NCBI GenBank assembly: GCA_964354255.1
Contig: CAYGYX010000001.1
Location: 38,474-102,473, forward strand
Direction: 5' to 3'
From: an uncultured Acidimicrobiia bacterium
Lineage (GTDB): Bacteria > Actinomycetota > Acidimicrobiia > Spongiisociales > UBA11373
DNA: 64,000 nt
Both the position numbers and the translations under genes were made by a program. Positions within the stretch are counted from its first letter, which is position 1; each line of letters begins with the position of its first letter. Positions 1-64,000 of the stretch are shown one piece after another. The notes below the pieces were generated by a model that was given only the letters and a program-made list of their open reading frames with translations, had not been told where the DNA came from and searched no databases.

Positions 1-129
1 GTCGACGTGGTCGATGCCCTCTGCGCAGAAGTAGCAGACCCTCTTCTTGATCCGGCGCCCGGGCTTCTCATCCCGGCGCCTGCCGGGCTTCTCATCCCGG
101 CGCTTGCCCCGTGCCTTCGTCGGCGGCAT
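1..129 (-). CDS. rpsR: 30S ribosomal protein S18, N-terminal portion (gene runs off the window start)
   Basis: Reverse-strand translation from the ATG at 127-129 gives MPPTKARGKRRDEKPGRRRDEKPGRRIKKRVCYFCAEGIDHVD, which contains the conserved S18 CYFC core. A GAGGAGG SD lies ~9 nt upstream. The canonical rpsF-ssb-rpsR order is present. Confidence 0.8.
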   Translation of the reverse strand, partial: MPPTKARGKRRDEKPGRRRDEKPGRRIKKRVCYFCAEGIDHVD

Positions 130-159
130 GTGCTGTGTCCTCCTCGATGATGAAGCGGC

Positions 160-603
160 TCAGAAAGGAGCCTCGTCGGGCGGGTAGTCCTCGCGCCCGA
201 CGGGGCCGGCGGCCAGGCGGGGGCCACCCTCGGCAGCGAAGGAATCCGAGCGGGGCGACTTGGTCACGGTCGCCGTTGCCCAGCGAATCGAAGGCCCGAG
301 CTCGTCGATGCGGACCTCCACCACCGAGCGCTTCTCGCCCTCGGAGGTCTCCCAGCTTCGCTGCTCCAGGCTGCCGACGACGATGACCCGCATCCCCTTC
401 TGTAGGGACTCAGCGGCGTTCTCGGCCGCCTCGCGCCACAGCGTCCCCCCGAAGAAGCTGGTCTCCTCCTGCCACTCGCCGTTGCGCTGGTATCGGCGGT
501 TGACCGCCAGGCGGATACGGGCCATGGCCACCCCGGCCGGGGTGAACCGCAGTTCCGGATCCTCCACCAGGTTGCCGATGAGGGTCACATGATTCGCTGC
601 CAT
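160..603 (-). CDS. ssb: single-stranded DNA-binding protein
   Basis: ORF 160..708, internal start MAANHVTLIGNLVEDPELRFTPAGVAMARIRLAVNRRYQ... This is an OB-fold SSB with a Gly/Pro-rich tail ending in the acidic DEAPF motif. It sits between rpsF and rpsR. Confidence 0.9.
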   Translation of the reverse strand: MAANHVTLIGNLVEDPELRFTPAGVAMARIRLAVNRRYQRNGEWQEETSFFGGTLWREAAENAAESLQKGMRVIVVGSLEQRSWETSEGEKRSVVEVRIDELGPSIRWATATVTKSPRSDSFAAEGGPRLAAGPVGREDYPPDEAPF

Positions 604-673
604 CTCGCTCTCTTCTTCTGACTCGTGTTCTGGTGCTCCACCCTCATTGTGCAGGGCGGGTGTGACACCCCGG

Positions 674-958
674 CTAGTCCGGGCGGATGAACTTGTGCCG
701 CAGGACATTGTCCGACAGCGAGAGGGCCCGATCGAGGTCGTCGACCGCGTTCGTCTCTCCGCTGAAGGAAACCACGGCGTAGTAACCCTCGCTCAGATGC
801 TTGATCTCGTAGGCGAGGCGGCGTTTGCCCCAGAAGTCCGTCTGCTTGATCTCGGCTCCCCGCTCGGCCAAGGCCTTCTCGATCTGGGCAACCTCGGACC
901 GAACGTCGGCTTCCGCCATCTCGGGCCGGAAGATCGCAATCAGCTCATACGTGCGCAC
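674..958 (-). CDS. rpsF: 30S ribosomal protein S6
   Basis: The C-terminal 94 aa of ORF 674..1648 read VRTYELIAIFRPEMAEADV...GKRRLAYEIKHLSEGYYAVVSF..., a typical S6. A GTG start is preceded by a GGAGG SD. The upstream part of the ORF is a non-coding extension. Confidence 0.9.
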   Translation of the reverse strand: MRTYELIAIFRPEMAEADVRSEVAQIEKALAERGAEIKQTDFWGKRRLAYEIKHLSEGYYAVVSFSGETNAVDDLDRALSLSDNVLRHKFIRPD

Positions 959-1119
959 GGCGCGCTCCACCTCCTTCGGACGCCCGCACCGACGCGGGCG
1001 GCCCCCGCCGGGGGGCAGGTCGGGGAAGGCCGGCAGTCTACCGCGGCGCCAGCGGCTCGCGGAAGTGCGGCAACCGGGCGGCGTCGAACCGGGCACCGGC
1101 GGTGGCCGGGCCGGCCTGC

Positions 1120-1560
1120 TCAGCCACCTCCGGGGAGCGAGGATGGGTCGAGCCGCAGGTCCTCTATGCCCGAGAAGCCGCCCGCCGGCGCCTCCAGCGC
1201 ATAGCGGTAGGGACCGGCCGGCTGGTAGACGGGGCAGGGGTCGGCGGCGCAGGGGGCCATCTCCAGCAGGTCCACCAGCGACCCATCGGCCGCGAAGAAG
1301 GCGACGTCGAGCGCCAGCAGGGTGTCCTTCATCCAGAAGGCGGCGCGGCCGTCGGCGGGGAACACGAACAGCATGCCCCGCAACTCGCCCAGATCGACCA
1401 CCCCCATGAGGCCCCGGGCGCGTTCGGCGGCATCGTAGGCCACCGCCACCGGCCATCTCTCGCTGCCGACGACCACCTCCCTCGTGACAAACCCGGGGAG
1501 GCCGCGCACGCCCCCGGAGCAGGCGGCCGCCAGCAGCACGACGGCGGCTAGCCGCCGGAT
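1120..1560 (-). CDS. DUF192 (COG1430) family lipoprotein; start codon uncertain
   Basis: ORF 1120..1740. The region RIRRLAAVVLLAAACSGG is a signal peptide with an LAAC lipobox. It is followed by a DUF192-like core (FWMKDTLLALDVAFFAADGSLVDL...). No canonical start lies close to the signal peptide, so the gene may overlap the panB 3' end. Confidence 0.5.
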   Translation of the reverse strand: MRRLAAVVLLAAACSGGVRGLPGFVTREVVVGSERWPVAVAYDAAERARGLMGVVDLGELRGMLFVFPADGRAAFWMKDTLLALDVAFFAADGSLVDLLEMAPCAADPCPVYQPAGPYRYALEAPAGGFSGIEDLRLDPSSLPGGG

Positions 1561-2402
1561 TCGCCCACCTCGGTGCGCAGGGCCCGTGCAACCTCTGCAC
1601 GCATGGTGTACGACTCTTCCGCGGCAGGGAAGGCGCCGCTCTCCACATCGGCGAACCAGGCGGCCAGCGCGGCCACCGCGTCGTCGAAGAGGTGGGCGTA
1701 GGGGCGCACGAAGCGGGGGAGGCGCTCCTCGTGAAAGCACACCAGGTCGTGAAACACCAGCACCTGGCCGTCGGTCGCCGCGCCCGCCCCGATGCCGATG
1801 GTGGGCACGGAGACCACCCGGGTGATCACCTCCGCCAGCACGTCCGGGACCCCCTCGAGCACCAGGCAGAAGATCCCGGCGGCATCGAGGGCACGGGCGT
1901 CCTCGACCAGGGTCCGCGCTGCCTCCAGATCCTTTCCCTGCACCCGGTAGCCGCCCATCGCGTTCACCGACTGCGGGGTGAGGCCGAGGTGGCCCATAAC
2001 CGGGATCTCGGCGGCAAGCACCGCCTCGATCACGGGGACCCGCTTGCGCCCTCCCTCCAGCTTGACCGCCTCCGCCCCGCCTTCCCGCACGAACCGGCCG
2101 GCGTTGCGCACCGCCTCCTCAACCGACACGTGATACGAGAGCCAGGGCATGTCCCCCACCACCAGCGCCCGCGGCCGCGCCCGGGCCACCGCCGCGCTGT
2201 GGTGGATCATCTCATCGAGAGTCACCTGCAGGGTGGTCGGGTGCCCCAGCACCACGTTGGCCAGCGAGTCGCCCACCAGGATGATGTCGGCCCCCGCCTT
2301 GTCGGCGATGCGAGCCGTGGGGTTGTCGTAGGCGGTGACCATCCTGAGCCTGGCCCCACCCTTGCGGGCACGCACCGCCGGCACGGTGACCTTGTCGCCC
2401 AT
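1548..2402 (-). CDS. panB: 3-methyl-2-oxobutanoate hydroxymethyltransferase (ketopantoate hydroxymethyltransferase)
   Basis: Internal M131 of ORF 1548..2792: MGDKVTVPAVRARKGGARLRMVTAYDNPTARIADKAGADIILVGDSLANVVLGH...VKLEGG... This is highly characteristic PanB. Length 284 aa. Confidence 0.9.
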   Translation of the reverse strand: MGDKVTVPAVRARKGGARLRMVTAYDNPTARIADKAGADIILVGDSLANVVLGHPTTLQVTLDEMIHHSAAVARARPRALVVGDMPWLSYHVSVEEAVRNAGRFVREGGAEAVKLEGGRKRVPVIEAVLAAEIPVMGHLGLTPQSVNAMGGYRVQGKDLEAARTLVEDARALDAAGIFCLVLEGVPDVLAEVITRVVSVPTIGIGAGAATDGQVLVFHDLVCFHEERLPRFVRPYAHLFDDAVAALAAWFADVESGAFPAAEESYTMRAEVARALRTEVGESGG

Positions 2403-2610
2403 CTCCGCTCCCTTCTCCCCGCCCGGGTCGGGTCGGGGGAACGCGCGTGGCAGTCCGTTGAAGCCCCACCGCGGGCCTCGGCCGCCCAACCGGTCGCCCG
2501 TGCCCCTGGAGGTGACCCGATTGTAGGTGCGGCTCTCCCGGCCGCCGGCTGGCAGGGGCCACGGCGGTGGCCTAGGGTCGGCCGGTCGGTACCACAGAAA
2601 GGACGGGACG

Positions 2611-3087
2611 ATGGCGCGCAAGGACATCACCATGAGCCCCGAAGAGCTCCAGGCGTTCCTGGAGGAGGGCCGCACCCTCCTGGTGGCCTCCTTGCACCGC
2701 GACGGCCGCCCGCACCTGGTCCCCATGTGGTATGTCGTAGAAGACGGCAAAGTGGTCTTCCGCTCCTTCACCCGTTCCCAGAAGATCCTCAACCTCCAGC
2801 GCGACTCGCGCCTGAGCGTCCTGGTGGAGCAGGGGGAGGCCTACGCCGAACTGCAGGGGGTGATGATCGAGGGGCGGGCCCGCCTCGTCGACGACCCGGC
2901 CTACGTCCTCGCCCTCTACGGGAAGATGGCTGCCAAGTACGCCATGGTCGGCCCCGAGCCGAAGGTGCTCTCCCCGGGGGAACTCGAGGCTGCCTTCGGC
3001 CGCTTCGCCGCCAAGAACACGGCGGTGGTGGTCGAGCCGGTGCGGGTCACCTCCTGGGACCACACCAAGCTCGGTGGCGCCTACTAG
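2611..3087 (+). CDS. pyridoxamine 5'-phosphate oxidase family protein (PPOX class, likely F420/FMN-dependent)
   Basis: M29 of ORF 2527..3087, preceded by GAAAGGA. Sequence MARKDITMSPEELQAFLEEGRTLLVASLHRDGRPHLVPMWYVVEDGKVVFRSFTRSQKILNLQRDSRLSVLVE is the split-barrel PPOX signature. Confidence 0.7.
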   Translation: MARKDITMSPEELQAFLEEGRTLLVASLHRDGRPHLVPMWYVVEDGKVVFRSFTRSQKILNLQRDSRLSVLVEQGEAYAELQGVMIEGRARLVDDPAYVLALYGKMAAKYAMVGPEPKVLSPGELEAAFGRFAAKNTAVVVEPVRVTSWDHTKLGGAY

Positions 3088-3120
3088 GACGTCCGGCCCC
3101 GGCCGGGGGAGAATGTTCGG

Positions 3121-4425
3121 GTGCCGAGCGCCCTCACCCCCTTCGATGGCTTCGAACTCCGGGTGGTCACCCCGGCTGACCTGCCCCTCCTGGCCCAATG
3201 GCACGCCGACCCACAGGTGCACGAGTGGTGGGAAGGCCGGCCTCTTTCTGAGGAGGAGCTGCGCACCGAGTACGTCACCGGGAACGAGCCGATCACCCGC
3301 TGCCTGGTCTACCGGCAGGGCCGCCCCATCGGCTACCTCCAGTTCTTTCGGTACGAGGTGGCGGCCTGGCGGACCGCCGTGGGCCTGGGGGAGGACGAGG
3401 ACGCCTGGGGGATCGACCTGTTCATCGCCGACCGGGCGGACCGGGGCCGTGGCTTGGGCACCCGCCTACTGGCCGGGACCGTCGCCCGGCTGGCGGAGGA
3501 GCGTGGCACCTCACTGGTTCTCATCGATCCCCACGTCGACAACCCCCGCGCCATCGCCTGCTACCGGAAGGCCGGGTTTCTGCCTCGCGCAGTGCTCCCG
3601 GCGCACGAGGAACGGGCCGGGGTTCTCCGGGACGCCCTGCTGATGGCATGGCACCCGCCGGGCGGTGCGCGTCTTGCCGAACCAGCGGCGGAGGGGCAGG
3701 CTGTGACCCGCATGACCACCGGCCCTCACACCACCGAGTCCCCGGCCGCGCCTTACCCGCGGCTCGATCGCTTCCGCCGGGTGGCCCGCTGGATCACCCT
3801 CGCCTCCATCTTCCTCAACGCGCTGCTCGGCATCTGGGCGGTGGCGGGCAGCCTGGGCGAGGTGGAATCGCGCATCCTGTTCACCTCACTGCTGATCACC
3901 GCCTGTGGGGCGGTAGCGGTGGCCTGCAGCGTTGCCATCCCGGAAGGCCGCCTGGGCCCCCTCCCCGTCGCCGGCATAGTCGCCACCGTCGCCGGCTTCT
4001 CCCTGCTGATCGCCTCCCTCTGGGAGAACTTCCATACCTATCCCCTGTGGCGGACGGGAGCCACCCTGGTGATAGTGGCGGTGGGCGCGGCCTACGCCTC
4101 GCTGCTCTCCGGCGTGCACCTCCAGGGCCGCTACCACCGGCTGGTGCCCACCGCCTTCGTGCTGGCCGCAGCCGCCGGCGCCTTCCTGATTGCCGTCGTC
4201 TGGGGGTACGACCCGGGAGACTCCTGGCGCCTCTTCGGCATCGCCGCCGTGCTGCTGGGGGCGATCACCATCGCCGCCCCCATCGCCGCCCGCCTCCGGC
4301 CGACCCGGGAAGGGCCCCCTCCGGTACGCCACTGCCCATACTGCGCCCAGGCGATCAGCGACGCCAGGGAGCGCGCCACGAGCTGCCCTTCTTGCGGGCG
4401 GCGCTTCCGCGTGATCGGCCGCTGA
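3121..4425 (+). CDS. GNAT (Acetyltransf_8 / AAC(6')-siderophore-acyltransferase-like) N-terminal domain fused in frame to a ~6-TM membrane domain and a C-terminal CxxC...CxxC zinc ribbon
   Basis: GTG start. The N-terminus LRVVTPADLPLLAQWHADPQVHEWWEGRPLSEEELRTEY...DNPRAIACYRKAGF is GNAT-like. Hydrophobic helices follow from residue ~215, then HCPYCAQAISDARERATSCPSCGRRFRV. No stop separates the domains. An internal GTG/ATG at ~3703/3712 with a GGAGGGG SD could also initiate a membrane-only product. Confidence 0.6.
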   Translation: MPSALTPFDGFELRVVTPADLPLLAQWHADPQVHEWWEGRPLSEEELRTEYVTGNEPITRCLVYRQGRPIGYLQFFRYEVAAWRTAVGLGEDEDAWGIDLFIADRADRGRGLGTRLLAGTVARLAEERGTSLVLIDPHVDNPRAIACYRKAGFLPRAVLPAHEERAGVLRDALLMAWHPPGGARLAEPAAEGQAVTRMTTGPHTTESPAAPYPRLDRFRRVARWITLASIFLNALLGIWAVAGSLGEVESRILFTSLLITACGAVAVACSVAIPEGRLGPLPVAGIVATVAGFSLLIASLWENFHTYPLWRTGATLVIVAVGAAYASLLSGVHLQGRYHRLVPTAFVLAAAAGAFLIAVVWGYDPGDSWRLFGIAAVLLGAITIAAPIAARLRPTREGPPPVRHCPYCAQAISDARERATSCPSCGRRFRVIGR

Positions 4426-4431
4426 CCTCCC

Positions 4432-5193
4432 TCAGCCGAGGCGCTCCCTGAGCCAGGCGATATCGGCCGCCTGGGAGCCGTCCTCGTCGGGTGTCTCCAC
4501 CACCACGGTCGTCGCCGCCGCCACCACCACCGCCACCAGCAGGTCCGGCGGGATCTCGCCCCGCCCGAGATTGGCATGGCGATCCCGGCGGCTGCCCGCC
4601 GGGTCGCGTGAGTCGTTGCAGTGCACCAGGTCGATGCCTCCGACGGCAGCCCGCACCCGTTCGACCACCGTCGCCAGGTCCTCCCCCGCCGCCCAGGCGT
4701 GGCAGGTGTCCAGGCACATCCCCACCCCAAGATGGCCGATCTCCTCCCACAGGCGTCCCAGGCGGGCGATCTCGCGCAGCACGGCGTTGCCCCCGCCGGC
4801 GGTGTTCTCCAGCAGGACGGGGACCCGGCGCTCGACCACCTCCAACGCCTTTCGCCAGCGCTCCACTCCGGTACCGGCCTCCTCATCGTCGCCCACGTGC
4901 CCGGCGTGCACCACCACCCCGGCTGCGCCGACTGCCGCCGCCGCCTCCAGGGTGTCGGCCAGGATGTTGCGGGAGGGGATGCGCACCCGGTTGTTGGGCG
5001 AGGCCACATTGATCAGATAGGGAGCGTGCACGTAGATGGGGAACGGCGCGGCCCGCAGTTCGGCCGCGTCGGGCCGGGGCGCCGGCTTGCGCCAGGACTG
5101 CGGATTGGACAGGAAGACCTGCACCACCTCGGCACCCACGGCGACGGCTTCCTCGAGCGGGTGCACGCTGGGGACGTGCGCGCCGATCAGCAT
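4432..5193 (-). CDS. nfo: deoxyribonuclease IV / endonuclease IV (AP endonuclease family 2)
   Basis: M95 of ORF 4432..5475: [37 protein letters not shown]...[13 protein letters not shown]...HAGHV...[11 protein letters not shown]...[14 protein letters not shown]...VHCNDSRD. This is the canonical endonuclease IV metal-ligand pattern. Confidence 0.85.
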
Positions 5194-5198
5194 GGCGG

Positions 5199-5810
5199 CT
5201 ACCCGTAGGCTTCCCAGTGGCGGAAGCCGGTGACGTACCCCTCGACCAGGGCCGCCACCTCGTGGGCGGGCCGATCCCATTCCCCGGCGAACAGGTGCAG
5301 CCAGGGAGGCTCGGCAACGGCGCCGCGCGGGCCGGGTGGCACCCGCTCGGGCGAGTGGAGACGCAGCGACAGCACCGGCACCTCGCCGGCTTCGTCGGCG
5401 CGCAGGCCGGAGCGCACCTCGGCTATCTCCTCCCAGGCCAGCCGCAGGGGGGCCCGCCGCCGCCGGTCCAGCCACAGAGAGACCCCTTCGGAGTCGGCGG
5501 CGAGCAGCCGACGGGGCGCCGCCAGACCGACGAAGGCCCAGACGATCGACGCGGAGCCGGCCCCGAGCAGCACCACCCCCCAGCCGACATCGCGCCGCCG
5601 CTGCGCCCGGCCGGTCTCGGTGTAGACCTGCACGGTCTCCTCCACGACCGACCCATCGGCGCCCTCCACCCGGCGAGTCGCCTGAGTGGTCTCCGGGTGG
5701 GGGTAGAAGCGGTAGGACAGGAGCATGTCCACGGCCAGCAGGATCATGGGCACCGCCACCAGGGCATAGCCCAGCAAGCGCAGCGGGGAACGAGTCACCC
5801 GGACGATCAC
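5199..5810 (-). CDS. membrane protein of unknown function
   Basis: 203 aa with an N-terminal TM ([19 protein letters not shown]) and a second TM ([18 protein letters not shown]). The GTG start overlaps the pyrE stop (GTGA), implying co-transcription with pyrE. Confidence 0.5.
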
Positions 5811-6346
5811 GGCCCCACCCCCAGGTCGGCCGGGAGGAGCAGCGCCCGGTAGGGGATCCCCCGTTCGGCGAAGGCTTCGGCCACCCGGCCGCCGCTGCGG
5901 TCCACCAGGATGACCCCCTGCACGACGGTGATGCCCTCGGCGGCCAGCACGTCCACTGCCTCGATAAGCGACCCGCCGGTGGTGGTCGTGTCCTCCACCA
6001 CCGCCACCCGGTCCTCCGGGCCCACCGGCCCCACCAGCCTCCCCCCGAGTCCGTGCTCCTTGGCCCGGGCGCGGATCGAGAAGGCCTTCAGGGAACGCCC
6101 CTCTCCGGCAGCGACCACCGCGGTAGCCACCGCGACGGGGTCGGCGCCCTGGGTGGGGCCGCCCAGTGCCGTCACCGCGGGATCGAGGACACCGAGCACC
6201 GCGGCCGCCACCAGTCGCGCTCCCTCCCCCGAGAAGGTGGTACTCCGCGCATCCACATACCAGGCTGAGCGGGCCCCCGAACGGAGCGTGAACTCGCCGG
6301 TGCGCAGCGCGTGGCGGCGGAGGTGGTCGGCCAGAGCCTGGTGCAC
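5807..6346 (-). CDS. pyrE: orotate phosphoribosyltransferase
   Basis: 179 aa: [32 protein letters not shown]...[37 protein letters not shown]. The PRPP-binding motif [11 protein letters not shown] is present. Confidence 0.9.
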
Positions 6347-6385
6347 GCGCCCACTGTAAGCACCACGCGACCGCGCGACCGCCGG

Positions 6386-7216
6386 TCAGCGCCCGAAGCG
6401 CCGGTTGCGCCGCGTGAAGTCGCGCAGGGCCCGCAGGAAGTCCACCCGGCGGAAGGCCGGCCAGTAGACGTCCACAAAGGAGTACTCGGCGTAGGCCGCC
6501 TGCCAGAGCAGGAAACCGGAGAGGCGCGATTCCCCGCTGGTGCGGATCACCAGGTCGGGGTCGGGGAGGTCGGCCGTGTAGAGGTGGCCGGCCAGGGAGT
6601 CGGCGTCGATGTGCTCGGGTAGCTCGGCGGCGGCCAGGCCCTCGGCGGCCAGCTTCCCCACCAGGTCCTTCACCGCGTCCACGATCTCCTGCCGGCCCCC
6701 GTAGGCCAGGGCGATGGTGAGGCGGCGATCACCGTCGGGAGACCGCTCCGCCAGACGACGGGCGGCGTTGCGCAGCCCGTCGGGCAGGAGGTCGATGCTG
6801 CCGATCGTCCTGATGCGCAGCCCCGCCGCCGCCGGCTCCCCCGGGAGGCGCTCGAAGAGGTCGGTGAGCACCTCGAAGTAGGGCAGCAGCTCGCCGCTCG
6901 GGCGGGACAGGTTCTCCTTGGAGAGCAGCCAGCAGGTGACCGCCGGGACCTCAAGCTGGCGGCACCACCCGAGGAACTCCACGAACTTGTCCATCCCGGC
7001 CCGGTAGGAGGTGGTGTAGTCGGGCAAGCCCGCCGCCCGAGCGTAGCGCCGGTGGCCGTCGTGGATGACCCCGACGTGGCGGGGCAGCTGGGACCGGTCC
7101 AGGGAGCGGAGCAGCCGCTCCTCATAGAGCCGGTAGAGGGGCCGGCGGAACGTATCGCCGAGGTTCAATTGACTCCTTGCGGGAACCACCGTGATGTTAC
7201 GGCCGACGCGGTGCAC
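6386..7216 (-). CDS. uppS: isoprenyl transferase (cis-prenyl diphosphate synthase, UppS family)
   Basis: LPRHVGVIHDGHRRYA...AYGGRQEIVDAVKDLV...LVIRTSGESRLSGFLLWQAAYAEYSFVDVYWPAFRRVDFLRALRDF matches the UPP synthase family signature. The N-terminal 40 aa are an extension, so the exact start is uncertain. Confidence 0.8.
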   Translation of the reverse strand: MHRVGRNITVVPARSQLNLGDTFRRPLYRLYEERLLRSLDRSQLPRHVGVIHDGHRRYARAAGLPDYTTSYRAGMDKFVEFLGWCRQLEVPAVTCWLLSKENLSRPSGELLPYFEVLTDLFERLPGEPAAAGLRIRTIGSIDLLPDGLRNAARRLAERSPDGDRRLTIALAYGGRQEIVDAVKDLVGKLAAEGLAAAELPEHIDADSLAGHLYTADLPDPDLVIRTSGESRLSGFLLWQAAYAEYSFVDVYWPAFRRVDFLRALRDFTRRNRRFGR

Positions 7217-7304
7217 CGGGCTCGCACCGCCCTGTGATCGGCCTCAGCGTCCGTGGAGTGAAGGAGTTCGGAGGCCCCCACCCCAGGTCCCTTACCTCCA
7301 CAGG

Positions 7305-8777
7305 ATGCCTACCCTCCTGCCCGCCATGCGTGCTCTGGTCACCGGGGCCACCGGTTACATCGGCGGCCGTCTCGTCCCCCGCCTGCTCGAGGCCGGCCAC
7401 CAGGTGCGCTGCCTCACCCGCCGCCCTCCTCGCCTCGACTCCGTCCCCTGGCGCCCCCGGGTGGAGGTGGTAGCCGGTGACGCGCTCGACCCCGCCTCCC
7501 TGACGAGCGCTCTGGCCGGCTGCGAGGCGGCCTACTACCTGGTGCATGCCATGGCCGAGGGCCCGGGCTTCGACGAACGGGATCGCCTCGCCGCCGCCAA
7601 CTTCCGCGAGGCGGCCGACGCCGCCGGCCTGCGTCGGGTGGTCTACCTGGGAGGCCTGGCCCCCGAGGGTGTCCGCCTCTCCAAGCACCTCGCCAGCCGC
7701 CAGGAGGTCGGCCGGGTCCTCGCCGCCGGGGTCACCCCGGTCACGGAGTTCCGGGCGGCGGTCATCATCGGCTCAGGTTCGCTCTCCTTCGAGATGCTGC
7801 GCTACCTGACCGAGGTACTCCCGGTGATGACCACCCCGCGCTGGGTGCGCAGCCGCTGCCAGCCCATCGCGGTGAGCGACGTGCTCGACCTGCTCGTCCG
7901 GGCGCTGGATGACCCAGAAACGGTGGACCGGGTGCTGGAGATCGGCGGCCCCGACGTCCTCACCTACCAGGACATGATGCGCGCCTACGCCGCCGAGGTG
8001 GGCCTGCGCCGGCTGATCATCCCCGTCCCCTTCCTGAGCCCCGGTCTCTCGTCACTCTGGGTAGGGCTGGTCACCCCGCTCCCGCCCCGGGTGGCCCGGC
8101 CCCTGGTCGAGAGCCTGCGCCACGAGGCGGTGGTTCGCGACCCCACCGCCCAGCGCCTCTTCCCCTACGAGCCCCTGCCCTTTCGCGAGGCCCTGCGCCG
8201 GGCGCTCGACACCCCGCCCGACGGGATCGCCACCCGCTGGTCCGACGCCGACCCGGCCCCCGCCCACACCGCCCCCGGGGATCCCGAGTGGAGCGGGGGC
8301 ACCATCTACACCGACCGGCGGGTGATCCCCACCGACGCCGCTCCCCACCACGTCTTCTGGGCCTTCAGCCGCATCGGCGGCGACGTGGGCTACTACGGGC
8401 TCAACTGGGCCTGGAAGCTGCGCGGCCTGCTCGACCGCCTCATAGGGGGGGTCGGCCTGCGCCGGGGTCGACGCCACCCCGAGCATCTGCGGGAAGGAGA
8501 GGCCCTCGACTTCTGGCGAGTGGACCGCATCACCCCCGGGCGACTCCTCCGCCTGCGAGCGGAGATGCGCCTGCCCGGGGAGGCCTTCCTGCAGTGGGTG
8601 ATCGAGCCGGTGGACGGCGGCTCCGACCTCGTGCAGACCGCCATCTTCCGGCCCCGGGGGCTCCTGGGGCGCCTCTACTGGTATGCCATGGCCCCCTTCC
8701 ACTCGTATATCTTCCCCCGGATGGCCTGGAAGATGGCCGCCGCCGCCGAGGAGAGGGGCTACTCGTGCCCGACGTGA
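7305..8777 (+). CDS. NAD(P)-binding SDR-family oxidoreductase with C-terminal DUF2867-like domain
   Basis: M39 of ORF 7191..8777 (alternative M46 at 7326). MRALVTGATGYIGGRLVPRLLEAGHQVRCLTRRP is a Rossmann GxxGxxG motif. The long C-terminal domain (VFWAFSRIGGDVGYYGLNWAWKLRGLLDRLIGG...) is typical of DUF2867. Confidence 0.75.
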   Translation: MPTLLPAMRALVTGATGYIGGRLVPRLLEAGHQVRCLTRRPPRLDSVPWRPRVEVVAGDALDPASLTSALAGCEAAYYLVHAMAEGPGFDERDRLAAANFREAADAAGLRRVVYLGGLAPEGVRLSKHLASRQEVGRVLAAGVTPVTEFRAAVIIGSGSLSFEMLRYLTEVLPVMTTPRWVRSRCQPIAVSDVLDLLVRALDDPETVDRVLEIGGPDVLTYQDMMRAYAAEVGLRRLIIPVPFLSPGLSSLWVGLVTPLPPRVARPLVESLRHEAVVRDPTAQRLFPYEPLPFREALRRALDTPPDGIATRWSDADPAPAHTAPGDPEWSGGTIYTDRRVIPTDAAPHHVFWAFSRIGGDVGYYGLNWAWKLRGLLDRLIGGVGLRRGRRHPEHLREGEALDFWRVDRITPGRLLRLRAEMRLPGEAFLQWVIEPVDGGSDLVQTAIFRPRGLLGRLYWYAMAPFHSYIFPRMAWKMAAAAEERGYSCPT

Positions 8778-9589
8778 GCGCCGCCGGGGTGGGCAACACC
8801 CTGGCGCTGGCCGCCGCCGTCGTCACCGGGGCGATGGTGCTGCTGTGGCTGGTGAGCCTGGCCGCCCGCGACGCCTCGATCGTCGACATCTTCTGGGGAC
8901 CGGGCTTCGTGCTGGTCGCCTGGACGGTCTTCGCCTGGGTCACCGCCCACGACCTGCCCGACGGCGGTGGGGCCCGCCGCCTGCTCCTCGCCGCCCTGGT
9001 CACCGTCTGGGGCCTGCGCCTGGGGATCTACCTCGGGAGGCGCAACCTGGGCAAGGGGGAGGACTACCGCTACGTGGCGATGCGGGAGAAGGCCCGGGGG
9101 CGGTTCTGGATCATCAGCCTCGGCAAGGTGTTCCTCCTGCAGGGCCTGCTCATGTGGGTGGTCTCCCTCCCCCTCCAGGGCGGCCAACTGCCCTCCACGC
9201 CCGACGGGCTCGGGCCTCTGGCCCTCGCCGGCGCCGCGGTCTGGGCCATCGGGCTCTTCTTCGAGTCGTTGGGCGACTGGCAACTGGCCCGCTTCAAGTC
9301 CGACCCGGCCAACAGAGGCCGCGTGATGGACCGGGGCCTGTGGCGATACACCCGCCACCCCAACTACTTCGGCGACTTCCTGGTGTGGTGGGGCCTCTAC
9401 CTGGTGGCTCTCGAGGGCCACGGGACCTGGTGGACGGTGGCCGGCCCGCTGCTCATGTCGTTCCTGCTATTGCGGGTGAGCGGGGTGGCCATGCTCGAGA
9501 AGACCATCGCCACCCGCCGCCCGGGCTACGAGCAGTACGTGCGCCGCACCAGCGCCTTCTTCCCCCTGCCGCCCCGGCGGGCGAGTTGA
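8774..9589 (+). CDS. DUF1295 family membrane protein (steroid 5-alpha-reductase / ICMT-like fold)
   Basis: The GTG start overlaps the upstream stop (GTGA). Multi-TM protein with the signature RGLWRYTRHPNYFGDFLVWWGLYLVAL, which identifies the DUF1295/ICMT-like superfamily. Confidence 0.75.
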   Translation: MSAAGVGNTLALAAAVVTGAMVLLWLVSLAARDASIVDIFWGPGFVLVAWTVFAWVTAHDLPDGGGARRLLLAALVTVWGLRLGIYLGRRNLGKGEDYRYVAMREKARGRFWIISLGKVFLLQGLLMWVVSLPLQGGQLPSTPDGLGPLALAGAAVWAIGLFFESLGDWQLARFKSDPANRGRVMDRGLWRYTRHPNYFGDFLVWWGLYLVALEGHGTWWTVAGPLLMSFLLLRVSGVAMLEKTIATRRPGYEQYVRRTSAFFPLPPRRAS

Positions 9590-9660
9590 GCGGCGAGCGG
9601 GCCGGCTCCGCCGGCGCTGCGGCCGGGCCATCCCACCGGACGGCTAGGTTCTCGCCGGAC

Positions 9661-10332
9661 ATGGACCCCCTCGATCGCCTCCGCCTGGGCAAGATGACCA
9701 ACCCGGTGCGCGGCTTCCTCCACGGGGCCGCCGCCGTGCTCTCCGTGGTCGGGGCCACGTTCCTGACGGTGCTCGCCGGCGGCGGCGTGGCGAACCGGGT
9801 CTCGTTGCTGGTGTTCGGGGTCAGCCTGGTGAGCCTCTACACCGTCTCCAGCCTCTACCACTCGATCCCCTGGGGGCCGCTCTGGAAGGCCCGCATGCGG
9901 CGCCTTGACCACACGATGATCTACGTGCTGGTCGCCGGCACTTTCACCCCCATCGCCTACATCGCGCTCGACGGCTGGCTCCGCTGGGCGACGCTTGGGA
10001 TGCAGTGGGCCATCGTGGCCTTCGGCGCCATCCAGAAAGCCCTCTTCCCCGGTCTGTCCCGCTCGTTGTCGGTAGCCCTGCAGACCATTCAGGGGTGGCT
10101 GGCAGTGCTCCTGCTCTGGCCCCTGGCCCGGACCCTTCCCTGGACGGCCCTCCTCATGCTCCTCATGGGTGGTCTGTTCTACACGGTGGGGATGGTGCTC
10201 CTGGTCACCAACCGGCCCCGGCTCTGGCCGCGGGTCTTCTCATACCACGAGGTATTTCACATCCTGGTAGTGGCCGGCTCGAGCCTCCACTTCGCGGTAG
10301 TGGCCCGCTACCTGGTCCACTTCGCCGGGTGA
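9661..10332 (+). CDS. hemolysin III family (PAQR/YqfA) 7-TM protein
   Basis: 223 aa: MDPLDRLRLGKMTNPVRGFLHGAAAVLSVVG...SLYHSIPW...RRLDHTMIYVLVAGTFTPIAY...HEVFHILVVAGSSLHF. The conserved HlyIII His motifs are present. Confidence 0.85.
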   Translation: MDPLDRLRLGKMTNPVRGFLHGAAAVLSVVGATFLTVLAGGGVANRVSLLVFGVSLVSLYTVSSLYHSIPWGPLWKARMRRLDHTMIYVLVAGTFTPIAYIALDGWLRWATLGMQWAIVAFGAIQKALFPGLSRSLSVALQTIQGWLAVLLLWPLARTLPWTALLMLLMGGLFYTVGMVLLVTNRPRLWPRVFSYHEVFHILVVAGSSLHFAVVARYLVHFAG

Positions 10333-10433
10333 GTAACGCTCGGCGCCCGGCTCCCCCACCCTGCCAGCCATCCACCGAACGACGGCGGCTCGGCTCACCA
10401 CGGGGCTGCTGAGGAGCCCGCCTGGCCGTCGGG

Positions 10434-10955
10434 CTAGTCGCCGTCGTCACCATCGCCGACGACCTCGAAAGCCACCTCTCCGTTGAGAACGAAGGCCCGC
10501 ACCCCGAAGTGGGAAGTCCCGCCGTCGAACTCGACGAGCACCTCGGCCGGATCCGCTTTCTCCACATCGACCGTGAACCCCGGCGCCGGCGTGGCACCGA
10601 CCAGGGCGAGGCGGCCTCCCGCCAGGCTCACCACCAGGGTTCCCCCGCCGACCACTCGCGCCACCACCGTGGGCTCGGCCCCGTCCGTGGTCGTCACCAC
10701 CCCGGTGGTGCTGCTCACGGCGACGGTCGTGGTGCTGTGAGACGAGGCCGCGGTGGTCGTCGTGCCCTCCGAGGTAGTCGACGGCCAAGAGGTAGTACTG
10801 GTCGCCAACGCGACCACCTGACTGGCAGACAAGGGGGCCATCGCCTCGAGCCCGGTCTGCTCGCCGGCCAGGCGGACCGCCGCCCAGGCGACCGTCGCCG
10901 TCACGGCGGTCGCGGCACACCAGGCACTGACGTATAGCACGGGCCGCGGCACGAC
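10434..10955 (-). CDS. secreted/membrane-anchored Ser/Thr-rich protein of unknown function
   Basis: N-terminal hydrophobic helix (LYVSAWCAATAVTATVAWAAV), then a long S/T-rich linker (TSTTSWPSTTSEGTTTTAASSHSTTTVAVSSTTGVVTTT), then a beta-rich C-domain. It is divergent from the response-regulator gene. The start is tentatively GTG. Confidence 0.45.
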   Translation of the reverse strand, partial: VVPRPVLYVSAWCAATAVTATVAWAAVRLAGEQTGLEAMAPLSASQVVALATSTTSWPSTTSEGTTTTAASSHSTTTVAVSSTTGVVTTTDGAEPTVVARVVGGGTLVVSLAGGRLALVGATPAPGFTVDVEKADPAEVLVEFDGGTSHFGVRAFVLNGEVAFEVVGDGDDGD

Positions 10956-11053
10956 ACAGATCGTCTCACAGAGCGCGCAACATGGCCTCAAGCCAGCCTC
11001 AAGTTGGCATCAAGGCCGCCACCCCTCCGGCCCGTCTGCCCTATCGTTTCACC

Positions 11054-11737
11054 ATGGCTTCCGTCGTCGTCATAGAGGACGACCTGCACATCCGCCAGGC
11101 GGTGGCTCGGGTGCTCGCCGACATGGGCCACGACGTCACCTCTTCCCCCACAGCCCTGGCCGGCCTGGAGTCGGTGGTTCAGCGGCATCCCGACCTGGTC
11201 CTCCTCGACCTGGGCCTGCCCGATCTAGACGGGTCCGAGCTTCTGAAGATGATCCGGGCGGTGAGCAAGGTGCCGATCATCGTCATCACCGCCCGCAGCG
11301 AAGATGCCGAAGTGGTGCGCACGCTCGATTCCGGGGCCGACGACTACCTGGTCAAGCCCTTCACCACCGCCCAACTCGGAGCCCGGGTGCGGGCGGTGCT
11401 CCGCCGGATCGGGGGTTCCCCAACCCGGGATCTGGTGCGCGTGGGCACCCTGGAGATCGATCCCCCGGCGCGCACCGCCACCCTCGACGGCGCGCTCCTC
11501 GACCTGAGCCCCAAGGAGTTCGACCTGCTGTTGTACCTGGCCCGGCGGACCGGAGAAGTGGTCACCAAACGCGAGATGCTCGCCGAGGTCTGGCGGGAGC
11601 CCTATGGGGGAAGCGAACGCACTGTGGACGTCCACCTCTCCTGGCTGCGGCGCAAGATGGGGGAGAGCGCCGCCGCGCCGCGCTACCTCCGCACCCATTT
11701 CGGCGTCGGCATCCGCCTGGTCGATCCCCGCTCGTGA
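11054..11737 (+). CDS. two-component response regulator, OmpR/PhoB family
   Basis: M25 of ORF 10982..11737: MASVVVIEDDLHIRQAVARVLADMGHDV...LVLLDLGLPDLDG...KVPIIVITARSED...LVKPF, a receiver domain, followed by a winged-helix (EFDLLLYLARRTGEVVTKREMLAEVW). Confidence 0.9.
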   Translation: MASVVVIEDDLHIRQAVARVLADMGHDVTSSPTALAGLESVVQRHPDLVLLDLGLPDLDGSELLKMIRAVSKVPIIVITARSEDAEVVRTLDSGADDYLVKPFTTAQLGARVRAVLRRIGGSPTRDLVRVGTLEIDPPARTATLDGALLDLSPKEFDLLLYLARRTGEVVTKREMLAEVWREPYGGSERTVDVHLSWLRRKMGESAAAPRYLRTHFGVGIRLVDPRS

Positions 11738-13008
11738 GACGGCGCCTGTCCTTGCTGGTGCTCGCGGTCACCTCAATGGTCGTCGTGGCCTTCGTGGTGC
11801 CGCTCGGGCTCCTGGTGCGCCGGCAGGCCGAGAGCCGGGGATTGGCCGAAGCCCAGCGCACCGCCCAAGCGGTCGCCTCCGGCCTCGCCGTAGCCTCCTA
11901 CCTGTCCCCGGACCTGCCGGGCTCGGTCGTGGAGTTGGTCCTCGCGGTTTCCGGGGAAGGGGCCACCTCCGTCTTCCTCCCCGACGGGAGCGTGACCGGC
12001 CCACCGACGGAAGCCTCGCCGGCGGTGACGCAGGCGCGGGCCGGGCGGGCCCTGAGCGCCCATGCTGCCGACGGGGTGGAGATCCTCGTCCCGGTGACGG
12101 GCAGCACCGGGACCCTCGTCGTGCGCACCTGGGTATCCGACGCCGAACTGCGCCATGGGGTGATCGCCGCCTGGCTGGTCCTCGCCGTCCTCGGAGTGCT
12201 GCTGGTGATCGCCGCCGTCACCCTGGCCGACCGCCTGGGGGCCGCGCTGGTCCGGCCCGTGGCCGCCCTGGCCGGCGCCGCCCGGCGCATGGCCTCCGGT
12301 GACCTCCAGGCCCGCGTCGCTCCGGCCGGGCCGCCCGAGATCGCCGACGCCGGACAGGCCTTCAACCACCTCGCCGGACGCCTCGACGACCTCCTGCTGG
12401 CCGAGCGGGAATCCCTGGCCGACTTGTCACACCGGCTGCGCACCCCCCTCACCGCGCTGCGCCTCCAGGCAGAGGCCCTGCCGGGCGCCGAGGGCCTGCT
12501 CGAGGACGTCGACCGCCTGGGGAGCCAGGTCGACCAGTTGATCACCGAGGCCCGGCGCCGCTCACCCGCCGCCGGACCGCGCCACGCCGATCTCTGTGAG
12601 GTCGCCCGGCGGCGCGCCGCCTTCTGGCAGGTACTCGCAGAAGAGCAGGGACGCTCAGCAATCGTCGCTGTGGCTCCGGGCCCCATGTGGTTGGCGCTCA
12701 CCGAGGACGAGCTGGGGGCGGCCCTCGACACGCTGTTGGAGAACGTGTTCACCCACACCCCAGCCGGGACCGCCTACGAAGTCTCGGTCTCCACCCCCGT
12801 GCCGGGCGCGGCGCTGCTCCTGGTCGAGGACCATGGGCCGGGGTTCCCGCACCACGAAGTGGCCGAGCGCGGCAGCAGCCAGACCGGGTCCAGTGGCCTG
12901 GGGCTCGATATCGCCCGCGGCGCGGCGCGGCGCACCGGCGGCGACCTCACCATCGGGGAGGGGCCGGGGGGCGGAGCCCGCGTCGAGGTTCGTTTCGGGC
13001 GGCTCTAG
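11734..13008 (+). CDS. sensor histidine kinase (2 TM, HAMP, HisKA, HATPase_c)
   Basis: The GTG start overlaps the RR stop (GTGA). Contains the H-box SHRLRTPLTALRL and the ATP lid GSSGLGLDIARGAARRTGGDLTIGEGPGGGARVEVRF. Confidence 0.9.
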   Translation: MRRRLSLLVLAVTSMVVVAFVVPLGLLVRRQAESRGLAEAQRTAQAVASGLAVASYLSPDLPGSVVELVLAVSGEGATSVFLPDGSVTGPPTEASPAVTQARAGRALSAHAADGVEILVPVTGSTGTLVVRTWVSDAELRHGVIAAWLVLAVLGVLLVIAAVTLADRLGAALVRPVAALAGAARRMASGDLQARVAPAGPPEIADAGQAFNHLAGRLDDLLLAERESLADLSHRLRTPLTALRLQAEALPGAEGLLEDVDRLGSQVDQLITEARRRSPAAGPRHADLCEVARRRAAFWQVLAEEQGRSAIVAVAPGPMWLALTEDELGAALDTLLENVFTHTPAGTAYEVSVSTPVPGAALLLVEDHGPGFPHHEVAERGSSQTGSSGLGLDIARGAARRTGGDLTIGEGPGGGARVEVRFGRL

Positions 13009-13546
13009 CCGCGCTCGGCGCCGCCTTCCCTCCGGCAAGGAGGAATCGCGCCACCACCAGCACGACCACGGCGGCGACGGTCCCGGCGTAAAGGCTCATG
13101 ACTGCCGGGTTCGAGGTGTCGCTCCCCGCCAGCACACCGTGGAGCGTCGCGGAGGCATACGCCCCGAAGGCACCGAAGTGCAGGACGCGCCAGGCCTTCT
13201 GCCCGATGAAGCGCCGCACGTAGAAGGACCCTCCCACCACCACCAGGCCCCAGGCCGCAACCACGCCCAGCGCCACAGCCTCGGGACGCCAGCTCGAAGA
13301 CCCCGGGATGAGCAGCTCGCGCCACCCGAAGCTCAGGTACTTGTCAGCGGCGAGGAAGGCGAGGTGGGTTCCGGTGGCGGCCAGCGCGCCCAGCGAGAGG
13401 CCTTCGTGGGCGACGGTGAGCGCCCGCGGCTGCACCGAGCGTCCCAGCAGCCGGCTGGCGAGCAGCAGGCCCCAGATGGTTGCGGCCGCCACCAGCCCGT
13501 ACGCCACCAAGCCCGACGCTCGGATGATCAGCCAGGTCGTAGTCAT
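12947..13546 (-). CDS. ferric-reductase-like transmembrane domain protein (PF01794-like)
   Basis: M167 of ORF 12947..14044. MTTTWLIIRASGLVAYGLVAAATIWGLLLASRLLG...HEGLSLGALAATGTHLAFL...LHFGAFGAYASATLHGVL shows multi-TM helices with conserved His. The ATG overlaps the apbE stop (ATGA), and a GGAGGTG SD is present. The 3' end overlaps the convergent HK gene by ~62 nt. Confidence 0.6.
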   Translation of the reverse strand: MTTTWLIIRASGLVAYGLVAAATIWGLLLASRLLGRSVQPRALTVAHEGLSLGALAATGTHLAFLAADKYLSFGWRELLIPGSSSWRPEAVALGVVAAWGLVVVGGSFYVRRFIGQKAWRVLHFGAFGAYASATLHGVLAGSDTSNPAVMSLYAGTVAAVVVLVVARFLLAGGKAAPSAARAARNEPRRGLRPPAPPRW

Positions 13547-14394
13547 GCCGCCACCTCCGTGCCGGCCGTGGCGAAGACGCTCCCGTCGTGCCAGATGGCC
13601 ACGGCGCCGCGCAGCCAGGCCTGGCGGCCGGCCCAGGCGAGGCCGTCCGACCCGAGGAGCAGGATCGCCTTGGCCGCAGCTTCCGCCTCCAGGGCGGTGG
13701 CCGCCACTGCGCTGGCGCTCACCGCCGGGGACTCCACCGGGGCCATGATCCGGGGGTCGATGATGTGGTTGGCCTCCGCCGCTCCCACCTTCCAGCGCCG
13801 GAGCAGGACAGAACTGGTCGCCAGCGCCCCCACCCCGAGGTGGACTCGCGCGGCCACCTCGGCCTCGCCGCCCAGGATCTCGACGGTGGTGCGCCCATCC
13901 GACGAGCGCACATCCCCGCCCGCCGAGACCACGACTGCCAGGCCCTGCTCCACGGCGCGGTCGCAGGTCCAGCCCTTGGCGATGCCGCCCAGGTCGAGGT
14001 ACGTGTCCGGCGGCCTGCGCAGCCGGCCGCCGGACAGGGACCACGGGGCCGCTGCCGGCAGCGGCCCCGGTGGCAGGCGCCGGTCACAGACTGCGGAGAA
14101 GGTGCCGTCGTAGCCCCACTCCGCCACCGCCCGGCCCACACCCGCATCCACCAGCCCACCGGTAAGGGTGCGCGCGGTGTCTGCAGCCCCGACTACCTCC
14201 GCCAGGAGTGGGGGCAAGGCCACCTCGACGTCCAGATCGGCGTTCGCCCGGCTCAGGTCGCTCTGGGCCCGGAACCGCGAGCAGCAAGCCTCAACCTGCT
14301 CGAAGAGGGCGCGCACCGCAGCCAGGCCCACCTCGGTCTCACCCACGGCCACCACCCCAGTCCCCATGGCGCGGAAACGCTGCAGCAGCATCAC
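13543..14394 (-). CDS. apbE: FAD:protein FMN transferase (flavin transferase ApbE)
   Basis: 283 aa: LLQRFRAMGTGVVAVGE...YLDLGGIAKGWTCDRAVE...AVVVSAGGDVRSSD...ALATSSVLLRRWKVGAAEANHIIDPR, which matches the ApbE family signature. The start overlaps the upstream gene stop. Confidence 0.85.
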   Translation of the reverse strand: MMLLQRFRAMGTGVVAVGETEVGLAAVRALFEQVEACCSRFRAQSDLSRANADLDVEVALPPLLAEVVGAADTARTLTGGLVDAGVGRAVAEWGYDGTFSAVCDRRLPPGPLPAAAPWSLSGGRLRRPPDTYLDLGGIAKGWTCDRAVEQGLAVVVSAGGDVRSSDGRTTVEILGGEAEVAARVHLGVGALATSSVLLRRWKVGAAEANHIIDPRIMAPVESPAVSASAVAATALEAEAAAKAILLLGSDGLAWAGRQAWLRGAVAIWHDGSVFATAGTEVAA

Positions 14395-14768
14395 GACCCC
14401 GAGCTCGTCACCGTCGGTGGCGCCGGCACCACCTGCGGTGCGGCCGCGGGCGGAGCCGCCGACACGACCTCCGGGGCCGCGGGAGCGACCGGCTGCGTGC
14501 TCGGCAACGTCACCTCAGCCCCGGAGGACCGGCCGAGGCGGAGCACCAGCAGCCCGCCCTCAGGCATGGCCGGCAAGGCGGCCCTGACATCGGCCGACTG
14601 CTCAACCGCGGCCGGGGACACCGGGTCCGGGATGGCCGCGGGGGTGGTGGCCGCTCCTCCGACACCCGAGACCCGGGCGATGACGGCCGCCACCCAGGCA
14701 GTGGCCATCGCCGTCCAGCCCCCGATGCGAACCACCCGGACCGGCGGAAAGCGGCCGACGCGGCTCAT
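14391..14768 (-). CDS. small single-TM protein with Pro/Ala-rich extracytoplasmic tail, unknown function
   Basis: M132 of ORF 14391..15161: MSRVGRFPPVRVVRIGGWTAMATAWVAAVIARVSGV...SSGAEVTLPSTQPVAPAAPEVVSAAPPAAAPQVVPAPP. The ATG overlaps the upstream stop (ATGA) and its stop overlaps the apbE start. The call is supported mainly by this chain of translational coupling. Confidence 0.45.
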   Translation of the reverse strand: MSRVGRFPPVRVVRIGGWTAMATAWVAAVIARVSGVGGAATTPAAIPDPVSPAAVEQSADVRAALPAMPEGGLLVLRLGRSSGAEVTLPSTQPVAPAAPEVVSAAPPAAAPQVVPAPPTVTSSGS

Positions 14769-15130
14769 CGGGCCCCTCCCGGGACGGGGGGTGCCACGGA
14801 CTCTGCGGGCACCTGGAGTACCACCCCGCGCGTCGCCAGCACCCGCGCCACCTCTGCGGGGATGCCCGCTTCTCCCGGGACGATGACTTCCAGGTAGCCC
14901 CCGGCGAGCAAGGTGCCCAGCACGGTCCCCCCCGCGCCATCCGCCGAGGAGGCTGCGGGGGTCACCGCGCCGGACGCCGAACCCGGCACAGTCTCCGAAG
15001 AGGTGGCGGCAGGCTGCGTGGTGGCCGCCGGGGCAGCGCCGCCGGGCGGAGAGGCGGTGGCGAAGGCTCCCAGGCCCAGGCCCGCCAAGGCCAGCCCGGC
15101 CGCCAGCGAGGCCCACTCTCGCGCGGCCAT
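14765..15130 (-). CDS. small Sec-secreted protein, unknown function
   Basis: 121 aa. MAAREWASLAAGLALAGLGLGAFATA is a signal peptide, followed by a T/S/A-rich linker and a C-terminal segment TVLGTLLAGGYLEVIVPGEAGIPAEVARVLATRGVVLQV. The ATG overlaps the upstream stop by 1 nt (TGATG). Confidence 0.45.
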   Translation of the reverse strand: MAAREWASLAAGLALAGLGLGAFATASPPGGAAPAATTQPAATSSETVPGSASGAVTPAASSADGAGGTVLGTLLAGGYLEVIVPGEAGIPAEVARVLATRGVVLQVPAESVAPPVPGGAR

Positions 15131-15639
15131 CAGCCCTCCACCTCCCCCGCGCCGGATTCATCCTCGTACCAGTCGTCCTCGTACTCGTCCCCGCCCACCC
15201 GGTCGTCGTCGCGCCGGTCGTCGTCGTAGGCGACCCCGGAGGCCGAGAGTTCGGCCCCGGGGGCAGGTTCCGCCGACGGCCCGGAGGCGATGACGACCGC
15301 CGGCGCAGGCCCGTCCAGGGACAGGCCGGCTGCCGCGCAGACCGGGCGCAGCGCGTCGAGGGCTGCCTGCTGCAGTGCGGTCAAGGAGCCCGCCGTCTCC
15401 CCGGCCACCAGCCCCCGACCTTCGGTACCACACGCCACGAGGAGATCGGCGAACGCCGTGTCGGCCGCGCCCTGCCCCGTGGGCAGAGCGGCCGGCGCGG
15501 CCACGGCGGCAGCCAGCGTGGTAGGTGAAGCCACCGCCCCGTCGGTGTTGAATACCCCCGACGCCGCCAGGGCGAGGATCGGGCCCGAGACCAACCCGAT
15601 GGCCAGAGCCACCAGGAGGCTCCTGCGCTTATGGTCCAT
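15130..15639 (-). CDS. secreted protein with acidic C-terminal tail, unknown function
   Basis: M11 of ORF 15130..15669 with an AGAGGAA SD. MDHKRRSLLVALAIGLVSGPILALAASG is a signal peptide. The C-terminus YDDDRRDDDRVGGDEYEDDWYEDESGAGEVEG is strongly acidic. It is the first gene of the ApbE cassette. Confidence 0.5.
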   Translation of the reverse strand: MDHKRRSLLVALAIGLVSGPILALAASGVFNTDGAVASPTTLAAAVAAPAALPTGQGAADTAFADLLVACGTEGRGLVAGETAGSLTALQQAALDALRPVCAAAGLSLDGPAPAVVIASGPSAEPAPGAELSASGVAYDDDRRDDDRVGGDEYEDDWYEDESGAGEVEG

Positions 15640-15772
15640 GTCGTTCCTCTCTGCTCGATGAACCAGCACAGGCTGCCGGAAGACCCCTCAAGAGGGCCTC
15701 AGGACGGGGACAAGAAGGCTGCATCTCCGGGCCTTCCGGTAAGACCTTTCCCCCATCCGGACATAGGCTGGT

Positions 15773-16303
15773 GTGGAGTGGACCATGACCGTCGTCGGCG
15801 CCGCTGACCGGGCGGCCTCACCCGAGGCCCGCTTCAGCACCCTCTTCGCCCGCCACTACCCGGCGGTGTTCGGCTACGCCGTCCGCCGGGTGGGCCGCGA
15901 CGAGGCGGGCGACGCCACCGCCGAGGTCTTCACCGTGGCGTGGCGGCGGCTGGGGCGGGTTCCCGCAGAGCCGGAGACCCTGCCCTGGCTCTACGCAGTG
16001 GCCCGCAAGGTCGTGGCCAACCAGGAGCGGGCGGCCCGCCGCCGCTGGCGCCTGGAGGCCAGGGCCGCGGCCTCCCCGGCCGGCACGGTCGAGGCTCCCG
16101 GCACCACCGGCCTCGATGTCGAGGCTGCCCTGCTCCGCCTGGGACAGGGCGACCGGGAGTTGCTGCGCCTCGCCGCCTGGGAGGAGCTACAGCCCGGCGA
16201 GATCGGCACCGTCCTGGGCTGCTCGGCCAACGCCGCCGCCGTCCGCCTCCACCGCGCCCGGCAGCGCCTCGCCGGGGAACTGCAATCGGAAGGCCGGCCA
16301 TGA
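15773..16303 (+). CDS. ECF (sigma-70 family) RNA polymerase sigma factor
   Basis: Region 2 (FSTLFARHYPAVFGYAVRRVGRDEAGDATAEVFTVAWRRL) and region 4 (LQPGEIGTVLGCSANAAAVRLHRARQRL) are recognisable. The start is GTG at 15773 or ATG at 15785. Confidence 0.85.
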   Translation: MEWTMTVVGAADRAASPEARFSTLFARHYPAVFGYAVRRVGRDEAGDATAEVFTVAWRRLGRVPAEPETLPWLYAVARKVVANQERAARRRWRLEARAAASPAGTVEAPGTTGLDVEAALLRLGQGDRELLRLAAWEELQPGEIGTVLGCSANAAAVRLHRARQRLAGELQSEGRP

Positions 16304-17754
16304 ACCGCGATCCCTTCGACACCCTGCGCTCCCGCAACCCGGCGCCCCCGGAGAGCCTGCCCGAGGCCCCCATGGCGGTGGCCAGCCGGATCACCGCCGG
16401 GCACCCCTCGCTGCGCCGCGGCCTGGCCATCGCCGCCGCCGCCGCCTCAGTGGTGCTGGTCGCCGGGGGTGGATGGCTGCTGTGGAGCCAGACCGGTGGA
16501 CGGCAGACGGTGGTGGCCCCGCCGACGACGACCTCGACCACTGCCGGCGAGACCACGACCACCGCTCCTGTGATAGTGGAGGAGGCCCCCACCGTGGTCG
16601 TGTACTTCCTCAAGGACGGCAAGTTGGTGCCGGTGGCGCGAGACCTCAGCGTGCTCAACGTGCGGCCGCTGCCGGACCTGGGACCGCTCACCGTCGAACT
16701 GCTCCTGTACGGGCCGGGAGCCTGGGACGCGGCACCTCTACCCGACCCGGTGGCCGCCGCCGAGGCCGAACTGACCACCTCCATCCCGGAGGGCACCGAA
16801 CTGCTCGGGCTGAGCGTCTCACCGGGCGTCGTGACGGTGGATCTGGCCGGACTCCAGAGCGAATCCCGGCTCGCCCCCCCGGAGGCCCTGGCCCAGATCG
16901 TGTTCACCCTTACCACGCTCTACGGGGTCGAGGACATCAGCTTCCTGGTCGAGGGGGTGCCCCACGCGGTGGTGGCCGAGACCCTCGCCCTCGTGCCCAG
17001 CGCCAGCCCCCCAGCCGGGGGCACGATGGTGGACCCGGTGACGCGTCTCACCTTCGAGGAGTTCATGTCGCCGGTCATGATCGAGAAGCCGGCCCTGGGC
17101 GGCACGCTCCAGAGCCCAGGCGTGGTCGCCGGTTCGGTGTCCTTCTTCGCGACCGGGGTGCGCCTGGTGCTCACCGACGACGACGGGAGCGTCCTCTGGG
17201 AGTCTCTCCCTGAGATCAGATGCGGCGCCCCCCTTGCTCCGGCATGTCGCGGAGTGGACGACTGGAGCACTTTCGAGGCTGACGTTCCGGCCGGCCTGGT
17301 GGACTACGGGCGGTGGGGCACGATCTCGGCGTTTCTCCTTTCGGACCGCTTCCTGCCGTATGCCCCGCACTCCCAGCCCGTCTGGTTGGTGCCCTTCGTG
17401 CCGTTCACGGAGGAGCCCGACATCCCCGAGGCGACCAGGACCACCGTGGGCTACGGCCTGGGCGACCTGCGCCCCTTCCCCGACGACCTCCTCACCGGAT
17501 GCGCTGCCGACACCGTGCGCGACCCGGCCGCCTTCGAGGCCGCCCTGGCGAACGGGCCGATCTCCATGGGCGACCTGTGCGCCGTCGTAGGGGTCCCCGA
17601 CTACGAGACGGGCAGCGGCCTGATGATCCCGGTCTACGACCTGGCCGACGGCAGCCGGCTCTACCTGGGCTACGCCGGGCTCGCGGCCGAAGACCTGATG
17701 TACGCCAACCTGGTGAGCCCGGATGGCAGGGTGCGGGACCTGCTGGGGGGGTAG
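16300..17754 (+). CDS. membrane-anchored GerMN-domain protein, putative anti-sigma / sigma-associated factor
   Basis: The ATG overlaps the sigma stop (ATGA). A short cytoplasmic N-terminus is followed by a TM (LAIAAAAASVVLVAGGGWLLW) and a T-rich linker. A GerMN-like segment (VVVYFLKDGKLVPVARDL...VELLLYGPGAWDAAPLPDP...GVVTVDLAG) and a ~250-aa C-terminal domain follow. Confidence 0.7.
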   Translation: MNRDPFDTLRSRNPAPPESLPEAPMAVASRITAGHPSLRRGLAIAAAAASVVLVAGGGWLLWSQTGGRQTVVAPPTTTSTTAGETTTTAPVIVEEAPTVVVYFLKDGKLVPVARDLSVLNVRPLPDLGPLTVELLLYGPGAWDAAPLPDPVAAAEAELTTSIPEGTELLGLSVSPGVVTVDLAGLQSESRLAPPEALAQIVFTLTTLYGVEDISFLVEGVPHAVVAETLALVPSASPPAGGTMVDPVTRLTFEEFMSPVMIEKPALGGTLQSPGVVAGSVSFFATGVRLVLTDDDGSVLWESLPEIRCGAPLAPACRGVDDWSTFEADVPAGLVDYGRWGTISAFLLSDRFLPYAPHSQPVWLVPFVPFTEEPDIPEATRTTVGYGLGDLRPFPDDLLTGCAADTVRDPAAFEAALANGPISMGDLCAVVGVPDYETGSGLMIPVYDLADGSRLYLGYAGLAAEDLMYANLVSPDGRVRDLLGG

Positions 17755-17772
17755 CCGGCCCTCACCCCAACT

Positions 17773-17812
17773 CTCTCCCGGCCGCTTCGGGCGGGAGAGG
17801 GGGTTTCCTTGC
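17773..17812 (+). terminator. putative intrinsic terminator downstream of the GerMN-domain gene
   Basis: Perfect 8-bp stem CTCTCCCG / CGGGAGAG with a ~11-nt loop, followed by GGGGGTTTCCTT. The U-tract is weak, as is common in high-GC genomes. Confidence 0.4.
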
Positions 17813-17985
17813 CCCTCCTTGCTCTGAGGGAGAGCCGCAAGGCGGCACCCGCCAGCGGAAGTTGCAGCCCCACGACAGGCGGCCGCCGGGCGGTGAGGGC
17901 AACCCCCAATCCACGCCCGCCGTAGGCACCGTCGCTACCTTGCCCTCTCCCTGACCCCTTCCCGCAGCCGGAGCTGCGGAAGCCC

Positions 17986-19410
17986 TCACCCCCCGCCCTC
18001 TCCCGGCAGGCCGGGAGCGGGAGCGATCCCCCGCCCCTCGGCCCACTCCCGTACCAATCGGAACGCCTCCTCCTCCGAGTAGGGGCCCTCGTCCAGACGG
18101 TGCTCCAGCAACAGGTCCATCACCTCTCCCACCATGGGGCCCGGCGGGATGCCGAGCAAAGCCATCACGGCGTGGCCGTCGATGGGCGGGCGGATCGCGT
18201 CGAGTTCTTCCCGCTCCCGGAGGGTGGCGATGCGCTCCTCCAACTCGTCGATCCGCCGTTCCACCGCCCGGGCCTTCTTGGGGTCGCGAGTAGTCACATC
18301 GCAGCGCACCAACGTGTTCAGGCGCTCTAGGAGCGGCCCGGCATCCCGCACGTAGCGGCGCACGGCCCGATCGGTCCAGCCCATCTTCAACGTGTGGGGC
18401 CGCAGGTGCAGGTACACCAACCCGGCCACCTCATCGATGTCGGCGCGGGAGTAGCGCAGCTCCCGCATCCGCGCCCCGGTGATGCGGGCGCCAACCACCT
18501 CGTGGTGATGGAAGGCCACCCCGCCCGGGCCGAAGGAGCGGGTGGCCGGCTTCCCGACGTCGTGAAAGAGGGCGGCCAGGCGGAGGATCCGGTCCCGCGG
18601 GCAGCGCCCCACGACGGCGACGGTGTGGGCGAGCACATCCTTGTGCTGGTGGATGGGATCCTGCTGCAGGCGGAGGGCGGCGATCTCCGGGAGGAACTCC
18701 CCGGCCAGCCCGCTCTCCACCAGCCCCCACAACCCCTGCTCCACCTGCTCCCCCCCCAGCAGCTTGTCCAGCTCGTCACGAATGCGCTCGGCCGACACGA
18801 TCGCCAGCCGCTCACGCATCGCCCGCACCGCCGCCACCGCCTCGCCGTCGGCTCGAAAGCCCAGGCAGCTGACGAAGCGGAACAGGCGCAGCATGCGCAG
18901 CGGGTCGTCGGCGAAGGCGATGCCGGGATCGAGCGGGGTGCGCAGCAGGCCGGCCCCCAGGTCGGCCAGCCCCCCGAACGGATCGATGATCTCCGGGCCG
19001 GGTACGAGACGCAGGGCGGTGGCGTTCACCGTGAAATCGCGGCGCGACAGGTCGGTCTCCAGATCGTCGGCGAACTGCACGATCGGCTTGCGGCTGTCGT
19101 CCCGGTACACCTCGGCCCGGTAGGTCGTTATCTCGGCGCGCACCCCGTCCTTGCTGAGGCCGATGGTGCCGAAGGTCTCCCCCACCGTGTACACCTCATC
19201 GGCCCAACCGCCCACCAGGCGGCGCACCTCCGCGGGGCGGGCGTCGGTGGTGAAGTCGTGCTCCTCGTCGGCCCGGGCCCGCCCGAGGAGGGCGTCGCGC
19301 ACGCTGCCCCCGACCAGATAGAGATCCCGACCGCCCTCGGCGAAGAGCCGGGCGAGGGACATGGGCACTCCGTCGGCGCGCAGCAGAGGGTCGAGACGGG
19401 CCGGGATCAT
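17986..19410 (-). CDS. cca: CCA tRNA nucleotidyltransferase (poly-A polymerase head domain + HD domain)
   Basis: 474 aa: LYLVGGSVRDALLGR...DHDFTT...RRDFTVNA...RMLRLFRFVSCLGF and the HD motif LAALFHDVGKP. Confidence 0.85.
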   Translation of the reverse strand: MIPARLDPLLRADGVPMSLARLFAEGGRDLYLVGGSVRDALLGRARADEEHDFTTDARPAEVRRLVGGWADEVYTVGETFGTIGLSKDGVRAEITTYRAEVYRDDSRKPIVQFADDLETDLSRRDFTVNATALRLVPGPEIIDPFGGLADLGAGLLRTPLDPGIAFADDPLRMLRLFRFVSCLGFRADGEAVAAVRAMRERLAIVSAERIRDELDKLLGGEQVEQGLWGLVESGLAGEFLPEIAALRLQQDPIHQHKDVLAHTVAVVGRCPRDRILRLAALFHDVGKPATRSFGPGGVAFHHHEVVGARITGARMRELRYSRADIDEVAGLVYLHLRPHTLKMGWTDRAVRRYVRDAGPLLERLNTLVRCDVTTRDPKKARAVERRIDELEERIATLREREELDAIRPPIDGHAVMALLGIPPGPMVGEVMDLLLEHRLDEGPYSEEEAFRLVREWAEGRGIAPAPGLPGEGGG

Positions 19411-19477
19411 GCCTCGCCATGGTAGGGCCCGGGGCCGGCCGCCACGGGGGACCGCACCGAGGCAGCCCTTCCGCGGG

Positions 19478-20596
19478 TCAGGTGGCGATCAGGCCCTGTT
19501 GCTGCGCCCGCAGCCGCAGATCGGCGGGCTTGGTGGCGTGGCGCAGGGCCTCGGCGAACGTGACCGTCCCCGAGGCGAACAGGCGCAGGATGGCCTGGTC
19601 GAAGCTCTCCATGCCGTAGTAAGACCCCTCGGCGATCACGTCGGGGATCTCGGAGGTCAGCGACGGATCGGTGATCCGCTCCGCTACCCGCTCCGTGTTG
19701 ATGAGCACCTCGGCCGCCACCACCCGACCCTTGCCGTCGGCCCGGGGCAGGAGCCGCTGGCTGATGATGCCCCGCAGCGTGCCGGCCAGTAGCAGACGCA
19801 CCTGCCGCTGCAGGGTGCCGGGGTAGAAGTCGAGGACGCGGCTGATCGTCTCGGCCGCGTCGAGGGTGTGCAGCGTCGAGAGCACCACGTGCCCGGTCTC
19901 TGCCGCCTTCAGCGCGGCATCGATGGTGGCCAGGTCGCGCATCTCCCCGATGAGGATCACATCCGGGTCCTGGCGCAACACCCGCCGCAGCGCCTCGGCG
20001 AAGCCGCCGGTGTCCTCCCCCACCTCGCGTTGATGGATCAGGGCGAGCCGGTCCTGGTGGACCACCTCGATGGGATCTTCGATGGTCACCACGTTCACCC
20101 GCCGCGTCCGGTTGATGGCGTCGAGCATCGCCGCCAGGGTGGTCGACTTGCCGCAGCCGGTCGGCCCGGTGACCAGGATGAGGCCGCGCGGCTCCTGCAC
20201 CAGCCGGCCGAGCACGGGCGGCAGGCCCAGATCGGCGAAAGTCTGCCCGGGCGGGGGCACCGGACGCAGGGCCACGCTGATCACTCCCCGCTGGAGGAAG
20301 GCGTTCACCCGAACCCGGCCGGTCTCCGCATCGGCCACCGCGAAGTCGGCCTCATGGGTGTCCTTGAACTCGACCCGCAATCGCGCGGGGAGGAGCCCGC
20401 TCAAGTACCGCTCGGTGTCCTCGGCGGTCACGACCCGGTAGTCGGTGGGCTGCAACTGGCCGTTGACCCGCAACATGGGCGGCACCCCGACCTTCAAATG
20501 CAGATCGGAAGCGCCCAGCCGCACCGTCTCGGCGAGCAAAACCCCAATGGAAGGAAGTTCGTGAGCCACCGTCCAAGCCCTATCGGCACGCTCCAT
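19478..20596 (-). CDS. pilT: type IV pilus twitching-motility ATPase PilT
   Basis: 372 aa: ASDLHLKVGVPPMLRVNG..., Walker A GPTGCGKSTTLAAM, Asp box and His box (VLSTLHT), and ILVTGPTG...VVTIEDPIE. This is the PilT/PilU family. Confidence 0.9.
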   Translation of the reverse strand: MERADRAWTVAHELPSIGVLLAETVRLGASDLHLKVGVPPMLRVNGQLQPTDYRVVTAEDTERYLSGLLPARLRVEFKDTHEADFAVADAETGRVRVNAFLQRGVISVALRPVPPPGQTFADLGLPPVLGRLVQEPRGLILVTGPTGCGKSTTLAAMLDAINRTRRVNVVTIEDPIEVVHQDRLALIHQREVGEDTGGFAEALRRVLRQDPDVILIGEMRDLATIDAALKAAETGHVVLSTLHTLDAAETISRVLDFYPGTLQRQVRLLLAGTLRGIISQRLLPRADGKGRVVAAEVLINTERVAERITDPSLTSEIPDVIAEGSYYGMESFDQAILRLFASGTVTFAEALRHATKPADLRLRAQQQGLIAT

Positions 20597-20629
20597 GGGG
20601 CCCTTGACCGGTTGCCTCCCCGGTGGCTC

Positions 20630-21655
<1,026 letters not shown>

Positions 21656-21725
21656 CGCGGGAGCCGGGTCATCTCGGCCCGCCGGGAGCCGAACCTCCCT
21701 ACCATCAGCCGGCGGTGAGGCGCGC

Positions 21726-22442
21726 GTGAGAACCCACATCCAGGGCACCTGGCCCGGGCTGGTGATCCTGCAGCGCGGCTGGTACCGGGCGGCCGCCCGC
21801 CCCTGGAACGACGACACCCCGATGGCCCACCTCCGGGTGGAGCGAGGCGGATCCGGCTTCCTGGCCGAGTGCGCCGGCGCCCTCCTGGAGTTGGAGGGCG
21901 TCACCGGGGTGCTTTCTCCCCCACTGCTGCTCGACGCCCGCCCACCCTGGGAGGAGGCCGGGTTCACCCTGCACGCCCGGCTGCTGCTGCTGCGGCGGGA
22001 GTTGGACGGCCTGGCCGAACCGGAGCACGTGGTCATGGCCGGCGACCGGCGAGACCTGGGCGAGGCGCTGGCCGTGGACCGCTCGGCCTTCGAACCGTTC
22101 TGGCGCCTGGATCCACTCGGCCTGCGCGAGGCGCTGGAGGCCACTCCGCGCAGCGCCGTTCACCTCGTGCGCCGTCCCGGCGGGGGCCTCACCGGCTTCG
22201 CCGTCACCGGGGTCGGGACCTCCCTGGCCTACCTGCAGCGCCTCGCCGTCGATCCCGCCTGGCAGTCCCGGGGCATCGGGCGGTCCCTGGTCCGCACCGC
22301 GGCCGCCTGGGCACACCGCCAAGGTGCCTCGGCTCTCCTCCTCAACACCCCCGACGGCAACCGGTCGGCCGCCTCCCTCTACGAGTCCGAGGGGTTCCAC
22401 ACCGTCACCCGGGACCTGGCCGTGCTGGCCCGCACTGCCTGA
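21726..22442 (+). CDS. GNAT family N-acetyltransferase
   Basis: The C-terminal half GFAVTGVGTSLAYLQRLAVDPAWQSRGIGRSLVRTAAAWAHRQGASALLLNT is a GNAT motif A/B core. The start is uncertain (GTG 21726 or ATG 21822). It is divergent from the HDAC gene. Confidence 0.7.
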   Translation: MRTHIQGTWPGLVILQRGWYRAAARPWNDDTPMAHLRVERGGSGFLAECAGALLELEGVTGVLSPPLLLDARPPWEEAGFTLHARLLLLRRELDGLAEPEHVVMAGDRRDLGEALAVDRSAFEPFWRLDPLGLREALEATPRSAVHLVRRPGGGLTGFAVTGVGTSLAYLQRLAVDPAWQSRGIGRSLVRTAAAWAHRQGASALLLNTPDGNRSAASLYESEGFHTVTRDLAVLARTA

Positions 22443-22512
22443 CCGCCCGCGGCTACCGGCGCAGCGCCTCTGAGCGCGGTATGGTCTGGCCCACTCGGCC
22501 CTGGACGGAGAG

Positions 22513-23346
22513 ATGATCCGCATCGTCACCGACTCATCGTGCGACCTCCCCGATGAGGTCCTCACCCGGCACCGCATCGAGGTGGTCCCTCTCACCATCC
22601 GCTTCGGAGAGGAGGAGTTGGTCGACCGCGAGGAGCTCAGCAGCGAGGAGTTCTGGCACCGTCTCACCACCGGTTCCACCCTCCCCGAGACCGCCGCCCC
22701 ATCGGTGGGGCGGTTCCAGCAGGCCTTCACCCGGTTGGTCTCGGCCGGCGCCGACGGCATCGTCGTCCTCTGCCTCTCCTCCAAGGTCAGCGCCACCATC
22801 CAGTCGGCCACCCTGGCCGCCGACCAGTTCACCGCCGGCATCCCGGTCCGGGTCATCGACAGCGGCCTGGTATCCGGAGCCCTGGGCCTGGCCGCCATCG
22901 AAGCGGCCAAGGCGGCCTCAGCCGGCGGATCTGTCGATGAGGTGGAGGCTGTCGCCCGGACCGCCTGCGAGCGCGGGCGCATCTTCGCCACCCCCAACAC
23001 GCTGGAGTACCTGCGTCGCGGGGGTCGTATCGGCGGGGCCGCCGCCTTGATCGGCGGCCTCCTCGACGTCAAGGTGCTCATCGGCTTCGAGGACGGCAAG
23101 GTCGCCGGCATCGGCCGGGTGCGCAGCCGCAAGCGGGCCCTGGCGGCCGTCATCGATCACGTTGGGGAGCACGCCGCCTCCATCGCCTGCCTCGGAGTCG
23201 TGCACTCGGACCCCAGCGAGCTCCCCGATTTTCTCCGGAGCCTCGCCGAGGTCTACGGCGGCGAGCCGATGATGTTCCGTTTCGGCCCCGTGGTCGGCAC
23301 CCACATCGGCCCGGGGGCACTGGGCGTCACCTACCTGGTGGCCTGA
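22513..23346 (+). CDS. DegV family fatty-acid-binding protein
   Basis: 277 aa. MIRIVTDSSCDLPDEVLTRHRIEVVPLTIRFGEE... and GALGLAAIEAAKAA match the DegV/EDD signature. Confidence 0.85.
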   Translation: MIRIVTDSSCDLPDEVLTRHRIEVVPLTIRFGEEELVDREELSSEEFWHRLTTGSTLPETAAPSVGRFQQAFTRLVSAGADGIVVLCLSSKVSATIQSATLAADQFTAGIPVRVIDSGLVSGALGLAAIEAAKAASAGGSVDEVEAVARTACERGRIFATPNTLEYLRRGGRIGGAAALIGGLLDVKVLIGFEDGKVAGIGRVRSRKRALAAVIDHVGEHAASIACLGVVHSDPSELPDFLRSLAEVYGGEPMMFRFGPVVGTHIGPGALGVTYLVA

Positions 23347-23421
23347 CCAGGACTGCCGCCGGGCCCGGCCGGCCATGAGAGCCGACTGCCCCCGCACGCC
23401 GGAGGCCCCCCCTCCGCCCGT

Positions 23422-24054
23422 TTGGAGGCCCGCCCTGAGCGACTCACCCACCGAGCCGGTAGCGTTGCGCCGGTGACCCGGCACGCCGACCCCGACACCG
23501 CCCTCATCGAGCGGTACCTGCGGGGCGACGTGGGGGCTTTCAACGACCTGATGCGCTCCCACGAGGGCCGCGTCTTCGCCATCTGCCTGCGCATGCTGCG
23601 CGATCGGGAGGCGGCGCTCGACGCCACTCAGGAGACTTTCATCACCGTCTTCCGTAAGGTCGACCGCTTCTCCGGGCATTCCGCCTTCTCTACCTGGCTG
23701 TACCGGGTCGCGGTGAACACCTGTTACGACCAGGCCCGCCGCCGCGGGCGGCGCCCCACCGAACCGCTCCCCGAGGAAGGGGGCCCGACCGACGATCGCA
23801 CGGCCACCGCCCTGGACTCCGCCGAGTTGCGCCCCGATCTCGAGGCCGCCCTGGCCGCCATCCCCGCGGAGTTCCGCGCTGCCGTCGTCCTGTGCGACGC
23901 CGAGGGCCTCGCCCTGCAGACCGTCGCCGAGATCCTGGGGGTCCCGGTGGGCACGGTGAAGTCCCGGGTCTTCCGGGGCCGCCGCCTGCTGGCCGCAGCT
24001 CTCGGGAACCTCCGGCCGGTTCCCAACCCTCTCAGAGACGAGCACCATGGCTAG
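23422..24054 (+). CDS. ECF sigma factor (SigM/SigE-like)
   Basis: ALIERYLRGDVGAFNDLMRSHEGRVFAICLRMLRDREAALDATQETFITVFRK (region 2) and LALQTVAEILGVPVGTVKSRVFRGRRLL (region 4). The start may be an internal GTG around 23464. Confidence 0.85.
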   Translation: MEARPERLTHRAGSVAPVTRHADPDTALIERYLRGDVGAFNDLMRSHEGRVFAICLRMLRDREAALDATQETFITVFRKVDRFSGHSAFSTWLYRVAVNTCYDQARRRGRRPTEPLPEEGGPTDDRTATALDSAELRPDLEAALAAIPAEFRAAVVLCDAEGLALQTVAEILGVPVGTVKSRVFRGRRLLAAALGNLRPVPNPLRDEHHG

Positions 24055-24805
24055 GTACGACCCAGACCGCATCGCCGCCCTCGCCGCCGGGCTCCTCGAG
24101 CCCGCCGAGGCCGCCGCCCTGGGGGAGGAGATCGCCGCCGATCCCCGCGCCGCCGCCGAACTGGCCGCCCAGCGCCTCGCCCTCCAGGCTCTCCGCCACA
24201 CCCCGGCCCCGGTGCTCTCCGCCGAGGAGCGAACCGAGCTGCGCCGGGCCGTGGCCGCCGCCCTCAACCTGGAGGAGGCCTCGGCGGCCAAAGTCGCCTC
24301 CTCCCGTCGCCGGGTCCCCTGGCGCCCGATCGCCGTGGCCGCCGCCGCCCTCGCGGCCGTTGCGGCGGTGGTCCCCCTGGTCGGCCTGCTCTCCGTCGGC
24401 AACGACCGGGCTGCCATGACCACCGTGGCCGAAGCCGACCTCACCGCCCGCACCGCAGACACCGGCGCCGCCGAGAGCCTCATGGGAGCGGATAGCTCCC
24501 CGCCCGACGCCGGCACCCTGGGCGCGGAGTTCTCCGCGGTGGCTGCCTACACCGATGCCGAGAAGGCGATCGACGATCTGCTGGCCGACCCGTCGCTGCT
24601 CATCGCCTCCGCCGATGCCGATCTCTCCACTTGTGAAGCCGAAGCTGGGTCCCTGCTCGGCGAGGACAGTCGCCCGGCCGCCGCCACCCTGCTCCGGGAA
24701 ACCGGTGAGGTGGTGGTCTGGTTCGTCTCGACGGACGCGACCACCGTACAGCGCCTGGCCGTCTTCGACCCGGTGGACTGCGATCTGCTCGCCTCACATC
24801 CCTGA
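24047..24805 (+). CDS. putative anti-sigma factor (single TM, RsdA/RsmA-like)
   Basis: The ATG overlaps the sigma gene stop by 8 nt. The N-terminus has a cytoplasmic sigma-binding helix pattern (MARYDPDRIAALAAGLLEPAEAAALGEEIAADPRAAAEL). A TM (PIAVAAAALAAVAAVVPLVGLL) is followed by an extracytoplasmic domain. Confidence 0.6.
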   Translation: MARYDPDRIAALAAGLLEPAEAAALGEEIAADPRAAAELAAQRLALQALRHTPAPVLSAEERTELRRAVAAALNLEEASAAKVASSRRRVPWRPIAVAAAALAAVAAVVPLVGLLSVGNDRAAMTTVAEADLTARTADTGAAESLMGADSSPPDAGTLGAEFSAVAAYTDAEKAIDDLLADPSLLIASADADLSTCEAEAGSLLGEDSRPAAATLLRETGEVVVWFVSTDATTVQRLAVFDPVDCDLLASHP

Positions 24806-24990
24806 AGGGCCGCCCGGGTAGGGAGGACGAGTCTCGGACCTGCCCCGAGGCACGCAGAGCCGAACCCTGCCTGACGCGGGGAAACGCGGGGCACGGCGGC
24901 GAACAGGACAGGGTGTTCTGCCCGGCCAGTGCCCTATCGGCTGGGCCCCTAAGGGCCTTCGCCCTCCCGGCCGACTAACCTCGTCACATC

Positions 24991-25314
24991 GTGGAGGACT
25001 TCTCCAAGCGCATCCCCGATATGCTCGAGGCGGCCACTGACAAGGTTCGCTCGCTCACCGTCGACCGGGCGGCCCGCGCCCTCAAGTGGCTCGCCCTCGG
25101 CTTGGTAATCGCCGGCCTGGTGTTGCTGGCGGTGTTTTTCCTGCTCATAGGCCTCGGCCGCATAACCGAAGGGCTGATCGCCCGGGCCTGCGGGGACTGC
25201 TCCTGGGCCATGGAAGTCGCCTACGCCGCGATCGGGGGATTGTTTCTGCTCTTCGGGGTGTTGCTCTGGGCGGCGAGGACTCGCCGCAAGAGCCCCGAGG
25301 AACCGAGGCAATGA
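24991..25314 (+). CDS. small 2-TM membrane protein (actinobacterial holin-X / DUF1469-like)
   Basis: 107 aa, GTG start. An amphipathic N-terminus is followed by two TM helices (WLALGLVIAGLVLLAVFFLLIGL; AAIGGLFLLFGVLLWAA) and a basic tail. Its stop overlaps the trxB ATG (ATGA). Confidence 0.5.
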   Translation: MEDFSKRIPDMLEAATDKVRSLTVDRAARALKWLALGLVIAGLVLLAVFFLLIGLGRITEGLIARACGDCSWAMEVAYAAIGGLFLLFGVLLWAARTRRKSPEEPRQ

Positions 25315-26228
25315 CCGATCGCATCGCCATCGTCGGCTCCGGCCCGGCCGGGCTGACGGCTGCCATCTACACCGCCCGTGCCGAACTGGCCCCGCGGGTC
25401 TTCGAAGGGATCGAGGCGGGCGGGCAGCTCATGCTCACCACCGAGGTGGAGAACTACCCGGGGTTCCCCGACGGCATCCTGGGCCCAGAGCTCATGGAGT
25501 TGCTGCGCCGCCAGGCCGGGCGCTTCGGCGCTCACCTGGAGGCGGCCCAGGTCACTCGGGTCGACCTCTCCACCCGCCCGTTCCGTCTCTGGGTCGATGA
25601 CCAAGAACACCACGCCGACACCGTCATCATCGCCACCGGGGCCGCGGCCCGCTGGCTCGGAGTGCCCGGCGAGGAGCGGCTGCTCGGTCACGGGGTCTCG
25701 GCCTGCGCCACCTGCGACGGCTTCTTCTTCAAGGGCCGTCCCGTGGCCGTCGTCGGCGGCGGCGACTCGGCCATGGAAGAGGCGCTCTTCCTGACCAAGT
25801 TCGCCACCCAGGTCACCGTCATCCACCGCCGCGACGCCCTCCGGGCTTCGGCCATCATGGCCCGGCGCGTCCTCGAGCATCCGAAGGTCCAGGTTCGCTG
25901 GAACTCGGTCGTCGAGGAAATTCTCGGCGACGGCGCCGTTACCGGCGTCCGGCTGCGCGATGTCGTGACCGGTGCCGTAGCCGACCTCCCGTTGGAGGGG
26001 GTCTTCGTCGCCGTCGGCCACGACCCCCGCACCGATCTGTTCCACGGCCAGTTGGAGCTCAACGAGAAGGGCTACCTACGCACCATCGAAGGCACGATGA
26101 CCTCGGTTGCCGGGGTCTTCGGCGCCGGCGATGTGGTCGACTTCACCTACCGGCAGGCGGTGACGGCCGCCGGCATGGGCTGCCGGGCGGCCATCGACGC
26201 CGAGCGCTGGCTCGAGGCCCAGCAATGA
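25311..26228 (+). CDS. trxB: thioredoxin-disulfide reductase
   Basis: M76 of ORF 25086..26228. MTDRIAIVGSGPAGLTAAIYTARA..., the redox-active CATCDG and the NADPH site GGGDSAMEEA are present. Confidence 0.9.
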   Translation: MTDRIAIVGSGPAGLTAAIYTARAELAPRVFEGIEAGGQLMLTTEVENYPGFPDGILGPELMELLRRQAGRFGAHLEAAQVTRVDLSTRPFRLWVDDQEHHADTVIIATGAAARWLGVPGEERLLGHGVSACATCDGFFFKGRPVAVVGGGDSAMEEALFLTKFATQVTVIHRRDALRASAIMARRVLEHPKVQVRWNSVVEEILGDGAVTGVRLRDVVTGAVADLPLEGVFVAVGHDPRTDLFHGQLELNEKGYLRTIEGTMTSVAGVFGAGDVVDFTYRQAVTAAGMGCRAAIDAERWLEAQQ

Positions 26229-26305
26229 GAGCAGGCAATCCCCAGTTGACCCCTACCGGCGGCACACTGACGAGGAGGTGAAGGCCGCTCGCCCGGCCAC
26301 CCAGC

Positions 26306-26635
26306 ATGGCAGAGAAGACCGTCAAGGCCACCGACCCCACCTTTGCCGACCTCATCTCCGGCGACAAGCCGGTCCTCGTCGATTTCTGGGCAGAGTGGTG
26401 TGGGCCGTGTCGCATGGTCGCCCCCTTCCTCGAGGAGATCGCCGCCGAGTACGCCGAGAAGATCACGGTCGCCAAGCTCAACGTCGACGAGAACCCGCAG
26501 ACGGCCATGCAGTTCGATGTGATGAGCATCCCCACCCTCATCGTGTTCCGCAACGGGCGGCCCACCCATACCCGCATCGTCGGCGCCCGCCCCAAGGCCG
26601 CCCTGCTCGGCGAGCTCGCCGAGTACCTCGCCTGA
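26306..26635 (+). CDS. trxA: thioredoxin
   Basis: 109 aa with the WCGPC active site: VLVDFWAEWCGPCRMVAP. Confidence 0.9.
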   Translation: MAEKTVKATDPTFADLISGDKPVLVDFWAEWCGPCRMVAPFLEEIAAEYAEKITVAKLNVDENPQTAMQFDVMSIPTLIVFRNGRPTHTRIVGARPKAALLGELAEYLA

Positions 26636-26659
26636 GTTTTCTGGCACCATGGGGCCACC

Positions 26660-27643
26660 GTGCCCCTTCCTCGACCCGGCGACAGCGGCGAGGCGGTCCG
26701 CGACATCCAGGACCGCCTGGCCGCCCTCGGCTTTCCCTGCCATGCCGATCCCCCGGGCAGCTTCGGCCCCGCCACTACCCAGTCGGTAGAACGCTTCCAG
26801 GCCTCCCGCAATCTGCGCGTCGATGGAATCGTCGACCCGACCACCTGGAGGAATCTGGTAGATGCCGGGTTCCGGCCCGGCGACCGCCTCCTCTACTACC
26901 GCCTCCCGATGCTCCATGGCGAGGACGTTGCCTCCCTTCAACACGACCTCAACGCCCTCGGCTTCGACACCGGGACCATCGACGCCATCTTCGGCGCCGA
27001 CACTCTGCAGGCCGTGCTCGACTTCCAACAGAACCGCTACCTACCCGAGGACGGCATCGTCGGGCCCCAGTTTCTGGAGGAGCTGGCCCTCATGGTGCGG
27101 GCCACTCACAAGGCAGGCCGGGACGTCCTGCGCGAGCGGCAGTGGCTGCGAACCCTGCCCGCCGCGGTCGCCGGGCAGCGCATCTACCTCGACCCCTTCT
27201 CCCGCGACGACCACGAAGCAGCCCTCGCCTGGGAGGCGGCGTCGGCCGCGGCCGGTCTCGTCGCAGAGAGGGGCGGCCGGGCTCTTCTCTCCCGAAGTGC
27301 CGACACACGTCCCCCCGAGAGCCTGCGCGCCCGCCAGGCCAACGAGCTGGCGGTGGACATGGTGCTGTCCTTCTCTCTGCTCGGGGGTGATGTGGCCGGC
27401 GTCTACTACTTTCGCTCGACCCTCAGCCACAGCGAGGCTGGCGAGGCCCTGGCCGGCGCCCTGGCACCCCGCCTCGGCCTGCTGCCGGTAGGCCGGGTCA
27501 CCCCCATCCTGCAGGAGACCCGGGCACCGGCCGTCCTGGTGACCGTCCCCAGCTTGGGAGCCCGCCTGGGAAGAGCGGCCGTCGCCGGCCTGGATACCTG
27601 GCTGGCCTCGCGGGTGCCTCAGGAGCCGAACAGCACCCGGTAG
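26660..27643 (+). CDS. cwlM: N-acetylmuramoyl-L-alanine amidase-like protein with two PG_binding_1 domains (CwlM-like)
   Basis: GTG start. Two peptidoglycan-binding repeats (GDSGEAVRDIQDRLAALGF...; GEDVASLQHDLNALGFDTGTIDAIFGADTLQAVLDFQ) are followed by an Amidase_3-like domain. It occupies the position of cwlM between trxA and parB. Confidence 0.8.
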   Translation: MPLPRPGDSGEAVRDIQDRLAALGFPCHADPPGSFGPATTQSVERFQASRNLRVDGIVDPTTWRNLVDAGFRPGDRLLYYRLPMLHGEDVASLQHDLNALGFDTGTIDAIFGADTLQAVLDFQQNRYLPEDGIVGPQFLEELALMVRATHKAGRDVLRERQWLRTLPAAVAGQRIYLDPFSRDDHEAALAWEAASAAAGLVAERGGRALLSRSADTRPPESLRARQANELAVDMVLSFSLLGGDVAGVYYFRSTLSHSEAGEALAGALAPRLGLLPVGRVTPILQETRAPAVLVTVPSLGARLGRAAVAGLDTWLASRVPQEPNSTR

Positions 27644-28479
27644 ATCCGTTCGAGCTCTCCCAACGACCGGAAGCGAACCGTCACCTTCCCCCTGCCCCGC
27701 TTCCCGTAATCGATCGCGACGGGCGTCGCCAGCCGCTCTGCCAGCCGCTCTTCCAGGGCGAGGATCTCGGCAGGCCGCTCCCGCCGCACCGCCTTCACCG
27801 GCCGGCCCGAGCCCGCTTCTTCCCGGGCTCGCACCGCCTCCTCGACCCTCCGAACCGACCAACCCTCCGCCGCCGCCCGCCGGGCGATGTGGTCCAGGTA
27901 CCTCTCGTCCTCCAGTCCCACCAGCGCCCGGCAGTGCCCGGCGTTCAACTCGCCCCGCACCAGCATTCCCTGGATGGACGCCGGCAGCTGCAGCAGACGG
28001 AGGGTATTGGTAATCGAGGGCCGACTGCGGCCGACCCGAGCTCCGACCTCCTCGTGAGTCAACCCAAAATCTTCCAGGAGTTGTTTGTAGGCCGCGGCCT
28101 CCTCCAACGGGCCCAGGTCCTCCCGTTGCAGGTTCTCCACCAGCGCCTCGGCCAACCCGGACACCGCATCACCCTCACGTACGACGGCCGGGATCTCTTT
28201 CAGACCCGCCAGGCGCGCCGCTCGCCACCGGCGCTCGCCGGCCACCAGCACGAAAGTGCCCGACTCCTCCCCGGGCCGCACCACTACCGGCTGCAACACG
28301 CCCACTTCCCGGATCGAAGCGGCGAGAGCCTGCAGGCCCTCCACGGACATCGACCCTCGCGGCTGCTGGGGGTTGGGCTCAATGGCATCGAGCGGAATAG
28401 CCCGGTAGCCCTGGACCGCCGTATCGGCCGGAATGAGCGCCTCCAAGCCCCGGCCCAGCCCGGATTTACGAACGGCCAT
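27619..28479 (-). CDS. parB: chromosome partitioning protein ParB
   Basis: 286 aa. GLGRGLEALIP and the ParB box IEPNPQQPRGSMSVEGLQALAASIREVGVLQPVVVRP, followed by an HTH. Confidence 0.9.
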   Translation of the reverse strand: MAVRKSGLGRGLEALIPADTAVQGYRAIPLDAIEPNPQQPRGSMSVEGLQALAASIREVGVLQPVVVRPGEESGTFVLVAGERRWRAARLAGLKEIPAVVREGDAVSGLAEALVENLQREDLGPLEEAAAYKQLLEDFGLTHEEVGARVGRSRPSITNTLRLLQLPASIQGMLVRGELNAGHCRALVGLEDERYLDHIARRAAAEGWSVRRVEEAVRAREEAGSGRPVKAVRRERPAEILALEERLAERLATPVAIDYGKRGRGKVTVRFRSLGELERIYRVLFGS

Positions 28480-29293
28480 GTCTCCTCCTGAACTCAGCCG
28501 CCAGGTACCGATAGGCCAGGGCCCCCCGGCTCCCCCGATCGAACAGCTCTATCGGCTCCCCATAGGAGGGAGCCTCTGCCAGCCGTACGGTGCGCGGTAT
28601 CACCGTCTCATAGGCCACCTCCCCAAAGTGATCCCTCACCTGCGCAGCTACGTCGGCGGCCAGCTTGGTGCGTCCACTGTACATCGTGAGGACAACACCC
28701 TCTATCTTGAGCTGAGGATTAAGGTTGGCCTGTATCAACTCGATGTTACGCAGTAGTTGGCTCAGACCCTCCAGGGCGTAGTACTCGCATTGGATGGGGA
28801 TGAGAACCTCGCTCGCGGCCGTCAGTGCGTTCACCGTGATCAGCCCCAGGGATGGTGGGCAGTCGATGAGGACTGTGTCGTAGCGCTCCCGCACCCCCTC
28901 CAGCGCTCTCGCCAGGGCCCTTTCCCTGGCGAAGCGAGCCACCAATTCGATCTCCGCCCCGGCCAGGTCGATGGACGCCGGCGCAAGATAGAGATCCTTC
29001 ACCCTGGTCGGCTCCACGGTCTCCTGAATCGGCAGATCCGTGACCAGGGCCTCATAGACGCTGTGGGCGAAGTCACCCCGGGTGAACCCAAGCCCCGAGG
29101 TCGCATTGGCTTGCGGGTCGGTGTCGACAAGCAGCACTCGCTCGCCGCGCAGGGCGAGGGCGGCACCGAGGTTGATCGCCGTAGTTGATTTGCCGACCCC
29201 ACCCTTCTGGTTGGCAATCGCTACTATCACGCACGAAGTCCGGCGACGCTCACGCACTGCGCCGCATGATAAGCAGCCAGGCCGCAGCGTCAA
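28466..29293 (-). CDS. parA: chromosome partitioning ATPase ParA (Soj)
   Basis: Deviant Walker A IANQKGGVGKSTTAINLG. The ORF begins at TTG 29293 (GGAG SD) and overlaps the rsmG 3' end by 44 nt. Alternative GTG starts lie at 29257 or 29230. Confidence 0.85.
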   Translation of the reverse strand: MTLRPGCLSCGAVRERRRTSCVIVAIANQKGGVGKSTTAINLGAALALRGERVLLVDTDPQANATSGLGFTRGDFAHSVYEALVTDLPIQETVEPTRVKDLYLAPASIDLAGAEIELVARFARERALARALEGVRERYDTVLIDCPPSLGLITVNALTAASEVLIPIQCEYYALEGLSQLLRNIELIQANLNPQLKIEGVVLTMYSGRTKLAADVAAQVRDHFGEVAYETVIPRTVRLAEAPSYGEPIELFDRGSRGALAYRYLAAEFRRRHGRS

Positions 29294-29900
29294 GGATCTC
29301 CGACGGCACCTGCACCAACTCGGACTCGAGGCCCAGGGCTCGGGCTATGCCTATTAGGTCGGCCGTGCGCTCCGGCGGTTCCGTCCGCCGACTCAGGCCG
29401 AGGACGGCGGTACCGCCGGGCCGGAGCAGACGCGCCGCCAGGCCAACGACCGCCGGGGCTCCCAGGGCACCCCTCACCACTATGCCCTCCCACTCGTCGG
29501 CGACGGTGAGTGCGTCCCCTTGCGCTATGACCACGTTGGCGAGGCCGAGCACACCTACCACTCTATAGAGGAGTCGCACCCTCCTTCCCCCTCTGTCGAG
29601 CAGGGTCACCGTCGTATGGGGCCAGAGGATCGCCAACGGGATGCCCGGAAGCCCAACCCCGCTACCCACATCCAGGATCTCGCCCGGCGGATCATCGCGC
29701 CACGCCCCAGCGAAGAGAAGGGAATCGGCCAGGTGACGCGACCAGATGCGCCCTCCCTCACGAGGCCCCAGTCCCCCCGCCGGTATCGCCTCACCCCGTA
29801 GCCAATCCGCGTACTTGGCTAGGAGATCTGCCTGCTCGACAGACAGTTCTCGGCTCGCCCAGGCCGCCGCCCGCCGGGCCAACTCCGCGGACTCGTTCAC
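29250..29900 (-). CDS. rsmG: 16S rRNA (guanine527-N7)-methyltransferase RsmG (GidB)
   Basis: 216 aa. SAM motif ILDVGSGVGLPGIPLAI in the GidB family. It occupies the conserved position upstream of parA. Confidence 0.85.
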   Translation of the reverse strand: MNESAELARRAAAWASRELSVEQADLLAKYADWLRGEAIPAGGLGPREGGRIWSRHLADSLLFAGAWRDDPPGEILDVGSGVGLPGIPLAILWPHTTVTLLDRGGRRVRLLYRVVGVLGLANVVIAQGDALTVADEWEGIVVRGALGAPAVVGLAARLLRPGGTAVLGLSRRTEPPERTADLIGIARALGLESELVQVPSEILDAAAWLLIMRRSA

Positions 29901-29977
29901 CTAGTCCCCGTCAGTAGCCAAAGTTCCACGTGAAACCAAACGCGATCGTTGCCACCCTGCGCTCTGCCTTTGGGCCC

Positions 29978-30898
29978 CTACGAGCCCTCCTCGGCGCGCG
30001 CTATCACCACCGATCGGCCGGGGTCCTCGCCTTCCGAGGAGCTCCGTACCCCGACGATCTCGGCGACAGCGTCATGGACCACTTTCCGATCGGCTGCATT
30101 CATGGGCTCGAGCATGACCTCTCCCCCCTCCTCCAGGACCCTGGCCGCCAACCGGCCGGCATAGATGCGAAGGGCCTCACGGCGACGCTCCACATAGCCC
30201 CCGATGTCGAGCCGCAGCCTGGCCCCCGCCTGGCTCTGGCGGTGAACCATCGTCCGACACAGCTCCAAGACGGCATCCAGGATGGCCCCCTTCGGCCCGA
30301 TCAGCGCTTCAGTCTGATCGCCCGCCACATTGGCATAGATGATGTCCCCGTCGACCCGGGTCGTCACCTCACCCTCCAACCCAAAGGCCCCCAACAAGCC
30401 AATGAGGAACCCTCGCACTATCTCCGCCTGCTCTTCGACCGCGACGGAGGGCGGCTCGACTTCGCCCGGTCCTGCCATAGCCGCCACACTCCCTTCCTCT
30501 CGCGACACCGCCCGCTGACGACGCTCCTGGGCTTCGGGCCTTCCCCTCGTCGGCCTACCGCCCCGCCCCTCTTCTCTTCCTCCGTGTCGTTCCTGGGCTC
30601 GACCCCGGCTCCTGGCACCGCCCGCCGGCTGGGCCTGCTGAGATCGACCCCTGGCTGGGGCAGCCACCCCCTCACTCCCTCCCCCATGAGACCGGCGATG
30701 CCGGCGCCGACGCTTAGGGTGAGGCTTAATCCGAACCAGGGCATCCTGCCCGCCGATCCCGAAGAACCCTCGCTGCGGCTGCTGCAGGACCTCTATCTCC
30801 GCGGCCTCAGGCGAATCCAACCCGAGTTCCTGCAGGCCGAGAGTCACCGCCTCATCCACCGTCCTACCCCTCACTTCCACCCACTCCATGGCCGTCAT
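29978..30898 (-). CDS. jag: Jag/KhpB-like RNA-binding protein (Jag_N, KH and R3H domains)
   Basis: M222 of ORF 29978..31561. MTAMEWVEVRGRTVDEAVTLGLQELG is the Jag N-terminal domain. An R/G-rich linker follows, then KH (IVRGFLIGLLGAF) and R3H (MLEPMNAADRKVVHDAVAEIVGVRSSSEGEDPGRSVVIARA). The ATG overlaps the yidC stop (ATGA). Confidence 0.8.
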   Translation of the reverse strand: MTAMEWVEVRGRTVDEAVTLGLQELGLDSPEAAEIEVLQQPQRGFFGIGGQDALVRIKPHPKRRRRHRRSHGGGSEGVAAPARGRSQQAQPAGGARSRGRAQERHGGREEGRGGRPTRGRPEAQERRQRAVSREEGSVAAMAGPGEVEPPSVAVEEQAEIVRGFLIGLLGAFGLEGEVTTRVDGDIIYANVAGDQTEALIGPKGAILDAVLELCRTMVHRQSQAGARLRLDIGGYVERRREALRIYAGRLAARVLEEGGEVMLEPMNAADRKVVHDAVAEIVGVRSSSEGEDPGRSVVIARAEEGS

Positions 30899-31842
30899 CT
30901 CCTTCTGCGCTTCTTGCCGCGCTGCTGCGAGGCTTGCGGGCTCCTGGTAGACCCGCCCGCACCCCCTGCCTTGGGTTGTGGCTTCTGCGTACCACTCGGC
31001 CGGGCCGGACGCGGCTCCGGTTTCGTCTCCGTCTCGGCCAATGGAACGACCGCCTCCACGGGGGCTGCTGTCTTCACCCGATGCCGGCGGTCGAGCCACA
31101 AGATGAGAGACTGCTGGCCGATCCGGAAGATGTTGCTCGCCGCAAAGTACACAACGAGACCGGCCGGCAGAGTGAACGATATGAAACCAAAGAAAACTGG
31201 AAAAATCTTCAAGATGGCTTGTCCCGGCTGTTGCGGCACCGGCTGGCCATCCTTCGGCTTGGTCATCGTCTGCGCCTGCTGGTACCAGGCCGTCCCCATG
31301 ACCACCAGCACCGTGACCGCGTACGGAATGAAGGCGATCCACCCGCCGTCGAAGGCAGTACGGGGTGTCGTCCCCAGGTCCATCCACAGGAAGTTCTTCC
31401 AGGGCACTCCCTGCTGCACGCCGAGGGCGGTGATGTCGGCCTGCAGTCGGCTGCCGGCCAGCACGAACCTGGCCGCCTCTTCGACGCTCGGCAGGGCAAA
31501 GGACCGCAGCACCTGATAGAGGGCGAACCAGATAGGCATCTGCAACAGCAAGGGCAGACACCCGGCGGCGGGGTTCACCCCCCGCTCCTTGTACAGCGCC
31601 ATAGTTGCCTGCTGCAGCGCCGGCTTGTCTCCCGCGTGCTCCTTCTGCAGTCGCTTCAACTCGGGCTGTAGTTGCTGCATCGCCTTCATCGAGCGGGTCT
31701 GCTTCAGCGTGAGGGGGAACAACAGCACGCCCACCGCGACGGTCAACAGGATGATTGCCACCCCGAGGTTGGGGATGAGCCCGTAGAAGACCGAGACGAC
31801 TGCCCCGAGGAATCCCCTAATCGCGTCCCAGATGTCCCCCAT
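30895..31842 (-). CDS. yidC: membrane protein insertase YidC (short actinobacterial form)
   Basis: 315 aa. GCLPLLLQMPIWFALYQVL is the YidC/Oxa1 core. Multi-TM protein with a basic C-tail. Confidence 0.9.
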   Translation of the reverse strand: MGDIWDAIRGFLGAVVSVFYGLIPNLGVAIILLTVAVGVLLFPLTLKQTRSMKAMQQLQPELKRLQKEHAGDKPALQQATMALYKERGVNPAAGCLPLLLQMPIWFALYQVLRSFALPSVEEAARFVLAGSRLQADITALGVQQGVPWKNFLWMDLGTTPRTAFDGGWIAFIPYAVTVLVVMGTAWYQQAQTMTKPKDGQPVPQQPGQAILKIFPVFFGFISFTLPAGLVVYFAASNIFRIGQQSLILWLDRRHRVKTAAPVEAVVPLAETETKPEPRPARPSGTQKPQPKAGGAGGSTRSPQASQQRGKKRRRR

Positions 31843-31845
31843 GCC

Positions 31846-32100
31846 CTACCCCACCTTCCTGGGCACGGGGTCGTACCCGCCGGCGTGGAACGGGTGGCAC
31901 CGAGCCAGACGGCGGGCCGCCAGCCAGAGCCCTACGCCCGCCCCGTGCTCGCCCACGGCCTCATAGGCATACTCAGAACAGGTGGGTAGGTAGCGGCACC
32001 GGGTGCCGAGGAGGGGAGAGATCATCCACCGGTAGCCCAGCAGCAGCCGCTGCAACCACCAGCCCGGCCGAGGCCACTTCGCTGCCGTCAACTGCTCCAC
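31846..32100 (-). CDS. yidD: membrane protein insertion efficiency factor YidD
   Basis: 84 aa: [58 protein letters not shown], which matches the YidD family signature. Confidence 0.85.
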
Positions 32101-32459
32101 GTCTCGCTCACCTGCTCTTCTACCGCCCGGATGACCCAGGCCACTACATCCGGGAAGGGCACTTCCAGGACCTCCCTGCCCGCGATGACCACATAGTCAC
32201 GGTCGCCGCGCAACGGCGCCCGGGCCAGGGCCTCCCGAAGCCGGCGCTTCGCCCGGTTGCGCTCGACCGCCCCACCCACCAAGTGCCCCGCCACAATCCC
32301 CACCAAAGGAGACTCCGCGCCTCCTGCCGCCACCACCACCGTCACGCCGCCGGCTCGCTTCCGCACGCCGGCCCGGCGGACTCGTCGGAACTCCGATGCC
32401 CCTCGCAGCGAACGGAATGAGCGCCCCCTACGCCGACAACCGCTGCCGGCCCTTGGCAC
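32088..32459 (-). CDS. rnpA: ribonuclease P protein component
   Basis: [27 protein letters not shown]...[13 protein letters not shown] matches the RnpA RNR motif. The start is uncertain: a GTG at 32459 overlaps rpmH by ~30 nt. The ORF-track ATG at 32516 lies deep inside rpmH. Confidence 0.7.
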
Positions 32460-32562
32460 GGCGCCTATGGAGCAGGGCTCGCCCGCCCCGGGTGCGCATG
32501 CGGGTTCGGAAGCCATGCTTCCTCTTGCGACGACGAACGTTCGGCTGGAAAGGGCGCTTCAT
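32428..32562 (-). CDS. rpmH: 50S ribosomal protein L34
   Basis: Not in the ORF track because it is only 44 aa. Reverse translation gives [44 protein letters not shown], a near-consensus L34. Confidence 0.9.
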
Positions 32563-32997
32563 GAGAGGGGTCCCCGGGAAGAGAGGTTGCGGTCGGGCCG
32601 ACAGGTTACGGAGGGATCATCCCCTTTGTCAAAGGTGAAACCGGCGCGTGCCCGCCCCGCAGGTGTCGCGAAACATTGGCTACGCGCTCACGGCTCTCCC
32701 GCCGCCGCGGGAGCTCTCTCTCCCCACGCGGATTGCTCTTATGCCACAACACCTTTTCCGTGCCCTACCTATGGCCGATAATGGGGTACCGCGCATTTTG
32801 TCGTTCTTGTCGGCGCCTCCCGCCTGTCCATATACTCCGCTGCTGCCGGACGGTCCGGCATCACTTCCCTCGAGTCGGGCCACCCATGACGCGACGGGTG
32901 GACGGAGGCAGCGACACCCCAGGTGCACCCTTCTCCACAGTTGTGGATAGGCCTGTGGAGAAGCCCGGCAAGGCCGCGGGGCGCACGGAGGACGCAG
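32563..32997. promoter_or_regulatory. dnaA promoter / upstream DnaA-box cluster in a lower-GC intergenic region
   Basis: This ~430-bp non-coding stretch is visibly less GC-rich than its surroundings. It contains DnaA-box-like 9-mers, for example TTGTGGATA and TGTGGAGAA at ~32941-32963, plus TTGTCGTTC, TTGTCGGCG and TGTCCATAT. A GGAGGA SD precedes the dnaA GTG. Confidence 0.5.
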
Positions 32998-34371
32998 GTG
33001 GAGGCACATTCCCCCGCTGATTGGGAGCAGTTTCGTCGGACCCTGCGCGGGCGCGTCACTCCGGTCACTTGGCAGACCTGGCTGGAAGGCCTCGAGCCCT
33101 ATACGATCGAGGGCGGTGTGGTCAGCCTGCTGGCCCCCAGCGAGTTTCACCTCCGCTGGGTGAACGACAAGTTCCGTCCGATCGTGGAAGACGCGGTCAG
33201 TTCGGTATTCGGCCCGGAGACCCGCCTGATCCTGGATGCTCGCCCCGCTCCGCTCTTCCCCGAAACGGACGACGCCGACGAGGAGGCCGAGCCGGAGGAG
33301 GAGCTGGCTACCTCACCTCACTCCTTGCCTCTCTCTCCGCCACTTACCGCTGGACTCGTCGCCAAGTACAACTTCGAGAACTTCATCGTTGGCCCCTCTA
33401 ACCGCTTTGCCCACGCCGCCGCTCTCGCCATCGCCGAACAGCCGGGTGGCCAGTACAACCCCCTGTTCATCTACGCCGGTGCCGGCCTGGGCAAGACCCA
33501 TCTACTGCAGGCCATTGCCCGCCACGTCCTGGAGTTGCACCCCGGCCTGGCAGTGCACTACACGACGTCCGAGGCGTTCTTCAACGACTTCATCGACGGC
33601 ATCCGCCGCAAGCGCATGGATGAGTTCAAGGCTCGCTACCGCGGAGTCGATGTGCTCCTGCTCGATGATGTCCAATTCTTGGAAGGGAAAGAGCAGCTCC
33701 TCGAGGAATTCTTCCACACGTTCAACGCCCTGCACGAGCACGGCAAGCAGTTGGTGTTCAGCTGCGACCGCCCACCGCGCAGCCTGATCACTCTCGAGGA
33801 TCGGCTGCGTAGCCGATTCGACTGGGGCCTGACCACCGACATCCAGCCGCCCGATGTCGAAACTCGGTTGGCGATCTTGCGCAAGAACGCGGCCTTTGCT
33901 CCTTGCCCTATCCCGCCAGCCGTCCTGCAGTTCATCGCCGAGCGGGTTGTCGACAACGTCCGTGAGCTCGAAGGGGCACTGACTCGCGTAACCGCGTACG
34001 CTGCGCTGACTCATCAGAGCATCGACCTGGACATGGCAGCCGACGTGCTGCAGGACTTGGGTCCCAGTGCTCTCACCTTGCCCATCACTCCCGGGCGGAT
34101 TCTGAGCGCTACGGCTGCGGCCTTCGACGTGACGGTAACTGAGTTGGAGAGCCCAAGCCGACGCCAGCCGCTGGCTCGAGCTCGTCAGGTCGCCATGTAC
34201 CTGTGTAGGCAGCTGACCGACCTCTCTCTACCCAAGATCGGCCTGTTGTTTGGGAGCCGAGACCACACCACAGTGCTGCACGGCGTGAACACGGTGCACC
34301 GGCTCATCCAGACGGACCGCTCCTTGTTCGACCAGGTCACCGCCCTTCTCCAAAGCCTGCGTACCCCATGA
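32998..34371 (+). CDS. dnaA: chromosomal replication initiator protein DnaA
   Basis: V26 (GTG) of ORF 32923..34371 with a GGAGGA SD. N-terminus WEQFRRTLRGRVTPVTWQTWL. The AAA+ Walker A is GAGLGKTHLLQAIA, followed by sensor motifs and the C-terminal DNA-binding domain LPKIGLLFGSRDHTTVLHGV. Confidence 0.9.
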   Translation: MEAHSPADWEQFRRTLRGRVTPVTWQTWLEGLEPYTIEGGVVSLLAPSEFHLRWVNDKFRPIVEDAVSSVFGPETRLILDARPAPLFPETDDADEEAEPEEELATSPHSLPLSPPLTAGLVAKYNFENFIVGPSNRFAHAAALAIAEQPGGQYNPLFIYAGAGLGKTHLLQAIARHVLELHPGLAVHYTTSEAFFNDFIDGIRRKRMDEFKARYRGVDVLLLDDVQFLEGKEQLLEEFFHTFNALHEHGKQLVFSCDRPPRSLITLEDRLRSRFDWGLTTDIQPPDVETRLAILRKNAAFAPCPIPPAVLQFIAERVVDNVRELEGALTRVTAYAALTHQSIDLDMAADVLQDLGPSALTLPITPGRILSATAAAFDVTVTELESPSRRQPLARARQVAMYLCRQLTDLSLPKIGLLFGSRDHTTVLHGVNTVHRLIQTDRSLFDQVTALLQSLRTP

Positions 34372-34561
34372 GGTTCTTGTCCCCAGCCGTCCCCCGGCCG
34401 CCGTGCCCCCCTGTGCACGCCGCCGGTTGTTGTTCACCGTCCTGGAGACCCACCCCCTGCCTACACGCTGCGGAAATCCCTGCTTCTCCCCAATCCCCAA
34501 GCCCTGCTACTACCACTAGGGTTCTTCTTAAGAAGAGTAATCAGAGCAGAAGGATCTCCCT
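34372..34561. other. candidate oriC core (dnaA-dnaN intergenic region)
   Basis: DnaA-box-like motifs are TTGTCCCCA (~34377), TGTGCACGC, TTGTTCACC and TGCGGATAA overlapping the dnaN GTG. An AT-rich palindromic island GGGTTCTTCTTAAGAAGAGTAATCAGAGCAGAAGGATC (~34518-34555) is a plausible DNA-unwinding element. In Actinobacteria oriC lies between dnaA and dnaN. Confidence 0.5.
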
Positions 34562-35641
34562 GTGCGGATAAGAGCCGAGCGCGATGATCTCGTAGATGTC
34601 CTGAGCCGAGCGGCCCGCGCGGTTAGCCAGCGCGCGCCCCTGCCGATTCTGCAGGGGCTCCTGGTGACGGTGACGGGGTCGACCCTACGGGTGACCGGGA
34701 CCGACCTCGATATGACGGTGCGAACAAAACTCGAGGTGGAGGTACTTGAGGAAGGGAGGACTGTGGTCCCGGGCCGGCTGATCACAGAGGCCGCGCGCAA
34801 GTTGCCGCCTGGGGCTGTCGTCCTGGCAGCCGCGGACGGAGAGGTTGAGCTGAGTGGAGGAGGGCCCCGTTTCCGGTTCAGGGAACTTGTAGTGGAGGAT
34901 TTCCCAGCAGCAGCTGAACCAGTGCTAAAGGATGCCGTTGAGATCGACGGCGACGACTTTCTGGCCGCGCTGGCCCAGGTGGTGGTAGCCGCCTCACACG
35001 ACGATGCCCGGCCGGTCCTGACGGGGGTGTACTTCGAGTCGACTGAAGGGACCCTCCGGCTGGTTGCCACGGATTCCTATCGGCTGGCCCTGTGCGACCT
35101 GCCGGCAGTCCGGTCGGCCATGACGGGGCTGGTGCCGGTGCGCGCTCTGCGAGAGCTTGCTCGCACGGTTGGCGCCAAGAAGATGCAGATAGCCATAGGG
35201 AGCCGTGAAGCCTCGTTTGGGTCGAATCGAGGAACCCTCACCGTGCGGCTTATTGAGGGGAGTTTCCCCAACTACCGCCAGCTGCTTCCCACCACCTACC
35301 CCAATCGGCTCGTGGTGGCGCGAGACGCCCTGCTACAGGCGATCGACCGTGCCTCACTGGTGGCCGAGGACCACATCCCCATCCGCCTTCAACTCGAGGC
35401 CAGTGGTGTGGAACTGAGCGTGAGCCGCCAGGATGTCGGCGGGGAGACGGAACACGTGGCAGCCGAGTACCAAGGCGAGGAGATGACGATCGCCTTCAAT
35501 AGCCGGTACTTGAACGATGGAGTGGCTGCCGTCGAGGAGGAGCAGGTGGTACTCGACGTGGTCGATCCACTCAAGCCGGGGGTGGTGCGGGGAGCGGAAG
35601 GGGACGACTACCTCTACCTGCTCATGCCCGTCCGCCTCTAG
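34562..35641 (+). CDS. dnaN: DNA polymerase III beta sliding clamp
   Basis: 359 aa, GTG start. The three-domain clamp is typical (MRIRAERDDLVDVLSRAARAVS...LQGLLVTVTGSTLRVTGTDLDM...). It ends ...GDDYLYLLMPVRL. Confidence 0.9.
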   Translation: MRIRAERDDLVDVLSRAARAVSQRAPLPILQGLLVTVTGSTLRVTGTDLDMTVRTKLEVEVLEEGRTVVPGRLITEAARKLPPGAVVLAAADGEVELSGGGPRFRFRELVVEDFPAAAEPVLKDAVEIDGDDFLAALAQVVVAASHDDARPVLTGVYFESTEGTLRLVATDSYRLALCDLPAVRSAMTGLVPVRALRELARTVGAKKMQIAIGSREASFGSNRGTLTVRLIEGSFPNYRQLLPTTYPNRLVVARDALLQAIDRASLVAEDHIPIRLQLEASGVELSVSRQDVGGETEHVAAEYQGEEMTIAFNSRYLNDGVAAVEEEQVVLDVVDPLKPGVVRGAEGDDYLYLLMPVRL

Positions 35642-35648
35642 GCCGTCG

Positions 35649-36758
35649 ATGCTGCTGACCTGGCTGCAACTGCGGAACTTCCGTTGCCATCCCATGCTGG
35701 AATTCGCGCCGGACTCGGGCGTCAACCTGCTGGTCGGGGGGAATGGCGCTGGCAAGAGCAGCGTGCTCGAGTCGATCGGGTTCCTGGCGACCCTCGCCTC
35801 TTTCCGCAGGGCTCCGGACGCGGCTCTGGTGAGAGTGGGGGAGGAGACCGCGGTGGCCCGGGGGCAGTTTGCCGGGGAAGCCGGGGCCGTGCAGGTCGAG
35901 GTGGAGATTCCCCGTCAGGGACGCCAGCAGATCCGGGTCGATGGCAAGCGAGCGGCCGGGCGGGGGGAGGTGGCCGCACGAGTAGCCCTGGTCGCTTTCC
36001 TTCCCGATGACCTGGATCTCATCAAGCGGGGGCCTGCCTACCGGCGCGAATACGTGGATGACCTGGCGGTCCAGCTTTGGCCGGCGGCAGCCGTGGAGCA
36101 ACGCGAGTACGAGCGTGCTCTGCGACAGCGCAACGCGCTGTTACGGCGCGAGGGGCGGGCTGTCTCGCTTGGTTCGTTGTCGGTATGGGATGAGCGACTA
36201 GTGGTGTTGGGTGCGGTCGTAATTCGGCGCCGCTTGGCTGCGTTGGAGGCGGCGGTCCTCGGTGTCGGGGCCCTGTGCCGCGAATTGGGGGGTGGGGAGG
36301 AGCAGGTGAGTTGGGCATACGTGGCCGCCGGCTCGGGCGAACTGGATCGCGAGGCAACGGAGGGGGTGCTGCGGGAAGGGTTGTCGGCGGCGGTGCTCTC
36401 GGCCCGGCATGACGACTTGGAGCGGCGGACGACGACGGTGGGCCCCCACAGGGATGAGGTGGCGCTCTACCTGGATCGGCGCGATCTGCGTACCCGTGCC
36501 AGCCAGGGTGAGCAGCGCACCGTGGCCCTCGCGCTGCGGCTAGCGGCCTTCGATCTGCTCGCGGAGCGGCGGCGCTCGGCGCCGGTGCTGGTCCTCGACG
36601 ATGTGTTCTCCGAACTGGATGGGGTCCGCCGGGCCCGTCTGGTCGAGCGCCTTCCCCGCGGTCAAGTATTCATATCCACGGCCCATCGGGAGGACGTGCC
36701 GGTGGGCGGCGTCTGCTGGGAGATATCGCCAGGGTCCGTCCGCGGGGCAGCCGCATGA
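35649..36758 (+). CDS. recF: DNA replication and repair protein RecF
   Basis: M45 of ORF 35517..36758. MLLTWLQLRNFRCHPMLEFAPDSGVNLLVGGNGAGKSSVLESIGFLA is the Walker A. The signature is GEQRTVALALRLAAFDLL and Walker B is VLVLDDVFSELD. Confidence 0.9.
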   Translation: MLLTWLQLRNFRCHPMLEFAPDSGVNLLVGGNGAGKSSVLESIGFLATLASFRRAPDAALVRVGEETAVARGQFAGEAGAVQVEVEIPRQGRQQIRVDGKRAAGRGEVAARVALVAFLPDDLDLIKRGPAYRREYVDDLAVQLWPAAAVEQREYERALRQRNALLRREGRAVSLGSLSVWDERLVVLGAVVIRRRLAALEAAVLGVGALCRELGGGEEQVSWAYVAAGSGELDREATEGVLREGLSAAVLSARHDDLERRTTTVGPHRDEVALYLDRRDLRTRASQGEQRTVALALRLAAFDLLAERRRSAPVLVLDDVFSELDGVRRARLVERLPRGQVFISTAHREDVPVGGVCWEISPGSVRGAAA

Positions 36759-37063
36759 GCGACCTCGAGCGCATCGGCGACAATCTCGATGCCGTGCTGC
36801 GGAGGTTGGGATTGCCCGCGGCCGATGCCCTGCAGCGACTGGTGGATGATTGGGCGGACCTTGTCGGCGAGCCGTGGGCCTCGCGCTCCCGGCCCGCCGG
36901 GTTGCATCGAGGCGAACTGGTGGTGGAGGTGGCCGATGGGACCTCGGCCAGCCTGCTCAGATACCAATGTGGGCAGCTTCTTGAGCGCCTGGAGGAGGGC
37001 CTGGGAGCCCGTCTCGTGGACACCGTGCGCCTCCGCCTCGGCAGCTTCAAAAAGGGATCCTGA
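36755..37063 (+). CDS. DUF721 domain protein (DciA-like; positional equivalent of the small gene between recF and gyrB in Actinobacteria)
   Basis: 102 aa. The ATG overlaps the recF stop (ATGA). Sequence MSDLERIGDNLDAVLRRLGLPAADALQRLVDDWADLVGEPWASRSRPAGLHRGELVVEVADGTSASLLRYQ is the DUF721 pattern. Confidence 0.75.
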   Translation: MSDLERIGDNLDAVLRRLGLPAADALQRLVDDWADLVGEPWASRSRPAGLHRGELVVEVADGTSASLLRYQCGQLLERLEEGLGARLVDTVRLRLGSFKKGS

Positions 37064-37134
37064 CCTGGCCTTTTGTTCTTGCCGAGGGGCAGTCTGGTCA
37101 GCGCCGGCGGCTATACTCACAGCAGTGTCGGTGA

Positions 37135-39129
<1,995 letters not shown>

Positions 39130-39132
39130 CTC

Positions 39133-41574
<2,442 letters not shown>

Positions 41575-41659
41575 GCCCCGCGGGCAGGAGCGCTGCTCCG
41601 GAAACGCTGTTCGTCGTAGAGGGCCACCGGTACACTGCCCAGCGTCGCCGATCAGCCAG

Positions 41660-42220
41660 GTGAACATGCCGGTCCAGCGAGTCCGGCGGGTCGTCCGCAA
41701 GATCGACCCCTGGACCGTTCTCAAGGTGTCCCTCGTCTTCAACGCCGTCATGGCGCTGGTGACGGTGCTGGGGACCGTGGTCTTCTGGTCCGTGTTTGTC
41801 AACGCCGGGATCCCCGAGCGGATCAACGAGCTGGCGGTCACCATCGGCATCGAGAACGGGATCACCCTCGACGGCCCGGTCTACTTCCGCATCGTGATGC
41901 TGCTCGCCATCGTGGGGACGATCTTGATGACCGGTCTTTTCACTCTGGGGGCCGTGGTCTACAACCTCATCTCCGATCTGGTGGGAGGGGTCGAACTGGT
42001 GGTGCTTGAGGAGGCGGCGCCTTCTCGCGCCTCGGCCCGCCGGGTGAGCCTGCCGGTGACGATCGCGCCGGTGGAGCGGTCGGGTCCGGTGCGGCAGCTG
42101 CCGAGGGTGGCTCCGCTCATGCCCCCACCCATGCCCGGGGGGACGGCCGCCAATGAAGGCACCGGCCTGACTCCGGCGGCGACCGGAACCGGCGAGGCGA
42201 CTCGCCAAACGGGGACCTGA
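41660..42220 (+). CDS. DUF3566 transmembrane protein (conserved gene downstream of gyrA in Actinobacteria)
   Basis: 186 aa. ...VRRVVRKIDPWTVLKVSLVFNAVMALVTVLGTVVFWSVF... and a second TM, followed by a Pro-rich tail. The start is GTG 41660 or ATG 41666. Confidence 0.7.
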   Translation: MNMPVQRVRRVVRKIDPWTVLKVSLVFNAVMALVTVLGTVVFWSVFVNAGIPERINELAVTIGIENGITLDGPVYFRIVMLLAIVGTILMTGLFTLGAVVYNLISDLVGGVELVVLEEAAPSRASARRVSLPVTIAPVERSGPVRQLPRVAPLMPPPMPGGTAANEGTGLTPAATGTGEATRQTGT

Positions 42221-42227
42221 CGCCGGC

Positions 42228-42992
42228 CTACCGTTCGGCTTCGAAGCCGGCCAACTCCAGCCCCAGGTGCCCGGCCGCCTGCAGGTAGGCCGCCGCTGCG
42301 TCGGCCGGGCGGAAGACCCCGGGGGCCGGCCCGCCCCGGGCGAGGAGCAGTGCGCCGGCGGCCAGGGCGAGGGCAGCCAGATGGTGACGGTCGTCGGCGA
42401 CGGCCACGAGACGGTGGATGCCCTTCCGCCCTGCGACTCGGGCGAGCGCCCCGCCCCACGGACCCTCGACCGGCACCTCGATACGCACGACCGCCGGGTC
42501 GCGGCCGGGTGCTCCGGGCAGGCGGCGTCCCCAGCGAGCCCCCAGGGGGTCGGGGAAGGGGACCGCCTCCCCACGGCGGAGGGGCTTGCCCTCGGTGGTC
42601 CAGGCGACCAGCACTTCGTGTTTGGCCTCGGCGCCCACCGCCTCATGGAAGCGCAGCGCCCCGGCCAGGCCGGCGGGGGAAGCGTTCAGCAGCAGAATGA
42701 GCCCCTGCCGGGCGAAGCGGTCGGCTAGCACCGACGGGGGGTCGGCGTCGGCGGCGAGCACGCACGAGAGGCCGTCTTCAACGGCGATCGCCGCCAGGTC
42801 GAGGGGGGCGGTGGCGTCGTCGCTGATCAGCAGAGCGAACCCGGCCAGGTCGGTGATGGCCATGGAGCGGCGGTCCTCGGTGTCGCGGCTGCGGTGGCCG
42901 TAGATGCCGAGTGCCTCCAGGTCGGGCTCGCCCAGGAGGATTCGCCCGGCACGCTGGCCGATCTCGGTGGTGGGGTGGAGGGCGAGGCGCAT
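42228..42992 (-). CDS. hypothetical protein (no confident family assignment)
   Basis: 254-aa ORF with an ATG start, an Ala/Leu/Gly-rich composition and weak resemblance to NAD-binding-fold proteins. Good GC3 bias. A possible 49-aa hydrophobic ORF lies immediately upstream at ~43000-43149. Confidence 0.45.
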   Translation of the reverse strand: MRLALHPTTEIGQRAGRILLGEPDLEALGIYGHRSRDTEDRRSMAITDLAGFALLISDDATAPLDLAAIAVEDGLSCVLAADADPPSVLADRFARQGLILLLNASPAGLAGALRFHEAVGAEAKHEVLVAWTTEGKPLRRGEAVPFPDPLGARWGRRLPGAPGRDPAVVRIEVPVEGPWGGALARVAGRKGIHRLVAVADDRHHLAALALAAGALLLARGGPAPGVFRPADAAAAYLQAAGHLGLELAGFEAER

Positions 42993-43224
42993 ATCCGCCT
43001 CAGGGGGTGACCGGGTGCCAGGTGCCGGCGGGCGCGGGCACCGGGCGGCGGCGGCTGAGGAGGAGAGCGACGGTGAAGGCCAGGCCTCCGGCGGTGAGGG
43101 CGGCGGCCATGGACCGGAGGGCGAGAGCCGGCGGCCGCGGGGCGGGGGCCATGGCGGCAGTGTAGGTGTGCGTGGGCCGGAGACCTGAGGGCAGGTCTGG
43201 AGGAGGGGCGCCGATTAGCCCCGG

Positions 43225-43469
43225 CCAGGGGAGCCACGGCTACGATGGTTCCGCCCGGCCGTGAGAGTCGGGTTGACTCGGCGGCTCCCGAGCGAGGGAC
43301 GCAAGAGCGAAGTCCGGTTCGACTCCGGCGCTGTTCCCGCAACTGTGAAGCCCCGAGGTGGGACGAGTCAGGTCGCCTGCCGCCGGGTCGGATGTGGACG
43401 CTCTCGGAGGAAGGGTGACCTGCCGTTCCGGCCCCAAGCCCCTCCTCCCCAACTGATGGGGAGGCGCGC
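43225..43469 (+). promoter_or_regulatory. cobalamin (AdoCbl) riboswitch with RBS-sequestering expression platform
   Basis: Conserved aptamer blocks are GGTTCC (~43247), AGCGAGGGAC, GGTTCGACTCCGG, GCTGTTCCCGCAACTGTGAAGCC and the B12 box AGTCAGGTCGCCTGCC (~43367-43382). Downstream, CCCCTCCTCCCC can pair with the GGGGAGG SD of the following btuF-like gene. Confidence 0.75.
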
Positions 43470-44399
43470 GTGAAGCAAACCCTTACTGCGCCCTGGGTGG
43501 CGCTTGTCCTGTTGGCAGTGCTCGTGGCGGCTGCCTGCGGCGCTCGCTCCGGGGAGGCCGATACCACCGCAGTGGCGGCTGGCGGGTTCCCCATCGAGGT
43601 GGCGGGGACGGTGATCCCGGTGTCCCCGCAGCGGATCGTCTCCGCTTCGGCGTCGCATACCGAGATCCTCTACGCGATCGGCGCCGGCGAGGAAGTCGTG
43701 GCCACCGATCAGTTCTCCGACTACCCACCGGCGGCGGCCTCCACCCGGAAGTTCGACGCCTTCAACCTGGCGGTGGAGACGGTGGCTGCCTTCGAGCCGG
43801 ACCTGGTGGTCCTCTCCTTCGACCCGGGCGACCTGCAGTCCGGGCTGGCGGCGCTGGGCATAGCCACTCTGCTGTTCGCCCCGCCGGAGACGCTGGGGGA
43901 TGTCTATCGCCAGGTGGACGCCCTTGGGGCGGCCACCGGCCGGGCGCCGGCAGCAGCCGCCCTGGCAGAGGGGATGGCTGAGGAGGTGGGGCGTCTTGTC
44001 GCTGCGGTGCCGACCCGGGGCGAGGCCCCTACCTACTACTACGAGCTCGACCCCACCTTGTACAGCCTGACCTCACGCACCTTCGTCGGGGGGATGCTGG
44101 CCCTGCTGGGCCTGGAGAGCATCGCCGATGCTGCCGAGGACGGCTCCGGCTACCCGCAGCTCAGCCCCGAGTTCATCCTGGCGGCCGACCCCGATTTCAT
44201 CCTGCTGGCCGACACTCGCTGTTGCGGGCAATCCGCTTCCACCCTGGCGGAGCGGCCGGGGTGGGCGACCCTGGCGGCCGTGGCGGCCGGGAGGGTGGTG
44301 GAGTTGGACGATGACGTGGCCCAGCGCTGGGGCCCGCGGGTGGTCGGCCTGCTGGCGGAGGTGGCGGCGGCGGTGTACGGCGAAGCGGCGACGGGATGA
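43470..44399 (+). CDS. ABC transporter substrate-binding lipoprotein, BtuF/FecB (TroA-like) family, likely cobalamin-binding
   Basis: GTG start. The signal peptide carries a LVAAAC lipobox. A class III periplasmic binding fold is present (IVSASASHTEILYAIGAGEEVVATD...LVVLSFDPGD). It lies immediately downstream of a B12 riboswitch. Confidence 0.85.
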   Translation: MKQTLTAPWVALVLLAVLVAAACGARSGEADTTAVAAGGFPIEVAGTVIPVSPQRIVSASASHTEILYAIGAGEEVVATDQFSDYPPAAASTRKFDAFNLAVETVAAFEPDLVVLSFDPGDLQSGLAALGIATLLFAPPETLGDVYRQVDALGAATGRAPAAAALAEGMAEEVGRLVAAVPTRGEAPTYYYELDPTLYSLTSRTFVGGMLALLGLESIADAAEDGSGYPQLSPEFILAADPDFILLADTRCCGQSASTLAERPGWATLAAVAAGRVVELDDDVAQRWGPRVVGLLAEVAAAVYGEAATG

Positions 44400-45436
44400 A
44401 CCCGGACGAGTCGCTGCGCCGGGTGGGGCCGATCGCCCTGGGAGCGGCTTTGCTGCTTCTGGCCGGGGCACTGCTGGTGGGCCTGCTGGTGGGGGCGGTT
44501 GGCCTGGCGCCGGGCCGGGTGCTGGCCGAGGTCGCCGACCGGCTCCCCTGGGTGTCGGTCGACTCAGGGCTGACGGAGCAGGAGGCAGCCATCGTCTGGG
44601 ATCTGCGCCTCCCGAGGGTGGTGCTGGCCGCCCTGGTGGGCGCCACCCTGGCGGCCGCCGGGGGCGCTTACCAGGGGGTGTTTCGCAACCCGTTGGCCGA
44701 CCCCTACCTGCTCGGGGTGGCGGCCGGGGCCGGCCTGGGGGCGACGTTGGGCATCGTCTCGGTGGGATCGGCCTCGCCGCTGGTGCCGGCGGCTGCCTTA
44801 GCCGGAGCGGTGGTGGCGGTGGCGCTCACCTATGCCTTGGGCGGAGTGGCCGGCGGGGGAAGAGCCGGGACCACCCTGATCCTCGCCGGGGTGGCGGTGG
44901 CGGCCTTCTTCATGGCCGTGCAGACTTTCGTGCAGCAGCGCCACGCCGACACGGTGCGCGAGGTCTACTCGTGGATCCTGGGCCGGTTGAGCACGGTCGG
45001 GTGGACCGAGGTGGGCCTGTTGGCCCCGTATGCGGTGGTGTCGGTGGCGGTGCTCCTCCTCCACCGCCGTCTGCTCGACGTGCTGGCGGTGGGGGAGGAG
45101 GAGGCGGAGACGCTGGGGGTGAGCGCCGCCCGGGTGCGCCTCCTGGTGGTGGCCGCGGCGACGCTGGGCACGGCCGGTGCGGTGGCGGTCGGCGGCCTGA
45201 TCGGCTTCGTCGGCATAGTCGTCCCCCACACGGTCCGCCTGCTGGCCGGCAGCAGCTACCGGGTGATCCTCCCGCTCTCCGTCCTGGGTGGGGCGGCCTT
45301 TCTGGTACTCGCCGACCTCGGGGCCCGGACCATCCTGTCGCCGGCCGAGGTGCCCATCGGGGTGATCACCGCCTTCGTCGGCGGGCCTTTCTTCGCGGTG
45401 CTGCTGCGGTCCGGCCGCCGGGGGTGGGGGCCGTGA
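44396..45436 (+). CDS. FecCD-family ABC permease (BtuC-like)
   Basis: 346 aa, ATGA overlap with the upstream stop. Typical FecCD helices and the conserved LRLPRVVLAALVGATLAAAGGAYQGVFRNPLADPYLLGV. Confidence 0.85.
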   Translation: MNPDESLRRVGPIALGAALLLLAGALLVGLLVGAVGLAPGRVLAEVADRLPWVSVDSGLTEQEAAIVWDLRLPRVVLAALVGATLAAAGGAYQGVFRNPLADPYLLGVAAGAGLGATLGIVSVGSASPLVPAAALAGAVVAVALTYALGGVAGGGRAGTTLILAGVAVAAFFMAVQTFVQQRHADTVREVYSWILGRLSTVGWTEVGLLAPYAVVSVAVLLLHRRLLDVLAVGEEEAETLGVSAARVRLLVVAAATLGTAGAVAVGGLIGFVGIVVPHTVRLLAGSSYRVILPLSVLGGAAFLVLADLGARTILSPAEVPIGVITAFVGGPFFAVLLRSGRRGWGP

Positions 45437-46257
45437 GCGGCATCCGGGCCCGGGGGATCAGGGTGCGCTACGACTCCCTGGTCGCGGTGGATGGGGTGGA
45501 TCTGGAGGTGGAGGCCGGCGAATGGGTGGTCCTGGTGGGCCCCAACGGCTCCGGCAAGACCTCGCTGCTGCGGGCCCTGGCCGGCACGGTGGCCTCGGAG
45601 GGAGAGATCGAGATAGGGGGCAGCCCCCGCCGGTCGCTGGCCCGCCGCCGGGCAGCCCGCCTGGTGGCCATGGTGCCGCAGCACCCGGTGCTCCCCGGGG
45701 GGATGACCGCCGCTGAGTACGTGTTGCTGGGGCGCACCCCCCACCTGGGCTACTGGGCCGCCGAGGGGGCCGCCGACCGCCGCCGCGCCCTGGCCGCTCT
45801 GGAGCGGCTCGACGCCGCCGCCCTGGCCGGCCGGCCGCTCGGGGCCCTGTCGGGGGGGGAGCGGCAGCGGGTGGTGCTGGCCCGGGCGGTGGCCCAGGAC
45901 TCGTCGGTGCTGCTCCTCGACGAGCCGACTGCCTCGCTCGACATCGGTCACCAGCAGCAGGTCCTCGACCTGGTGGAGGGCCTGCGCCGGGAGCGCTCCA
46001 TCGCCGTGCTCGGGGCCCTGCACGACCTGACCCTGGCCGCCCAGTACGCCGACCGCCTGGTGCTGCTCGACCGGGGCCGGGTGGTGGCCGAGGGGGCGGC
46101 GGCGGCGGTGCTCACCGCTGAGCGCCTCGCCCTGTTCTCGGGGGCCCGGGTGGCGCTCCTGCGGGGGCCGGGAGGGGAGCTGGTGGTGGCCCCGCGGCGC
46201 AGCCTGCCCGGGGAAGGCGGTGGAGGACGGATGCCTCCGCGACGGGGAGAAGAATGA
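45433..46257 (+). CDS. ABC transporter ATP-binding protein (BtuD/FecE-like)
   Basis: C-terminal 274 aa of ORF 44128..46257, from the GTG at 45433 (GTGA overlap). Walker A GPNGSGKTSLL, signature LSGGERQRVVLARA and Walker B LLLDEPTASLD are present. Confidence 0.85.
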   Translation: MSGIRARGIRVRYDSLVAVDGVDLEVEAGEWVVLVGPNGSGKTSLLRALAGTVASEGEIEIGGSPRRSLARRRAARLVAMVPQHPVLPGGMTAAEYVLLGRTPHLGYWAAEGAADRRRALAALERLDAAALAGRPLGALSGGERQRVVLARAVAQDSSVLLLDEPTASLDIGHQQQVLDLVEGLRRERSIAVLGALHDLTLAAQYADRLVLLDRGRVVAEGAAAAVLTAERLALFSGARVALLRGPGGELVVAPRRSLPGEGGGGRMPPRRGEE

Positions 46258-47156
46258 GGGCGAGGCGACCCCGGCCCTCGCCGGGAAAGCTGTTCCGGCC
46301 GGGGCGCGAGCCGGTTACCCTGCCGAAGGTGAGGTCGGCGAGCCGTCGGGCCGGGGAGGCTGGCGCCATCCTCCTGATGGGGCTGGTACTGGTCGGACTT
46401 GGTGTCCCCGCCGGCGGGACAGGAGACTGGGAGGTCGGGGATGCCCGGGGCCGCCTGCAGCGGGTGACTGCTGCCCTCGAAGGCGAGGCGGACCGCCTGG
46501 AGGGACTGGCAGCGGACCCGCGGCTGGGCGGGCCAGCCGGGGCGATCGACCTGGCCGGCTATCTGGCCGCCGCCGAGGTCCGCGTCTGGCAGCTGCAGGT
46601 GGAAGCGAGCGAGGCGGCCTGGGGTTGGCTCGTCGATGATCTGGCCGCCTACCGCCGCGCCCTGCGCCGGATGGTCGAGATGCGCGAACGCCTCGGGGAC
46701 TTAGCCGTCGAGGGCGCGGACGGTCTGCCGCGGCCGGGCCGGACGTGCCCGGTGGACGGCCCCGGCCGGTTCTCCCACACGTGGGAGGAGGAGCGTCCCT
46801 GGGGGCGGGCACACAAGGGCGAGGACGTCCACGCCGACTCGGGGACGCCGCTGGTGGCGGTGGAGAGCGGCACCGTCCTCCAGTCGGGCTGGCACTGGGC
46901 GGGTGGCTTCGGGGTCTGGCTGGCCGGCTACTACAGCGGCGACGTCTACTACTACGCCCACCTCATGGCGATAGCCCCCGGGGTCCGCCCCGGGGCGACG
47001 TTGGAGACGGGCACCTTGCTGGGCTGGGTGGGTTCCACCGGTAACGCCACCTCCCCCCATCTGCACTTCGGGTGGATCCCCGACGACCCTGAGCGCTGGG
47101 CCGACCTCACGGGCCTGGACGACCCGTACCCGCTGCTCGTCGGCCTCTGCCGCTGA
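46254..47156 (+). CDS. M23 family metallopeptidase
   Basis: The ATG overlaps the ATPase stop (ATGA). The N-terminal TM/signal is GAILLMGLVLVGLGV. A coiled-coil-like region and a LytM domain (HKGEDVHADSGTPLVAVESGTV...YYAHLMAI...GWVGSTGNATSPHLHFGW) follow. Confidence 0.75.
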   Translation: MRARRPRPSPGKLFRPGREPVTLPKVRSASRRAGEAGAILLMGLVLVGLGVPAGGTGDWEVGDARGRLQRVTAALEGEADRLEGLAADPRLGGPAGAIDLAGYLAAAEVRVWQLQVEASEAAWGWLVDDLAAYRRALRRMVEMRERLGDLAVEGADGLPRPGRTCPVDGPGRFSHTWEEERPWGRAHKGEDVHADSGTPLVAVESGTVLQSGWHWAGGFGVWLAGYYSGDVYYYAHLMAIAPGVRPGATLETGTLLGWVGSTGNATSPHLHFGWIPDDPERWADLTGLDDPYPLLVGLCR

Positions 47157-47174
47157 TCTGCGCTGGGCGGGCCC

Positions 47175-47963
47175 TCAGACGCCCAGGGCTCGGCGCAGCA
47201 CCTCGGGTAGGTCGACGCTGTGGGCGGGGTGCAGCGAGGTGACCGACACCAGCCCTTCCGCCGCCGCCTGCACATCGGTGCCGGCCAGCGACGAGAAGTG
47301 GTTCAGGTAGCCGCGGTAGTCGTGCACGAACACCCCGTGGCCGGCCCGCCGGAAGAGCCGGTCGTAGCCCACCGAGGCAACGGAGGTGAGGCGGCGGGGA
47401 GTGCCCCGGTCGGCCGTGTCGGGCATGTTGACGCTGAGCAGCACGCCCTGAGGGGCGGCGGCGAGCACGGGGGCCGTCATGGCGGCCGCCACCGTGGAGA
47501 GGCGCTCCCACATCTCTATGGAGTCGGGGCTCATCGCCCAGGGGCGCCAATCGCGCCAGGCCCGGCTGATGCTCTGGGTGGAGAAGGCGAGCGCATCGAT
47601 GCCGCTGATGGACGCCTCCAGGGCGGCGCCGATGGTGCCGCTCGATTGCAGGTAGGCCGAGCCGTGGTTGAAGCCCACGTTGATCCCGGAGACCACCAGG
47701 CGGGGAGGCTCCTCGAACAGGGTGTGGATGCCTAGTTGGGCGCAGTCGGCGGGGTAGCCGCTGGCGGCGTGCATCTGGACGCCGTCGCGCTCGATGGCTT
47801 GCACCGTCACCGGTTCGAAGCGAGTGATGGCTTTCCCCACCCAGGAGCGCTCGCGGTCGGGGGCCACCACCCGCACCGGCGCCAGTCCGGCAATGGCCCG
47901 GGCCAGGGCCGGCAGCCCCGGGGCGTCGACGCCGTCGTCGTTGGTGACCAGGATCCAGTCCAT
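47175..47963 (-). CDS. surE: 5'/3'-nucleotidase SurE
   Basis: 262 aa. MDWILVTNDDGVDAPGLPALARA...VVAPDRERSWVGKAIT...SGINVGFNHG is the SurE signature. Confidence 0.85.
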   Translation of the reverse strand: MDWILVTNDDGVDAPGLPALARAIAGLAPVRVVAPDRERSWVGKAITRFEPVTVQAIERDGVQMHAASGYPADCAQLGIHTLFEEPPRLVVSGINVGFNHGSAYLQSSGTIGAALEASISGIDALAFSTQSISRAWRDWRPWAMSPDSIEMWERLSTVAAAMTAPVLAAAPQGVLLSVNMPDTADRGTPRRLTSVASVGYDRLFRRAGHGVFVHDYRGYLNHFSSLAGTDVQAAAEGLVSVTSLHPAHSVDLPEVLRRALGV

Positions 47964-48137
47964 CGGCGCAACGATAGGGCCCGGCCGGTGGGGCTCTGCC
48001 GGGGACCGGCCGGCCGGCGGTCGAGGAGCGGCCGGGATTCACCCGGCCGGGCCTAACCGGCCAGCCGGGGGCCCCGGGTGGGAACCATCCGGCCGCCGCC
48101 GGCTCTCCAACCGACGACGAACCACCCAGGAGGAGCC

Positions 48138-50324
48138 ATGCGGCGCCAGATCGTCACCGTTGTCGTTGTCCTCGGCGTGCTGGCGGCCGCCTGCGGCACG
48201 CTGAGTGCGGTGGATGGGCCTCTCGCCGGGAAGGGGGGCCTGTCTCTCTTTGGCTCACTCGGCGGGGGGTCGGGGCCGCCCGGTGGGGCGGCCGGCGGGG
48301 CGGCCCGGCTGGAGCCGTTCGACACCTGCGATGCGCTGCTCGAGCACTTCCGGGCTGAGGCGCTCGCCCGGGTCGGCCCCTACGGCCTCGGCGGCGGGGT
48401 CGTGTACTACCCGTGGTTCGGCGGGGTGGATGTGGCCGAGAGCCTCAGCGCGGCGGCCGCGCCCAGGGGCACCGGCGGCGAGGTCGGCTACTCCACCACC
48501 AACACCCAGGTTCCCGGGGTGGATGAGCCCGACATAGTGGAGAGCGACGGGCAGCGGGTACTGATCGTGATGAACGGCACTCTCCACTACCTGGCGGTGG
48601 AAGGAGCCGACGCGCGCCTCGTCGGCTCGCTCGCACTGGAGGAGGGCTGGGACCACCGCTTCTTCATGTCGGGCGACCGGGCGCTGGTCTTCTCTCAGGG
48701 CGACGGCTATGCGGTCCCTCTCATGGAGTCCGCCGCGGACATCCTGCCCTCGAACGGGCCGATCACCCTGGTGCAGGAGATCGACCTCTCGGACCCGGCC
48801 CACCTGCGGGTGGCTCACACCCTGCGCATCGAGGGGAGCTACCTGAGCGCCCGGGCAATCGAGGGCACCGTGCGGCTGGTGATCTCGTCGTACCCCGCCG
48901 ACCTGCCCTTCGTGTACCCGAGCAGCCCCGGCGCCGAGGACCTGGCCTTGGAGGCCAATCGGCGGGTCGTGGAGCAGTCGACTCTGGACGACTGGCTGCC
49001 CTCCTACACCCTCTTCGCCGGGGACCAGGTGACGGAGGAGGGCCTGCTGGTGGACTGCGAGGGAACCCACCGCCCGGCCGCCTTCGCCGGGTTCGACACC
49101 CTGTCGGTGCTCACCCTCGACCTCGACGAGGGCCTCGCCCCGGGGTCCGTCGCGGCGGTCATCGCCCAGGGTGAGATGGTGTACGCCTCCACCGAGCACC
49201 TGTTCGTGGCCACCAACGTGTGGGTCCCGGGGGAGTTGGTGGGCGGCGCCGACCTGGCGCGTATCGAGGACGAGTACTCAACCGCCATCCACGCCTTCGA
49301 CATCACCGGCGACGGGCCGGCCCGCTACCTGGCCTCGGGCAGCGTGGAGGGCCATCTGCTCAACCAGTTCGCCATGGATGAGCACGAGGGGTACCTCCGG
49401 GTGGCCACCACCGGGGGAGCCCCGTGGAGCGCCACCCAGGCTGCGGAGAGCGCGGTGACGGTGCTTGCCATCCGGGGAGACCGCCTGGAGCGGGTGGGCC
49501 GGGTGGGCGACCTGGGCCAGGGGGAGAGCATCTACTCGGTGCGCTTCCTGGGCGCCACCGGCTATGTCGTCACCTTCCGCCAGACCGACCCCCTGTACGT
49601 CATCGACCTGCGCGACCCGGCCGCCCCTCGGGTGTCCGGGGAGCTGGAGATCGCCGGGTACTCCGCCTACCTGCACCCGCTGGGCGAGGGGCGCCTGCTG
49701 GGGGTGGGCCGGGAGGCCACCGAGGAGGGATGGGTCACCGGGGCCAAGGCGACCCTGTTCGACGTGTCCGATCCGGCTGCGCCCCGGGTGATCGACACCT
49801 GGACCCTCCCCGACGCCTACAGCGACGTGGAGTTCGACCACCTGGCCTTTCTGTACTGGGCTCCCGCCGAGATGGTGGTGCTCCCCATGCAGGACTGGTC
49901 CAGCGGCTTCGCCGGGGCGGTGGTGCTGGAAACCGACGACGGGCTGCGTGAGGTGGGACGGGTGAGCCATGAGCCGGATGACGGCCCGGGTGTCTCGGAC
50001 TGCCGCCCGATCGGGTTCGGGGAGCCCAAGGAGGTCACCGTGCAGGTGTGCGGGCCCGACGACCTGGGCGGCGTCGGCGGCCGATCCTGCGAAGTGATCC
50101 CCGCCGAAGGAGCCGCCGACGTGCTGGGCAGCTTCGGGCTGGGCGGTGTGGAACTGGCCCCGGACGAGCGCATCGAGGTCTGCTGGCCCGACTACTACTC
50201 CTCGGCTGCCCCCATCACGCGTTCGCTGGTGATCGGGGACACGCTGTGGACCCTCTCGGGGCTGCGGCTGCAGGGCAACGACCTGGCCACGCTGGAGGTG
50301 GTCGATCGGGTGCCGCTGGGCTGA
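48138..50324 (+). CDS. secreted beta-propeller domain lipoprotein (PF09826-like)
   Basis: M21 of ORF 48078..50324 with a GGAGGAG SD. The signal peptide carries a LAAAC lipobox. The body is a ~700-aa beta-rich protein with several conserved Cys. Confidence 0.7.
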   Translation: MRRQIVTVVVVLGVLAAACGTLSAVDGPLAGKGGLSLFGSLGGGSGPPGGAAGGAARLEPFDTCDALLEHFRAEALARVGPYGLGGGVVYYPWFGGVDVAESLSAAAAPRGTGGEVGYSTTNTQVPGVDEPDIVESDGQRVLIVMNGTLHYLAVEGADARLVGSLALEEGWDHRFFMSGDRALVFSQGDGYAVPLMESAADILPSNGPITLVQEIDLSDPAHLRVAHTLRIEGSYLSARAIEGTVRLVISSYPADLPFVYPSSPGAEDLALEANRRVVEQSTLDDWLPSYTLFAGDQVTEEGLLVDCEGTHRPAAFAGFDTLSVLTLDLDEGLAPGSVAAVIAQGEMVYASTEHLFVATNVWVPGELVGGADLARIEDEYSTAIHAFDITGDGPARYLASGSVEGHLLNQFAMDEHEGYLRVATTGGAPWSATQAAESAVTVLAIRGDRLERVGRVGDLGQGESIYSVRFLGATGYVVTFRQTDPLYVIDLRDPAAPRVSGELEIAGYSAYLHPLGEGRLLGVGREATEEGWVTGAKATLFDVSDPAAPRVIDTWTLPDAYSDVEFDHLAFLYWAPAEMVVLPMQDWSSGFAGAVVLETDDGLREVGRVSHEPDDGPGVSDCRPIGFGEPKEVTVQVCGPDDLGGVGGRSCEVIPAEGAADVLGSFGLGGVELAPDERIEVCWPDYYSSAAPITRSLVIGDTLWTLSGLRLQGNDLATLEVVDRVPLG

Positions 50325-50380
50325 GCGGTGGGTGAGCAGGGGGTGGAGGAGGGACGCTGCCCGTGCGGCCGGGCCCGCCC

Positions 50381-51412
50381 TCAGTTGGTCTGCCCGCTCC
50401 CCATCCGGGCCCAGCGGCCTCCCAGGTGCTGGTGGGCGCCGGTGCGCAGGTGGCAGGAGGCGAGGTGGTCAGGCTGGCCGGGCACCTCGGCCAGTGCGGG
50501 CACCTCCTTGTCGCAGATCCCGCGCTCGGCGATAGGGCAGCGGCTGTGGAAGGGGCAGCCGCTGGGCGGGTGGAGCGGGCTGGGGATCTCGCCGGGGAGG
50601 AGGATCTGGCGACGCACCCGCTTGGGGTCGGGAACCGGGATGGCCGAGAGCAGGGCCAGGGTGTAGGGGTGGTAGGGATTGCTGAAGACCTCGTCGCGGG
50701 TCCCCACCTCGACCAGGCGGCCCAGGTACATCACTGCGATGCGGTCGCAGAGGTGCTCCACGACGCTCAGGTTGTGGGCGATGAAGAGCACCGTGAGGTG
50801 CAGGTCGCGCTGCAGCTCCTTGAGCAGGTTGAGGATCTGTGACTGGATGGAGACGTCGAGGGCGGAGACCGGCTCATCGCATACCAGGAAGCGGGGTTTG
50901 ACCGCCAGGGCCCGGGCGATGCCGATGCGCTGGCGCTGCCCGCCGGAGAACTCGTGGGGGAAGCGCCGGTAGTGGTACTGCTCCAGGCCGACCAGTTCGA
51001 GGGCCTCCAGGGAGCGCTGGCGCCGCTCGTCCCGGGCCACCCCGTGCACCCGCAGGCCCTCGGCGATGCTCTCCCCGATGGGGGTGCGGGGATCCAGGGA
51101 GGAGAACGGGTCCTGGAAGATGATCTGCATCTCCCGACGCGTGGAGCGCAGCGCCCGCTCCTTGAGATGGCCTATGTCCCGGCCGTCGAAGAGGATCTGG
51201 CCGGAGTCGGCCGCGATGAGGCGCAGCAGCATCCGCCCGATGGTGCTCTTGCCGCACCCCGACTCGCCCACCAGACCGAGCGATTCCTGTTCGAAGATCT
51301 GGAGGTCGACCTCGCTGACCGCCTGCACGTGGCCGACGATGCGCTGCATGGCGCCCCCCTTGACGGGGAAGGTCTTCGACACCCGGCGGGCTTCGACGAG
51401 GACCTTGCTCAC
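50381..51412 (-). CDS. oppF: oligopeptide/dipeptide ABC transporter ATP-binding protein (OppF/DppF-like) with C-terminal oligo_HPY domain
   Basis: Walker [10 protein letters not shown], signature [15 protein letters not shown], Walker [13 protein letters not shown], and a C-terminal YHPYT...CPFHSRCP motif. Confidence 0.9.
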
Positions 51413-52401
51413 GGGATCTCCTGGTACAGCCAGCAGCGCACCTTATGGGCCGGCTCGACCTCCCGCAGGTCGGGCTCGGTCACCGTGCAGATCTGCAGGT
51501 TGTTGTCGACGCGGGCGCGGCAGCGCGAGGCGAAGCGGCACCCCGGGGGCAGATCTATCAGGTTGGGAACGCGGCCGGGGATGACTTCCAGCCACTCCTT
51601 GCGGGTGCCGATGATGGGGACCGAGCCGATGAGGCCCACCGTGTAGGGGTGCTTGGGACGGGCGAAGAGCACTTCGGTGGAGGCTTCCTCCACGATCCGC
51701 CCGGCGTACATGACAGCCACCCGGTCGGCCATCTCGGCGACGATGCCCAGGTCGTGGGTGATGAGGATGATGGCCATCCCCAGGTCGGCCCGCAGCTTCC
51801 GCATCAGGTCGAGGATCTGGGCCTGGATGGTGACGTCGAGGGCGGTGGTGGGCTCATCGGCGATGAGCAGCTCGGGCCCGGCGGCGAGCGCCATGGCGAT
51901 CATCACCCGCTGCGCCATGCCCCCGGAGAGTTCGTGCGGGTAGGACTTGACCCGGCGGGCCGGGTCGGAGATCCCCACCAGGGAGAGCATCTCCACCGCC
52001 TTCTCTTCGCCGGCCCGGCGCTTCATGCCCTGGTGGACCTCGTAGACCTCGGCGATCTGGAACCCGGCGGTGTACACCGGGTTCAACGACGACACCGGCT
52101 GCTGGAAGATCATCGAGATGCGGTCTCCGCGGATGGCCTGCATCTCGTGGATGCTCTTGGTGAGCAACTCCTCGCCCCGGAAGTGGATCTGCCCCTCGAC
52201 GACCTTTCCCGGGTCGGCGACCAGGCGCAGGATCGACAGCGCGGTGACGCTCTTGCCGCAGCCCGATTCGCCCACCAGGCCGAGGATCTCCCCGCGGTCG
52301 ATGCGGAGGTCCACGCCGTCTACCGCCTTCACTACCCCGTCTCGGGTGAAGTAGTAGGTGGAGAGGTTCTCGACCTCGAGGAGGTGTGTGGCGTCGCTCA
52401 T
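51409..52401 (-). CDS. oppD: oligopeptide/dipeptide ABC transporter ATP-binding protein (OppD/DppD-like)
   Basis: M230 of ORF 51409..53088. [40 protein letters not shown] and a C-terminal KHPYTVGL...CRFASRC. The ATG overlaps the oppC stop (ATGA). Confidence 0.9.
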
Positions 52402-53396
52402 CGGTTCAGCCTGGGGTCGAGGGCGTCGCGCAGGCCATCGCCGAGGAGGTTGAAGGAGAGGACGTTCCACATGATGGCCAGGCCGGGGAAGAAGACCAGG
52501 TGGGGGGCGGTGAAGACCTGGTTCCGCTCGGCTGCCAGCATCGATCCCCACTCGGCGGTGGGGGGCCGCACGCCCAGGCCCAGGAAGGAGAGGGCGGCGA
52601 TCTCGAGCACGGCGGTGGCGACACCCAGGGTGGCCTGCACCACCAGGGGGGTTAGGGAGTTGGGGAGGATCCGGTTCCAGATGATGCGGGCGGTGGAGAC
52701 GCCGAGGGCGCGGTCGGCGGCCACGTAGTCGTTCTCTCGCACGGTGAGCACCGCCGAGCGCACGACGCGGGCGTAGGCGGGGATGGTGACGACCGAGATG
52801 GCCAGCATGGCGTTGATCAGGCCCTGGCCCAGCACGGTGATGATGGCGATGGCCAAGAGCAGTGAGGGGAAGGCCAGCAGGACGTCCATGACGCGCATGA
52901 TCAGGTTGTCGACGCGGCCCCCGAAGAAGCCGGCGATCAGGCCCAGGAGGGTGCCGACGGCCACTGCTCCGGCCACCGACCCGACGCCGGCGATGAGGGA
53001 GACCCGGGACCCGTAGATCAGGCGACTGAACTCGTCCCGCCCGTTGCCGTCGATGCCGAGGATGTGCTGCGGCTTGGACTCGTCGCACCCGAAGAGGTGG
53101 ATGCAGGGCGGATCACGCGGTGTGATGTCCTCCTTTCCGAGGAGGACATCAGTGGGCTGGTAGGGGGCGATGAGGGGGGCGAACACGGCGATGAGCACGA
53201 GGATGCTCAACATCACCAGGCCGATGAGGGCCGAGCGCTTGTGGATCAACTCCCGGAAGGCGGTGGCCCACAGGCCGCGGGTTTCGGGGATACGGGTGGT
53301 CTCGCCGCGCAGGTCGGCGGCCTCGGGGGCGACGCCGGCCGGCAGTGGTCCCTCGGGATGGAGGGGGTCGGGCACGAGGCCGCCGAGGCCGGTCAC
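52398..53396 (-). CDS. oppC: oligopeptide ABC transporter permease (OppC/DppC family)
   Basis: 332 aa. A BPD_transp_1 core with an EAA-like loop ([24 protein letters not shown]). The GTG overlaps the oppB stop (GTGA). Confidence 0.9.
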
Positions 53397-54454
53397 GTGA
53401 TCCGCACCTTCGGGTTCAGGTAGGTGTAGAGGATGTCCACCACCATGTTGACCAGGACGAAGCCCACCGCCACCACCAGGGTGAAGCCCTGCACGACCGC
53501 GTAGTCACGGGAGGTGATGGCGTCGTAGAGGCTCTTCCCCACGCCGGAGAGGCCGAAGATCGTCTCGGTGAGGATTGCCCCGCCCATCAGCGTGCCCAGG
53601 GAGAGCCCGATCACCGTGACCACCGGCATCAAGGCGTTGCGCAGGGCGTGGCGGATGACCACCCGCTTCTCGGGGAGCCCCTTGGCCCGGGCGGTGCGCA
53701 CGTAGTCGAGGCTGAGCACGTCGAGTAGCGAGGAGCGGGTCATGCGGGCGATCACCGCCATAGGGATGGTGCCCAGAGCCAGCGCTGGCAGGATGAGGTG
53801 GCCGGCGGCGCTGCGGAAGGCCGTCCAGTTGCCGCTGAGGACGGCGTTGGCCACGTTCATGTTGGAGATGAAGTCGAAGATGCCCCAGGCGGGCAGCCCC
53901 CACGATTCGTAGAAGGGAGCGGGGATCAGGCCGGCGTCGAGCGACCCCGACGGCGGCAGTGATAAGAAGGTGCCCCCCAGGACGACGGCAAAGAGGTACT
54001 GGAGCATGAGGCCGAGCCAGAAGACCGGCATCGAGACCCCGATGTTGGCCCCCACCATGGTGGCCACGTCGGCGGCCGAGTTGTGCTTGTAGCCGGAGAT
54101 GATCCCAAAGGGGACCCCGACCAGCACCGCCACCGTCAGCGCTGACATCGACAGCTCGATGGTGATCGGGAGGCGCTCCAACAACATGGTGGTCACCGGC
54201 CGGCCGAAGCGGAACGACTCGCCCAGGTTGCCGGTGAAGACGTCCTTGAGGTAGATCCAGAACTGGACCCAGATGGGGTCGTTGAGTCCCTTGCGCTCCA
54301 GGAAGGCGTCGCAGATCTGGTCGGTGGCTCGCTCACCGAGCACCGCCCGGCACGGGTCACCCGGGATCACCCTCGCCAGCAGGAAGGTCACGAAGAGGAT
54401 GCCCAAGAGCACCGGGATCGAATAGAGCAGGCGGCGGGCTACGAAGCGGGCCAT
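53393..54454 (-). CDS. oppB: oligopeptide ABC transporter permease (OppB/DppB family)
   Basis: 353 aa. MARFVARRLLYSIPVLLGILFVTFLLARVIPGDP... and an EAA loop DYVRTARAKGLPEKRVVIRHALRNAL. Confidence 0.9.
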   Translation of the reverse strand: MARFVARRLLYSIPVLLGILFVTFLLARVIPGDPCRAVLGERATDQICDAFLERKGLNDPIWVQFWIYLKDVFTGNLGESFRFGRPVTTMLLERLPITIELSMSALTVAVLVGVPFGIISGYKHNSAADVATMVGANIGVSMPVFWLGLMLQYLFAVVLGGTFLSLPPSGSLDAGLIPAPFYESWGLPAWGIFDFISNMNVANAVLSGNWTAFRSAAGHLILPALALGTIPMAVIARMTRSSLLDVLSLDYVRTARAKGLPEKRVVIRHALRNALMPVVTVIGLSLGTLMGGAILTETIFGLSGVGKSLYDAITSRDYAVVQGFTLVVAVGFVLVNMVVDILYTYLNPKVRIT

Positions 54455-54534
54455 TGGGGTGCCAATCTAATGCGGGAAGGGGTGGGGGGCGCCCTCCGGG
54501 GCGCCCCCCACTGGTTGTGGTTCGGTGCGGCCGC

Positions 54535-56217
54535 TTACCCCTCGGCGGGCGGGGCGTTCAGGAACTGCCCGAACAGGCCCGGGAAGTAGGTGAAGCTGCC
54601 GTCACGGCCGACGTGGAGCGGGCTGGCCGCGTCCCACTGCACGTAGTAGGACATGACCACGTCGTTGGCATCGAGGGTGCTGCCGTCGTGGAACAGCACG
54701 CCTTCCCGTAGAGCGCAGGTCCACACGGTCAGGTCCTCGTTGGGGTCGCAGGCGGTGGCCAGGCCCGGCTCCACGGTCGTGCCGCCGACCTCGAAGGAGA
54801 GCAGCGACTCCATCATCTGCTCGCAGGCCCGGAGGCTCTCGCCGTCGGACTCGTCGGCGCAGTAGAGGCCGATGGGCTCGGCGTTCTGCATCCAGACGAA
54901 GGTATCCCGGCCGCCCGGGTCCACCACGGCGAAGTACTCGTTGCCCAGCGGGCTGGCGTGAGCCCCGGTGACGTCGGCCCTGTAGGCCAGGCCGGAGCCG
55001 CCGTAGGCCACCGGGATCATGGGCACGTGCTCCTTGATCAGGTCGGTCACCTGGGCGTAGAGCACGTTGCGCTCCGCCTGGTCGGACAGGGCCGCCGCCT
55101 CGGTGAGGAGAGCAGCGATGTCCTCGTAGATGGTGCCGAACTGGTCGGAGGCGCCGGCCCCGAAGTGGTAGTCGAAGAAGTTCGTCGCATCCGGGTAGTC
55201 GGCGTTCCAGCCCAGCAGGTGGAGGCCGTCGAGTTCCCCGGAGTCGGCGGCGTCGATGAAGGCGCCCGACTCCATCACGTTGATGGTGACGTTGACGCCG
55301 ATCTCGGCCAGCTGCGCCTGGATGTCCACGGCCACGACGGCGGGCTGGGGCAGGTAGGCGCGCACCACGTCGCGGTACCAGAGGTTGATGTCGAGCCCGT
55401 CGGCGTATCCGGCCTCGGCCAGCAAGGCCATGGCCGCCTCGGGGTCGTACTCGTACCAGGTTGCTCCCTCGACGTAGCCGGGGATGAAGGAGGGCAGGAA
55501 CTGCTCCGCGACCAGCGATCCGCCGGGGTAGAAGTTGTCCACGATCCGCTGCTTGTCGATGGCCATGGCGATCGCCTGGCGGACCTGCTCGTTGTCGAAC
55601 GGCGGGTAGGTGTTGTTCATCCCGACGTAGAAGATGTTGAAGCCCGGGCGTTCGATCAACTGCAAGTCCGCATCGGCGGCCACGGTGGCGAAGTCGTCGG
55701 TGCCGACGTTGTCGATCCCATCGATGGTGCCGGCCTGCAGCTCCACGAGCCGCTGGGCCGCTTCCGCGCTCCAGCGGAAGACGATGGTATCGGCGATGCC
55801 GGGGGTGCCCCAGTAGTCAGGGTTCCTGGTCATGATCAGCTGGTTGCCGCGGTCCCACTGCTCGAGCATGTAAGGGCCGGTGCCGATCGGGTTGCTGACC
55901 AGCGCGTCGCCGCCGCCGCCCGTCTCCTCGAGGTACTCGGCGGATTGGATCCCGAAGGCGGAGAAAGCCACCTTCGAGGGGAAGGCCACATCCGGGGAGC
56001 ACAGCTCGAAGCGCACGGTCAGGGCGTCGACCGCCTCGATCGTCTTGAACTCGCCGCCGTACTCGCAGTCCGGCGCCGAGTAGGACAGGGCCTCAAAAGG
56101 CGCTGCCGTGGTGGTAGGTGCCCCCGTCGTCGTGGTGGTCTCGCCCTCGTCGTCGCCGCAGGCGGCGACCAGCAGGGCGAGCACGGCGAGGAGAGCGAGG
56201 AATCTCAGTTTTCTCAT
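54535..56217 (-). CDS. oppA: ABC transporter substrate-binding lipoprotein, family 5 (OppA/DppA-like)
   Basis: 560 aa. The signal peptide carries a LVAACG lipobox, followed by a T-rich linker. The SBP_bac_5 body includes TGPYMLEQWDRGNQLIMTRNPDYWG. Confidence 0.9.
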   Translation of the reverse strand: MRKLRFLALLAVLALLVAACGDDEGETTTTTGAPTTTAAPFEALSYSAPDCEYGGEFKTIEAVDALTVRFELCSPDVAFPSKVAFSAFGIQSAEYLEETGGGGDALVSNPIGTGPYMLEQWDRGNQLIMTRNPDYWGTPGIADTIVFRWSAEAAQRLVELQAGTIDGIDNVGTDDFATVAADADLQLIERPGFNIFYVGMNNTYPPFDNEQVRQAIAMAIDKQRIVDNFYPGGSLVAEQFLPSFIPGYVEGATWYEYDPEAAMALLAEAGYADGLDINLWYRDVVRAYLPQPAVVAVDIQAQLAEIGVNVTINVMESGAFIDAADSGELDGLHLLGWNADYPDATNFFDYHFGAGASDQFGTIYEDIAALLTEAAALSDQAERNVLYAQVTDLIKEHVPMIPVAYGGSGLAYRADVTGAHASPLGNEYFAVVDPGGRDTFVWMQNAEPIGLYCADESDGESLRACEQMMESLLSFEVGGTTVEPGLATACDPNEDLTVWTCALREGVLFHDGSTLDANDVVMSYYVQWDAASPLHVGRDGSFTYFPGLFGQFLNAPPAEG

Positions 56218-56351
56218 GTCGTTTCCCTCGTTCAGCCGATATGTCTATCCCGACCGGTGAGATCGGGATAGGAGAAGCCTAGTCGCGGCCGGCCTGTCGG
56301 TGCGGCGGCGACCCGCGGAACCGACAGAACACGAAGCCCGACAAGGGCTTC

Positions 56352-56852
56352 TCAGGTGGTGTCGAACGCGGGGTGGTAGCGGACCTCCCCGGAGAGGCCG
56401 GCGGCGGCCCCGGCCCGCACCTCGAGTGCCTGGAAGGCCTCGCCGGCGTCCCGGTAGTGGAGGCCGAAGCGTTCGGCGGGGGCGAAGCCGAAGCGGCCGT
56501 AGTAACCGGGGTAGCCGAGCACCACCACCAGGCCTTCGTCCCGTACCCGGCAGTGCTGCAGGAAGGCATCTACCAGCAGGGCGCCGATGCCCCGCCCCTG
56601 GTAGTCAGGGTCCACCGCCAGCGGTCCCAGGGCCACGGCCGCCCGTTCCACGCCGCCGGCGGCCACCGGGGAGAGAGCCACGTGGCCGACCACCCGGTCG
56701 CGTACTAGGGCAACCAGGGAGGCCAGCAGCGCTCCCTGGCCGCGCAGGGACTCCACCACCGCGGCCTCGACGGTGCCTCCGAAGGCGCGGATGTGCACCT
56801 CCGAGATGGCCTCGTCGTCGTTCGGCTCCTCGGCCCGGATCATCACCTTCAC
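56352..56852 (-). CDS. GNAT family N-acetyltransferase (YhbS-like)
   Basis: 166 aa. [26 protein letters not shown]...[27 protein letters not shown]... is a GNAT core. Confidence 0.8.
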
Positions 56853-56946
56853 GGCGGCCCTCTGTGTTTGGTGTGTGGCGACCAGCCTACGGCAGCGGCG
56901 GGCCTGCTCCTACTTCGAGGGGCAGGAACTGCTGTGGCCTGGGGAG

Positions 56947-56990
56947 CTTGGCCCAAAGCAACGGGCGGCGGAGCCTTTGTTCCGCCGCCC
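56947..56990 (-). terminator. putative intrinsic terminator after fadA (minus strand)
   Basis: On the minus strand: GGGCGGCGGA acaaagg CTCCGCCGCCC, a 10-bp GC stem, followed by GTTGCTTTGGG. Confidence 0.45.
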
Positions 56991-57012
56991 GAGCTCGTCG
57001 TTTGGATTGCCG

Positions 57013-58167
57013 TTACTTCGCCCGACGGAAGATGGCCGCCGCCCCCATGCCGCCGCCGATGCACATGCTGACGATGCCGTATTCGACCTCGCGGCGCTTC
57101 ATCTCGTGCAGCAGGGTGGCGGTGAGCTTGGCGCCGGTGCACCCCAGGGGGTGGCCCAGGGCGATTGCCCCGCCGTTGACGTTGACCTTGGCCGGGTCCA
57201 GCCCCAGTGTCCGCACGCAGTAGAGGGCCTGGCTGGCGAAGGCCTCGTTCAACTCGATCAGGCCGATGTCCTCGACCTTGAGGCCTGCCTTGGCGAGGGC
57301 CTTGGGGATGGCCACCGAGGGCCCGATGCCCATCTCGTCGGGGTGCACCCCGGCCAACTGGAAGGTGACCAGCTCCGCGAGCGGAGCCAAGCCCAGCTCG
57401 TCGGCCTTGGCCTTGGTCATCAGCAGTTCCACCGCCGCCCCGTCGGAGGTCTGCGAGGAGTTGCCGGCGGTGGACACACCGTCCACTTTGAAGGCCGGGC
57501 GCAGTTTGGCCATCGCCTCCAGGGTGCTGTCGCGCGGCCCGTCGTCGGTGTCGAAGACGAGCTCCTTGCCGTCCAGCTTGGTGGCAATGGGGATGATCTC
57601 GTCCTGGAAGCGCCCCTCCTTGATGGCGGCCAGCGCCCGCCGGTTCGACTCCAGGCCGAAGGCATCCTGGTCGGCACGGCTGATCCCGTAGCGGCTGGAG
57701 ACATTCTCACTGGTGACGCCCATCGACTCGTAGGCGCTGGGGAAGTTGTCCGCCAGCCAGGGGTTGGGGGCGGGCTTGCCGCCGCCCATGGGGACTGTGG
57801 TCATCGACTCGACGCCGCCGGTAAGGACGATGTCCGACCAGCCGGCCACGATCTCCCCGGCCCCGGTGGCCAGGGTCTGCAGCCCCGACGAGCAGAACCG
57901 GTTGATCGTCATGCCCGGCACTGTGATCGGGATGCCGGCCCGCAGCAGAGCGAGCCGGGCCACGTTCATGCCCTGCTCGGCCTCCGGGAAGGCGCAGCCG
58001 ATGACCACGTCGTCGATGGCGGCGGGATCCAGCTCGGGGACCCGCTCCATCAGGCCCTTGATGAGCTGGGCGAGCAGCTCATCGGGCCGGGTGTGCCGCA
58101 AGGTGCCTCGACCCGAACGGCCCACCGCAGTGCGGTAGGCGTGGGTTACGACGACTCCTGTGCTCAT
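57013..58167 (-). CDS. fadA: acetyl-CoA C-acyltransferase (thiolase)
   Basis: M30 of ORF 57013..58254 with an [22 protein letters not shown] is the active-site Cys region. NEAFASQ and [15 protein letters not shown] are C-terminal thiolase signatures. Confidence 0.9.
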
Positions 58168-58189
58168 TCTCCTCTGCTCCTTTCGCCCG

Positions 58190-60598
58190 CTAGTTCCGCA
58201 ACGGCTTGCCCTTTTCCAGCATGTGCAGGATGCGGGCGATGGTCTTCTCTTCACCGCAGAGGCTCAGGAATGCCTCCCGTTCCAGGTCGAGCAGGTACTG
58301 CTCGGTCACTTCCGTGCCGGCGGGCACGTCCCCGCCGCAGATCACGTAGGCGAGCTTGCGGCCGAGGAACGCGTCGTACTCCGACAGGTAGCCGCCTCCC
58401 AGCATCCCGTGGATGCCAATCTTGAGGGCGGCGATGCCACCCCCGCCCGGCACCGGCACCTTCCGGGCCAGCGGCGGCCGGTAGCCCATGGCGACCAGGG
58501 CGAGCACGTCGGCCTTGGCGTCGGCCAGCAGGGAGTCCGGGTTCAGGCAGATCCGGTCGGTCGGCTTGAGGAAGCCGAGTTGACGGGCTTCCTCGGCGCT
58601 GGTGGACACCTTGGCCGTGCCGATGATGGTGAAGACCTTCTCCATGAAGGGGAAGAGCTCCGCTTTGACCCCGTGCGGGATGCTGCCGTAGTGGCGCACC
58701 GCCAGCTCCTTGCAGCCGCCGCTGGCGGGGATGAGGCCCACCCCGAGCTCCACCAGGCCGATGTACGACTCGGCCAGCGCTCGTACCGAGGCGCCGTGCA
58801 TGACGCACTCTGCCCCGCCGCCCAGGGCCATGCCCCGGGGAGCGACCACGACGGGCCCGGAGCAGTACTTCATCTTCATGTAGGCGTCCTGCATGGTCTT
58901 GACGGCCTGCTCGATGGGCTCGAACTGCTTGTTCATGGCGAACATGCCGACCAGGCCGACATTGGCGCCCACCGAGAAGTTGGTGGCCTCGCTACCGATC
59001 ACCAGGCCGGCCAGCTCGCCGGAGTCCACCCGGTCACAGGACGAGTCGATTATCTCGACGATCGAGGGGTCGAGGGCGTTCATCTTGGTGTGGAACTCGA
59101 CGAGGCCGATCCCGTCGCCCATGTCGTAGAGGGTGGCGCCGTCGTTCTGGGCGATGACCGCCTTGCGCTCCGTCAGGCCGCTGATGAAGATGAGCTTGGG
59201 GTCGACCGGCACCGGCACGTAGGCCTGCTTGGTGACGTCCCAGTAGTGCTGGGCGCCTTTGCGCTTGACGTACCAGGAGCCCTTTCCCTTGGCGAGGAGA
59301 GTCTCCACGACCGGCGGCACCGGCATGCCCTCTTCCTTCATGCGCTGCACCGAGCGCTCGACGCCCATGGCGTCCCAGGACTCGAAGGGGCCCAGCTCCC
59401 AGTTGTAGCCCCAGCGCATGGCGCGATCGACGTTGACGATGTCGTCGGCGATCTCGCCGAGCAGTTGGGCGGAGTAGATGGCGGTCTCGGCCGTCACCTT
59501 CCAGGCGAGCTGGCCGTGGTTGTCGTCGAAGTAGACCATCTCGCGGAGCTTGTCGCCGACGGCGTCGTGCTTGCGGGCGGCGCCGATGGAGGCCAGCCTC
59601 GCCTCGGGCTGGTCGACGTACTCCAGGGTGGCCGGGTCGATCACCTGGATCTTGCTCCCGCCGGCTTCTCGCACCTTCTTGAAGAAGCCGGCCCCGGTCT
59701 TGGCGCCGAGGAGGCCCTTGGTCACCATCTGCCGCATGTAGTCGGGGACCTGGAAGCGGCTCAGCCAGGGGTCGTTGGGGCAGCCCTCGGCGATGGTGGT
59801 GATCACGTGGGCCATGGTGTCGAGGCCGACGAGGTCGGCGGTGCGGAACACCGCCGACGACGGCCGCCCCATGGCTGGCCCGAACACCTTGTCGGCGTCG
59901 GCTACGCCGATTCCCAGCTCCCGCATCCAGTGGATCACCGCAGTGGAGCCAAAGACCCCGATGCGGTTGGCTACGAAGTTGGGGGTGTCCTTGCCGTAGA
60001 CGATGCCCTTGCCGAGCACCTTCTCCCCGAAGCGGGCCATCTCGGCGAATAGCTCCGGGTCGGTGTCCACGCAGGGGATCAGCTCGAGCAGGCGCATGTA
60101 GCGAACCGGGTTGAAGAAGTGGGTCACCAGGAAGTGGCGCCGGAAGTCCTCACTCCGGCCCTCCGCCATGGCCGCCGCCGAGAGCCCCGAGGTGTTCGAG
60201 GAGACGATGCTCCCCGGTTTGCGGTACTTCTCCACGTCGGCGAAGACCCGCTGCTTGATGTCGATGCGCTCGACGACCACCTCGACGATCCAGTCGCATT
60301 CCCGGATGCGCTCCATGTCGTCCAGGTAGTTGCAGGCGGTGACCAGGGGCGCCAGGTCGGTCCGGTACAGCAGCGCCGGGCTCGCCTTGATCATGGCCGC
60401 CACGCCGGCGTCGGCGATGCGGTTGCGCACCGCTCGGCTCTCCAGCGTGAGGCCCTTCTTCTTCTCGTCCTCGGTCAGGTCGCCGGGGGCGATGTCGAAG
60501 AGGTACGACGGGATGCCGGCGTTGGCCAGGTGGGCGGCGATGCCCTGCCCCATCACCCCGGCCCCCAGTACGGCTACCCGCTTGATTCGGATGCCCAT
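58190..60598 (-). CDS. fadB: bifunctional 3-hydroxyacyl-CoA dehydrogenase / enoyl-CoA hydratase (FadN/FadB-like, HCDH N-terminal)
   Basis: 802 aa. VAVLGAGVMGQGIAAHLANAGIPSYLFD is the NAD Rossmann motif. 3HCDH N and C domains and a C-terminal crotonase-fold domain are present. It lies 22 nt upstream of fadA. Confidence 0.9.
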   Translation of the reverse strand: MGIRIKRVAVLGAGVMGQGIAAHLANAGIPSYLFDIAPGDLTEDEKKKGLTLESRAVRNRIADAGVAAMIKASPALLYRTDLAPLVTACNYLDDMERIRECDWIVEVVVERIDIKQRVFADVEKYRKPGSIVSSNTSGLSAAAMAEGRSEDFRRHFLVTHFFNPVRYMRLLELIPCVDTDPELFAEMARFGEKVLGKGIVYGKDTPNFVANRIGVFGSTAVIHWMRELGIGVADADKVFGPAMGRPSSAVFRTADLVGLDTMAHVITTIAEGCPNDPWLSRFQVPDYMRQMVTKGLLGAKTGAGFFKKVREAGGSKIQVIDPATLEYVDQPEARLASIGAARKHDAVGDKLREMVYFDDNHGQLAWKVTAETAIYSAQLLGEIADDIVNVDRAMRWGYNWELGPFESWDAMGVERSVQRMKEEGMPVPPVVETLLAKGKGSWYVKRKGAQHYWDVTKQAYVPVPVDPKLIFISGLTERKAVIAQNDGATLYDMGDGIGLVEFHTKMNALDPSIVEIIDSSCDRVDSGELAGLVIGSEATNFSVGANVGLVGMFAMNKQFEPIEQAVKTMQDAYMKMKYCSGPVVVAPRGMALGGGAECVMHGASVRALAESYIGLVELGVGLIPASGGCKELAVRHYGSIPHGVKAELFPFMEKVFTIIGTAKVSTSAEEARQLGFLKPTDRICLNPDSLLADAKADVLALVAMGYRPPLARKVPVPGGGGIAALKIGIHGMLGGGYLSEYDAFLGRKLAYVICGGDVPAGTEVTEQYLLDLEREAFLSLCGEEKTIARILHMLEKGKPLRN

Positions 60599-60796
60599 GA
60601 ACCCTCCTCGCTCAAGGGTGTGCCGGCGCGTGCGCCGGATGCACTGTCGGGGTCTCCCGGCGGGTCGGGGCGCTAACCAAAGGGGCCATCGGGGAGGCTC
60701 CGCCGGCCGAGGACTTTTACTATCCGCTCAAAATTGTAGATCACCGGAGGAGGGGGCGCGTGCGCACCGGGGAAGTTGTTTCGCGGATGCGGCCCC

Positions 60797-61297
60797 TCAG
60801 CCTTCCTTGAGGACCTTGCGGGCGATGATGCGGGCCCACCACATGAAGCCGGCCAGAGCCACCGACCCGAGGGAGATCAGCCAGGTGAACCAGCCGTCGG
60901 TGGGGACGTCGTCGACGATGCCGTTAAGGACGGTGGCGACGGCCACCAGGGTCGCCTCCAAAGTGAGCACGGTCACCAGGGTGCTCTGCCGGGCGGGTCT
61001 GCGCATCACGAGCAGGGCGGCGACCGCCAGCGCCGCCAGGGCCGCGCCGGCAAAGCGGGTGGAGGCGTAGGCGTTGCTCACCGCCTCCCCTTCGGCCCCC
61101 CCGATGGACACCCACAGGGCGCGAGGGAAGGACAGCATGAGCAGTCCGGTGAGGCCGTTGAGGGCGGCGTAGGCGAGCAGGGCCGTGCCCAGGGTGGTCT
61201 GCGGGGTCATCCCCTCCTTGGGCCGACGCGCCGCAGTGGCGTCGCGAGGGGCGGCAGGCGTCTCGGCGGGCCTGGGCTCTTCCTGCGGGTCGGGCAC
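60797..61297 (-). CDS. membrane protein of unknown function
   Basis: 166 aa with a Pro/Ala-rich N-terminus and four predicted TM helices (ALLAYAALNGLTGLLMLSF...). The start is possibly an internal M30. It is divergent from the fadBA operon. Confidence 0.45.
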   Translation of the reverse strand: MPDPQEEPRPAETPAAPRDATAARRPKEGMTPQTTLGTALLAYAALNGLTGLLMLSFPRALWVSIGGAEGEAVSNAYASTRFAGAALAALAVAALLVMRRPARQSTLVTVLTLEATLVAVATVLNGIVDDVPTDGWFTWLISLGSVALAGFMWWARIIARKVLKEG

Positions 61298-62010
61298 CCT
61301 GCTCCTTTCGTCGGGGCGATGCTAGGGGCTGTGACCCGGGCGAGGCGTGCCGGGCACGGTGGTCAGGCGGGGTGAGTCCGACCCGGTCGGCGGGGGCCGG
61401 CAGCAAGGTCGGTGCGGAAGCGCTTTTCGTCATCCACTGGCGGTCGGTAAGCGCTTACCGGCGAGGATGAGGCCGGTTCCGATGGCCCGCTCCCGGACTC
61501 GCACCCTTGCCTGGTCGGCGCCGTAGGTGTTCGACGCGACACTCCTGGCCGCATCGCAATTGGGTTATGCCGTCTCGCAGGCCGACGGTCCCGGCGGGCA
61601 TCTGTACGTGAACGAGCCCCGGCGCCTGGGTCGGCCGCCCCGCGCCCTCTCCGTGGCAATCACCGACCGCGGGCTCGGATCGACGGTGGTCCTCGTCTCC
61701 TGGCGCCCCGGCAACCGGGTCCCCTGGTCCCTCCGTTCGGAGAGCAGGAGTGCTGCTCGCCTGTGCCGGCGGCTGGAGGCCAATCTGGGCCCGTGGCGGC
61801 CACCCTTCTCCGGGTAGCGGGCGCCGACCTCACCCGGTGGAGGCGAGGCAGTCAGCCGTACGGCGGCAGCTCGCCCTTCCGGGCGAAAGCCGCCCCGGGG
61901 GCGGGGAGAGGGCCGGCCACCGAGCCGTGCCGCGGGAAGGAGAGCCCCTGCTCCGTGGCCCGGTCGTGGGCCAGCCACCGGCCGTCTCGCCGGCAGCCCG
62001 TGGCCGTCGC

Positions 62011-63954
62011 CTACGTCGGCACGCCGTCGGAACACACCGGCATCGCTGCTTCCGCTTCCCGGCGCGCCGGGTGGGCATCCGGGGAGGGGGCCCTGGCCGC
62101 CGCCGGGCGGCGCCGCGCTTCTTCCTCCCGAGACGCGCCGGCCCCGGGGAGGGCCAGCTCGAAAACGGTCTCCCCATGTTCGTAGCGGTAGGTCAGATCC
62201 CCGCCCATGAGCCGGGCCAGCCGGCGCGAGACAGTGAGGCCCATCCCCATGGACGAGGTCAGCCCGGGCACCCTGTGGGCCTGCTGGTAGGGCTGGAAGA
62301 TCCGCTCCCGGGAGTCTTCCGGGATCCCGGGGCCGTCGTCGGCGACCACTATGCATGCTGAGGAGCCGGCGTGAGCGGTGGCGATCCGCACGTGCTCACC
62401 GCCGTAGCGGAGGGCGTTGAGGACCAGGTTGCGCAGGATCTGGCGGACGCGGGTGGGATCCCCCTGGGCATGCGCGGTGCCTTGCTCCAGGGTGACGTGG
62501 GCCACCTCGCCGGGGCCCCATCCTGCGAGCACTTGGGCGGCCTGTGCCCGGAGGTCGACCGGGATGCTGGCCACCTGCAGCTGGCCGGTGCCCGACCTGG
62601 CGACCACCAGGAGGTCCTCGACTATGCGGGCGACCTCGGCGGCCTGCGCGGTTAGCACCTCGATCGTCTCCCGCTGTTCCTGAGCCGACAGCGGTGACGG
62701 CCGGGCCCGGAGTAGGTTTCCGAATCCGATCACCGCGGTGAGCGGGGTGCGGAGCTCATGGGAGACAGAAGCCACGAATTCGTCCTTGCTCCGCAGCGCC
62801 TGTTCCAGTTCGCGCTGCGCCTCCTTGAGCTCGGTGATGTCGACCATTTGCATGATGAGGTGGTGGGGCTGCTCGGCGGCGTCCCTCACCACGGACAGGC
62901 TGACGGTGCACTCTCGCACCGAGCCGTCGGCAGTCACCAGCCGCCGCTCCGTCTGCGAGGACGGGCCGCCTCCGGCGAGCAGAGCGGCGATGGCGTCCGC
63001 GGTGGTCGACTCGTCGGGAGCGTCGACCGCCCTCCAGTTCATGGCGAGCAGAGCCTCCTGCGGGTAGCCGAGGAGGTCCGCCAGGGCCGGGTTCACTTGG
63101 AGGAAGGCGCCGTCGAGACCGAGGAGGGCAATGCCGATGGGAGCGTTCTCGAACGCGCTGCGGAAGCGGTGCTCCGAGGCGCGAAGGGCGTCCTCGGCCT
63201 GGACCTGCTCGGTGACCTCACGCAGGTTGCAGACCAGTCCTGCGATGGCGGGGTTGGCCAGCAGGTTGGTGAGCGCCAGCTCGAGGGTACGCCACCCGCC
63301 CTCGTCCCGCCTCGCCCTGATCCGGCCCCGGAAGGTCCCGCCGGGGTGCCGCCAGGCCTGCGCCGTGATCTGGCGGGCCTCGGGGAGGTCATCGGGGTGG
63401 ATGCGGTCACCCATGCTGACCGCGAGCGGCTCGTGGCGGGAGAAGCCGGTTACCCGCTCGTAGGATCCGGACGCGTAGTGGATCTGCCCTCGGGCGTCGG
63501 CGACGACAACGGTGTCGAACGCCTGCTGCACGAGGGTGCGGAAGCGCTCTTCGCTCTCCCGCAGCAGGCCGGCCGTTTCGCTCCGGGCACGATCACGCCG
63601 GTCGAGCTCTCCCATCACAACCGCCACCGTGGCGCCGATCCAGGCTGCAAAGAACACGATGGTGAGCGTGGTGAGCAAGTGGCGCACGGCCTCGCTGTAG
63701 CTGGTCTCCGGCCCGGCGAGGGCGACCGCGAGGGCGGCCAGGAGCCAGGCGGCGACGTAGCCCAGGAGGCGGCGCCGGGCAGGCCCCTGGGCCAGGATGT
63801 TGATGGTGACGGCGAGGAAGGCCGTCCCCATGCCGGCCACGACGGGGAGCCGAATGATGAGGGCAATCAGCCCTACCACCGTCGTGTCGACCGCCAGCGC
63901 CCACTCGACACCGGTGCGGTGGCGCAGGTACACCAGGGCGTGGACGAGCAGCAC
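62011..63954 (-). CDS. multi-sensor signal transduction histidine kinase (TM sensor, two PAS domains, HisKA, HATPase_c); start at or beyond 63954
   Basis: N-terminal TM helices, PAS repeats (ESEERFRTLVQQAFDTVVVAD...; SEHRFRSAFENAPIGIALLGLDG...), the H-box SHELRTPLTAVIGF, and GMGLGLTVSRRLARLMGGDLTY. Confidence 0.8.
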   Translation of the reverse strand: MLLVHALVYLRHRTGVEWALAVDTTVVGLIALIIRLPVVAGMGTAFLAVTINILAQGPARRRLLGYVAAWLLAALAVALAGPETSYSEAVRHLLTTLTIVFFAAWIGATVAVVMGELDRRDRARSETAGLLRESEERFRTLVQQAFDTVVVADARGQIHYASGSYERVTGFSRHEPLAVSMGDRIHPDDLPEARQITAQAWRHPGGTFRGRIRARRDEGGWRTLELALTNLLANPAIAGLVCNLREVTEQVQAEDALRASEHRFRSAFENAPIGIALLGLDGAFLQVNPALADLLGYPQEALLAMNWRAVDAPDESTTADAIAALLAGGGPSSQTERRLVTADGSVRECTVSLSVVRDAAEQPHHLIMQMVDITELKEAQRELEQALRSKDEFVASVSHELRTPLTAVIGFGNLLRARPSPLSAQEQRETIEVLTAQAAEVARIVEDLLVVARSGTGQLQVASIPVDLRAQAAQVLAGWGPGEVAHVTLEQGTAHAQGDPTRVRQILRNLVLNALRYGGEHVRIATAHAGSSACIVVADDGPGIPEDSRERIFQPYQQAHRVPGLTSSMGMGLTVSRRLARLMGGDLTYRYEHGETVFELALPGAGASREEEARRRPAAARAPSPDAHPARREAEAAMPVCSDGVPT

Positions 63955-64000
63955 GGCGATGACGATGGAGCAGCGGAACCCGACGGCCTCACCGGTGATC

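Follow-up and report, generated by a model that had tools for sequence, protein, structure and literature searches.

The closest described relatives of the locus analysed here are actinobacterial gene clusters in which apbE lies beside a gene for an MsrQ-like, PF01794-type transmembrane protein (Méheust et al. 2021, eLife, PMC8238504). Such clusters are widely conserved among Actinobacteria, carry His pairs fitting two hemes and are presumed to transfer electrons across the membrane. Two His pairs 13-14 residues apart, on alternate helices, are also found in MsrQ (YedZ), NOX/SpNOX, STEAP and FRE proteins. In Klebsiella pneumoniae, an ApbE without export signal serves a soluble NADH:fumarate reductase, which resides in the cytoplasm and bears both FMN_bind domain and motif in canonical form (PMC12052999). 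Flavinylation sites are also known outside the FMN_bind fold: seven-residue flavin tags are most effective at protein termini, their motif being tolerant of substitutions (PMC12052999), and in natural FMN_red substrates the flavin is attached to an unstructured extension at the C-terminus (Huang et al. 2024, PMC11334425).

We analysed a 64,000-nt stretch of DNA (the window) from an uncultured Acidimicrobiia bacterium, in which a five-gene cassette, g1-g2-g3-apbE-frd, resembles each of these systems in part. As in the MsrQ-like clusters, apbE neighbours a PF01794-type transmembrane protein whose His pairs fit two hemes, in an actinobacterial lineage and with presumed transmembrane electron transfer. 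Unlike those clusters, the cassette has no FMN_bind gene, NAD-binding domain or NuoF partner; its cytochrome has five predicted transmembrane helices instead of six; it adds three unclassified small proteins and, in about half of the loci, a ferredoxin gene; and its ApbE has no signal peptide, so that the filter used in the PMC8238504 survey would have dropped it. Relative to MsrQ, NOX, STEAP and FRE proteins, frd is a stand-alone 199-aa membrane core with one helix fewer, no dehydrogenase domain and no MsrP partner. The K. pneumoniae system shares the ApbE without export signal, but here all partners except the optional ferredoxin are membrane proteins, and the canonical motif is absent. Like the flavin-tag and FMN_red sites, the candidate site in g3 lies on an unstructured terminal peptide; those sites, however, retain [S/T]-G-A-[S/T], and the tag its leading Asp, whereas the g3 sequence, S-[S/G]-G-S at the extreme C-terminus, has no Asp, usually no Ala, and no flavin-binding domain.

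A conserved, translationally coupled operon

The five genes span 15639-12947 on the minus strand (Table 1), neighbours being chained by stop/start overlaps of 1-4 nt. The junctions read TGATG at 15130 (g1/g2), ATGA at 14765-14768 (g2/g3), GTGA/TGATG at 14391-14394 (g3/apbE) and ATGA at 13543-13546 (apbE/frd). This arrangement, proposed in the original prediction, is confirmed: all open reading frames are in place, homologues are conserved and GC3 agrees. The GC3 phase changes exactly at all four junctions and periodicity backs all five genes, with coding-typical GC1/2/3 values (GC3 0.84-0.89; GC2 lowest in each gene). Public gene predictions made independently on two Logan contigs yield the same products, of 169, 121, 125, 282 and 199 aa.

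Table 1. Features of the cassette and its surroundings (positions in the window).
Feature	Position	Strand	Basis or remark
Thr/Ser-rich membrane or secreted protein, small C-terminal domain	10434..10991	-	ORF
Perfect CTTGA-N6-CTTGA-N6-CTTGA plus a fourth, degenerate unit	10977..11014	-	between the response-regulator gene and the divergent 10434-10991 gene
OmpR-family response regulator	10982..11737	+	Response_reg 2.5e-26, Trans_reg_C 1.7e-21
Sensor histidine kinase: two TM helices, HAMP, HisKA, HATPase_c	11734..13008	+	ORF and Pfam
frd, MsrQ-like ferric-reductase-domain cytochrome b, 199 aa	12947..13546	-	5 TM helices predicted (hydropathy); His47/His61, His123/His136
apbE, FAD:protein FMN transferase family, no signal peptide	13543..14394	-	283 aa (282 from ATG at 14391)
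g3, 125-aa candidate ApbE substrate	14391..14768	-	alignment and 175 homologues
g3 C-terminal Ser-Ser-Gly-Ser codons	14394..14405	-	directly before the TGA overlapping the apbE start
g2, 121-aa single-pass protein, two short l-P-x-x-V-x-x-V-L-x-x-x-G helices	14765..15130	-	ORF and GC3
g1, 169 aa: N-terminal signal peptide/anchor, two-Cys helical hairpin, poly-Asp/Glu(/His) tail	15130..15639	-	ORF and GC3
CTTGT-N6-CCTGA-N6-CTTGA, three direct repeats, 11-bp period	15688..15714	-	75 nt upstream of g1 ATG; candidate operator
Divergent ECF sigma (15773-16303) and GerMN-domain partner (16300-17754)	15773..17754	+	Sigma70_r2/r4_2; Germane 1.7e-14

The same gene order is found in more than 20 Acidimicrobiia/Actinomycetota loci, and order and overlaps together were seen again in 16 species-level genomes and in further metagenome contigs. 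The five genes form a genuine operon, conserved in Acidimicrobiia and coupled in translation, and very probably one for electron transfer built on ApbE and a di-heme ferric-reductase-domain protein. Coupling of apbE to frd by ATGA occurs in every locus, the conserved C-terminus of apbE bearing a GGAGG for frd. In 11 loci a ferredoxin gene (Fer4_15) lies 1-2 nt upstream of g1, and in about half of the loci the operon begins with such a gene; the window has none. No metal transporter consistently adjoins the cassette in the loci examined.

The frd cytochrome

Four His residues, in pairs spaced 14 and 13 residues, are invariant in the alignment of frd orthologues. They fit two stacked b-hemes predicted to carry electrons across the membrane; heme binding, like flavin binding elsewhere in the cassette, is a prediction from sequence. 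The description of frd as a ferric-reductase-like transmembrane protein holds for the family: PF01794 (Ferric_reduct) is matched by 13 of 14 orthologues, at best with E=8.3e-07, and is recorded as "weak" in public precomputed annotation. The copy in the window, by contrast, gives no match to this profile even at E<=10. Against the PDB, the top match of the frd profile, and its only, weak match to a solved structure, is the bacterial NOX SpNOX (8qq7, E=0.39).

The C-terminal tail of g3

The 175 homologues of g3 (104-140 aa) include no fusions and carry no Pfam domain. The protein has a basic N-terminus, a weakly hydrophobic transmembrane helix (mean 1.38), a P-x-x-P-x-x-G-L-x-V-x-R motif, a Pro/Ala/Ser/Thr-rich linker and a C-terminal S-x-G-S, which reads S-[SGARN]-[GA]-S in 119 of 120 homologues. 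Across 23 loci, all four GGN codons are in use for the Gly of the tail and Ser switches between TCN and AGY (at position -3: TCG 8, AGC 8, AGT 3, TCC 2). The overlap with apbE is 4 nt in all cases, and ribosome binding for apbE could account for part of the conservation of the tail (Gly GGN, Ser AGC). At the equivalent ATGA junction, the C-terminus of g2 shows no conservation across loci.

Tentatively, and at rather less than an even chance, we propose this tail as a candidate flavinylation site. The suggestion that one of the small proteins is a novel flavinylation substrate stays viable, but the candidate has moved: the motif-like strings originally singled out, PGSASGAV and RSSGAEVT, both fall in non-conserved alignment columns and are abandoned in favor of the g3 C-terminus. 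Neither the Asp nor the Ala of D-x-x-[S/T]-G-A-[S/T] is present in S-x-G-S, an observation that speaks against g3 as a substrate.

A leaderless ApbE

The ApbE protein of the window matches the Pfam ApbE profile far above threshold (4.4e-33; 115 bits for a cut-off of 25.6), and among solved structures its best match is V. cholerae ApbE (6nxi, 5.8e-11). Alignment to the latter, whose catalytic triad is named in PMC12052999, pairs H210 with H257, S194 with S241 and E238 with D285; the catalytic His and Ser are kept and the third triad residue is Glu where V. cholerae has Asp. The His of the HIIDP sequence aligns to the residue mutated in 6nxj. At the A-D-x-x-x-T metal-site motif of E. coli ApbE, Glu/Lys is found here; having Lys at the Thr position speaks against the reading that we prefer. 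In E. coli this Thr, paired with the site-1 Asp, is a second metal ligand.

In all cassette loci, ApbE is without a Sec, Tat or lipoprotein signal, a point not made in the original prediction, and starts 8 residues ahead of the AMGT strand; most of the nearest outgroup relatives (35-45% identity) are leaderless as well. The proteins g1, g2 and g3, on the other hand, are all predicted to be single-pass and N-in/C-out, with N-terminal signal or anchor helices; for g3, charge bias indicates this orientation in 107 of 120 homologues. The simple picture in which an extracytoplasmic ApbE modifies secreted proteins is therefore not implied. The mismatch between a leaderless ApbE and a g3 tail predicted outside the cell also counts against g3: either loading of the tail precedes export, or this weakly hydrophobic helix has been assigned the wrong topology, or g3 is not the substrate.

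An alternative, in our view unlikely but to be taken seriously, is that ApbE works only in the cytoplasm, on a target encoded elsewhere, a cytoplasmic-face loop or tail of the cytochrome, or an inward-facing C-terminal part of g3. Then g1, g2 and perhaps g3 would be structural or assembly subunits, and S-x-G-S would serve some other purpose, for instance docking, processing or translation initiation of apbE. The missing leaders and the marginal hydrophobicity of the g3 helix agree with this, and there are known cases of cytosolic ApbEs whose substrates are cytosolic too (PMC12052999). Representative P0289 also agrees: in it, a g3-like N-terminal module is fused in frame to ApbE, so that the ApbE domain and the portion of g3 beyond the helix lie on one and the same side of the membrane. 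However, neither the cytoplasmic loops of the cytochrome nor the ferredoxin contain a conserved [S/T]GA[S/T]-like motif, charge bias places the g3 tail outside, and the strict g3-apbE coupling and the invariant terminal Ser are left without explanation.

It is improbable that ApbE is instead a non-transferase subunit, keeping FAD at the cytochrome's cytoplasmic face in place of an FAD/NAD dehydrogenase domain and supplying the inner heme with electrons taken from ferredoxin or NAD(P)H. A cytochrome of 199 aa that lacks the NAD/FAD domain often carried by MsrQ-like proteins (PMC8238504) is compatible with this idea, as are an FAD bound with its isoalloxazine ring exposed (PMC12052999) and the invariable ATGA coupling of apbE and frd. 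The Glu/Lys at the metal-site motif is a further point in its favor. Nevertheless, the conserved His, Ser and acidic third triad residue point to retained transferase chemistry, and we know of no redox role described for any ApbE.

Small proteins g1 and g2 and the missing FMN_bind domain

None of the 299 homologues of g1 (149-244 aa) has a Pfam domain. The AF2 model shows helices at 56-82 and 88-103 (pLDDT about 90). Exactly two Cys residues are present in 118 of 120 homologues, 31 residues apart in 117 of these 118, and D/E make up 58%, and H 9%, of the last 40 aa. Foldseek against the PDB returned nothing for g1 at E<2.9. Positional orthologues of g2 occur in all loci examined, and its 18 database homologues are without Pfam domain; the AF2 model is poor (pLDDT 51) and comprises a single transmembrane helix and a pair of short ones. 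Neither Pfam, NCBIfam nor the PDB yielded a relative for g1, g2 or g3, whose families are clade-restricted. As originally predicted, the three are genuine proteins, predicted to be secreted or membrane-anchored, and lack an FMN_bind domain.

An ordinary MsrQ-like system, one small protein being a highly diverged FMN_bind/NqrC/RnfG domain missed by HMMs, is very improbable. Such clusters are expected to hold a flavin acceptor (PMC8238504), and g3 occupies the slot directly upstream of apbE. Yet FMN_bind gave no match at E<=1 in 138 orthologues (14 of g3, 111 of g1, 13 of g2), which also showed no consistent Pfam family of any kind; NqrC, RnfG and PplA were absent from profile searches of the PDB with the small proteins, and the canonical motif occurs in none of the three. 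Moreover, g1 is a helical hairpin, g2 is helical at low confidence, and the g3 stretch from GLxVxR to the C-terminus is variable and low-complexity (35-63 residues), so that a globular fold does not fit. Finally, in a region with many long overlapping ORFs in all frames, the notion that high GC content has merely opened spurious small frames is ruled out for practical purposes by a GC3 phase that tracks the proposed frames, by conserved positional homologues in which each family keeps its own invariant residues (299, 18 and 175 database matches for g1, g2 and g3) and by the concurring gene calls.

Flanking genes and a candidate operator

The two-component system beside the cassette has the domains originally assigned, and its histidine kinase gene (11734-13008, +) overlaps frd (12947-13546, -) convergently by 62 nt. 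The true start of the response regulator is probably the ATG near 11054. The response regulator adjoins the cassette also in loci L005, L013 and L017, and kinase orthologues do so in L001, L005, L013 and L017. The ECF sigma/GerMN pair is present as described, but no match to it was found next to the cassette in L001-L017.

In 16 of 21 loci the CTTGA triple repeat of Table 1, with up to two mismatches, precedes the operon start by 43-86 nt, in most by about 70-75 nt; the background is 11 matches in about 600,000 positions. The copy at 10977-11014 is the only match with <=1 mismatch in the window (0.01 expected by chance). The neighboring 10434-10991 gene, without Pfam or NCBIfam match, was found by tblastn beside the response regulator in L005 and L013, and in L013 a repeat copy lies 61 nt upstream of its orthologue. 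Co-regulation of this gene with the cassette is probable, given its conserved place next to the response regulator and the same repeat upstream. Control of the operon by the two-component system through these repeats is somewhat more probable than the contrary. No iron, zinc or Fur-type box was found upstream of the operon.

A proposed route for electrons

In the reading that we prefer, with the g3 tail as acceptor, the frd cytochrome, having no flavin or NAD domain, would be reduced from the cytoplasmic side by a small single-cluster ferredoxin in the loci that encode one. ApbE would attach FMN to the C-terminal Ser of S-x-G-S-COOH, and the g3 tail, held by a flexible Pro/Ala-rich tether about 45 residues long, would stand in for FMN_bind as a flavin relay beside the cytochrome. 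The poly-Asp/Glu/His tail of g1, whose hairpin is probably disulfide-stapled, may bind metal ions, for example Fe(III) or Cu(II), which are the likely electron acceptors in this scheme, and g2 would be an accessory subunit. The adjacent OmpR-type system would control the operon via the three CTTGA repeats that recur every 11 bp about 75 nt upstream. That the system's output is metal reduction is doubtful. The lack of iron, zinc or Fur-type boxes, of a consistent metal-transporter neighbour and, in the window, of a ferredoxin gene speaks against the scheme. As a whole, we give just short of an even chance to the cassette being an Acidimicrobiia-specific, divergent "MsrQ-like" system, which would link flavinylation, with the g3 tail as candidate ApbE substrate, to electron transfer across the membrane.

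A conserved five-gene operon

The window has a G+C content of about 73% and long ORFs crowd every frame. The original prediction placed five coupled genes on the minus strand, and junction sequences, the phase of GC3 and public gene calls all agree with it. The five genes display a clear codon-position bias (GC3 0.84-0.89, with GC2 the lowest in each), the phase of highest G+C changes exactly at their four junctions, and public gene callers returned five identical products from two independent contigs carrying identical proteins. The predicted flanks were also recovered, namely an OmpR-type response regulator (RR), a HAMP/HisKA/HATPase histidine kinase (HK), and an ECF sigma factor with a Germane/GerMN-domain partner; as computed from the ORF ends, the convergent overlap between HK and the last cassette gene (frd) measures 62 nt, matching the approximate figure proposed.

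Conservation was assessed in one genome per species, using the window ApbE as query. This yielded 17 loci, whose ApbE proteins are 35-69% identical to that of the window and whose titles nearly all refer to Acidimicrobiia or Actinomycetota; three of the bins from metagenomes carry an Acidobacteriota or Kiloniellales label. As determined by tblastn and ORF inspection, the order g1-g2-g3-apbE-frd is kept in 16 of the 17, and additional contigs with the five-gene unit were reached through homologues of g1 and g3, so that the neighbourhood is conserved among relatives. The 4-nt overlaps at g2/g3, g3/apbE and apbE/frd are present at all loci examined. Database searches returned 299 homologues of g1 (149-244 aa), 18 of g2 (94-124 aa) and 175 of g3 (104-140 aa), none with a Pfam domain; those named by their source come from Acidimicrobiia or Actinomycetota and are called "hypothetical protein". 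These families, together with the conserved gene order, indicate that the small ORFs are real genes and that the cassette is a clade-specific unit. The possibility, raised at the outset, that these ORFs are spurious can thus be dismissed: each of the three has conserved homologues. Altogether, the data confirm that the cassette is a conserved, unannotated operon in Acidimicrobiia.

The seventeenth and most distant locus (L017, ApbE 35% identical) has a reduced cassette, preceded by an RR/HK pair. Its first product is an acidic-tailed TM protein and its second is g3-like, containing T-S-S-G-G internally and ending in a Gly-rich stretch; ApbE comes next, and then a cytochrome extended by 170 aa at the C-terminus.

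Coordinates of the cassette, its junctions, its repeats and associated genes in the window and in comparison loci from other genomes or contigs (L numbers)
Feature	Locus	Coordinates	Strand	Remark
g1	window	15130-15639	-	
g2	window	14765-15130	-	
g3	window	14391-14768	-	
apbE	window	13543-14394	-	
frd	window	12947-13546	-	
g1/g2 junction	window	15130	-	TGATG
g2/g3 junction	window	14765-14768	-	ATGA
g3/apbE junction	window	14391-14394	-	GTGA/TGATG
apbE/frd junction	window	13543-13546	-	ATGA
A-E-A-x-A-K of ApbE	window	13669-13683	-	residues 238-242
HK	window	11734-13008	+	
RR	window	10982-11737	+	
Degenerate CTTGA-N6 repeat	window	15688-15714	-	starts 75 nt upstream of g1
CTTGA-N6 repeats, three to four units	window	10977-11014	-	between RR gene and divergent gene 10434-10991
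Perfect triple repeat	window	10988-11014		
CTTGA-N6 repeat	L013	4852-4878	+	upstream of orthologue of gene 10434-10991
Thr/Ser-rich protein gene	window	10434-10991	-	beside RR
Same, conserved beside RR	L005	6167-6379		
Same, conserved beside RR	L013	4913-5434		
DUF1295/steroid-reductase-like membrane protein	window	8750-9589	+	ordinary neighbour
Haemolysin-III family protein	window	9640-10332	+	ordinary neighbour
CCA-adding/poly(A) polymerase-family enzyme with HD domain	window	17986-19410	-	ordinary neighbour
Ferredoxin gene	L002	5640-5915		
Ferredoxin gene	L004	5425-5700		
Ferredoxin gene	L013	5524-5799		
Ferredoxin gene	L020	6937-7212		
Ferredoxin gene	L022-L024	about 8723-8999		
g3 with Ser/Gly-rich linker	L004, L006	6591-7007		
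g3 with Ser/Gly-rich linker	L003	6630-7007		
Cytochrome with repeat extension	L009	7837-8682		
Cytochrome with repeat extension	L011	7837-8676		
Cytochrome with repeat extension	L014	7840 onward		
Reduced cassette	L017	6309-6644		
Reduced cassette	L017	6508-6948		
Regions to compare with P0289	L017	6670-6831, 6983-7879		

A leaderless ApbE

The window ApbE matches PF02424 over profile positions 15-257 of 266 with 115.4 bits (E=4.4e-33), far above the cut-off of 25.6, which bears out its assignment to this family. The catalytic centre of ApbE is formed by His257, Ser241 and Asp285 (PMC12052999). The window protein can be aligned with V. cholerae ApbE over most of its length, and H210, S194 and E238 fall opposite H257, S241 and D285; H210 corresponds to the position at which entries 6nxi and 6nxj (H257G) differ, and the third triad position shows a conservative Asp-to-Glu change. 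In the A-D-x-x-x-T motif of E. coli ApbE, the Asp (D283) binds metal at site 1, and the Thr four positions later presumably serves as a ligand too. Here the window protein reads A-E-A-x-A-K, with E238 and K242 at the two positions. This reading extends throughout the clade and to many leaderless outgroup ApbEs (35-45% identity), suggesting that proteins of this type form a distinct, probably cytoplasmic, ApbE subfamily. The window ApbE belongs to the family without being orthologous to the E. coli lipoprotein; its score against the corresponding NCBIfam equivalog, PRK10461, is 40 bits, below the cut-off of 498.

An N-terminal signal peptide or lipobox is typical of the ApbE family, if not universal. 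None was found in the window or at any of the 17 loci, where the protein starts 8 residues before the AMGT strand, and hydrophobic or twin-arginine leaders are absent from the N-terminus at every locus. The next-nearest ApbEs (35-45% identity) are mostly leaderless as well. An exhaustive search produced only 24 cluster representatives at E<=1e-30, and these ApbEs therefore constitute a compact clade. A literature search for ApbE in Acidimicrobiia returned nothing.

A g3-ApbE fusion or programmed frameshift was considered as the cause of the leaderless N-terminus and rejected, no conserved slippery sequence preceding the junction. Tat hitch-hiking was discarded as well: the Arg-Arg pair in the g1 signal of the window is not kept in orthologues. 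Four "ApbE" representatives of 381-421 aa (P0259-P0261 and P0263) have N-terminal extensions rich in Arg/Cys, apparently the result of gene calls in the wrong frame. In another representative, P0289 (367 aa), a g3-like module (TM helix plus "VIIVQRVVYRKV" strand motif) is fused in frame to the ApbE domain. This is a single sequence from the distant L017-type lineage, and either a genuine fusion or the product of an assembly artefact or frameshift.

The cytochrome and an associated ferredoxin

The last gene was predicted to encode a ferric-reductase-like TM protein. Among orthologues, 13 of 14 match PF01794 (best 8.3e-07); the 199-aa window protein (FRD) gave no match to this profile even at E<=10, nor any other match in Pfam or NCBIfam; precomputed public PF01794 matches are graded "weak". 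Two His pairs, H47/H61 and H123/H136, are invariant in the 14 sequences. Their spacings (14 and 13 residues) and their location on alternate helices fit bis-His ligation of two hemes, making FRD a putative heme-binding protein. When the family profile was compared with the PDB, the sole solved structure to match, weakly (E=0.39), was the bacterial NADPH oxidase SpNOX, in an alignment covering the second His-bearing helix of FRD. Hydropathy, alignment and the positions of basic loops point to five TM helices, with the N-terminus outside and the C-terminus inside; the five hydrophobic or His-bearing segments compare with six TM helices in the PF01794/MsrQ-like domain. FRD consists of the membrane core only and carries neither a flavin nor a NAD domain. 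The cytochromes of one subclade (L009, L011 and L014) are prolonged at the C-terminus by a long cytoplasmic segment in which K-P-R-I-P-P-E-L-L-E-R-S-x-A-R is repeated three times.

At 11 of approximately 21 distinct loci, the operon opens with a gene for a 91-aa single-cluster ferredoxin (Fer4_15/Fer4_13), separated from g1 by 1-2 nt. The protein has a Gly/Pro/His-rich insertion, FDGxxGxGHGPDG. The gene is not present in the window.

Three families of small membrane proteins

The original prediction held that none of the three small proteins shows an obvious FMN_bind domain. Our searches concur: neither FMN_bind nor any consistent Pfam family was detected in g1, g2 and g3 of the window or in 111 g1, 13 g2 and 14 g3 orthologues. 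The three window proteins had no match in NCBIfam, and PDB profile searches with them gave only noise. The flavinylation motif D-x-x-[S/T]-G-A-[S/T], for which a scan had been proposed, is absent from all five cassette proteins and from every six-frame ORF of at least 80 aa in the 64-kb window. As for the motif-like strings previously singled out in the small proteins, they fall in gap-rich, unconserved alignment columns.

Each of the three proteins carries a hydrophobic helix near its N-terminus whose flanking charges are clearly biased positive-inside, and an N-in/C-out orientation is predicted for all. The AF2 model of g1 is a helical hairpin (pLDDT about 90). A Cys pair is found in 118 of 120 g1 homologues, 31 residues apart in 117 of the 118, and could form a disulfide staple; the last 40 residues average 58% Asp+Glu and 9% His. 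A Foldseek comparison of the hairpin with the PDB found generic hairpins and nothing below E=2.9. Conservation of g2 is poor except for two short helical motifs, and its AF2 model was too poor for a fold search.

The C-terminal tail of g3

The g3 gene directly precedes apbE at all loci. Its product comprises a basic N-terminus, a weakly hydrophobic helix, the motif P-x-x-P-x-x-G-L-x-V-x-R (in 114 of 120 homologues) and a Pro/Ala/Ser/Thr-rich segment, with 35-63 residues separating the motif from the C-terminus. On average, K+R residues number 3.4 in the N-terminal flank of the helix and 0.7 in the C-terminal one, the bias being seen in 107 of the 120 homologues. All homologues but one (119/120) end in S-[SGARN]-[GA]-S, which is SSGS in 96. 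The end of g3 overlaps the apbE start, and conservation of the tail could reflect the nucleotide sequence rather than the peptide. However, across 23 loci the second Ser is encoded by TCG, TCC, AGC or AGT and the Gly by all four of its codons, and the C-terminal residues of g2, at an equivalent overlapping junction, show no conservation. Selection thus bears on the tail peptide and not merely on the overlap. A constraint at the nucleotide level, related to apbE initiation, may contribute in part; the C-terminus of ApbE is likewise conserved and carries GGAGG for frd.

With a conserved Ser in a small-residue context and co-encoded with apbE, S-x-G-S conforms to a relaxed [S/T]-x-[G/A]-[S/T]-like pattern. 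It differs from the accepted flavinylation motif, which counts against g3 as a substrate. Flavinylation of a terminal unstructured peptide is nonetheless biochemically plausible, since 7-residue flavin tags perform best at termini and the motif admits substitutions (PMC12052999), and natural FMN_red substrates have their flavinylation sites on a disordered C-terminal extension (PMC11334425). The g3 linkers of L003, L004 and L006 contain extra Ser/Gly runs (…GGGSSSGS…SSSGSSGGGSGS…) that look like the C-terminal motif and may be either further sites of modification or simply low in complexity.

A candidate operator shared with the two-component system

Of 21 loci, 16 have three CTTRR direct repeats with 11-bp spacing (allowing up to 2 mismatches) upstream of the operon, 43-86 nt and mostly about 70-75 nt from its start; the background is 11 matches in about 600,000 positions. 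The window has a degenerate copy preceding g1 and a second set next to the RR gene. The latter includes a perfect triple repeat, the only match with at most one mismatch in 64 kb, where 0.01 would be expected by chance. Binding sites of OmpR/PhoB-family regulators usually consist of direct repeats spaced by one helical turn, and RR has the receiver and winged-helix domains found in OmpR/PhoB-type regulons. The CTTGA repeat is probably the operator of this regulator. Its occurrence at both the RR gene and the operon links the two-component system to the cassette. This system also adjoins the cassette in L001, L005, L013 and L017; the ECF sigma/GerMN pair is not conserved at this position.

No Rfam riboswitch was found upstream of the operon. 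The best matches to IdeR, Zur and Fur boxes had 7-11 mismatches and are not meaningful, and a sigma-54 reading of a conserved GGCA...TG following the repeats fails on spacing. The product of the gene divergent from RR is rich in Thr/Ser and either membrane-bound or secreted; its small C-terminal domain is conserved (…PAPGF.V.V.K..P..V.V.F…), and it has no Pfam or NCBIfam match. Three ordinary neighbours are listed in the table.

Discussion

The initial interpretation is supported in part. According to a genomic survey (PMC8238504), MsrQ-like flavinylation clusters, "broadly conserved in Actinobacteria", combine apbE, an FMN_bind gene and a gene for a PF01794 di-heme membrane protein, often with a NAD-binding domain. 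The present cassette shares the ApbE-cytochrome pair (PF01794 family; apbE/frd overlapping by 4 nt at every locus) but lacks an FMN_bind (PF04205) gene, in the window as in the orthologues. Furthermore, the class is defined by a signal peptide on ApbE or FMN_bind, whereas the ApbE studied here is leaderless. The survey dropped ApbEs without a predicted signal peptide, and orphan apbE genes, lacking a known substrate, were still found in about 4% of genomes (PMC8238504). Such a filter would not have let this cassette through. Its place is most likely within the MsrQ-like frame.

In the favoured model, electrons would enter the FRD cytochrome from the cytoplasm, through the ferredoxin where one is encoded, and cross the membrane over the two hemes. 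They would then be received by a flavin that ApbE attaches to the C-terminal Ser of g3, and passed on to metal ions held by the acidic/His tail of g1, with the neighbouring two-component system setting cassette expression. FMN transfer by ApbE, the flavin on g3, the hemes of FRD and metal binding by g1 are all putative assignments based on sequence.

The central misfit is one of topology: ApbE has no export signal, while the g3 tail is predicted to lie outside the cell. Possibly the tail is loaded before export, or the simple charge rule mis-orients the weakly hydrophobic g3 helix; it is also possible that ApbE has a cytoplasmic target elsewhere. The in-frame fusion in P0289, if genuine, would put the ApbE domain on the same side of the membrane as the post-helix part of g3. 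A further possibility is that ApbE has no transferase role here and serves as a bound flavoprotein subunit.

We tentatively put forward, as an idea less likely right than wrong, that g3 represents a new, minimal class of ApbE substrate: a domain-less, membrane-tethered peptide bearing FMN on the extreme C-terminal Ser of S-x-G-S-COOH, at the end of a flexible arm of approximately 45 residues. Loading by the leaderless ApbE would take place in the cytoplasm; thereafter the tail would either be exported via Sec together with its flavin or, staying on the inner face, supply the missing flavin of a di-heme reductase fed by ferredoxin. If Sec does thread the loaded tail, no FAD export would be needed in a monoderm cell.

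Much of bacterial extracytoplasmic electron transfer rests on flavinylation by ApbE. The cassette is a concrete case missed by the export-signal filter of the main genomic survey (PMC8238504), and occurs widely in Acidimicrobiia, a class for which most knowledge comes from metagenomes. It comprises three protein families without any annotation (g1, g2 and g3), and adds a ferredoxin-linked, stand-alone ferric-reductase-domain cytochrome together with the likely operator of its regulator. It also offers one specific candidate for a new type of ApbE substrate, which can be tested at low cost. Were g3 to be flavinylated, the accepted motif would need widening, as would the presumed need for a folded flavin-binding domain, and the site of flavin loading in monoderm bacteria would become directly testable.
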